A stretch of 32,972 nucleotides of DNA from sequence record SRR31156797_6766, one strand, 5' to 3'. The notes under the pieces were generated by a model. It was not told where the DNA came from. It did no database searches and saw only the letters and a list, made by a program, of their open reading frames with translations. This document shows, one piece after another, positions 1 through 32,972 of the stretch (its first letter is position 1; each line of letters begins with the position of its first letter). A program made the position numbers and the translations under genes.

Positions 1-387
1 CTTTTCTTCTTTATGGTAAGTACTACCATGAGGGAGCAGGAACTTAAAATTACTGTAAGTGTGCCTGAAGCAACTGAATTACAGAAATTGGAGAAGAAAT
101 CACTTGTAAGTTATATTTACGTGGGTAAACCTAAAAGAAATTATCAAAAGATTTTTGGATCGGAACCACGTATTCAGCTGAATGATGCCTTTAAACAAGT
201 AAAAGAAATTCCTGATTATGTAGCCGCTGAGCGTGAAGCTCGCGACGAGAACGAACGTCCTTTTATGACTACTTCACTTAAAATTGATGAAGAAGTTAAA
301 ATGGGAATCGTAACTGACATCAAACAGGAACTTAGAAAAGCAAATGCTTTGAAGATTAACTATTCTTCTAAACAAAAAACACCTTAA
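1..387 (+). CDS. exbD: ExbD/TolR family biopolymer transport protein, 5'-truncated by window edge
   Basis: Frame is open from base 1 (LFFFMVSTTM, the end of the ExbD TM segment); C-terminal 'SLKIDEEVKMGIVTDIKQELRKANALKINY' is typical of Bacteroidota ExbD. Confidence 0.8.
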   Translation, partial: LFFFMVSTTMREQELKITVSVPEATELQKLEKKSLVSYIYVGKPKRNYQKIFGSEPRIQLNDAFKQVKEIPDYVAAEREARDENERPFMTTSLKIDEEVKMGIVTDIKQELRKANALKINYSSKQKTP

Positions 388-406
388 AGCATTTTATTAT
401 ATGATC

Positions 407-436
407 AAAAAGGGAAGTATTTGCTTCCCTTTTTTT
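407..436 (+). terminator. Rho-independent terminator
   Basis: aaaaagggaagta-tt-tgcttccctttttt hairpin with U-tract just after the stop at 387. Confidence 0.85.
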
Positions 437-523
437 GTTTGCTTTATTCTTAGGTTTTCACTAATTTTATACAAGAACACTAGCCTGTAAATTGAGTTAA
501 TTTGGGATTCAAAATCATTAACG

Positions 524-1351
524 ATGAAGCATGTATTAGTTCCGGTTGATTTTAGTGAAGACTCTGTCAATGCCCTTGAAATGGCAGTGCATTATGCCAA
601 TTCCATGGATCATAATGTTAGACTACTTCATGTAATAAAAGACGCAGTTTTTTATCAACGTAACTTTGCCCTGACCAATTTAGTGGATGTGAAAAATGAG
701 AAAGTAATTCAAAATTTGAAAAAAATTGTTTCTCAGTTCAAGTCAAAAGTGAAAAATGAAATTGATTTTAGAATAAGAAGCGGTAAAATTTATAACGAAA
801 TTGCAAATCAGGCGAAATACGGTGAAGCAGAACTAATTGTAATTGGAACGCATGGAACATCAGGTTTTGAAGAACTTTGGCTTGGAAGTAACGCATACAA
901 AGTTGTGAATAACTCACCTTGTCCGGTGCTTAGTGTCAGAAACTCATATAGAAGACACCAAATTAATCGAATTGTGTTACCCATTGATGACACTCCGGAG
1001 ACCAGACAAAAAGTGCCATATACTGCGCGAATTGCAAAACAGTTCAATGCACTAATTCATATTGTTCAGGTTACAGAGTCTAAAAAAGATTCAATTCGAG
1101 AACGCATTAATGAATATGCCAATCAAGTAGCAAAATTCTTTGAAAACAATGATATAGAATTTGAGAATGAATATCTGTATGGAAATAATCTTACAGATAT
1201 GACTATCGATTATGCTTTAAGAAAAGATGCTGATTTAATTTCTATTATGACAGAGCAATCTGAAAGCACTAAAAATATTTGGTTAGGTCCTTACGCTCAG
1301 CAAATGGTAAATCATTCTCCTGTTCCTGTTTTAAGTATTCAACCCTATTAA
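524..1351 (+). CDS. Universal stress protein (tandem USP domains)
   Basis: N-terminal 'HVLVPVDFSEDS', 'LIVIGTHGTSG...LGSNAYKVVNNSPCPVLSV'; second domain ends 'NHSPVPVLSI'. Confidence 0.92.
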   Translation: MKHVLVPVDFSEDSVNALEMAVHYANSMDHNVRLLHVIKDAVFYQRNFALTNLVDVKNEKVIQNLKKIVSQFKSKVKNEIDFRIRSGKIYNEIANQAKYGEAELIVIGTHGTSGFEELWLGSNAYKVVNNSPCPVLSVRNSYRRHQINRIVLPIDDTPETRQKVPYTARIAKQFNALIHIVQVTESKKDSIRERINEYANQVAKFFENNDIEFENEYLYGNNLTDMTIDYALRKDADLISIMTEQSESTKNIWLGPYAQQMVNHSPVPVLSIQPY

Positions 1352-1380
1352 AAGGGACATACAATTTCAATTAATTTTTG

Positions 1381-1388
1381 TACGTTTG
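1381..1388 (+). promoter_or_regulatory. Bacteroidota housekeeping-sigma -7 promoter element
   Basis: TACGTTTG matches TAnnTTTG, upstream of the SPOR-tkt-purF genes. Confidence 0.6.
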
Positions 1389-1420
1389 CAGTGAATAAAA
1401 TTAAAATTAACGGCATTGCT

Positions 1421-1894
1421 ATGATGATCCGATTTCTGTTAGTTGTTTGGCTCGTAATTCCTATTTTATCCCAGGCACAATCTGATACTGCATCTATTTT
1501 TATGCTCTTCCGTGATACTACCGGAGGCAAAGGAGTGGTGAATATTCATCAGGATCCTTTAACCAGGTTTCTCATAGACAGGGATGTACAAATTCACCAA
1601 AAGCAGCGTGGAATAAAAGATGGTTATCGTATTCAAATATTTAGCAGTTTTGGAAACGATTCAAGAGACCGATCACGTGATGCCAGGGTTAGGTTTCTTA
1701 CAAAATTTCCTGATTTTGATCCTGTTAGAGTTTATTCAACTTATGAACCACCATTTATTAAAGTGAGGGTGGGAGATTATCGGAATAGGCAGGAGGCACT
1801 CGAAGATTATAGAGAAATTAGTAAGGATTTTCCGGATAGTTATATTGTAAAGAGTAGAATTAATTATCCGTCTTTGGATCCCGGAAAAGATTAG
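1421..1894 (+). CDS. SPOR-domain (peptidoglycan-binding) secreted protein
   Basis: Signal peptide from ATG 1421 (MMIRFLLVVWLVIPILSQA); 'GYRIQIFS...YEPPFIKVRVGDYRNRQEA...FPDSYIV' SPOR pattern; the track's GTG at 1391 is only 2 nt after the -7 box. Confidence 0.8.
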   Translation: MMIRFLLVVWLVIPILSQAQSDTASIFMLFRDTTGGKGVVNIHQDPLTRFLIDRDVQIHQKQRGIKDGYRIQIFSSFGNDSRDRSRDARVRFLTKFPDFDPVRVYSTYEPPFIKVRVGDYRNRQEALEDYREISKDFPDSYIVKSRINYPSLDPGKD

Positions 1895-1930
1895 AGAACT
1901 ATAAATAATACATGATTATCGCCATATACG

Positions 1931-2755
1931 ATGAGTTTGACAACAAAGGAATTACAAGAGATTGCCAAAACAATTCGAATAAGTGTGGTAGATGAACTAC
2001 TTCATGCAGGTTCTGGTCACTTAGGTGGCAGCTTAGGTCTTGCAGATATCTTTACAACCCTATATTTTCATGAACTTAAAAATGATCCAAAGCATCCTCA
2101 ATGGGCTGAAAGGGATCGATTAGTACTCTCCATTGGGCATGTAGCGCCGGTTTTTTATGCTGCTTTAGCACATGCCGGATATTTTCCTGTAAGTGAATTA
2201 AAAACTTTGAGAAAGATGGGTTCAATGCTGCAAGGGCATCCAGCTATTGCGCATGATGTTCCCGGATTGGAAACAACAGCGGGATCACTAGGCCAGGGAT
2301 TATCAATTGCAGTAGGTATGGCCATGGCAGCAAAGCATCAAAATGCTAAACATAGGGTGTTTGCAATACTGGGTGATGGTGAGTTACAGGAAGGATCGAT
2401 ATGGGAAGCAGTCATGTCGGCCGGACATTATCAGCTTGACAATTTAATTGCTATAATAGACCGAAACAGGGTTCAGATTGATGGCGATACCGAGAAAGTA
2501 ATGCGTCTTGAACCATTGCAGGATAAATGGAGTGCTTTTAACTGGGATGTGCTCCATTGCAATGGAAATGATATATCAGATATTGTTGAGACATTTAAAA
2601 AGACTCAAAATCTGAATAGAAAACCAATTGTAATAATTGCCGATACAAAAATGGGTGCCGGAGTTCCAGAGATAGAAGATAATTATAAATGGCATGGCAA
2701 AGCACCTAATAAAGAAGAAGCGATTTCCTTTATTAGTCAAATTAAAGGTGAATGA
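1931..2755 (+). CDS. Transketolase, N-terminal (TPP-binding) subunit
   Basis: 'SGHLGGSLG', 'RDRLVLSIGH', 'LQGHP', 'GSLGQGLS', TPP motif 'GDGELQEGSIWEA...N'. Confidence 0.95.
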   Translation: MSLTTKELQEIAKTIRISVVDELLHAGSGHLGGSLGLADIFTTLYFHELKNDPKHPQWAERDRLVLSIGHVAPVFYAALAHAGYFPVSELKTLRKMGSMLQGHPAIAHDVPGLETTAGSLGQGLSIAVGMAMAAKHQNAKHRVFAILGDGELQEGSIWEAVMSAGHYQLDNLIAIIDRNRVQIDGDTEKVMRLEPLQDKWSAFNWDVLHCNGNDISDIVETFKKTQNLNRKPIVIIADTKMGAGVPEIEDNYKWHGKAPNKEEAISFISQIKGE

Positions 2756-3720
2756 TGCAAAAGAGAGATGACATACCAACACGCGTCGGATTTGGCAAAG
2801 GGCTAAAAGAAGCTGCAGCTAAAAACGATATGGTGATAGGTTTGGGAGCCGATATTACGGGTTCTGTCAATATGAACTTTTTTGCTGAAGCTTTTCCCGA
2901 AAGATTCTATTCACTTGGAATTGCAGAACAAAATATTACTACTATAGCAGCCGGCTGGGCATTGGAAGGTTTCATTCCAGTAATGGCTACGTATGGGGTT
3001 TTTGCTGCCATGCGAAATACTGATCAAATACGAATATCACTCTGCTACAATAATGTCCATGTAATAATTGGAGGGGCACATGCCGGAATATCTGTTGGTC
3101 CTGATGGAGCGACTCATCAGGCTTTAGAGGATATTGCAGTGATGCGCAGCTTACCTAATATGACAGTCCTTTCACCTTGTGATGCCACTCAGGCAGAGCA
3201 AGCCATAAAGGCTGCAGTTGAAGAAATTTCCGGACCTGTTTATATCCGTTTCGGTAGAGAAGCCGTACCTGATTTTATACCAAAGGGTACGAAATTTGAG
3301 ATAGGAAAGGCACAAACTCTATTGGAGGGAATTGACCTTTCAATTATTGCCACAGGCCATATGGTTTGGGAAGCCATTCAGGCAGCTTATGTATTACAAA
3401 ATGAAGGGATTAATGCCAGAGTAATTAATTTACATACAATAAAGCCAATTGATCGGGATACAATTATTAAGGCATCTGTTGAGACCGGAACAATTGTAAC
3501 CGCTGAAGAGCATCAGATAATGGGTGGAATGGGAAGCGCTGTTGCTGAGGTGGTAACAGATGAAGCACATTGCCCAATTACTTTTGTTGGGGTAAAAGAT
3601 ACTTTTGGAGAATCAGGTCAACCTGATGAGTTAATGGAGAAATATCAGTTAAAAGCTAAATATATCATTAAAGCAGCCTATAAGGCTTTAGAAAAGAAAA
3701 ACAATGAGCGAACTAATTAA
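2752..3720 (+). CDS. Transketolase, C-terminal subunit
   Basis: 'GIAEQN', 'GPDGATHQALED', 'GPVYIRFGR', 'EEHQIMGGMGSAVAE'; 4-nt ATGA overlap with the N-terminal subunit. Confidence 0.95.
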   Translation: MMQKRDDIPTRVGFGKGLKEAAAKNDMVIGLGADITGSVNMNFFAEAFPERFYSLGIAEQNITTIAAGWALEGFIPVMATYGVFAAMRNTDQIRISLCYNNVHVIIGGAHAGISVGPDGATHQALEDIAVMRSLPNMTVLSPCDATQAEQAIKAAVEEISGPVYIRFGREAVPDFIPKGTKFEIGKAQTLLEGIDLSIIATGHMVWEAIQAAYVLQNEGINARVINLHTIKPIDRDTIIKASVETGTIVTAEEHQIMGGMGSAVAEVVTDEAHCPITFVGVKDTFGESGQPDELMEKYQLKAKYIIKAAYKALEKKNNERTN

Positions 3721-5599
3721 ACACGAATGTGGATTTGCCTTTATCAGGCTGTTAAAACCATTAGAGTATTTCCAGTCGAAATATGGTAACTGGATGTACG
3801 GTATAAACCGAATGTATTTGATGATGGAAAAGCAGCGTAACCGTGGCCAGGATGGTGCGGGGCTGGTTTCTGTTAAACTAGATACATTGCCTGGAACACA
3901 CTATATTAATCGCTCACGTTCAAACTCATCCAGACCTATTGTTGATGTTTTTGACGAGGTTCGCCGACCAATTAATGATGCCAAAAAAAATCATCCAGAT
4001 TTATTAAAAGACACACAATGGGCAAAGAACAATATTCCATTTGCCGGAGAGCTTTATTTGGGACATTTAAGGTATGGTACTTTTGGTAAGAATGATATAG
4101 ATAATGTGCATCCTGTAATGCGTGAAAATAACTGGAAAAGTAAGAACCTGGTTGTAGCTGGAAACTTTAATCTGACTAATGTAAACGAGATGTTTCAATT
4201 GTTGGTTGATTTAGGTCAGCATCCAAAGGGGTATAGTGATACGGTTACTATTCTTGAGCAAATTGGACATCAGTTAGATGAAGAAAACCAGTTATTGTTT
4301 GATAAGCTAAAGAAAGAAGGCCATAACCATAAACAAATAAGTGCAGAAATAGCACGTTCGCTCGACCTCAAAAAAATATTAAGTGAAGCTAGTAGGGGCT
4401 GGGATGGCGGTTATGTTATTTCAGGTATAATTGGGCATGGCGATGCATTTGTAATGCGTGATGTTAATGGTATTCGACCAGCATGGTATTACGCGGATGA
4501 TGAGATTGTAGTTTCAGCCTCAGAGAGAGCAGTTATACAAACTGTGATGAAACTTCCAGAGGATAAGATCCAACCTGTGAAACCGGGGCATGCTGTTATT
4601 GTGCGCAAAAATGGTACGTGGAGCGAGGAGTTGATTAAGGAGCCTGGTGAGAGGTTGTCTTGCTCTTTTGAGCGAATTTATTTCTCACGTGGTAGCGATC
4701 GTGAAATATATAATGAGCGGAAGAGGTTGGGTGAGTTGCTAGTTCCTCAGATTGTTGAGGCTGTTGATAATGAGTTGGTTGATTCGGTATTTAGTTTCAT
4801 TCCAAATACCTCAGAGACAGCATTTTACGGCATGGTTAAAGGCATTGAAACTCATATGTTTGAAAATCAGCTTACGGCCTTAAGTGATAAAAACAATCAA
4901 GACAAGGAATCGATTCGCAACATCATTAATACACGACCCAGAGTTGAAAAAATTGCCATCAAGGATGTGAAATTGCGCACATTTATAACAGGTGATGAGA
5001 GCCGCGATGATTTAGTGGAGCACGTGTATGATATTACCTACGGAACAGTGAAAGAGGGAGTTGACAATCTGGTAGTAATTGATGATTCCATTGTACGTGG
5101 AACTACTTTAAAGCGTAGTATTTTACGTATTTTGGACAGATTAAATCCCAAACGTATCGTAATTGTATCCAGCTCACCTCAAATTAGATATCCTGACTGC
5201 TATGGTATCGATATGGCTAAACTGAATGATTTTATTGCTTTCCAGGCAGCCATTGAGTTATTGAAGGATCGTGGTCAGTATCACATTATAAATGAAGTGT
5301 ATAAGAAGTGCAAGGAGCAACAAGATTTACCAAAAGAGCAGGTGAAAAATCATGTGCGTGATATTTATGCACCATTTGAGGCACAAGAGATTTCCGATAA
5401 AATTGCTGAATTATTACGAGGTGGCATCAATGCTGAAGTGAAAGTGGTTTATCAAACCATTGAAAACTTGCATGCTGCCATTCCAAATGATAAAGGAGAC
5501 TGGTACTTTACAGGTAACTACCCAACACCGGGTGGAAATAAGGTTGTGAATCAGTCATTTATTAACTATATCGAAGGTAAGAACGAACGAGCATATTAA
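3704..5599 (+). CDS. purF: Amidophosphoribosyltransferase (long Bacteroidota form)
   Basis: Propeptide then 'HECG' nucleophile Cys, 'NRGQDGAG', 'GHLRYGT', PRT motif 'VVIDDSIVRGTT', 'PDCYGIDM'. Confidence 0.93.
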   Translation: MSELIKHECGFAFIRLLKPLEYFQSKYGNWMYGINRMYLMMEKQRNRGQDGAGLVSVKLDTLPGTHYINRSRSNSSRPIVDVFDEVRRPINDAKKNHPDLLKDTQWAKNNIPFAGELYLGHLRYGTFGKNDIDNVHPVMRENNWKSKNLVVAGNFNLTNVNEMFQLLVDLGQHPKGYSDTVTILEQIGHQLDEENQLLFDKLKKEGHNHKQISAEIARSLDLKKILSEASRGWDGGYVISGIIGHGDAFVMRDVNGIRPAWYYADDEIVVSASERAVIQTVMKLPEDKIQPVKPGHAVIVRKNGTWSEELIKEPGERLSCSFERIYFSRGSDREIYNERKRLGELLVPQIVEAVDNELVDSVFSFIPNTSETAFYGMVKGIETHMFENQLTALSDKNNQDKESIRNIINTRPRVEKIAIKDVKLRTFITGDESRDDLVEHVYDITYGTVKEGVDNLVVIDDSIVRGTTLKRSILRILDRLNPKRIVIVSSSPQIRYPDCYGIDMAKLNDFIAFQAAIELLKDRGQYHIINEVYKKCKEQQDLPKEQVKNHVRDIYAPFEAQEISDKIAELLRGGINAEVKVVYQTIENLHAAIPNDKGDWYFTGNYPTPGGNKVVNQSFINYIEGKNERAY

Positions 5600-5601
5600 A
5601 A

Positions 5602-5723
5602 GTCTCTGCAAAAAAGCTCCATTTTTAGCGTTATGCTTGTCGATAAATCGGTCAATTACTTTAGTAAAATCCCAATTTATCAACTTCACATGCCTCAAAA
5701 ATGAAGCTTTTTTTATCAGAGAC
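5602..5723 (+). repeat. ~122-nt long imperfect hairpin element, copy 1 (MITE-like or structured RNA)
   Basis: Terminal arms gtctctgcaaaaaagctccattttt / aaaaatgaagctttttttatcagagac; inner stems gataaat/atttatc and ttact/agtaa; homologous to 11059-11184. Confidence 0.8.
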
Positions 5724-5762
5724 ATAGAATATTAAAAATGTTTTTATAGCTATTAGCGATTT

Positions 5763-5789
5763 AGGATGGATTTTTCCATCCTTTTTTTT
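5763..5789 (+). terminator. Rho-independent terminator of the purF operon
   Basis: aggatgga-tttt-tccatcct followed by a T run. Confidence 0.85.
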
Positions 5790-5839
5790 GCAACTCACAT
5801 TAACATTGTGTATATTTATACAAATTCAAATGTACTGCT

Positions 5840-7288
5840 ATGAAAAAACTTCTTACTATATGGATACTTATGATTTTTGCTGGGTTTGTAAATGCTCAAA
5901 ACTGGCAACCAATTAAATCCGGATACAGTTATAATTATATTCTCGGAACGGGAGATATTATAACTCATGTAATTAAAACTGATTCAATTGAGGTTTTTGA
6001 AGGTGATTCTGTGTTTTATTTGAATAGAATTGTTACTGATTGTGATACATGCTCGAACATTGGAGATGATAATTTTTTGTTGAAAAATCAACCACAATTT
6101 TTAATGCGTGAAATGGTAAAGAAGCTAAATGGATTGTATGTTTTTCAAAACCCTGACAGGTTTGTCTTATATACTTTAGCTAATGTTAATGATTCATGGG
6201 TCTATGATTCCGTTAATAATATCACAGCAATTTGCGAATCAATCGGAGTTCAAACCATTTTTGATATTGAAGACTCAGTTAAAACCTTTACTCTTTCCAA
6301 TGGAAAAGAGATTCTAATTAGTAAATCGTTTGGGATTATTGATTTTCCTCCCAATTACCAATTAGTTGGAGTAGAAGGTGCTGAAAATGTTGGTGACCAT
6401 TTACCAGGTTTTTATGAGTTCTATGATTTTGCCATTGGAGATGTTTTTCAGTTAAAATACAGAAATATTGGGGGTGGAGATGGACATACATGGGAGAGAG
6501 TTACCAAATATGAGATTCTTGAAAAAGAAGCTTTTGAAGATTCAATTAAATACCAAATTTATAAATATGACGCTTACTGGGAGCATATTGGTGGATGGGA
6601 TTATAGTGATACTACATTTTTTAGTCAACTTAAAACTATAAAATATTCGAATTCGCCATCTGCTTTTGTAAATAGATATCCAAATCAGTTATATGATTTT
6701 GAGGATTTCTTTGGCAGTTTTTTCGATTTCAGAATGTTGAATAAAACCATTTTTACTAAAGAAAATGGTTTGTGGATAAAATATTCGGGTGCTTTAGATG
6801 AAGATTTTAATGATATATTTCCACATTATGATGTGAATGATAGTATTCCGGATTTATTAGAACGAAATATTGAGGGTCCCCAGTTTATAAAAATTAAGTA
6901 TACTGAGGGATATGGTCGAGAATATCGAGAATTAGGTTTTGAGTATTTAGTTGAAGAATATTTTACAGGCAAAGTTCACAATGGTGACACAACAGGAACC
7001 ATATATCCTAATAGTTTTTTTATGGTAGGTGTGAATGATTTAAAATTGAGCGAATTTGAGGTTTATCCAAACCCGGCTACTTCAAAAATTATAGTGCAAA
7101 GTAAATCTAATCAAATGTTTAATCGCATAGAAGTGATTGATATAACTGGACGAACGCAATTTGTTAAAAACTTACTTGAGAATAAACAAATTCAATTGGA
7201 CATTGGAGAACTTAGTAAAGGGTTTTATATAGTTCATCTGATTGAAAACGGGATTGTTGTTGGAACCGCAAAATTTCAAAAACGATAA
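5840..7288 (+). CDS. Secreted protein with T9SS type A C-terminal sorting domain
   Basis: Signal peptide (MKKLLTIWILMIFAGFVNA-Q); C-terminal 'FEVYPNPATSKI...IDITGR...LSKGFYIV...KFQKR'. Confidence 0.88.
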   Translation: MKKLLTIWILMIFAGFVNAQNWQPIKSGYSYNYILGTGDIITHVIKTDSIEVFEGDSVFYLNRIVTDCDTCSNIGDDNFLLKNQPQFLMREMVKKLNGLYVFQNPDRFVLYTLANVNDSWVYDSVNNITAICESIGVQTIFDIEDSVKTFTLSNGKEILISKSFGIIDFPPNYQLVGVEGAENVGDHLPGFYEFYDFAIGDVFQLKYRNIGGGDGHTWERVTKYEILEKEAFEDSIKYQIYKYDAYWEHIGGWDYSDTTFFSQLKTIKYSNSPSAFVNRYPNQLYDFEDFFGSFFDFRMLNKTIFTKENGLWIKYSGALDEDFNDIFPHYDVNDSIPDLLERNIEGPQFIKIKYTEGYGREYRELGFEYLVEEYFTGKVHNGDTTGTIYPNSFFMVGVNDLKLSEFEVYPNPATSKIIVQSKSNQMFNRIEVIDITGRTQFVKNLLENKQIQLDIGELSKGFYIVHLIENGIVVGTAKFQKR

Positions 7289-7292
7289 AATC

Positions 7293-7330
7293 AAAAAAGG
7301 CAGTAACATTCAAGTTCACTGCCTTTTTTT
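7293..7330. terminator. Bidirectional Rho-independent terminator
   Basis: aaaaaaggcagt...actgccttttttt between convergent genes. Confidence 0.85.
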
Positions 7331-7346
7331 AGTTGAGTACGGTTGA

Positions 7347-8294
7347 CTACTCAGGGGGTGTTTTTAATATTTTATCTTTCAAGTATAAATGTTCCTGAAT
7401 TTCAATTTGCGATTTCATTGCTGTTAGATTGGCAATGGCCCATATTTTAGGGTTATCTCCGGCTCTATTAATTAAATTGTTTTTGCAATCTTCTGGTTTC
7501 ACCGGAGGATTTGAGTTTAAAAATTGAACCTTTGAAAGGGTTTTATTGTAGTTACTCAACTTAAAGGCTGATTGAGTTAGGTCTTCATTTTGGTGCGAGA
7601 TAATTGATGCAGCAATACTGTAATTATCCTTGAAGGGAATTTTTTCAGGATTTTCTATTTGACCTGCAATGTTTTTATTGTCAGGGAACTTCAATAGCTT
7701 TTCGCTAAGATCGTCTAATTCCTTTTTTGCAGTAGCTGCATTTGAGATGATTATTGATTTTGCGTGTTGATTTGCAAATTCTTTATTCAGCTCATGCGTC
7801 AGATCATTTAAATTTTTCATTTCTTTTTGCACAGTAATGGCTTCATCAATCATATCTTTTGAAATGTTTAAAGCAAGAAAAGTTGATGTAACACCCGAAT
7901 ATGCCAGAAATAGTAATACAACAATCAGATTTGACATTGTAAATGACTTATTCTTCTTACTATAAAAGAGCAATGCCGGGATTAATACCACAAATGGGAA
8001 TAGAGTTCCAATAATTAGTAAAACTCCAGCTCCTGGCCAATGAAGAATTTTAAATAAAGCTGAAATAAAAAGTAAAGCAACGGTCAAAAACACACTCCAG
8101 TAAAAGAATTTGGATTTTTTTGCTGCATTTTTATGATTGTTTAGAAGTGCGTTAGGTGTAAATACAAACACAAGTATAAATATACCTAATGTAAGTGCTA
8201 TAGCTGCTCCCGGCCAGTGCATGGCTTTTGCAAATGCGCCAAGAGATATAAGAATGATTGAGCTTATTCCTGTTAATATGATTAATTTCTTCAT
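7347..8294 (-). CDS. Membrane protein with two GldL-N-like hairpin repeats and a helical C-terminal domain
   Basis: 'GAFAKAMHWPGA' and 'SALFKILHWPGAG' motifs, about 5 TM segments; paralog of 9598-11028. Confidence 0.7.
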   Translation of the reverse strand: MKKLIILTGISSIILISLGAFAKAMHWPGAAIALTLGIFILVFVFTPNALLNNHKNAAKKSKFFYWSVFLTVALLFISALFKILHWPGAGVLLIIGTLFPFVVLIPALLFYSKKNKSFTMSNLIVVLLFLAYSGVTSTFLALNISKDMIDEAITVQKEMKNLNDLTHELNKEFANQHAKSIIISNAATAKKELDDLSEKLLKFPDNKNIAGQIENPEKIPFKDNYSIAASIISHQNEDLTQSAFKLSNYNKTLSKVQFLNSNPPVKPEDCKNNLINRAGDNPKIWAIANLTAMKSQIEIQEHLYLKDKILKTPPE

Positions 8295-8306
8295 TTTATT
8301 TTCTTT

Positions 8307-9608
8307 TTAATTCCAAAAATTATACAATCCCCAGTAAGTAAAACCTCCAATAAATATTAAATAAAGAAGGTTATTTGAGAGTAATATTGCTTTTACCCAG
8401 ATTTTAGTTTTATTCGATTGAATTCTTTTAATTATAAATACTGAAAAAGGAATGATACTGAGCAAAAGTAAAAATGGTATGTAAGATGAAATAGTTACAA
8501 GATTTGAACTATAGTCAACGTATGGTGCATCAAAATAGTAGATATTCTGATGAGTGGCTAGCACAGCTAAATATGCTGTTAGTAACAAATTTAATCCTGA
8601 TATTAGCAAAGCTGCTTTCAGTGAGATTCTGGAGTTTCGATTTGTAAATAACTGAATTGCAAGAAATAAGGTGAGAAGCATTAAAATTCCTGCTAAAAAA
8701 ACAATCAGAATCCTTAGCTTAGGCGTATTGTAAGGAGTCAGGTAGTTAGTAAGTCTCTCAAAGTCAATATTCTTAGGAAATAATTCGGGAATGCTAATTA
8801 CGTGATCACCTTTTGCCAATTCTTCCTTCAAATTAAATTGGATTGTAGTATCATAATCGTGATAAAAGTACAAGTTCACCGATTTATCATTTGTATTCCA
8901 AATAGAAGTGAGTAATGTACCATCTCCGTTTCTGTTTCTGCTTACATGCATCGTGTCTGAAAGGGCTGTGAAATATGCTAATGAACTATTTGCCTGATTC
9001 CTATTAATAAAATCTTCTCCATTTCTGTAACGTACTAGTTGTCTTGCTTGCTCATTATCAGTAATGGATGGGCAAAAATTAGACAGCACATATTGAGCAT
9101 CATTGCCTAAAATAAGTTTGTAAGGCTCTACAATCAAATATTTACCTGAACTATCAATATAAATAAATACATGGTCATAGAATAAACTGTAATCATATTG
9201 CTCTATGTAGGCTTTAACCTCGTCAACATTGGCGCATTTTTGTAAAATGTCAGTTAGATAGTCTACTTCATTGGTAATTTTAATTTTATCAGTAAATGGA
9301 TTTTCCTGAGTAGGATACCATGCTCCCAATCTCGTAAAAGCAAGGCCAACTTCATTCATTCCTGATTGAGGAGCAGTTTTGTTTGATCCAACTTGCCTTG
9401 AACCTGTAAAAGCAGCTCCGTATTCATGGGAGTGTTTCGCATTTACAAACCAGATTCGTGATATCGTTCTCCACGCATCCTCATTGCAGCCAACCATAGT
9501 CTTGCCATCTACAGTTATTTTATACATACTGCATGCTTGAGACTTGTTTCCTGATGAAATTAAAGCCCAAATCGCAAAAAACAATATGAACAACTTGCTA
9601 TTTTTCAT
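8307..9608 (-). CDS. Ntn-hydrolase (choloylglycine hydrolase/peptidase C45-like) with C-terminal membrane anchor
   Basis: Signal peptide ending 'SQA' then 'CSMYKITVDGKTMVGCNED', 'SGMNEVGLAF', 'YVLSNF'; about four hydrophobic segments at the C-terminus. Confidence 0.72.
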   Translation of the reverse strand: MKNSKLFILFFAIWALISSGNKSQACSMYKITVDGKTMVGCNEDAWRTISRIWFVNAKHSHEYGAAFTGSRQVGSNKTAPQSGMNEVGLAFTRLGAWYPTQENPFTDKIKITNEVDYLTDILQKCANVDEVKAYIEQYDYSLFYDHVFIYIDSSGKYLIVEPYKLILGNDAQYVLSNFCPSITDNEQARQLVRYRNGEDFINRNQANSSLAYFTALSDTMHVSRNRNGDGTLLTSIWNTNDKSVNLYFYHDYDTTIQFNLKEELAKGDHVISIPELFPKNIDFERLTNYLTPYNTPKLRILIVFLAGILMLLTLFLAIQLFTNRNSRISLKAALLISGLNLLLTAYLAVLATHQNIYYFDAPYVDYSSNLVTISSYIPFLLLLSIIPFSVFIIKRIQSNKTKIWVKAILLSNNLLYLIFIGGFTYWGLYNFWN

Positions 9609-11028
9609 GTTTTCGAAGTTCTAAGTTATCCATTGCAATTAATTGGTTGGCGTTCATTTGAATATGAGACTCAATCAGCAGCAAGTTTTGTTGAAGAATG
9701 GTTAGGTAATTGAGTGTGTAGTATAAAGTACCTTTAAACTTCTTTTTAGGCCAAGCTGCATCAGTAAATTCATTTAAAATATTATTTTGACTGTGGTTGC
9801 TGTTTGATTTTACAAACGTTTTGTTTAAATCTATTATGTAGGATTTGAGCTTCTTTTGCAAGCTATATGCTTTTCCATCCTGATTATTCCCTATCATAAA
9901 ACTATGTACAAGGTCTCGTTTAAATGGATGCTGCAGAAATTCAATAGACTTTTGTGTTACATTATCTAAATACGGATTTTTGGGGTTGTCCATGCGAAGA
10001 AGTGTTTTTTTAATTTCTTCAATATAAGAAACAAGCTCTTCTGTAGGTTGATGAATTGCAAGGGCATGAATGGTTGTGTCAGTTTTAAAATAATGCATAT
10101 TCGAGGCTTGCAAAGCATTTTTATTTTGAGTAAGGTCTTCAAACAGGTGATAGTAATTCTTACCTAAGGTTTTTGATGTTTTAATTGATATTAAATTCAT
10201 GGTTAATACTACCCAGGAAGCAGCTAAGATTAAAAAAATAAATTCCCCGGAAATGTGTAATTTCTTTTTTGCAAGCATAATTCCGTAATAAGGTACTGCT
10301 ACTAAAAAAACAACAGCATTTCCAAGTGTGAGTATCACACCAGCGCCCGGCCAATGCATAATTTTAAAAACAAATCCTGTAAGTAAAATGATGAGGGCTG
10401 CAAGTCCAACAACAGTAGCACTCTTTTCTTGTGATTTTGGCCGCCCAATAATTTTTGTAATAAATAATGCAGGCAGGAAAATTAAAACTGAAGTGAATAT
10501 TCCGGCAAATAATAATTCTGTGCCAAAAGGAAAGTGCATTACTTTGAATAGCACTCCTAAAGAGTATAGCACAGCAGCCAAAAAACCACTTAAGTAAGTG
10601 ATCATATTTTTTTTGCTCTTTGTCTCCTTGTATAAAATGTAAATGGAAGTAGGTAAGAATAAAAAGCAAAGCACAAAAAAGCCTAATACCAATAAGGGAC
10701 CTGCTCCAGGCCAATGGAATACTTTGAACAGGGAGCCAATTCCTAGTAATACCGGAGCAATTAGCCCGGATGTTTTCATTAATTTTTTCATAATTCTATA
10801 AGTTTTGTCGATTAAATAAAAGGTATCATCTTGAATCTTCTTCAGCCCCCTGTAGCCGATTCTTTCCCGTACCTCATTATAAGCATCTGAAAACTTATAA
10901 CCATTATCCATCATTTGTTCTACATCGCAACATATGTGATCTACCAGATCCTCTTTCAAATGAGAATAATGAATATTAGCAGCGCTAACCTGTTTTTCTA
11001 TTATATTGATTTCTTCAACCGCTAGCAT
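9598..11028 (-). CDS. PadR-associated membrane protein: soluble N-terminal domain, three GldL-like hairpin repeats, GldM-N-like C-terminal domain
   Basis: 'LKEDLVDHICCDVEQMM...F..AY' N-domain; 'FKVFHWPGAG', 'FKVMHFPFG', 'FKIMHWPGAG'; tail 'ELVSYIEEIKK...GKAYSLQKKL...W..KKF...LTILQQNLLLIE'. Confidence 0.7.
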   Translation of the reverse strand: MLAVEEINIIEKQVSAANIHYSHLKEDLVDHICCDVEQMMDNGYKFSDAYNEVRERIGYRGLKKIQDDTFYLIDKTYRIMKKLMKTSGLIAPVLLGIGSLFKVFHWPGAGPLLVLGFFVLCFLFLPTSIYILYKETKSKKNMITYLSGFLAAVLYSLGVLFKVMHFPFGTELLFAGIFTSVLIFLPALFITKIIGRPKSQEKSATVVGLAALIILLTGFVFKIMHWPGAGVILTLGNAVVFLVAVPYYGIMLAKKKLHISGEFIFLILAASWVVLTMNLISIKTSKTLGKNYYHLFEDLTQNKNALQASNMHYFKTDTTIHALAIHQPTEELVSYIEEIKKTLLRMDNPKNPYLDNVTQKSIEFLQHPFKRDLVHSFMIGNNQDGKAYSLQKKLKSYIIDLNKTFVKSNSNHSQNNILNEFTDAAWPKKKFKGTLYYTLNYLTILQQNLLLIESHIQMNANQLIAMDNLELRKHEK

Positions 11029-11058
11029 ATTATTATTTAAAGTTATTCTATAAAGTTT

Positions 11059-11184
11059 GTGTCTGATTCATAATGTTTGAGTTCAAGGCTTGCGAAGTTT
11101 TTAAAATTTCGTAGTCCCGATTTTATCGGGATGAATGTTTTAAATACGAGCATAACGCAGAAATCGGACATTATGTGCAGACAC
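11059..11184 (-). repeat. ~126-nt long imperfect hairpin element, copy 2; overlaps the padR stop codon
   Basis: Minus-strand arms gtgtctgcacataatgtccga / tcaaacattatgaatcagacac; shares gcgttatgctYgt and aacttcRcaWgcct with copy 1; apical tcccgat-3nt-atcggga palindrome at 11115-11131. Confidence 0.8.
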
Positions 11185-11521
11185 TATTTAATCCGAAATC
11201 AGGTTTTAGAATAGTGCGGATAGTGTCAATAAACTCTTCCAGCTCCTTTATTTTCTCCATTGCAGTTGAGTGGCCTTGCTTAGTCAGTTTATAATAAACA
11301 CGCGTCCTGTTGCTCACCATTTCTGACTCAGTTGTGACCGAGCCATCTTTTTCCAATTTGTGCAAAATAGGATATAGTGCTCCATAGGTCAACTGAATTT
11401 TACCCGAAGTAATTTCCTCTACTTTTTGAGTTATTTCATAACCATACATTCGTCCTTGCTCCTTAAGCAGCTTAAGAATGATTGACTTTAGCGATCCTTT
11501 GAGTAGTTCTTTTGATATCAT
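11171..11521 (-). CDS. PadR family transcriptional regulator
   Basis: 'ELLKGSLKSIILKLL...MYGYEITQKV...GALYPILHKLEKDG...RVYYKLTKQG'. Confidence 0.95.
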   Translation of the reverse strand: MISKELLKGSLKSIILKLLKEQGRMYGYEITQKVEEITSGKIQLTYGALYPILHKLEKDGSVTTESEMVSNRTRVYYKLTKQGHSTAMEKIKELEEFIDTIRTILKPDFGLNSVCT

Positions 11522-11529
11522 ATAATTTT

Positions 11530-11552
11530 AATATATAAGATTCTTATATATT
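11530..11552. promoter_or_regulatory. Perfect 11-bp inverted repeat, candidate PadR operator
   Basis: aatatataaga-t-tcttatatatt, between the -7 box and the padR start codon. Confidence 0.7.
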
Positions 11553-11553
11553 G

Positions 11554-11561
11554 CAAATATA
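11554..11561 (-). promoter_or_regulatory. -7 promoter element for the padR operon
   Basis: TATATTTG on the minus strand (TAnnTTTG). Confidence 0.65.
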
Positions 11562-11747
11562 AAACATTATTGAGAAATACAAAAAAATATTTTTAATCAA
11601 GATAGATTAGGGCTATAGATTGTCCATTGCACCTCAATTATTTGTATCTGTTAAAAAGAATAAGTTTTTCCCCATATTATTATGGTATGAAGAATGATAA
11701 TTGACACTTTTTCAAACTTAAAATATTGAAAATGTAATGTTGTTACC

Positions 11748-11792
11748 GGGCACTGAGTGGCTGAGTGAAGGGATGTGGGAATCGAAGTGCCC
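11748..11792 (-). repeat. REP-like GC-rich imperfect palindrome
   Basis: Minus strand gggcacttcga...ctcagtgccc, 4 nt downstream of the stop at 11797. Confidence 0.55.
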
Positions 11793-11796
11793 TTTT

Positions 11797-12732
11797 CTAC
11801 GCCTTTTCCTTAATATAGGAATCTACGTGGCGTTCAATTTTTGAAGGATAAATATCTTTAATATTTATCATGATGGCTGTTTCTTCAACACCGCCAAAGT
11901 ATTTGTTGTAGCTAGTGCCGAAAGTACGCATTGTAGGTGACAGGTTCATGTAGGCGTTGATCAATGGTGGAATATTTTCACCTAATTGACGTACATTTTG
12001 ATTCAATATCCGCCAGTTTTCTTTATAATCTTTACCAGTGAAAAGCTTATCATAAGCTTCATAATCAATACCCAATTCCATAGGCTCGATGAGGGTCATT
12101 AGATTCTCATCATCAGCAAATTGCTTCTGAAGGAAGTAAAGAATCATATTACGTGCTTCAGTATTGAAGTGCGGATACATGGTAACTTTACCAAAAAAGT
12201 ATTTTGTTTCAGGGTGATTTACTACTAGTGCTCCCAGACCATCCCATAGGTTATCTAATGCAAAAATACCCTTACGTGATGATTTTGATGACTGGTAGTC
12301 GGGGTGGACAAATGAGCGACCTAACTCAATAGTATAAGGCAGATATTCTTGAATGAATTTTTCACTGAAATTAAAAAGTCTGTATGTGGCTAGTTGCAAA
12401 ACACCCTCCTCATCTGTTGTTGCTTTGTTGCATACAATATACCTATAGCCGCCTAAAATAATCCGTTCTTCGGGTGACCATACTATTAATTGATGGTATG
12501 GCTCTTCTTGCATGTCAAATTTATCAAGATCAATTGATTTACCAGTGCCACCGCCAGCTGTCCTGAAAGTTAACTCGCGAATACGACCAACTTCACGTGT
12601 TAAATTTGGTGCATTGTGATATGTGAAAGAATAAATTTCATTCTCTCCATAGTTGGTCTTACGCACAAATTTATCAGGTGTAAGCTCTTTTTCTAATAAT
12701 TCAACCGGTATGGGTGCAACTATTGGCTCCAT
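11797..12732 (-). CDS. glsB: GNAT-family N-acyltransferase (OlsB/GlsB-like, amino-acid lipid synthesis)
   Basis: 'REVGRIRELTFRTAGGGTG..DLDKFD', 'IELGRSFV', 'LDNLWDGLGAL', 'IPPLINAYMNLS'; paired with a PlsC-like gene divergent from mraZ. Confidence 0.7.
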   Translation of the reverse strand: MEPIVAPIPVELLEKELTPDKFVRKTNYGENEIYSFTYHNAPNLTREVGRIRELTFRTAGGGTGKSIDLDKFDMQEEPYHQLIVWSPEERIILGGYRYIVCNKATTDEEGVLQLATYRLFNFSEKFIQEYLPYTIELGRSFVHPDYQSSKSSRKGIFALDNLWDGLGALVVNHPETKYFFGKVTMYPHFNTEARNMILYFLQKQFADDENLMTLIEPMELGIDYEAYDKLFTGKDYKENWRILNQNVRQLGENIPPLINAYMNLSPTMRTFGTSYNKYFGGVEETAIMINIKDIYPSKIERHVDSYIKEKA

Positions 12733-12760
12733 TCAATTCACTTAATACAATTATAAACAC

Positions 12761-12794
12761 AAAAAAGAGACCGAATTGTTCTGTTCAGACTCTT
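12761..12794 (-). terminator. Terminator-like hairpin between the two acyltransferase genes
   Basis: Minus strand aagagtctgaa-cagaacaa-ttcggtctctttttt. Confidence 0.45.
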
Positions 12795-12818
12795 CAAAAG
12801 TCCACAAATATAATTAAT

Positions 12819-13655
12819 CTATGCTTTTGGCTTTAGTGAATAGGCAATTTTTTTTATTTCGGCAGCCCATTCTTCAGGTGATTTATCTTTAGTCAAGGAT
12901 TTGTATGATATAGGTTCACCCAAATAGATATTGAAATGACTATTTCTTTTCTTGAAAGATTCATCCGGCAAGTAAAACATTTCTATGTTGGCTTTAATGC
13001 CTAATCTTTTTCTCCATTTTGCAACTCTATAGAATCTTTTCGAGTTGAAAGAGTCAAAATGAACTGGAATGATATCTCTTTTATATTTCCTGGCTCTGTT
13101 TACAAATGTTTTTCTCCAAACAATGTCTTCTACTTTGCCTTTTACTTTTCTTGACACTAGTCCAAAAGGGAAGTCTAAAATTGGATAGTCAGCTTTACAT
13201 GCTTCATCAATCATTTTGAAGGCTTCTCTTGAGTGCCCGCCATGTTTGTTAATTGGAAGGAAGAGTGGTTCATAGTTTTTTATAAGCATTAGTAAGTCAT
13301 TCACTAAAACCCTTGGTTCAGAAAAATTTTTAGCAATCATGTCAGCCAGTACAACACCGTCAAACCCTCCCAGTGGGTGGTTTGATGCAAAAATATATCT
13401 TCCTTCTTTCGGTATTTTATCTAAATTATGAATAGTATAAGTAATGTTAAACTCTTTTAAGACAGAAGCAACAAATACAGTCCCAAAATTATCGGCATTT
13501 TTCCTCAATACTTCATTGATTTCGTCCTGATGAATAGTCCTTTTCAGATATCGCATAACAAATCCTGGGATAGCCTTTGCCAGTTTTTTACTTTTTGTGG
13601 CAATGGTTTTTTCCATGTCAATTACTATCGGTTTATTTTTTTGCTTCTCCGTCAT
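12819..13655 (-). CDS. glsA: PlsC-like O-acyltransferase (GlsA-like)
   Basis: HxxxxD motif 'SNHPLGGFDG', 'FPFGLVSR', 'IIPVHF'. Confidence 0.68.
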   Translation of the reverse strand: MTEKQKNKPIVIDMEKTIATKSKKLAKAIPGFVMRYLKRTIHQDEINEVLRKNADNFGTVFVASVLKEFNITYTIHNLDKIPKEGRYIFASNHPLGGFDGVVLADMIAKNFSEPRVLVNDLLMLIKNYEPLFLPINKHGGHSREAFKMIDEACKADYPILDFPFGLVSRKVKGKVEDIVWRKTFVNRARKYKRDIIPVHFDSFNSKRFYRVAKWRKRLGIKANIEMFYLPDESFKKRNSHFNIYLGEPISYKSLTKDKSPEEWAAEIKKIAYSLKPKA

Positions 13656-13701
13656 GATGTTTAATATGAAGTTTGTTAAACTCTGGTAAAAAATTCAAAT
13701 G

Positions 13702-13709
13702 CAAAATTA
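13702..13709 (-). promoter_or_regulatory. -7 promoter element for the acyltransferase pair
   Basis: TAATTTTG on the minus strand, about 46 nt upstream of the start codon. Confidence 0.55.
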
Positions 13710-13804
13710 GCAAAAAATATGCATTTGTAAACGAATGCCAAATAACCCATTTAAGCATAGAATTTATGTTAGCAATGCTTTGATTTTAAAAAGTTATCAA
13801 CAAA

Positions 13805-13839
13805 GTGGGTAAAAGTGGGGTAAAGTGGTTGTATGTGGG
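13805..13839 (+). promoter_or_regulatory. MraZ-binding (dcw) boxes
   Basis: GTGGG, GTGGG, GTGGT, GTGGG at 13805, 13815, 13825, 13835 (exact 10-bp period), upstream of mraZ. Confidence 0.9.
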
Positions 13840-13878
13840 AGAAATTTCTTTAATTTTACTTCGTAAATCCTGTTCAGT

Positions 13879-14343
13879 ATGATAACTTTTATCGGAGAAT
13901 TTAACTTAAAGACTGATGCAAAGGGGCGTTTGGTGTTTCCTTCAGCATTCAAAAAGCAGATGAAATCATCTGACAGGGATCAATTTGTCGTAAAAGAAGA
14001 TTTATTCGAAAAATGTTTGGTGCTTTTTCCTTTGGAGGAGTGGGAGCGACAAAACTCTATTTTACGCAAGCAATTGAATCCATTCAATGCGAAGCATAAC
14101 ACTTTCTTACGCGGATTTGCAAAAGGTGCCGCTGAAGTTGTGCTGGATGCCAGTAACCGCATTTTGATACCAAGAAGGCTATTGGATTATGCCGAAGTTG
14201 AGAAAGAAGTTGTTTTGGCTGGGCAGAATGGAAAAATTGAGATTTGGGCCAAAAGCAAGTATGAGGAGATATTCTCTGGTGATACAGACTTTGCAGCTTT
14301 GGCTGATGAGATATTAGGTGGTAGTTTAAATACCGAAGAATGA
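13879..14343 (+). CDS. mraZ: Division/cell wall cluster transcriptional repressor MraZ
   Basis: 'DAKGRLVFP' and 'LDASNRILIP' DxxxR motifs, 'IEIWAK'. Confidence 0.96.
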   Translation: MITFIGEFNLKTDAKGRLVFPSAFKKQMKSSDRDQFVVKEDLFEKCLVLFPLEEWERQNSILRKQLNPFNAKHNTFLRGFAKGAAEVVLDASNRILIPRRLLDYAEVEKEVVLAGQNGKIEIWAKSKYEEIFSGDTDFAALADEILGGSLNTEE

Positions 14344-15239
14344 CACAGTATCACACACCAGCTTTGTTAGAAGCTTGTATTGACGGGCTTCAAATTGATT
14401 CATCAGGAACGTATATCGATGCAACTTTTGGTGGAGGTGGGCATAGTCGCGCTATTATTGAAAAGCTTAATGATGGTATTCTGTATGGCTTTGATCAGGA
14501 TGATGATGCATTAGAAAATATTCCTGATAGTGAGCAGTTTACTTTTGTCCATCACAATTTTAGGTTTATTCAGCATTTTATGCGTTACCACGAAGTTGAG
14601 AAGGTGGATGGTATTTTAGCTGATTTGGGTGTTTCATTCCATCATTTTGATGCAGCTGAACGGGGTTTTTCATTTAGGTACGATGCTGAACTTGATATGC
14701 GAATGAACCGAAAAGCACATCTAACTGCAAAGCAAGTGATCAATGAGTATGCAGTGGATCAGCTCACAGAGCTATTTCGTACTTATGCAGATTTACGGAA
14801 TGCACGTAAGTTAGCCAGCATTATTGATAAAGCCAGAAGTCAATCACCGATAAAAACTACAGCTCAGTTGAGTGAGCTTGTTGAGCCGGAATTTCCTTCT
14901 AAAGTAAGGTTTAAATTCATGGCGCGTTTCTTCCAGGCTATTCGAATGGAAGTAAATAAAGAGGTTGAGGCATTGGAGGAATTTTTACTAAGTGGGCTTG
15001 AATTGTTGAAACCAGGTGGCCGATTTGTAATAATTACTTACCATTCGATAGAAGATAGGATAGTAAAGAATTTTTTCAAGTCAGGAAATTTCGAAGGTAA
15101 AATAGAAAAAGACTTTTATGGTAATGCATTAGTGCCATTCAAGTTGATTAATAGAAGTGTAATAATTCCCGATGAGGATGAAATACAAAGAAATCCTCGT
15201 TCGCGAAGCGCCAAGTTAAGAATTGCAGAAAAACTATAG
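14340..15239 (+). CDS. rsmH: 16S rRNA C1402 N4-methyltransferase
   Basis: 'DATFGGGGHS', 'DLGVS', 'LDMRM', 'YHSIEDRIVK', 'NPRSRSAKLR'. Confidence 0.97.
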   Translation: MTQYHTPALLEACIDGLQIDSSGTYIDATFGGGGHSRAIIEKLNDGILYGFDQDDDALENIPDSEQFTFVHHNFRFIQHFMRYHEVEKVDGILADLGVSFHHFDAAERGFSFRYDAELDMRMNRKAHLTAKQVINEYAVDQLTELFRTYADLRNARKLASIIDKARSQSPIKTTAQLSELVEPEFPSKVRFKFMARFFQAIRMEVNKEVEALEEFLLSGLELLKPGGRFVIITYHSIEDRIVKNFFKSGNFEGKIEKDFYGNALVPFKLINRSVIIPDEDEIQRNPRSRSAKLRIAEKL

Positions 15240-15638
15240 ATGGAAGATAAGCAAGCAGAATATCAGGAATTTGATGATTTTGAAGGACGTCCGAAAAGGA
15301 AATCTTCAAAACGCAATATTTTCAAAGACATCGTTGATGGATCAATACTAACCAACGATTTTTTTGTAGCGCAATTGCCATTTATTTTTTTCCTGGCTTT
15401 TTTGGGGATCATATATATCGGTAACAGTTACCATGCTGAGAAGCTTGTACGAGAGACTAAGCGTCTGGAGCAGGAATTAAAAAAATTGCAACCAGAAGCT
15501 ATTGCTACATCTTCTGAATTAATGCAACAAAGTAATCAAAGTGAAGTGGCAAGGCTGCTAAAAGAGAAAAATCTGGAGCTAATAGAATCACGCGAACCGC
15601 CAATAAAAATAATTGCTGATAGAGAAGAATTTGAATGA
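15240..15638 (+). CDS. ftsL: FtsL-like cell division protein
   Basis: Single TM followed by a coiled coil; position between rsmH and ftsI. Confidence 0.8.
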   Translation: MEDKQAEYQEFDDFEGRPKRKSSKRNIFKDIVDGSILTNDFFVAQLPFIFFLAFLGIIYIGNSYHAEKLVRETKRLEQELKKLQPEAIATSSELMQQSNQSEVARLLKEKNLELIESREPPIKIIADREEFE

Positions 15639-17758
15639 GTATTAGAGGAGAAATAATAGGCCGTATTGGATTTGTATACTCCACAGTTGTAATTGTGGCT
15701 ATAGTCATAATTGTGGCCATTATTAATATTCAATTTATTCAGGCTGAGAAATGGATACAACATGATAATAATAACTTCCGTGAGCGCACTATTACACCAA
15801 CACGTGGTGATGTAAGAGCGAGAGATGGAAGGTTATTAGCTAGTTCCGTGCCTGAGTATGAAATTAGAATGGATCTTGTTACTGAGGCCTTGGCAACTGA
15901 AATATTCAATGCCAAAATAGATTCTTTGGCTCGGGGATTAGCCAATATATTCAAAGATAAAACAGCTGCAGAGTATAAGCAAAATTTATCCGGAGCTCGT
16001 TATCGTAAAGAACGTTATTATCTCATTCAGCGTAATGTTTCGCATAGCGAATTGAAGCAATTACAGCAGCTACCTATTTTTAGAAGAGGTCAATACAAAG
16101 GAGGCCTGATCGTATTGTCAAAGAACGAACGCAAGAAACCTTTTGGGCAAATGGCTAGCCGTACCATTGGTTATACATATCCTGGTGAGGATGTAAAGGG
16201 TGTTGGTATTGAAGCAGCTTTTGATAGTATTTTAGCGGGTATTCCGGGAAAAAGAATTGAGCAACGCATTGTTGGTAACTATTGGAAACCAATTAGTGAT
16301 GATGCTACTAGCGATCCTGTAAATGGAATGGATGTGGTTACAACCATCGATATCAATATTCAGGATGTAGCACATAATGCATTATTGCGAACACTTAAAA
16401 GTCATAATGCCAGTCATGGAACAGCGGTTTTAATGGAGGTGAAAACGGGTGAAATCTTAGCTATTAGCAACCTGAAGAAAGATGACAATGACAATTATTA
16501 TGAGTCATTCAATTTTGCTGTAGGAGAAAAAACGGAACCGGGTAGTACATTTAAGCTCCCTGTTTTAATGGTTGCATTGGAAGATGGTTACATTGATTTA
16601 GATGATAGTATTAAAACGGGTAAAGGCGTTGTTCAGTATTATGACCAGAAAGTAAGAGATTCTAAGAAAGGTGGTTATGGTACAATCTCAGTACAGGAGG
16701 TATTCGAATTTTCTTCCAATGTGGGAATGTCCATGATAGTGGATAAGTATTATAAAGGCAAGGAAAAGGAATTTGTGGAGAAGCTTTACGGAATGCATTT
16801 GAATGAAAAAACAGGTATAAGTATTCCCGGTGAAGCTAAACCATATATTAAATACCCGGGTGATGACTTATGGAGTGGTATTTCACTACCTCAAATGTCA
16901 TATGGTTACGAGTTGCAAATGACGCCTTTACAAACATTGATGTTTTATAATGCAGTAGCTAATGGAGGGAAATTAGTACGCCCACGATTAATCAGAGCTA
17001 TTCAAAACCACGGTAAAACTATCAAGCGTTTTTATCCGGATATTATTGATCGTCAAATAGCCTCACCGTCCACTATTAAGAAAGCGCACATAATGCTACA
17101 AGGTGTTGTTGAGAATGGAACAGCTCGCAACCTGGCCAATCTTAATTTTAAAATAGCAGGTAAAACAGGTACAGCCCAAATCGCAAATAAAAAGTATGGT
17201 TATAAATATCAGTCACGTGTAAGTTACCAGGCCTCTTTTGTTGGGTATTTCCCGGCTGAAAATCCAAAATATTCTTGCATAGTGGTTGTTAATGAACCAT
17301 CTAATAGTCAGTATTATGGAAATGCTGTGGCAGGTCCGGTTTTTCGGGAAATTGCTGATAAAGTATATGCTACCCGTCACGAAATGCATACTCCACTTGA
17401 TAAAGTCAATGCTGAAATAGATGAACTGATCCCTTATTCATTTTCTGGAAATGGAAAGGATTTAGGTTACATATTAAAAGAGTTTAATATTCCAATTGAA
17501 GATTTGAGTGATGGAACATCATGGGTTGTTACCACGCGCACAAATCAAAGCGTAAAATTTGAGAATAGATTTATCCGAAAAAACATTGTTCCGAATGTGG
17601 TTGGTATGGGATTAAAAGATGCTTTACCCATTCTTGAAAATGCAGGTTTGAAAGTGAAATTCAAAGGCTATGGCATAATTACCGATCAGAGTTTGAGAGC
17701 GAATGATCCATTTAGAACAGGTCAAAATATAGTATTAACACTATCAAATAACTTCTAA
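15635..17758 (+). CDS. ftsI: Penicillin-binding protein (FtsI/PBP3) with C-terminal PASTA domain
   Basis: N-terminal TM, 'EPGSTFK' (SxxK), 'SSN' (SxN), 'GKTGTAQ', PASTA 'VPNVVGMGLKDA'. Confidence 0.95.
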   Translation: MSIRGEIIGRIGFVYSTVVIVAIVIIVAIINIQFIQAEKWIQHDNNNFRERTITPTRGDVRARDGRLLASSVPEYEIRMDLVTEALATEIFNAKIDSLARGLANIFKDKTAAEYKQNLSGARYRKERYYLIQRNVSHSELKQLQQLPIFRRGQYKGGLIVLSKNERKKPFGQMASRTIGYTYPGEDVKGVGIEAAFDSILAGIPGKRIEQRIVGNYWKPISDDATSDPVNGMDVVTTIDINIQDVAHNALLRTLKSHNASHGTAVLMEVKTGEILAISNLKKDDNDNYYESFNFAVGEKTEPGSTFKLPVLMVALEDGYIDLDDSIKTGKGVVQYYDQKVRDSKKGGYGTISVQEVFEFSSNVGMSMIVDKYYKGKEKEFVEKLYGMHLNEKTGISIPGEAKPYIKYPGDDLWSGISLPQMSYGYELQMTPLQTLMFYNAVANGGKLVRPRLIRAIQNHGKTIKRFYPDIIDRQIASPSTIKKAHIMLQGVVENGTARNLANLNFKIAGKTGTAQIANKKYGYKYQSRVSYQASFVGYFPAENPKYSCIVVVNEPSNSQYYGNAVAGPVFREIADKVYATRHEMHTPLDKVNAEIDELIPYSFSGNGKDLGYILKEFNIPIEDLSDGTSWVVTTRTNQSVKFENRFIRKNIVPNVVGMGLKDALPILENAGLKVKFKGYGIITDQSLRANDPFRTGQNIVLTLSNNF

Positions 17759-19209
17759 TGAAACAAATAGCAGATATATTATCAGGTTATAATTACCAGC
17801 TTATTCAAGGTGATGAGCAGCGACATATTATTGCCATACGATTCGATTCAAGAGAAGTTAAAAAAGGGGATTTATTTATAGCCATACCCGGAGAACAAGT
17901 TGATGGACATGATTATATTCCAAAAGCTATTGAGCTGGGAGCAAAAATAATAGTGTGTGAGCAGATAATAGAAGGAATTGATGAAAATATAACCGTTATC
18001 AGAGTTGATGATGCCAGAGATGCTTTGGCATTTATGGCTGATCGTTGGTATGGTCACCCTTCAGGCACAATGAAAGTAATTGGTGTAACAGGGACTAATG
18101 GTAAAACTACAATTGCTACAATGTTATACAATATCTTCCGCGACCTTGGATACCCCAGTGGATTGTTTTCTACCGTCAAGATATTAATCGATTGTGAAGA
18201 AATTGAAGCGACTCATACAACGCCTGATCCAATGAAGATCCAATCAATTATGGCTCAAATGAGGGATGAGGGTTGCGAATTTTGTTTCATGGAAGTAAGT
18301 TCACACGCTGTGGATCAAAAACGAGTGAACTACATTGATTTTGATGCTGGAATTTTCTCCAATATCACACAAGATCATTTAGATTACCATAAGACTTTTA
18401 AAAGCTACATTGAAGCTAAACAAGCATTCTTTACAGGCTTATCAAAAGATGCGTTTGCTATTTATAACAGTGATGATAAAAATGGGCAAATAATGGTGCA
18501 AAACTCAAAGGCACAGAAGATTAGTTATGCTATGAAGCGTCCTGCTGATTTTAAAGCAAAGCTGGTTAAAATGGAAATGGATGGTATGGAGTTAGAGGTA
18601 AATGGTTTGGAAATGTGGACTATGCTTACCGGTTTGTTCAATGTATATAACCTAATGGCTGTGTATGCTACTGCTGTTCAATTCCATGATGATGAGTATG
18701 AATTACTGGCAATATTAAGTCGCCAGAAATCTGTACGAGGTCGTTTTGAACATATTGTTTCTAAATCAAAAGTGCATGCGATTATTGATTATGCCCATAC
18801 ACCTGACGCTGTTGGAAATGTATTGTCAGCAATAAGTGAGATACGAAAAGGGAATGAGCAATTGATTGTAGTGATTGGGGCTGGAGGAAATCGTGATAAG
18901 ACAAAACGCCCTTTAATGGCTGAAGAAGCCTGTAAATATGCCGATATCATTGTATTTACTTCAGATAACCCTCGTGATGAAAATCCTGCAGATATTATTC
19001 AGGACATGAAAGCTGGTATTACTGATGAATTTAAAGGTAAAGAATTTACAATTGAATCTAGAGAAGAAGCAATAAAGGTAGCATGCAGTTTGGCCGCTCC
19101 CAATGATATCATTTTAGTGGCAGGAAAAGGACATGAAACTTATCAGGAAGTAAATGGTGTAAGAAACCATTTTGATGACAAAGAAATAATACAGAAATAT
19201 ATAAAATAA
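17758..19209 (+). CDS. murE: UDP-MurNAc-dipeptide--meso-DAP ligase
   Basis: '[10 protein letters not shown]', 'MEVSSH', 'DYAHTPD', DAP-specific 'DNPR', 'AGKGHETYQ'. Confidence 0.97.
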
Positions 19210-19214
19210 ATAAT

Positions 19215-20459
19215 ATGCTCTATTACCTATTTGATTATTTGCAAGATATTGATTTTCCGGGCGCCGGGGTGTTTCAATACATCACGTTTCGTTCCGCGAT
19301 GGCTATTATTACTTCCCTGATCATTTCTATGTTATATGGAAAAAGACTGATTCGATTTTTGCAGATTAAACAGATAGGTGAAACAGTACGCGATTTGGGT
19401 TTAGAAGGCCAAATGCAGAAGAAAGGAACTCCCACGATGGGAGGTTTAATTATAATAGGAGCAATACTAATTCCGACGCTTCTATTTGCCAAACTGGATA
19501 ATATTTATGTGATTTTGATGCTTATTACCACTGTTTGGCTGGGAACAATTGGTTTCATCGATGATTATATCAAAGTTTTTAAGAAAGATAAAAAAGGTCT
19601 GGCCGGTAAGTTCAAATTATTAGGGCAGATTACTCTTGGATTAATAGTGGGTTTGGTGATGTGGCTCCATCCTGATGTGCTGGTTCGCGAAGAAACAGCC
19701 AAAACGGATTTGAATATTGAGGTCGTGGATGGTGTAGCTGTTGATAATGTTGAGCATAAGGCACTTGATAAAAAAGCAACCAAGACGAATATCCCATTTT
19801 TTAAAGGAAATGATGGTGATTATGCGACACTATTTAAAATGTTCTTTAATGAAAAGACTGCGCAATCAATTGGTTGGATATTCTTTATCCTGGTCACTAT
19901 TTTCATTATTGCAGCCGTTTCCAATGGCGCAAATATGACCGATGGTTTAGATGGATTGGCTACCGGAACTTCCGCTATTATTGGGGTTACCCTCGGGGTG
20001 TTGGCATATTTGTCCGGTAACCTTATTTATTCCGATTATCTGAATATTTATTATATCCCGTTTTCGGGTGAGCTCGTGGTTTTCATGAGTTCATTTATTG
20101 GTGCTACAATTGGGTTTATGTGGTATAATTCATATCCTGCCCAAGTATTCATGGGCGATACAGGAAGCTTAACTATAGGTGGCATTATAGCGGTGTTTGC
20201 CATTGTCATTCGTAAAGAGTTGCTTATCCCTATTCTGTGTGGCGTATTTCTAATTGAAAATATTTCTGTAATACTTCAGGTTTCTTACTTCAAATATACC
20301 AAACGTAAGTTTGGGGAAGGTCGTCGTATTTTTAAAATGGCACCACTTCATCACCATTATCAGAAGTCGGGACTACCTGAGGCTAAGATTGTTACGAGAT
20401 TTTGGATTATAGGACTTTTATTAGCAGTGATCACCATCTTAACATTGAAAATTAGATAG
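19215..20459 (+). CDS. mraY: Phospho-N-acetylmuramoyl-pentapeptide transferase
   Basis: 'KKGTPTMGG', 'DDYIK', 'NMTDGLDGL', 'FMGDTGS', 'MAPLHHHY'. Confidence 0.97.
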
Positions 20460-20462
20460 AGA

Positions 20463-21809
20463 ATGCCAGAAACCGGAAAACATATTGCCATTTTAGGTGC
20501 CGGCGAAAGCGGTGTTGGTTCAGCTATTTTAGCTCAGACCAAAGGTTTTGATGTGTGGGTTTCTGATAAAGGTGAGATAAAGGAAAAATATAAGAAAGAG
20601 CTCAATAAGCATAAAATTCAATGGGAGGAAAAACAGCATACTGAATCAAAAATTTTAGCTGCTGATTTGATAGTAAAAAGTCCAGGTATTCCAGAGCATG
20701 TGCCTATGGTGGTAAAAGCAAAAGAGAAAGGTATTGATGTAATATCTGAAATCGAGTTTGCGGGAAGATATACCAATGCATTTATTATAGGCATAACAGG
20801 CAGTAATGGCAAAACCACAACTACCATGTGGACCTATCACATGCTTCGCAATGCAGGATTGAATGTTGGGTTAGCAGGGAATGTTGGTTTTAGCTTTGCA
20901 CGACAGGTAGCATTTGAGAGTTTTGATTATTATGTAATTGAACTCAGTAGTTTTCAGTTGGATGGCATGTATAATTTCCGTTGCAATATAGCCATGTTGT
21001 TAAATATTACCCCTGATCACCTGGATCGATATGATAATAAGTTTGAAAAATATATAGCTGCAAAATACCGGATCACACAAAATCAAACAAAAGATGACGT
21101 ATTTATTACAAGTGCTGATTGTCCGGTTATAAAGAAAAATGAATTAATAAATCAAGGAAATGCCCGAAAGCTTCAATTCTCAACAGAGATAGAGCTAAGT
21201 GAAGGGGCATGGATACAAAATGAAACACTAATGATTAATACAGGAAATAATCCGTTTGACATGATATACACAAAATTAGCGCTTGAAGGTAAGCATAATG
21301 CAGCCAATGGAATGGCTGCCGGAATTGCTGCGGATGTATTAAGAATATCGAAAGAAAACATCCGTGAAAGTCTCACCACTTTTAGTGGTGTTGAGCACAG
21401 ACTTGAGCCTTTTATTTCTGTTCGTGGCGTTGAGTTTATCAACGATTCCAAAGCAACTAATATTAACTCAACATGGTATGCCCTTGAAAGCATGCGAAAG
21501 GAAGTAGTTTGGATTGTAGGAGGAGTTGATAAAGGTAATGATTATAGTGAATTGGATAAATTGGTTGCTCAAAAAGTGAAGGCCATAGTATGCCTTGGAA
21601 CTGAAAATTCCAAGATTGTAGACCATTTCAAAGATAAAGTATCTCATATTATCGAAACATATAGCATGGAAGATGCCGTTAAGCAGGCATTTTTGCTGGG
21701 TCGTAAAGGAGATTGTGTATTGCTTTCGCCAGCTTGTGCAAGTTTCGATTTATTCGATAATTATGAAGATAGAGGTAATCAATTTAAAATGTGCGTTAGA
21801 GAACTATAG
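20463..21809 (+). CDS. murD: UDP-MurNAc-L-Ala--D-glutamate ligase
   Basis: 'GITGSNGKTTT', 'ELSSFQL', 'PDHLDRY', 'NDSKATN', 'LSPACASFD'. Confidence 0.97.
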   Translation: MPETGKHIAILGAGESGVGSAILAQTKGFDVWVSDKGEIKEKYKKELNKHKIQWEEKQHTESKILAADLIVKSPGIPEHVPMVVKAKEKGIDVISEIEFAGRYTNAFIIGITGSNGKTTTTMWTYHMLRNAGLNVGLAGNVGFSFARQVAFESFDYYVIELSSFQLDGMYNFRCNIAMLLNITPDHLDRYDNKFEKYIAAKYRITQNQTKDDVFITSADCPVIKKNELINQGNARKLQFSTEIELSEGAWIQNETLMINTGNNPFDMIYTKLALEGKHNAANGMAAGIAADVLRISKENIRESLTTFSGVEHRLEPFISVRGVEFINDSKATNINSTWYALESMRKEVVWIVGGVDKGNDYSELDKLVAQKVKAIVCLGTENSKIVDHFKDKVSHIIETYSMEDAVKQAFLLGRKGDCVLLSPACASFDLFDNYEDRGNQFKMCVREL

Positions 21810-21866
21810 ATGATTGATAAAACACTCTGGAAAGAAATATTATAAATGATAATAGAAGTTTTAGAA

Positions 21867-21947
21867 AAGAAGACAGAAGTCAGAAATCAGAAGACAGAAG
21901 ATCAAATATCAAAATTCTGTTTTCTGAATTCTGTCCTCTGATTTCTT
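21867..21947. repeat. Inverted arrays of 7-nt repeats (CAGAnnn x4 / TCTGnnn x4) with no enclosed gene
   Basis: CAGA at 21874, 21881, 21888, 21895; TCTG at 21916, 21923, 21930, 21937. Confidence 0.85.
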
Positions 21948-22024
21948 AAAGTTGAAAAATTTAGGAAAACACTAAAAAGTTAAGATATAGCTTAAAGGAT
22001 AAACCTTTAGTGAGATTTAAAGAA

Positions 22025-23227
22025 ATGAAGAGAAAAGGTATATTTGACATATTACAAGGAGACCGTGGAATTTGGATTATTGTATTTATTCTCGGTATAT
22101 TCTCTTTATTAGCTGTTTATAGCTCTACAGGAACATTAGCTTATAAGCGGTTTGGAGGAAATACCCAGTATTTTTTGATGCGTCATTTTGTGTTTATGTT
22201 GATGAGTTTAGGTGTAATGTACCTTGTGCACATGATCAGATATACCAGACTGTTGAGATTATCAAAACTGTTTTTCTATATTGCTATACCACTTTTGATT
22301 TATACTATGGTTGGAGGTTTGCGCTTAAATGAGGCAAGTCGTTGGATAACAGTACCTCTAATTAATCTATCATTTCAAACTTCAGACTTTGCAAAATTAG
22401 CATTAATGATGTATTTGGCCGCGATTATCGCTTCCAGACAGCAGGTTATTGATGATTTGAAAAAAGGATTTGGTCGTTTGATAGTCCCAGTAGCCGTGGT
22501 TTGCGCCTTGATTTTTCCTGCCGATTTTTCAACTGCTGGATTACTATTTTTAAGTGCTATAGTACTAATGTATATTGGCAGAGTAAAAATAAAATACTTA
22601 TTAGGTTTGATGGGTGTAGGGGTTATTGCGATTGCATTTTTCGTAATGATCGCTATGTTGTCAAATACTGAAAGTAGGGTAGGTACCTGGCAAAGCAGGA
22701 TTGAGAATTTTGTAAATGGTGATGAAGGTGAGAATTTTCAATCAGACCAGGCCAAAATTGCCATTGCCAGTGGTGGTGTTTTTGGAAAAGGATTAGGACA
22801 TAGTGTTCAAAGAAATATATTACCGCACCCATATTCTGATTTCATATTTGCAATTATTATTGAAGAGATGGGTATAGTGGGAGCATTGGTCATTATTTTC
22901 TTGTTTTTAATACTGTTTTATAGAACAGCAGCAATTGTTAAAAAGTGCAATAGAGTTGGGCCAGCCCTGCTTGTGGCAGGGATGATGATTTTAATGGTAA
23001 TACAAGCATTTGTGCATATGGGGGTAAGTGTGGGTTTATTGCCGGTAACAGGTCAAACTTTGCCTTTCGTGAGTATGGGAGGTACTTCAATGTTGATATC
23101 AAGTATACAAATGGGTGTGATTTTAAGTGTGAGCAGAAGTTTGAAAAAAGAAAAGAAAAATACACCTGAACCAATAATAGAAGAAGAAAGCGAGGAAGCT
23201 TATGAAGAAGATCAAAGTGATGATTAG
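22025..23227 (+). CDS. ftsW: Peptidoglycan glycosyltransferase FtsW (SEDS family)
   Basis: Multi-TM, 'SFQTSDFAK', 'LPHPYSDFIFAII', 'LPVTGQTLPFVSMGGTS'; in-frame ATG at 22025 preferred to GTG 22010. Confidence 0.95.
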   Translation: MKRKGIFDILQGDRGIWIIVFILGIFSLLAVYSSTGTLAYKRFGGNTQYFLMRHFVFMLMSLGVMYLVHMIRYTRLLRLSKLFFYIAIPLLIYTMVGGLRLNEASRWITVPLINLSFQTSDFAKLALMMYLAAIIASRQQVIDDLKKGFGRLIVPVAVVCALIFPADFSTAGLLFLSAIVLMYIGRVKIKYLLGLMGVGVIAIAFFVMIAMLSNTESRVGTWQSRIENFVNGDEGENFQSDQAKIAIASGGVFGKGLGHSVQRNILPHPYSDFIFAIIIEEMGIVGALVIIFLFLILFYRTAAIVKKCNRVGPALLVAGMMILMVIQAFVHMGVSVGLLPVTGQTLPFVSMGGTSMLISSIQMGVILSVSRSLKKEKKNTPEPIIEEESEEAYEEDQSDD

Positions 23228-24311
23228 TGCCGGTGGAACCGGTGGACATATTTTTCCTGCTCTGGCGGTTGCCAATAAATTGAAAGAAATGTATGAAAAC
23301 ATCGAAATCAAGTTTGTTGGAGCTGAAGGAAAAATGGAAATGCAAAAAGTACCTGCTGCAGGCTATCCCATTACCGGATTACCTGTAATGGGTTTTCCGC
23401 GTAAACCATCTTTTAAAATGCTGGTTTTCTTCAGTAAACTTTTGAAAGCAATGCGCAGAGCTAAAAGAATTGTGCGTGACTTTGAACCTGATGTAGCTGC
23501 AGGATTTGGAGGTTTTGCCAGTGGCCCGGTTTTAAGAGTAGCAGGAAAACGTAAGATTCCTTATATATTACAAGAACAGAATAGTTATGCCGGTATTACG
23601 AATAAACTATTGGCCAAAAAAGCCAGTAAAATATGTGTAGCCTACGAGAACATGGATCGGTTTTTTCCGTCTGAGAAAATAGTCTTAACCGGTAATCCTA
23701 TTAGAGCATCACTATTGAATGTTAATTTTGAACAGAATGATGCTTGCTCTCCATTTGGATTTGATAGTTCCAAGAAGGTCGTTTTTGTAACCGGAGGTAG
23801 TTTGGGAGCCCGATCTGTAAATGAAGCAGTGTACCATAACCTAAAATACTTTGAGGCGAATAATATTCAGCTTTTATGGCAATGTGGAAGTCTTTATTTT
23901 AAAGAGTTTACAAATCGATTAGGGTTTCAGATGAATGAATATCTGCATCTAACGAAATTTGTTGAGGATATGAATGATGCCTACCAATGTGCTGATATAG
24001 TTATTGCGCGAGCTGGAGCTGGAACAATATCTGAATTAAGTGCTGTGGGTATTCCTACTATTTTAATACCGAGTCCAAATGTTGCTGAAGATCATCAAAC
24101 GCATAACGCAAGAGCACTTTCAGATAAAGGTGCTGCAGTTTTATTACCGGATAAAGATGCTATAGAAGATTTGCCAATAGCTCTCGACCGTGTAATTAAA
24201 GATGATAAATTACAAAAAGAAATGGTAGAAACAATGAAAAGTTTTGCTAAAACAAATGCTGATGAGATTATTGCAAAAGAAATTTTAAAACTAGCTGGTG
24301 TAAATGCATAA
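23202..24311 (+). CDS. murG: Lipid II GlcNAc transferase MurG
   Basis: 'GGTGGHIFPA', 'QEQNS', 'TGNPIR', 'GGSLGA', 'RAGAGT', 'HQTHNA'. Confidence 0.97.
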   Translation: MKKIKVMISAGGTGGHIFPALAVANKLKEMYENIEIKFVGAEGKMEMQKVPAAGYPITGLPVMGFPRKPSFKMLVFFSKLLKAMRRAKRIVRDFEPDVAAGFGGFASGPVLRVAGKRKIPYILQEQNSYAGITNKLLAKKASKICVAYENMDRFFPSEKIVLTGNPIRASLLNVNFEQNDACSPFGFDSSKKVVFVTGGSLGARSVNEAVYHNLKYFEANNIQLLWQCGSLYFKEFTNRLGFQMNEYLHLTKFVEDMNDAYQCADIVIARAGAGTISELSAVGIPTILIPSPNVAEDHQTHNARALSDKGAAVLLPDKDAIEDLPIALDRVIKDDKLQKEMVETMKSFAKTNADEIIAKEILKLAGVNA

Positions 24312-25662
24312 CGAAAAGCGAAATATCTATTTTATCGGTATAGGAGGCATAGGAATGAGCTCTCTGGCCCGCTATTTTCATTTAATGAAATATAAAGTAG
24401 CTGGTTATGATTTAACTAAATCTGAGCTAACTCAAAAACTAGATGATGAAGGTATTGAAGTTGTTTATACTGATGACATTTCGTTAGTTCCTAATCAGTT
24501 TAAGCAAAAAGAAAACACCCTTATTGTATATACTCCTGCTGTGCCTAAGAGCCATAAGATGCTAAATTGGTTTAAGGATAATGGATTTGAAATTGTTAAA
24601 AGAGCCCAATTATTGGGTAAAGTTACACATGAGCATAGCGCCATAGGTGTGGCAGGTACGCATGGTAAAACCAGCATTTCTACTTATTTAGCTCACATTC
24701 TTTATCAAAGTAGCTTAAAATGTAATGCCTTTTTAGGCGGTATCTCCGGAAATTATAATACAAATTTACTATTTCATGAAAGTGCCAAATACACCGTGGT
24801 GGAAGCAGATGAATATGATCGGTCTTTTTTACAGCTTACTCCAGGTATAGCATTAATTAGTAGTATCGAAGCTGATCATTTAGATATTTACGGCGATTTC
24901 AATGCTGTTAGGGAGGCTTTTCAATCATTTGCAGATCAAACTTTTGCTCAAAAAGGGAAAGTAATTGTGAAGAATAGTGCTGTCCAGTTTTTGGAAAAGA
25001 ATGAATCTATTTTAACCTATAGTGTAACAGAGAAAGCGGATTATTATCCTGAAAATGTGCGTTATTATCAGGGAAAATATACATTTGATCTTATCGCAAA
25101 AGGACGTTCAATTGAAGGAATTGAGCTGAATATGGCCGGTACTTATAATCTGGAGAATGTGGTTGCTGCTTCAGCATTGGCCTTAGAAGCTGGCATTAGT
25201 AATGAAGAACTTATAGGTGGTGTTGCTTCGTTGAAAGGCGTTGAACGTCGTTTTCAGTTAAGAAGAAATGATGAAATTGTTTACATTGACGATTATGCCC
25301 ATCATCCAACAGAACTGGTAGCTTGTATTTCATCTGCAAAAGCTGCTTTCCCCAATAAAAAAGTGACAGCTGTTTTTCAACCACATTTGTATAGTCGCAC
25401 AAGTGATTTTTATCAAGGATTTGGAGCAGCGTTAAGCCAGGCTGATAATGTGATTTTGCTTCCTATATATCCGGCAAGAGAACTTCCAATGGAAGGAGTA
25501 AATTCAGAGTTAATAGCCAAAGAAATAGAATGCGAGAAAGTTAAGATTGTGGCGCTAAGGGATTTAGTGTCCCACTTAAAACAAATAGATATTGAATTAT
25601 TGATAACCATGGGTGCTGGCGATATTGGTACTTTGGCAGCCCAAATTGAAAAAGAGATTTAA
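24304..25662 (+). CDS. murC: UDP-N-acetylmuramate--L-alanine ligase
   Basis: 'FIGIGGIGMS', 'AGTHGKTS', 'EADEYD', 'DDYAHHPTE', 'FQPHLYSRT'. Confidence 0.97.
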   Translation: MHNEKRNIYFIGIGGIGMSSLARYFHLMKYKVAGYDLTKSELTQKLDDEGIEVVYTDDISLVPNQFKQKENTLIVYTPAVPKSHKMLNWFKDNGFEIVKRAQLLGKVTHEHSAIGVAGTHGKTSISTYLAHILYQSSLKCNAFLGGISGNYNTNLLFHESAKYTVVEADEYDRSFLQLTPGIALISSIEADHLDIYGDFNAVREAFQSFADQTFAQKGKVIVKNSAVQFLEKNESILTYSVTEKADYYPENVRYYQGKYTFDLIAKGRSIEGIELNMAGTYNLENVVAASALALEAGISNEELIGGVASLKGVERRFQLRRNDEIVYIDDYAHHPTELVACISSAKAAFPNKKVTAVFQPHLYSRTSDFYQGFGAALSQADNVILLPIYPARELPMEGVNSELIAKEIECEKVKIVALRDLVSHLKQIDIELLITMGAGDIGTLAAQIEKEI

Positions 25663-25667
25663 TAGGT

Positions 25668-26459
25668 TTGAAATTTATTAAAAAACATATCACTTTATTG
25701 GGTATCATTCTTTATATGGTAGTCACATTGAGTTTTGTCGAAAGCGAAATAAATAGTGTTTTGTGCGAGAATGTCGAAATTGATATTGAAGACAGTGCAT
25801 ATTTTAAGTTTATTAAATCTGAGGATGTTGTTAATCTACTGAAAACTATGGAAATAAAGATGTGGGGTTATCCTATTTATGATATTCCTGTAGGGAAAGT
25901 AGAAGAGATAGTGATGAATAATATGCCAATGGTTGCTGAGGCGCAAGCCTGGCCTACTGTGGAAGGTAATTTCCATGTGGATATTAGACATCGCAATCCT
26001 ATTGCTCGTATTGTGAACAAAACGGGCCAGTCTTATTACTTGAGTGAGCATGGTTTTATTTTACCGTTATCACCCAACTATACAAGTAGGGTGCTTGTTG
26101 TATCAGGAGATATCTATTTTAAGCAATCATCGAACACAAAAATAACAGTAGATTCAATTGTACATATGCAAGGTGAGGAAAATACAATGTTAGACGATAT
26201 CTACAAAATGGCCTCCTATATTTACAATGATAGTTTGTTGAGCAGGCAAATAGATCATATGTATGTAATCAACGATGAATTTGAATTAATTCCAAAGGTT
26301 GGAACACATGTAATTGAGTTCGGACCTGTTGATGGAATGTTGAATAAATTTTTAAAACTCAAAGTTATATATTATAAAGGTTTTAGTAACTTGGGCTGGA
26401 ATAAATACAGCCGGGTCAATCTAAAATATAAAAATCAGGTTGTTTGTACAAAAAGATAG
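25668..26459 (+). CDS. ftsQ: Cell division protein FtsQ (TTG start)
   Basis: N-terminal TM, POTRA-like region, C-terminal 'GWNKYSRVNLKYKNQVVCTK'; position between murC and ftsA. Confidence 0.85.
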   Translation: MKFIKKHITLLGIILYMVVTLSFVESEINSVLCENVEIDIEDSAYFKFIKSEDVVNLLKTMEIKMWGYPIYDIPVGKVEEIVMNNMPMVAEAQAWPTVEGNFHVDIRHRNPIARIVNKTGQSYYLSEHGFILPLSPNYTSRVLVVSGDIYFKQSSNTKITVDSIVHMQGEENTMLDDIYKMASYIYNDSLLSRQIDHMYVINDEFELIPKVGTHVIEFGPVDGMLNKFLKLKVIYYKGFSNLGWNKYSRVNLKYKNQVVCTKR

Positions 26460-26465
26460 TTATTA

Positions 26466-27818
26466 ATGGCAATGAAAAATAGTATTATATCAGCAATTGA
26501 CATCGGTACAACCAAGATTATAGCAATCATTGGAAGAAAGACCGATAGTGGAAAATTTGAAATTCTTGGATTTGGAAGACATGATTCCAAAGGTGTAAGA
26601 AGAGGCGAGGTATTGAATATTGAAGAAACAGTGCAGAGTATTCAGAGTGCAGTAAATGAAGCTGAAGAAATGGCAGGAATGAAGATGAAAGAAGCCTATG
26701 TGGGAATTGCAGGAGCACATATTCGTTCACAGCGTACCAGTGGTTACATTCAGTTAAGCTCTCATGAAGAAGAGATTTCAGCTGCACATACCAAAGAATT
26801 GGTTGACCAAATGTACAATACTGCTGTGGATATGGGTGAGGAGATTATCCATGTTCTACCACAGGGATATTCTGTGGATGATGCCCAGGGAGTTGATAAT
26901 CCTGTGGGAGTTGCCGGAAAACGATTAGAGGGTAATTTCCATGTGGTAATTGGAAAGATTAGTGCAGCCAATAATATTAAAAAATGTGTAACACGTGTTG
27001 GAATTCAGGTGAAGAAATTGATCATGGAGCCTTTAGCTTCTGCTAGTGCTGTTTTGAGTGAAGATGAGCTTGAAGCTGGTGTAGCAATGATTGATATAGG
27101 TGGTGGAACAACTGATTTGGCTGTTTATAGAGATAAAAGAATTGTACATACCGCTGTTGTGCCATTAGGTGGTTATTCGGTTACAAATGACATCAAACAA
27201 GGATGCAATATCGTATGGAGATATGCTGAGCGTTTGAAAAAAGAGTTCGGACGTGCATTAGTGAACAGTAGCGATAAAAACAAAGTGGTAAAGATACCCG
27301 GAATAAACGGGATGCCTCATAAAGAGATTTCTTTCGTTCATCTTGCCGGAATTATCCAGGCTCGTATGGAAGAAATAATTGAGCATGTTGTTTACCAGCT
27401 AGATTCTAATGATTTACGCGGAAAGCTTGGTGCAGGTATTGTTGTAACTGGTGGTGGAGCATTATTGGAAAATTTACCACAATTAATGGCATATAAAACG
27501 GGTCAATTAACTCGAATTGGAAAACCAAGAGTTGCAGCTACAGGGGAATCCAAAGATGCAGTTCACGATCCAACATTAGCTACTGCAATTGGTTTAATCA
27601 TAGAAGGTCATAAAGATGCCAATAGTGGCAATGAAACAAAAGTCTCGGAGAAAATCTTAGATTTCCAGGCTGAACCTATTGAAAATGAAGTACAAGAAGA
27701 GGTGGAGTCAAAAGAAGAAGTAATAAAAGGTGAAGAGAAGAAATCAGGTAAGAAGATTAAAGATCAGGTAGGGAAGTTGTTTGGAAGCTTGTTTGATCTT
27801 GATGATACGAATATGTAG
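26466..27818 (+). CDS. ftsA: Cell division protein FtsA
   Basis: 'AIDIGTTKI', 'IDIGGGTTD', 'VVTGGGALL', C-terminal amphipathic helix. Confidence 0.97.
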   Translation: MAMKNSIISAIDIGTTKIIAIIGRKTDSGKFEILGFGRHDSKGVRRGEVLNIEETVQSIQSAVNEAEEMAGMKMKEAYVGIAGAHIRSQRTSGYIQLSSHEEEISAAHTKELVDQMYNTAVDMGEEIIHVLPQGYSVDDAQGVDNPVGVAGKRLEGNFHVVIGKISAANNIKKCVTRVGIQVKKLIMEPLASASAVLSEDELEAGVAMIDIGGGTTDLAVYRDKRIVHTAVVPLGGYSVTNDIKQGCNIVWRYAERLKKEFGRALVNSSDKNKVVKIPGINGMPHKEISFVHLAGIIQARMEEIIEHVVYQLDSNDLRGKLGAGIVVTGGGALLENLPQLMAYKTGQLTRIGKPRVAATGESKDAVHDPTLATAIGLIIEGHKDANSGNETKVSEKILDFQAEPIENEVQEEVESKEEVIKGEEKKSGKKIKDQVGKLFGSLFDLDDTNM

Positions 27819-27838
27819 AAACTGAAAAATTCAGGTAT

Positions 27839-29260
27839 ATGAGCGATGAAAACTTAATGCAATTTGATTTGCCACAAAACAGGTCTTCAATTATAAAAGT
27901 AATTGGAGTCGGAGGAGGTGGAGGAAATGCCGTGAATTACATGTATGAACAAGGCATTAATGAAGTAGATTTTGTGGTTTGCAATACCGATGCGCAAGAT
28001 TTAGCCAAAAGCCCTGTGCCGGTAAAGGTACAATTGGGAGAAAGTTTAACAGGTGGAAGAGGAGCTGGCAGCAAACCTGAAAAAGGAAGACAAGCTGCCA
28101 TTGAAAGTCTGGAGAGGATAGATGAAGTTTTGGGCTCAAATACTAAAATGGTATTTATTACTGCAGGTATGGGCGGTGGAACAGGTACTGGAGCGGCTCC
28201 AGTGATTGCAGAAGAAGCCCAGAAAAAAGGTATTCTGACAATTGGTATTGTTACTATCCCATTTTTATTTGAAGGTAAAAGAAGAATAAATCAGGCAATT
28301 GAAGGTATTGAACGCATGAAAGAGCATGTAGATTCATTGCTTGTGATCAATAATGAAAAGTTACGGGAAATTTATGGTGACTCTTCTGCTTTAAAAGCTT
28401 TTAGTCATGCTGATGATATTTTAAGTACTGCCGCTAAAGGAATTGCAGAAATTATAACAGTTGAGGGTGTTGTGAATGTTGACTTTGAAGATGTTTATAC
28501 TGTAATGCATAATAGTGGAGTGGCACTAATGGGTAGGGCCACAGCTGAAGGCGAAAGCAGAGCTGTAAAAGCGATTGAAAAAGCACTTACATCGCCATTA
28601 CTTAATAATAATGACATTCACGGTTCCAAAAATATGTTATTGCATATTACTTCTGGCTCTGATGAAGTTACAATGGATGAGATAGGACAAATTACTGATT
28701 TTGCCCAGGATGAAGCAGGGCAAAATGCAGATGTAATTTGGGGATTAAGTTCGGACCCTCAACTAGGAGATAAAGTTGCTGTAACTGTGATTGCTACAGG
28801 TTTTGATACTGATGTAATTCCTGAAATATATGCTATGCGTGCAGAGCAAGTGGAGAAAGTAGAGCTAAAAGCAGATCCAGGTGATGAACCAACTGAAATA
28901 AGTTTGGAAGAAAAAGAGACAAAAAGTGATAAAGAAGAACACATATTGTCAATGGATGATCCACTTTCTACTCCTGATGTAGATGAGAAGCCTGTTATTC
29001 CACAAACGAACATAAGTGATGGTGCTGGAGGCATAAAACCGGAGACAAAACAAATTACTAAAATAGAAGAAGATCCACGTTGGGATGGTAAAAAGTTGGA
29101 AGAGTTGGAATCTGTACCTGCTTATTTACGTCGTAAAACTAAATTGGCAAGTAATCCTGCAGATGATAGTGATGAGGTTTCTCGTTACACCTTAAGCGAC
29201 GACGAAGATGGTCCGAGTATTAATCCTGATAATTCGTATTTGAATAATAATGTGGATTAA
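27839..29260 (+). CDS. ftsZ: Cell division protein FtsZ
   Basis: 'GVGGGGGNAV', 'GMGGGTGTG', 'NVDFEDV', conserved tail 'VPAYLRR' and '..NNVD'. Confidence 0.98.
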   Translation: MSDENLMQFDLPQNRSSIIKVIGVGGGGGNAVNYMYEQGINEVDFVVCNTDAQDLAKSPVPVKVQLGESLTGGRGAGSKPEKGRQAAIESLERIDEVLGSNTKMVFITAGMGGGTGTGAAPVIAEEAQKKGILTIGIVTIPFLFEGKRRINQAIEGIERMKEHVDSLLVINNEKLREIYGDSSALKAFSHADDILSTAAKGIAEIITVEGVVNVDFEDVYTVMHNSGVALMGRATAEGESRAVKAIEKALTSPLLNNNDIHGSKNMLLHITSGSDEVTMDEIGQITDFAQDEAGQNADVIWGLSSDPQLGDKVAVTVIATGFDTDVIPEIYAMRAEQVEKVELKADPGDEPTEISLEEKETKSDKEEHILSMDDPLSTPDVDEKPVIPQTNISDGAGGIKPETKQITKIEEDPRWDGKKLEELESVPAYLRRKTKLASNPADDSDEVSRYTLSDDEDGPSINPDNSYLNNNVD

Positions 29261-29293
29261 TTTGGAGACGGGGAATATTTTATTTTTCAAAGT

Positions 29294-29329
29294 ATAGAAT
29301 TCAGAATTTTAGAATTCAGAATATAGAAT
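29294..29329 (+). repeat. Left 7-nt repeat array (nnAGAAT x5)
   Basis: atagaat tcagaat tttagaat tcagaat atagaat; the last unit provides the AT of the start codon. Confidence 0.9.
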
Positions 29330-29699
29330 GCAAGACAGAAAAACAGCAAGAAAATTTGAAGATTTAATCGTATGGCAAAAATCTCATAATCTTGTTTTAT
29401 CAATATATAGAGCCAGTGATGATTTCCCAAAAGCAGAGCTTTTTGGTATAACCTCCCAAATAAGAAGATCAAGTATATCAATTGCAGCAAATATTGCTGA
29501 AGGGTTTAAAAAGCGAAGTATAAAAGATAAGATGAGGTTCTTAAATATTGCACAAGGGTCTTTGGAAGAAACAAGATACTTTTTAATACTTATTAAAGAT
29601 TTAGGATATTGTGAGACAAGTCAATTGAGTAAAAACATAGAGGAAATAAGTAAACTTATGGAAAGTTACATTTCAAAACTAAGACAATCACTTGGATAA
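29328..29699 (+). CDS. Four helix bundle protein (23S rRNA intervening-sequence protein family)
   Basis: 'FEDLIVWQKS', 'FPKAELFGITSQIRRSSISIAANIAEG', 'FLNIAQGSLEETRYFLIL..DLGY'. Confidence 0.95.
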   Translation: MQDRKTARKFEDLIVWQKSHNLVLSIYRASDDFPKAELFGITSQIRRSSISIAANIAEGFKKRSIKDKMRFLNIAQGSLEETRYFLILIKDLGYCETSQLSKNIEEISKLMESYISKLRQSLG

Positions 29700-29702
29700 T
29701 AA

Positions 29703-29737
29703 ATTCTGAATTCTGAATTCTATATTCTGAATTCAAT
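29703..29737 (-). repeat. Right 7-nt repeat array (ATTCTnn-type x5), inverted relative to the left array
   Basis: attctga attctga attctat attctga attcaat; 29717-29734 is the exact reverse complement of 29312-29329. Confidence 0.9.
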
Positions 29738-29750
29738 AAATACGAATGCA

Positions 29751-30200
29751 ATGAGTTTAGAAGCAACAATAACAGAAAAAATGAAAGAGGCCATGAAGGC
29801 TAAGGAAAAGGAGAAGCTTGAGGCTATTAGAGCTATTAAAAATGCCATATTGCAAGAGAAAACGAAGGCAGGGGGAAGTGATGAACTTGATGAAGCTACT
29901 GAATTAAAGATGTTGCAAAAGTTAGTAAAACAACGTGAAGATTCAGCAGATATTTATAAAAAAGAGAATCGCCCAGAATTGGCAGAAAAAGAATTATTTG
30001 AAGCAGGTATTATTCGTGAATTTTTACCGGAACCACTGTCAGAGGATGAAATTAATGCAGAGATTGAAAAGATAATTACAGATACTGGAGCATCAGGTAT
30101 GAAAGACATGGGCAAAGTGATGGGAATGGCAAATAAAGCTATGGCTGGACGAGCCGATGGTAAACTAATTTCAGAAATTGTAAAAGCGAAATTGCAATAA
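29751..30200 (+). CDS. GatB/YqeY domain protein
   Basis: 'MKEAMKAKE', 'KLVKQREDSADIY', 'FLPEPLSEDEI', 'GASGMKDMGKVMG', 'GRADGK'. Confidence 0.95.
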   Translation: MSLEATITEKMKEAMKAKEKEKLEAIRAIKNAILQEKTKAGGSDELDEATELKMLQKLVKQREDSADIYKKENRPELAEKELFEAGIIREFLPEPLSEDEINAEIEKIITDTGASGMKDMGKVMGMANKAMAGRADGKLISEIVKAKLQ

Positions 30201-30216
30201 CTATCTTAAATTATTT

Positions 30217-30252
30217 AAAGGCGTCTGATGATAAAATTAGGCGTCTTTTTTT
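30217..30252 (+). terminator. Rho-independent terminator ending the dcw-yqeY transcript
   Basis: aaaggcgtctgat...attaggcgtcttttttt (stem with G-U pairs, then U-tract). Confidence 0.7.
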
Positions 30253-30300
30253 GTTTATTATTCATAAAGCTTGCTTTCACAGTTTTATATACTATAAAAA

Positions 30301-30308
30301 TAAATTTG
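30301..30308 (+). promoter_or_regulatory. -7 promoter element
   Basis: TAAATTTG upstream of the hydrolase-SDR pair. Confidence 0.55.
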
Positions 30309-30379
30309 CCACACGATGTTAATTTAGCTAAATTAGTTAGCATTATCATTCATAGGCCATTTAACTTAATTTGAAACCA

Positions 30380-31243
30380 ATGGCAAAAACAACAGGGCAA
30401 CCAACCACAGAAATAAAAATCTTACAAAAAGAGATTGAACTAAACGGCATTAAGCTTTCTTACAAAGATAATGGGGTTAAAGGCGATCCTATTGTATTTT
30501 TACACAGAAGTTCTTTGTCTTCGGATTCATTTAAGAATCAATTTTCTGCAAAAGAATTTCAAAAGTATAGGGTTTTAGCGCTTGATATGCCAGGTCATGG
30601 CAATAGTAAACCACCCGCAGAACCTGAAATCTTTTATACCCTTGAAGCATTAACTCAAATTACAGTCAATTGGATTGAGAAACTTGATCTAAAAAAAGCT
30701 TTAATGGTTGGTCACTCAACCGGAGGCCATATTTTGATGGGTGCCTGGCCCCAAATTAATGATCGTGCCAATGGCTTAATTATTTTTGGAGCTCCACCAT
30801 TTGGAAAGGATAAGAAGCTTGAGGATAGCCACTTGGGCCACCCTTCTTATTCTCTTACGCAACACGCTAAATTGTCCAATGAGGAAATTGATAGGTTAGT
30901 TAGATTGTTTATAAGGAAAGATGGTGAAATTGATCCGGTTTTAGAAGAAAGTATTAAAAAGTCAGATCCGGCAATGCGTCCTATACTTAGCCAATCAATT
31001 GCTGAACTTTCTACTCTTGATTATGAAACAGAGAATATCAAGCAACTGTCAAAACCCATAGCTGTTTTGCAAGGTAGATATGATAAAATATTGAAAAGAA
31101 CTTATTTCGATAAGTTAGAAATACCAACACTTTGGCGAAAAAGTGTTCAGCTCGTTGACAATTCCGGTCATTGTCCTCAGATTGAGAACCCTGAACAGTT
31201 TAATCAATTAATACAGCAGTTTCTTATTGACCAGGTGATATAG
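30380..31243 (+). CDS. Alpha/beta fold hydrolase
   Basis: 'ALDMPGHGNS', nucleophile elbow 'GHSTGG', 'GRYD', 'SGHCPQIENP'; ATG 30380 is in frame with the track's TTG 30371. Confidence 0.9.
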   Translation: MAKTTGQPTTEIKILQKEIELNGIKLSYKDNGVKGDPIVFLHRSSLSSDSFKNQFSAKEFQKYRVLALDMPGHGNSKPPAEPEIFYTLEALTQITVNWIEKLDLKKALMVGHSTGGHILMGAWPQINDRANGLIIFGAPPFGKDKKLEDSHLGHPSYSLTQHAKLSNEEIDRLVRLFIRKDGEIDPVLEESIKKSDPAMRPILSQSIAELSTLDYETENIKQLSKPIAVLQGRYDKILKRTYFDKLEIPTLWRKSVQLVDNSGHCPQIENPEQFNQLIQQFLIDQVI

Positions 31244-31282
31244 AAATACCGATTTTTCTCTAATCTAAACATAAAGCTATTT

Positions 31283-32035
31283 ATGAATATAAATTTTCAG
31301 AATAAACTTGTGCTCATCACAGGTGCTAGTAAAGGTATAGGTTATCATGTTTCAAAAATATTTGCAGAGAATGGTGCAAGAGTTATTATGGTTGCTCGAG
31401 ATGAGGAGCACTTAAATGATGCAGCTGTATCTATTGAAGGTGATACTGTGATTTTCAGCGCTGATGTTTCTCAACGAAAAGATCTTGATGCCATTGCTAA
31501 GTTTATCAATAAGGAATATGGTAAATTAGACATTCTAGTGAATAATGCAGGCACCAATATTCGTAAAGCAGTAAAAGATGTGGAAGATGGAGAGTTCGAA
31601 GAGCTTATTAATACAAATCTTAGATCAGGATATGAGCTAACGCGTAAGCTTTATCCTTCGCTGAAAAAGTCTGAGCAGGGCAATGTGGTTTTTATGAGCT
31701 CTGTTGCCGGATTAGCACATTTGAGAACAGGAGCTATTTATGCCATGAGTAAAGCTGCGATGAACCAATTGACTAAAAATCTGGCTGCCGAATGGGCCGC
31801 TGATGGTATACGTGTAAATGCCATAGCTCCATGGTATATCGCTACTCCGTTGGCTAAGCAGGTACTACAAAACGAAGCTTATAAAAAAGAAGTACTAGAT
31901 AGAACACCTATGAAACGTGTTGGCGAACCTGATGAGGTTGCTTCTGTTGTGGCATTTTTATGCTCCAAAGGAGCCGGATACATTACAGGCCAAACAATTG
32001 CCGTGGATGGCGGATTTTCTATTTTTGGGTTTTAG
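31283..32035 (+). CDS. Short-chain dehydrogenase/reductase (tropinone reductase-like)
   Basis: 'TGASKGIG', 'LVNNAG', 'YAMSK', '[15 protein letters not shown]', '[11 protein letters not shown]'. Confidence 0.92.
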
Positions 32036-32780
32036 CTTTTGTCGCTGTAATTATTAATGGAAGTTCAGTATTGCTAAGCTTTGCTTTTTTGAAAGAGCTG
32101 TACATATTTATATCACTAAATCCTTGATTTGACAATTGATGCTTTATTTCATGAGGCCTGATGGCAAATAACCGGGCAGTGTTGTTAATCGTTTTATTGT
32201 TTTTTTTGATTGTTAGTTTTGTATTGAAGTCAATTAACCGATTGTGTGAATTAAATTGATATGTTCTGTCAAAGCGAATATGGTCATTTTCAATGGTTGG
32301 AAGTTCAGTTATTTTATTGTCAATGATATAATCATAGTTTAGTATTTGTAATGTAAGCTTACTGTCAGTGTTTAGAATTTCATAAACTTGTTTTAGAAAA
32401 TTACTGATATCTTCAATTGATTGTAAATGAACAAGTGTGTTTCCGTAGCAAAAAATGAGGTTATAGTTTTCAGCATTAAAATGTTCTATCATTTTGAGCA
32501 TATCACCTTCATAAAATGATAGATTTTGAATACCTGTTGCTTTTTCTTTTGCAATGTTTATCATTTCGCCATCCAAATCAAACCCTTCAATAAACCTACA
32601 ATAGGGTGAAAGCGCTATGCTCATGCTTCCGGTTGCACAACCAACGTCCAATATCTTACTTGTTTTGCTGATTAAGCTCTTTGTGAATTCAAATGCAGAT
32701 TTCTTAAGTGGAAAGATATGATCGTAAACTCCAGCTATTGAATTGTAAAATATTTGAGCATTGTTTGATGTAGTGGTCAT
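32019..32780 (-). CDS. Class I SAM-dependent methyltransferase
   Basis: 'ILDVGCATG', 'GFDLDGEMI', 'EGDM', '[10 protein letters not shown]'. Confidence 0.9.
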
Positions 32781-32924
32781 GTCTAAGCTTCTTTAACAGT
32801 TAAAGCAATATTATATCGTTTTTGTTTAGGAAAATTTAAGTGCACGAAAAAATTGCGATGATTAGCAATTCATAGGTACACAATTTACTGGAATAATAAT
32901 ATTTCATTTTGGTTTTTTAAGATT

Positions 32925-32960
32925 CTAATCTACTTTATCCGCTAAATCAGCCTGATCCGT
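32925..32960. repeat. Degenerate 9-nt tandem repeat (nnnATCnRY x4)
   Basis: ctaatctac tttatccgc taaatcagc ctgatccgt; ATC at 32928, 32937, 32946, 32955. Confidence 0.5.
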
Positions 32961-32972
32961 GTTCTAAATCTT

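Follow-up and report, generated by a model that had tools for sequence, protein, structure and literature searches.

The two long hairpins found in the window, which is the whole stretch of 32,972 nt of DNA that was analysed, are most probably members of a non-autonomous DNA transposon family of the foldback, MITE-like type. The family is multicopy, its members lie between duplicated 6-mers, the same ends enclose different cargoes, and copies occur in tandem arrays and have a patchy distribution. The first-pass annotation had offered two readings of the hairpins, an RNA motif and a non-autonomous mobile element, and the second is supported by copy number, the 6-bp target duplication, terminal repeats, ends shared with other cargoes and patchiness. 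The elements are frequent in one Bacteroidota order, reach at least 141 copies in one genome and break assemblies; they are found at stop codons and within operon spacers. Annotation of the family is now possible with a covariance model and the TAWWTA signature. In two respects it departs from a plain MITE: conservation reaches deeper in the core than at the ends, and one strand is apparently the folding one. Should one strand indeed have to fold, a transposon that duplicates its target would pass through a single-stranded stage or make an antisense RNA.

Two copies of one element in the window

The window contains two copies of the element, at 5602–5723 on the plus strand (copy 1) and at 11059–11184 on the minus strand (copy 2). 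They align end to end, as had been noticed from the letters alone, over 150 columns with a mean column identity of 79% (alignment A1). A covariance model built from 27 relatives (R1) scores copy 2 at 103.1 bits and copy 1 at 96.7 bits and finds no third copy in the window, where the next-best match, at 18.2 bits, is the reverse strand of copy 1. A hairpin with 18-nt arms (94% complementary) at 21882–21946, in the spacer 21809–22010, is unrelated (11–12 bits with the model). The conservation claimed for two inner motifs holds, with exact matches in the window at the two copies only: GCGTTATGCTYGT has five matches at up to two mismatches, two of them exact, against a chance expectation of 0.99 and with none of 100 shuffles reaching five, and AACTTCRCAWGCCT has three, of which the two exact ones are the two copies.

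Both elements run further in the 3′ direction than these boundaries. Alignment, fold, motifs, model score and comparison of ends place copy 1 at 5600–5729 (plus strand), made up of the left terminal repeat with the 5′ arm of the outer stems (5600–5627), the core-left motif (5628–5640), the apical stems (5641–5681), the core-right motif (5682–5695), the inner inverted copy of the terminal repeat (5696–5723) and a 6-nt remnant of the outer right terminal repeat (5724–5729). Read directly, the plus strand has the TSD-like 6-mer TATTAA on both sides, at 5594–5599 and 5730–5735, within an 8-nt direct repeat, TATTAAAA, at 5594–5601 and 5730–5737. TATTAA differs from TAWWTA at one position, and homology with intact copies suggests the register of the 6-mer here. 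With most of its outer right repeat lost, copy 1 is probably immobile. Further 3′, and outside the element, lies a terminator-like hairpin (5763–5782) with a T run, together spanning 5763–5792 (plus strand); copy 1 is thus upstream of a terminator-like site, as had been said.

Copy 2 extends over 11040–11184 (minus strand) by alignment, fold, motifs and model score. Its parts are the left terminal repeat with the 5′ arm (11159–11184), core-left (11146–11158), the apical stems (11100–11145), core-right (11086–11099), the inner inverted terminal-repeat copy (11059–11085) and the outer right terminal repeat (11040–11058). The outer repeat, read inward as AAGTTATTCTATAAAGTTTG, agrees by eye at 16 of 20 positions with the left end of a copy from the genome G001. 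The flanking 6-mers, again by direct reading, are TAAATA at 11185–11190 on the left and TAAATA at 11034–11039 on the right, both on the minus strand and of the family pattern TAWWTA; the right one ends 5 nt before the ATG (11028) of a GldL/GldM-like ORF (9598–11028, minus strand). Judged by sequence, copy 2 is structurally complete and both window copies look like old insertions.

Both copies lie at stop codons, as the first-pass annotation had it. Copy 1, in its initial delimitation, begins 2 nt after the TAA (5597–5599) of a purF-like ORF at 3704–5599 (plus strand), and the left TATTAA contains this stop. The naming of the upstream gene as purF holds in so far as the ORF matches TIGR01134 (E 2.8e-32), and fails in that the score is below the cut-off (112.7 against 350 bits) and no Pfam match is found at E 1e-5. 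Homologues of this protein, about 630 aa long and 48–68% identical, occur in 72 of 301 sampled Bacteroidota genomes (E ≤1e-150) and in further order-level genomes. On the other side of copy 1 is an ORF with a T9SS sorting domain (5840–7288, plus strand). Copy 2 supplies the last four codons and the stop (11173–11171) of a PadR-family ORF at 11171–11521 (minus strand; Pfam PadR, E 6.7e-21). Without copy 2 and one TAAATA, the PadR frame would run in phase and with no stop (11171–11194, 11026–11039) into the ATG of the next ORF. Seven relatives with a purF-like protein of 61–68% amino acid identity lack the element in the region after this gene; their spacers there simply differ, and at this identity the genomes are too distant for an empty-site comparison. 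In G001, the spacer after the purF-like orthologue (contig C201, L322) is full of 'acaaattcc'-type repeats resembling the other MITE cargo described below.

Family size and distribution

The covariance-model search confirms that there are further copies in other Bacteroidota. A loose-pattern scan of species genomes (16 specified bases) gave three true relatives among the 120 loci listed: L049 in a Bacteroidetes MAG, L062 in a Bacteroidaceae MAG and L064 in an Alistipes MAG, the last with two tandem copies. A strict-pattern scan of metagenomes gave at least 120 loci, among these 127 matches, 104 of them distinct, in 28 clusters at 85% identity. Model R1 finds at least 141 copies, among 150 candidates scored, in G001, the Bacteroidota MAG of 4.8 Mb behind L049 (58 matches, some overlapping, in 392,679 bases of G001 loci), and has 14 matches in G002 and 17 in G003. 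Copies are present in 36 of 151 genomes of the order to which G001 belongs, 11 of these having at least 22 candidates scored, and in three of the five genomes nearest to the window by the purF-like protein. Elsewhere the model finds none in 150 other genomes of an even sample of the Bacteroidota phylum, and the strict pattern none in 400. There are no strict-pattern matches in viral contigs and no blastn match in plasmids for copy 2 or for a G001 copy.

Tandem arrays occur at a spacing of about 150 nt. On G001 contig C173 (15815–17311) up to three units lie head to tail with a TAWWTA 6-mer between them; in G003 (L243, L245, L248) the second unit of the head-to-tail arrays lacks the outermost stem. 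The Bacteroidales copies, in G002 and G003, have the same core with other ends, and no TAWWTA duplication is visible at them. Within G002 a Bacteroidaceae subfamily (L249, L252, L255, L258, L267) has a second conserved hairpin after the element (GTGGGTGACCC...GGGTCACCCAC). In three of five G002 copies, judged by eye, the sequence immediately outside the ends consists of copy-specific inverted complements and not of direct repeats.

Terminal repeats, target duplications and cargo

The elements are 130–145 nt long. A small ORF on the bottom strand (MTVFKTSITQ...), the sole coding candidate, is rejected: its frame is not kept, with 12 of 38 representatives having an ATG in frame. The 6-mer TAWWTA stands directly outside both ends, and its middle bases agree within a copy and vary between copies. 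Identical flanking 6-mers are found in 49 of 74 pattern matches, and 61 of the 74 agree at up to one mismatch; the element is readable on either strand, so that a copy may count twice among the 74. Shuffled flank pairs give a mean of 11.8 identical pairs and a maximum of 23 (2000 shuffles). The layout recurs in a second subfamily, whose terminal repeats are different; by eye, 9 of its 18 rows have identical 6-mers, including the rare TAGGTA. In another genome of the order, G423, all four pattern-recognized copies of the five fetched have identical 6-mers.

The ends themselves are terminal inverted repeats of about 20 bp, as seen when the left end, GAGTCTGTCTATAAAGTC, is set against the outer right end read inward, GTGTCTGTCCATAAAGTC, and likewise in the second subfamily and in window copy 2. 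The left repeat reads GWGTCTGTCYATAAAGTC in one lineage and GTCTTTGCAAGAAAAC in another. A full copy consists, in order, of the 6-bp target duplication (consensus yTAWWTA), the left terminal repeat, a cargo hairpin with the core, the inner inverted terminal repeat, a short spacer, the outer right repeat and the second 6-mer. In the long outer stem the left terminal repeat pairs with its inner copy. Past this stem and the spacer comes another, outer inverted repeat, which puts the right end about 20 nt beyond the one first assigned and gives the element three copies of the terminal repeat: left, inner and outer right.

The same ends with TAWWTA flanks also enclose other contents in G001, namely a minimal form of 60 nt (L293, L296) and a hairpin cargo of another kind, 'ccaaatt' (L291, L305, L370). 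Different cargoes within the same ends are what mobilization through the ends predicts. In the G001 sample, core cargo outnumbers other cargoes by about 49 to 4, the four being recognized by reading of the loci. The pattern points to an enzyme with DDE-type staggered-cut chemistry and to mobilization in trans. A transposase supplied in trans would bind both outer repeats and cut the target with a 6-bp stagger, and repair of the gaps would then duplicate TAWWTA.

Several observations count against this reading. Across lineages it is the core that has changed least, whereas recognition of the ends alone would lead one to expect the opposite. A mechanism confined to double-stranded DNA leaves the strand-biased mismatches described below unexplained. 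The Bacteroidales copies have other ends and lack a visible TAWWTA duplication, the TATTAA of copy 1 departs from the pattern at one position, and the searches reported below found no autonomous element with these ends.

Fold, covariation and the conserved core

We call 'top' the strand carrying GCGTTATGC, which is usually the sense strand of the neighbouring gene. Each window copy forms one long imperfect hairpin. Folded as sense-strand RNA, the two reach –35.5 kcal/mol (z –7.2) and –35.1 kcal/mol (z –6.1), and none of 200 shuffles folds as well. The observation that their stems differ yet remain paired extends to the family: across 39 copies, both sides change in 33 of 42 stem pairs. The covariation score is 0.432, compared to 0.138 in shuffles (0 of 500 reach 0.432) and 0.07–0.12 when partners are slid. 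Covariation had been taken to indicate selection on a single-stranded structure. The covariation is real, but the step from it to RNA does not follow, since DNA palindromes can covary too: the outer stems are a terminal repeat facing its own inverted copy, and covariation alone therefore cannot prove RNA. DNA-level causes, for example co-evolution with a transposase or template switching within the palindrome, could lie behind the covariation of the outer stems.

The core behaves differently from the ends. In copies recovered by other means than the strict pattern, GYGTTAYGCTYG ... CTTCRCAAGCC and the apical TCA-hairpin-CTCC are retained, but every stem and both ends diverge; conservation is thus higher in the inner core than at the ends. 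The metagenome set of at least 120 loci was chosen by the strict core pattern, and core conservation inside that set is circular; the strict pattern is matched by 13 of the at least 141 model matches in G001, and it is the copies recovered with the model or with the looser pattern that attest independently to the conserved core. One core pair in G001 occurs in three Watson–Crick types (GC 29, UA 13 and AU 4 of 51). The internal segments had been described as conserved and poorly paired. The conservation holds; the lack of pairing does not, because three Watson–Crick forms at one pair imply that the segments are at least partly a helix, GUU(A)UGC/RCAAGC. An alternative core pairing, GCUYG/CAAGC, is disfavoured, the other register being the one backed by the GC/UA/AU pair in G001. 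One conserved core pair is U·G on the top strand in 41 of 44 copies and A·C on the bottom strand. At both variable core positions C·A on the top strand corresponds to G·U on the bottom strand, in 7 and 16 of the 44 copies.

Comparison with Rfam 15 agrees with the description of the element as unannotated, with no family match on either strand. There are no matches at gathering score in the window and none at E ≤1 in L049, L062 and L064. In the region 5500–5850 only generic hairpin matches appear, all far below the gathering scores of their families; four of them overlap copy 1 and are to plant or animal miRNA models (E 0.26–9.9, at most 22.1 bits).

Strand-biased mismatches and orientation

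Mismatches in the stems are unevenly divided between the strands. Among 29 cluster representatives (80% identity), the top strand has A·C in 81 cells and G·U in 16. A·C is in excess in 25 clusters and G·U in two, with two tied, and A·C occurs at 23 stem positions as compared to nine for G·U. The clusters share ancestry and these counts are not fully independent. In 16 copies the corresponding figures are 54 and 15. In the cargo's own stem P3 the asymmetry is only 13 to 8, weaker than in the terminal-repeat stems. The excess of A·C on the top strand means that the bottom strand folds better. Among 35 non-redundant elements this is so for 34 as RNA, the mean advantage being 10.0 kcal/mol (Wilcoxon p 3e-7), and for 32 with DNA parameters. 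Transcription-linked deamination of the non-template strand would bias the mismatches in the opposite direction. In the window the two copies are separated by 5.5 kb and oriented oppositely, each along its gene block, so that replication direction is not the organizing factor. Two alternatives would account for the bias: either the bottom strand must fold, or an over-perfect hairpin in the sense mRNA is selected against.

The first alternative leads to a reading in which the element is mobile and the core and long stem also work single-stranded on the bottom strand, as an antisense RNA or as a DNA hairpin recognized by a protein. We consider this possible, though on present evidence not probable. 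It is compatible with the MITE explanation and could have a role in transposition or its control. The better folding of the bottom strand under both RNA and DNA parameters, the mismatch asymmetry and the variable core positions that turn from C·A into G·U all speak for it, as do the core pair with three Watson–Crick types in G001, the retention of the core in Bacteroidales copies with different ends, and the predominance of core cargo in the G001 sample. The strongly conserved U·G of the core points the other way, as it becomes A·C on the bottom strand, and the shared ancestry of the clusters and the weaker asymmetry in P3 reduce the weight of the mismatch counts. Selection against a too perfect sense-mRNA hairpin could give the same asymmetry. 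TAnnTTTG is a promoter motif of Bacteroidota, and none was seen by eye on the bottom strand, which counts against the reading.

A narrower proposal, which we put forward as speculative, concerns a conserved module of about 75 nt that comprises, besides the core helix GUU(A)UGC/RCAAGC, a variable stem and, between UCAU and ACUCC, an apical hairpin. This module may be a functional single-stranded device of the bottom strand, either an antisense RNA or a DNA hairpin that a transposon or host protein recognizes; different mobile backbones in Bacteroidota may have carried it across orders, and it may be the reason why elements containing it have out-multiplied MITEs with the same ends and other cargo.

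Orientation relative to genes bears on the reverse possibility, a structured RNA in sense orientation in 3′ UTRs and operon spacers, where it might serve, for example, as an mRNA stabilizer or as a processing or protein-binding site, with mobility secondary. Of 117 elements, 57 have their upstream ORF on the top strand and 16 on the other. With a uniform method applied to 153 elements the numbers are 56 and 22, made up of 17:6 in G001, 23:12 in metagenomes and 16:4 in low-copy genomes. In low-copy relatives it is on the top strand in six of seven cases, and both window copies are in this orientation. All these counts use crude stop-to-stop ORF calls. With the tandem arrays of G001 collapsed and a stricter ORF rule, the ratio falls to only 19 to 13. 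Orientation to host genes is thus non-random, but a fixed sense orientation is contradicted by about a quarter of the copies, which are antisense to the upstream ORF. The orientation bias is real but partial, and selection after insertion fits it better than an obligatory role as sense RNA.

We therefore regard the sense-RNA motif proposed in the first-pass annotation as improbable. Besides the orientation bias, it has in its favour that copy 1 precedes the terminator-like site, that the sense strands fold far below their shuffles and that the core keeps its U·G pair. The mismatches, however, systematically weaken the sense hairpin and favour the fold of the opposite strand, no Rfam family matches, and copy number together with target duplications shows that the family has spread by transposition.

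Search for a transposase

An autonomous element with the MITE ends was not found. Most of the genomes searched are fragmented MAGs, from whose assemblies IS copies are often missing, so that a negative carries little weight. No partner transposase emerged from rve and DDE_Tnp_1 domains in G001, from IS982-, IS256-, IS1595- and IS5-type domains in five high-copy genomes, or from Y1_Tnp in G001–G003, and solo MITE ends across about 440 kb of G001 enclose no transposase candidate. Neither an IS with these ends, which would make the element an ordinary MITE, nor a transposase flanked by them has thus come to light, although both had been suggested as things to look for.

Transposases of the IS1634 family are present in G001, G423 and G465. 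The one in G001 (NF033559, 195.5 and 111.8 bits) is divided between two contig ends with a 17-nt overlap (L311 1–1425 on C80 and L313 1095–1759 on C11); it encodes a transposase of about 500 aa and lies inside a MITE copy with 'ccaaatt' cargo. As an autonomous parent between MITE-type ends it is ruled out by ends of its own, CCTGACTTCTGACA / TGTCAGAAGTCAGG. A 160-nt direct repeat (159 of 160 identical) directly borders these inverted repeats, with the MITE ends farther out. In G423 the homologue (71% identity) stops at inverted repeats of this kind, and nothing like a MITE end follows. A second IS1634 type, on contig C1 of G465 (L335), has a 579-aa frame, ends of the type CTTGAGTTTGACAC and, on either side, ordinary DNA duplicated perfectly over 106 bp; ends of this type also flank a 540-aa gene on contig C208 of G001 (L314). 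The ends delimited for three IS1634-family elements, CCTGACTTCTGACA, CCTGAGTTGTGACA and CTTGAGTTTGACAC, are all unlike the MITE ends. Long, variable target duplications are described for IS1634 and IS1549 in PMC2266710. The own inverted repeats and long duplications indicate that the G001 gene belongs to an IS that landed inside a MITE copy. Close homologues of this transposase (at least 70% identity) occur in three of 151 genomes of the order, the MITE-rich G001 and G423 and also G445, which has no MITE match. At E ≤1e-40 matches are found in 6 of 36 MITE-positive and 11 of 115 MITE-negative genomes. Co-occurrence thus shows no useful association between transposase and MITE.

Movement as single-stranded DNA by a Y1 HUH transposase (RAYT or TnpA), in the manner of REP/REPIN or IS200/IS605-type palindromes, is highly improbable. 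A long imperfect palindrome with strand-asymmetric pairing would suit such an enzyme, G001 has 13 Y1_Tnp matches, and the tandem clustering resembles BIME arrays. The copy-specific duplicated 6-mers do not agree with it, as elements of these types are not known to make such target duplications. Moreover, none of 10 Y1_Tnp loci in G001 has an adjoining element, the only match being a weak one of 23.7 bits, and G002 and G003 contain copies without any Y1_Tnp. An integron attC-like site also seems unlikely: by eye the ends are unlike attC core sites, and tandem copies have no cassette between them.

Comparison with known systems

MITEs of P. gingivalis have reportedly been the subject of a published paper (PMC4596501). 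A full-text literature search returned no paper describing an element like the present one in Bacteroidota, and as far as the literature searched goes this hairpin mini-transposon family is new. The MITE of Cardinium is, according to PMC9769881, an IS982-derived element. Another multicopy non-coding family in Bacteroidota is that of the FopS/GibS sRNAs of Bacteroides (PMC11697453). In that paper's description, FopS has a single-stranded 5′ seed followed by a terminator hairpin, has its own promoters and is deposited in Rfam. Identity with FopS/GibS is rejected on this description of their architecture, ours being a foldback of 130–145 nt with no Rfam match.

The IS1634 family makes AT-rich target duplications of 5–6 bp according to De Palmenaer et al. 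2008 (PMC2266710). The 6-bp AT-rich duplication seen here fits that range, which alone is insufficient to assign the family, and the IS1634-family elements that we delimited differ in their ends and in their 160- and 106-bp duplications. With the REP/REPIN-RAYT system the family shares high-copy, clustered extragenic palindromes and a conserved motif beside variable stems; it differs in its target duplications and terminal repeats, and its copies are not linked to Y1 transposase genes.

The closest parallels are foldback MITEs: Correia in Neisseria, ERIC/IRU in Enterobacteria and RUP in Streptococcus pneumoniae. Like these, as they are generally described, our elements are about 100–150 bp long with no ORF, have terminal inverted repeats and a short AT-rich target duplication, are present in many intergenic copies that are often co-transcribed with their neighbours, and form one long hairpin over the whole element. 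By the same general descriptions, they are set apart by sequence, host phylum and the 6-bp TAWWTA target. No partner transposase has been found for them, and they further differ from Correia, ERIC and RUP in the extra inner copy of the terminal repeat, in the strong strand bias of their mismatches, and in a core that is conserved across orders while the ends diverge.

Follow-up and report, generated by a model that had tools for sequence, protein, structure and literature searches.

A PF05635 gene is bracketed by an array of short units, usually of 7 nt, on its 5' side and by the reverse-complement array on its 3' side. In the window, by which we mean the whole stretch of 32,972 nucleotides analysed here (sequence record SRR31156797_6766), such a gene stands in the spacer between ftsZ and yqeY, and the locus appears to belong to a widespread class of compact cassettes that share the build of the ORF-bearing intervening sequences (IVSs) of 23S rRNA. 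The reading that we favour, at slightly better than even odds (about 0.55), is an IVS-like cassette of operon spacers whose arrays are putative binding sites of a pentameric protein. The recurrence of gene and repeats together suggests that this build is a general, apparently mobile unit.

The cassette between ftsZ and yqeY

In the window ftsA (26466-27818), ftsZ (27839-29260; Pfam Tubulin and FtsZ_C), a PF05635/TIGR02436 four-helix-bundle gene of 123 aa (29328-29699) and yqeY (29751-30200; GatB/YqeY-like, Pfam YqeY, E 1.2e-47) follow one another on the + strand in an operon-like cluster, with ftsZ and yqeY as upstream and downstream host genes. The upstream array (29294-29330) consists of five nnAGAAT units, namely ATAGAAT, TCAGAAT, tTTAGAAT (8 nt), TCAGAAT and ATAGAAT at 29294-29329, and because a G directly follows position 29329 the last unit provides the AT of the start codon ATG (29328-29330). 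The ORF closes with TAA at 29697-29699; the next codon is again TAA (29700-29702), and after it comes the downstream array of five ATTCTnn units at 29703-29737 (ATTCTGA, ATTCTGA, ATTCTAT, ATTCTGA, ATTCaat), the reverse complement of the upstream units. Direct reading thus bears out the initial annotation of this DNA, which had described five units ending in the start codon and five beginning 3 nt past the stop, and the exact inverted matches that it listed, of 18 bp (29312-29329/29717-29734) and 16 bp (29293-29308/29709-29724), are correct. Pairing in several registers, which it had also proposed, is seen in an inverted-repeat search that returned 11 pairs in the region, six of them (I1-I6) linking both flanks in differing registers; these cross-flank pairs reach lengths of 39 nt (at 79%) and 23 nt (at 91%). 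TRF reports period-7 arrays at 29295-29329 and 29702-29734, and all 6 exact matches of AGAATNNAGAAT within the 33-kb window fall inside the two cassette arms. Both arms pair around the ORF in the RNA centroid fold, and this fold and the 18- and 16-bp matches give the element the terminal inverted repeats, closing a stem around it, that are typical of an IVS; the RNA fold of the whole 491-nt cassette region has a z of only -1.73.

The position is a spacer between protein genes and not a helix of 23S or 16S rRNA, and an Rfam scan of the window matched no family, rRNA included. The sole terminator-like site on the + strand near the cassette is a hairpin with a T run 3' of yqeY (30217-30248), while a scan for sigma-70-type promoters gave 9 matches versus 5.4 expected, with a consensus that is uninformative for Bacteroidota. 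Contigs from two of 4 RNA runs (and from two DNA runs) extend over the 3' part of ftsZ and an array copy from another locus and leave the cassette ORF uncovered. In a run that is possibly the source of the window, the ATTCTGA array occurs on other contigs of comparable depth (167 and 159 versus 172). An 8-nt direct repeat, gaatgcaa, is indeed present at both start codons, as had been pointed out (29326-29333 and 29744-29751), and is missing from the syntenic cassette of the nearest relative, G001, so that it is probably due to chance. It was the sole candidate for a target-site duplication and, not being conserved in G001, was rejected as such.

The cassette ORF matches PF05635 with 128.2 bits (cut-off 33.8; E 1.8e-37) over positions 1-104 of 106, and TIGR02436 with 126.2 bits (cut-off 24). 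It resembles Avd, the nucleic-acid-binding protein of diversity-generating retroelements (DGRs), in belonging to the same fold family and having pentameric relatives, but it scores under the curated Avd cut-offs (26 bits versus 40 for PF22296, bAvd; 26.3 versus 80 for NF033474). PF05635 and bAvd are its only Pfam matches, with no match to an HUH transposase of the IS200/IS605 type, and no DGR parts were seen next to the cassette, where the immediate neighbours ftsZ and yqeY were typed. Its nearest solved relative is XCC0516 (2GSC, E 7.6e-19), followed by 2RLD (E 1.1e-5), both of them five-chain entries, and the title given for 2GSC in the reference list of PMC3936711 describes five four-helix bundles. 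From these relatives we infer that the cassette protein is a predicted homo-pentamer. A tblastn search of phage records with the PF05635 protein gave zero matches, and among viral contigs none of 27 pattern matches encodes a PF05635 relative.

Arrays around PF05635 genes in other genomes

The build was surveyed in 164 sources, comprising the 80 closest homologs (best relatives, one genome per species), the paralogs of 41 related genomes (the nearest available genome, G001, and 40 of its relatives) and of one Calothrix genome, and the window. These include 40 paralog sites picked among the matches in five of the genomes (G005, G022, G037, G031 and G018); most lie above the cut-off, and two are split or carry in-frame stops. 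A profile made from the collected sequences recovered 169 ORFs in the 164 sources. Full-length ORFs number 156; for 147 of them both 80-nt flanks are clean, and removing duplicates leaves 144. At a period-7 self-match of at least 14/21, an array is found upstream in 86/144, downstream in 72/144 and on both sides in 45/144. A period-7 array on at least one side is present in 113 of the 144 homologs and paralogs, which agrees with what had been expected of paralog flanks, and in 68 of these 113 a single side passes the threshold. Other lags (5, 6, 8, 9 and 10) pass the same threshold in a mean of 8/144, and control flanks of other genes at the same loci do so in 8/161 cases upstream and 14/161 downstream. 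With a stricter threshold of 17/21, 46/144 and 40/144 flanks remain, versus 2/424 random stretches of the same loci. Arrays accompany 69/76 close homologs and 44/68 other paralogs; neither arrays nor complementary arms were found in 18/144 (6 close homologs and 12 other paralogs).

The two flanks of a cassette also belong to each other. When the upstream flank is aligned with the reverse-complemented downstream flank, the mean local score is 25.2 for the locus' own partner and 15.1 for a permuted one, and the own partner outscores all 5 permuted partners at 81/144 loci versus 24 expected. Some cassettes have direct instead of inverted arrays, for example those of the GATC type and the one at L148. 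An array holds from 2 to 29 units, with a peak at 4-5 and a median of ~4.6, under an extension rule so strict that it undercounts degenerate arrays and scores the upstream array of the window at 1.9 units. The idea that five units per arm mirror a pentamer is compatible with these counts, but their spread makes it not diagnostic.

Repeat unit and protein clade

Judged from sequence comparison, the repeat unit tracks the clade of the protein and not the host. The 76 closest homologs share the unit (T/A)(C/T)AG(A/G)A(T/G), with A3 at 0.91, G4 at 0.96, A6 at 0.96 and the other positions free, where the consensus phase was set against a reference unit and somewhat favours it. By record titles, these homologs come from at least ten phylum-level groups, including Bacteroidota, Cyanobacteria, Verrucomicrobiota, Acidobacteriota, Planctomycetota, Bacillota, Desulfobacterota, a Chlorobi-type group and Chlamydiota, and the closest homologs of the query, at 53-74% identity, have the yAGrA core in common. 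In the 103 cassettes whose unit is clear, the distance between units correlates with the identity between proteins (Spearman rho -0.48, with 0/999 Mantel permutations as low), a test that is inflated by two-group sampling. More telling than this correlation are the shared cores of seven sub-clades, whose members are 50-79% identical and come from different genomes and which have one core each: GATC, ACAAACYT, GGCAG, GTGGG, GTCATT, GGTTGC and GTGA. The covariation of protein and repeat that the initial annotation had put forward as a check is thus present, both in the correlation and in the cores shared within sub-clades. Paralogs of one genome carry differing mirrored units, such as GGCAGTT/AACTGCC, GATTTAC/GTAAATC, TCAAATG/CATTTGA and WAACTGA/TCAGTTA, some units being 6- or 8-mers.

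The arrays are also placed in a regular manner with respect to the ORF. In the close clade they abut the codons, the upstream array ending in ..AGRATG in 21/76 cases and the stop TGA being directly followed by MTYCT in 32/76; TGA is the stop of 51/76 close homologs versus 10/68 other paralogs. The upstream unit has more G than C on the sense strand in 41 cassettes versus 4 in the close clade, and in 24 versus 6 among the other paralogs (p = 0.0014), which indicates that the two arms are not equivalent relative to the ORF. The fixed core, free spacer positions and fixed period of the units are the features cited for a ring-like reading of the arrays.

Arrays that lack the gene

A second repeat structure of the window, which had been taken for an empty copy at 21867-21947, is real and proves to be a strong ORF-less hairpin. 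It occupies 21866-21947 on the + strand, in the spacer between murD (20463-21809, +; Pfam Mur ligase domains) and ftsW (22025-23227, +; Pfam FTSW_RODA_SPOVE, E 6.6e-73), and consists of five cAGAAGn units (21868-21901), an 11-nt loop and five nTTCTGn-type units (21913-21946). Its fold reaches -33.6 kcal/mol (z = -5.35), with 0/200 shuffles as good.

ORF-less arrays of a cassette's own unit were found in genomes that hold the cognate gene, in four tests with different units. Three AGAAT units with at most 1 mismatch give 34 matches at ~9 sites in G001, 0 in G002, G004 and G005 and 1 in G003, where the reversed pattern as control gives 0 in G001, G002 and G005, 1 in G003 and 4 in G004. Seven or eight of the ~9 sites in G001 are ORF-less hairpins with loops unrelated to one another; such loops are unlike copies of one mobile master element. 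Three GATTKAC units are matched 519 times in G031, which holds the cognate cassette, versus 0 in 4 other genomes, and many of these matches are solo arrays, not hairpins. Three WAACTGA units give 18 matches at ~7 sites in G016 and 0 in 4 other genomes; three TCARATG units give 14 matches in the cassette host G037, 9 in G018 and 0 in 3 others. The reversed patterns give 0 in each of these last three tests. The TCARATG unit is absent from all 10 PF05635 matches of G018 that were read, and the arrays of this genome are an exception or an assembly gap. Taking the four tests together, 14/16 non-host genomes lack any match.

The reverse search gives a different picture. Four exact AGAATnn units were found at 80 metagenome loci, and a PF05635 gene adjoins the array at a single one of them, a cassette complete with its two arms; about ten of the rest are hairpins and the remainder are solo arrays. 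Most AGAATnn arrays are therefore solitary and could be unconnected with the protein. Two features expected of a DNA transposon or a MITE, terminal inverted repeats and copies without the gene in one genome, are found here.

Gain, loss and constraint among relatives

The nearest relative, G001 (yqeY 91% and ftsZ 87% identical), has the same order ftsA-ftsZ-cassette-yqeY, and its cassette ORF is 74% identical to that of the window and contains one in-frame TAA. At the same junction G002 and G005 (87%) and G004 and G006 (83-84%) have an array-free spacer of 55 or 11 nt, too diverged for base-by-base alignment with the cassette site, and G003, which lacks the ORF, has a four-unit solo array. The junctions of these next four relatives are therefore empty of cassette and array alike, as the initial annotation had considered they might be, and among the relatives compared (G001-G006) the ftsZ-yqeY cassette is confined to the window and G001. 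As the window copy has been inherited vertically since the split from G001, present-day mobility of this copy is a candidate property only.

The murD-ftsW hairpin has a similar distribution: among G001-G006 it is shared by the window (5+5 units) and G001 (about 3+3 units), and the spacer in G002-G006 is 0-40 nt long and array-free. A full PF05635 cassette occupies the murD-ftsW spacer of a Cyclobacteriaceae MAG (L059, typed with Pfam), and at four or five other loci of Cyclobacteriaceae type (L004, L017, L043 and L049/L050) the gene after the cassette opens with the same conserved FtsW-like N-terminus, as read by eye. At one site of G005, the ORF and ~35 units of downstream array make up 713 nt, in place of which G002 has 25 nt within a short degenerate solo array. 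Two more cassette sites of G005 were sought in G002, where L155 was unmatched and L125 matched dispersed flank repeats only.

Divergence between the window and G001 differs among the parts of the cassette. With pS at 0.62-0.64 for ftsA, ftsZ and yqeY, the cassette ORF shows pN/pS of 0.166/0.817, and its low pN indicates that the protein is under purifying selection. A 38-nt stretch of the downstream arm, ATTCTGA...AATAAA (29703-29740), is identical in both, as would be expected if the arm is constrained or is homogenised with other copies.

Other genomic contexts

PF05635 cassettes are not restricted to cell-division operons. They lie between tRNA genes in two genomes, and an Rfam scan of five cassette loci returned tRNAs only. 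On a plasmid of Picosynechococcus PCC 7003 a cassette stands between cmr2 and cmr3 of a type III-B operon, and pNPUN02 of Nostoc punctiforme carries one with TCAGGAG arrays; Picosynechococcus PCC 7003 and Nostoc punctiforme PCC 73102 are thus cultured strains that bear cassettes. The accessible text of PMC3936711 counts 18 PF05635-type genes in cas loci, and that of 10.1101/2024.02.27.582315 describes cassettes in 16S and 23S insertions of CPR bacteria. No transposase was found next to the cassettes that we read.

Discussion

Under the reading of an IVS-like cassette with protein-bound arrays, the cassette would be transcribed by read-through from its host operon. Its arrays would be putative sequence-specific sites of the homo-pentamer, with roughly one unit per subunit, and the target form would most likely be single-stranded RNA, by analogy with ring proteins whose ligands are short tandem repeats. 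Pairing of the arms may insulate the ORF or lead to its removal from the host message, like the processing of rRNA IVSs by RNase III, and ORF-less arrays may be decayed or non-autonomous relatives of cassettes. Recombination between arrays would be the simplest route of ORF gain and loss, and the presence of arrays at both ends makes it plausible. The initial annotation had pictured a compact element that inserts into housekeeping operons, its stem being processed or bound by the oligomeric protein; paralog flanks, covariation, empty junctions and ORF-less arrays agree with this interpretation, and the 8-nt direct repeat that it listed is not a target duplication. It should be noted that several points count against the reading that we favour, namely the parity of G.U and A.C mismatches in the arms (see below), the presence of arrays on both sides in only 45/144 cassettes, the 18/144 with neither arrays nor complementary arms, the direct arrays of some cassettes, the wide range of unit counts, the unrelated loops of the G001 hairpins, the inflation of the Mantel test, the 1/80 of the reverse test and the exception of G018.

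The same cassette might be a pure RNA intervening sequence, in which the arms are only a stem for RNase III that releases the ORF RNA and parts the ftsZ and yqeY messages, the 7-nt period being a by-product of multi-register pairing and slippage and the units unread by the cassette protein. The centroid fold, with arms paired around the ORF, would be expected of such an element, as would the likeness to the IVS of Coxiella, in which RNase III cuts the stem (PMC4990558), the occurrence of cassettes in tRNA clusters too, and the orientation, since 58/71 cassettes with both neighbours within 400 nt are co-directional with both. Still, we regard it as unlikely. It leaves unexplained that the unit tracks the protein clade across phyla, that solo non-hairpin arrays of the cognate unit fill a host genome, and that core positions are fixed and spacer positions variable. 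The arm mismatches, too, give no sign of a stem kept as RNA, since G.U is no commoner than A.C (46 versus 46, against a composition-expected ratio of 0.94, hence no G.U excess on the sense strand); arm complementarity may rather be kept at the DNA level or through rapid turnover. Finally, 68/113 cassettes with arrays pass the threshold on a single side, and in some cassettes the arrays are direct instead of inverted.

A mobile element acting at the DNA level, of the MITE or REPIN type, is in our view rather improbable as well. Here the arrays would be terminal inverted repeats for an unlinked recombinase or for host recombination, and the protein would be cargo, for example a defence or regulatory one, without a function at the arrays. 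Such an element would fit the presence/absence polymorphism, in which empty sites are clean or bear an array, the existence of ORF-less copies, the symmetric mismatch spectrum, the variable number of PF05635 matches per genome (0-16 in 41 relatives) and the occurrence on plasmids of cyanobacteria (23 records, of which 13 are typed as conjugative). However, there is no target-site duplication, the one 8-nt repeat not being conserved; no transposase adjoins the cassettes read; copies are unlike one another in hairpin loop and unit variant; and neither the covariation of protein and unit nor a fixed polarity to the ORF is expected of passive cargo.

That the gene is an ordinary conserved small gene whose A+T-rich flanks hold chance slippage repeats with no functional link is very improbable, for although intergenic DNA of Bacteroidota is A+T-rich and 79/80 metagenome loci have the 7-nt repeats without the gene, arrays flank 113/144 cassettes versus 5-9% of control flanks, lag 7 stands out over other lags, arm complementarity is specific to the own locus, the arm is identical over 38/38 nt while synonymous sites differ at 62%, and the unit is conserved across phyla.

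Returning to the IVS-like cassette with protein-bound arrays, its closest known counterparts are the 23S rRNA IVSs of Leptospira and Coxiella (the latter with 'S23p'), which likewise have a PF05635 ORF and terminal inverted repeats closing a stem. In Coxiella, by the accessible text of PMC4990558, tandem GACAGAT heptamers stand directly 5' of the S23p ATG in a copy number that varies among strains, and a 28-bp terminal stem is cut by RNase III in vitro; with these heptamers inside an RNase III-cut stem, the tie to ORF-bearing rRNA IVSs that the initial annotation had drawn is strengthened. The cassette shares with the Coxiella IVS of PMC4990558 the tandem CAGA-core heptamers at the ATG and a variable copy number. 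In the accessible text of that paper there is no mention of an array rule for the whole family, of units specific to a clade or of cognate arrays that lack the ORF. Unlike rRNA IVSs, the window cassette occupies the ftsZ-yqeY spacer, and excision by RNase III would apply to it by analogy only.

Other systems are alike in part. A REP/REPIN-RAYT system also has a gene flanked by its own inverted repeat, a clade-specific repeat and many gene-less copies; RAYT, however, is an HUH transposase and REPs are palindromes of 20-35 nt, whereas the cassette protein is a four-helix bundle without known catalysis and its repeats are tandem 7-mers. TRAP and HutP are ring RNA-binding regulators of tandem short repeats, HutP reading UAG every 7 nt, and the cassette would be a functional analog of these, with a homo-oligomer and an array of fixed-period cores and free spacer bases beside a start codon; the folds are unrelated, and binding by PF05635 proteins is putative.

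STRR are heptamer arrays of cyanobacteria. Like these and the TAACTGA arrays, the cassette arrays are tandem intergenic 7-mers that often reach a start codon and are patchy across the same phyla, and the arms of one cassette (L134, in G016) are exactly WAACTGA/TCAGTTA. For the TAACTGA arrays, known from Beggiatoaceae, Cyanobacteria and 5 Bacteroidetes, the accessible text of PMC4679880 proposes S1, Csp or Csr proteins as binders, and the terms '23S', 'S23' and 'four-helix' are nowhere present in that text. Already described are the terminal stem of the Coxiella IVS together with the heptamers that precede its ORF, on the one hand, and heptamer arrays without a partner (PMC4679880), on the other. 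In the full-text literature, subscription journals and supplementary files aside, the Coxiella paper was the only one found to note heptamers ahead of this ORF, and we found no paper that links PF05635 genes generally to flanking heptamer arrays, nor any statement of a rule for the family, of units that follow the clade or of gene-less arrays of the cognate unit.

A wider proposal follows, which we hold tentatively and at somewhat less than even odds. Each PF05635 clade would read its own 7-nt unit, one pentamer subunit per unit; gene and arrays together would cross phyla and colonise spacers of rRNA, tRNA and mRNA operons; gene-less arrays would spread through the genome, to as many as hundreds of sites, and could affect their neighbours; and PF05635 proteins would be the long-missing partners of bacterial tandem heptamer repeats such as the STRR-type and TAACTGA arrays.

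The function of PF05635, a very large family with annotated members in thousands of genomes, has not been assigned. The rule described here has four parts, which are clade-specific arrays, gene-less arrays in the same genome, empty sites in relatives, and a position in the spacers of rRNA, tRNA, cas and cell-division operons. For annotation it means that cassettes break up housekeeping operons and that their arrays can be mistaken for other types of repeats. The rule would tie together the function of PF05635, the origin and mobility of ORF-bearing rRNA IVSs, which have been a puzzle since the early 1990s, and the heptamer arrays that lacked a partner. If the wider proposal is true, cassettes and arrays would form a repeat-plus-partner system comparable to REPIN-RAYT and built on a non-enzymatic ring that binds nucleic acids.

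Insertion at murD-ftsW and cassette site at ftsZ-yqeY

The ORF-less hairpin of the window (21866-21947) lies in a spacer that is itself restricted in distribution. Comparison of window positions 21810-22024 with the corresponding locus of G001, the nearest relative, shows that the entire murD-ftsW spacer of ∼200 nt, hairpin included, is specific to these two sequences, while in closer relatives murD and ftsW overlap or abut. The piece inserted at this junction therefore exceeds the arrays.

At the other site, the ftsZ-yqeY spacer, the PF05635 four-helix-bundle ORF of the window cassette (29328-29699, plus strand) is closed by a tandem in-frame double stop, TAATAA (29697-29702), that abuts the downstream array. 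The syntenic ORF of G001 carries a single in-frame TAA at codon 61 (positions 3181-3183 of L001, G001:C261) and outside this codon appears to be under selection; the TAA marks either a recent pseudogene or an assembly error. In G003 (L093, G003:C54) the cassette site holds a solo array without an ORF, TAGAATg TAGAAGt TAGAATa TAGTA, and the yqeY match is broken up by three stops. The ftsZ-yqeY spacers of more distant relatives (L096, L097 and L110) lack a PF05635 gene and hold different short-unit repeats, namely AAGGTGC AAGGAAC AAGGTAC and a GGTTAGG / CCTAACC hairpin.

Cassettes and repeats elsewhere

Two PF05635 cassettes are housed in tRNA gene clusters, one between tRNA-Ser and tRNA-Pro in G031 (L184) and one between tRNA-Pro and tRNA-Arg in G018 (L192); they are 56% identical and both have GTGGGTG-type arrays. 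On Picosynechococcus sp. PCC 7003 plasmid NZ_CP016476.1 (L255, 1440-1900), a cassette with GGAGATA / TATCTCC arms separates cas10/cmr2 from cmr3 in a type III-B CRISPR operon. The ORF of the cassette on Nostoc punctiforme pNPUN02 (L256, locus positions 1840-1890) runs into the downstream array, its TGA stop falling within a CTCCTGA unit. The period is not always 7: in some cassettes (L163 in G022, L183 in G031, and L061) the array units repeat every 6 nt (CAGNAG) or every 8 nt (GTGCTAAT and GAACTCCT).

In G031, which holds a cassette with a GATTKAC-type unit, the pattern for arrays of this heptamer matches 519 times genome-wide, at over 100 sites, and it has no matches in four other genomes. 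Many of the G031 arrays are solo and located immediately 3' of stop codons (for example L235, L242 and L246). A cassette of G005 (L125) is flanked by stretches of ∼60-160 nt with ∼50 matches in G002 at 70-97% identity; these flanking repeats are a distinct dispersed repeat family of their own.
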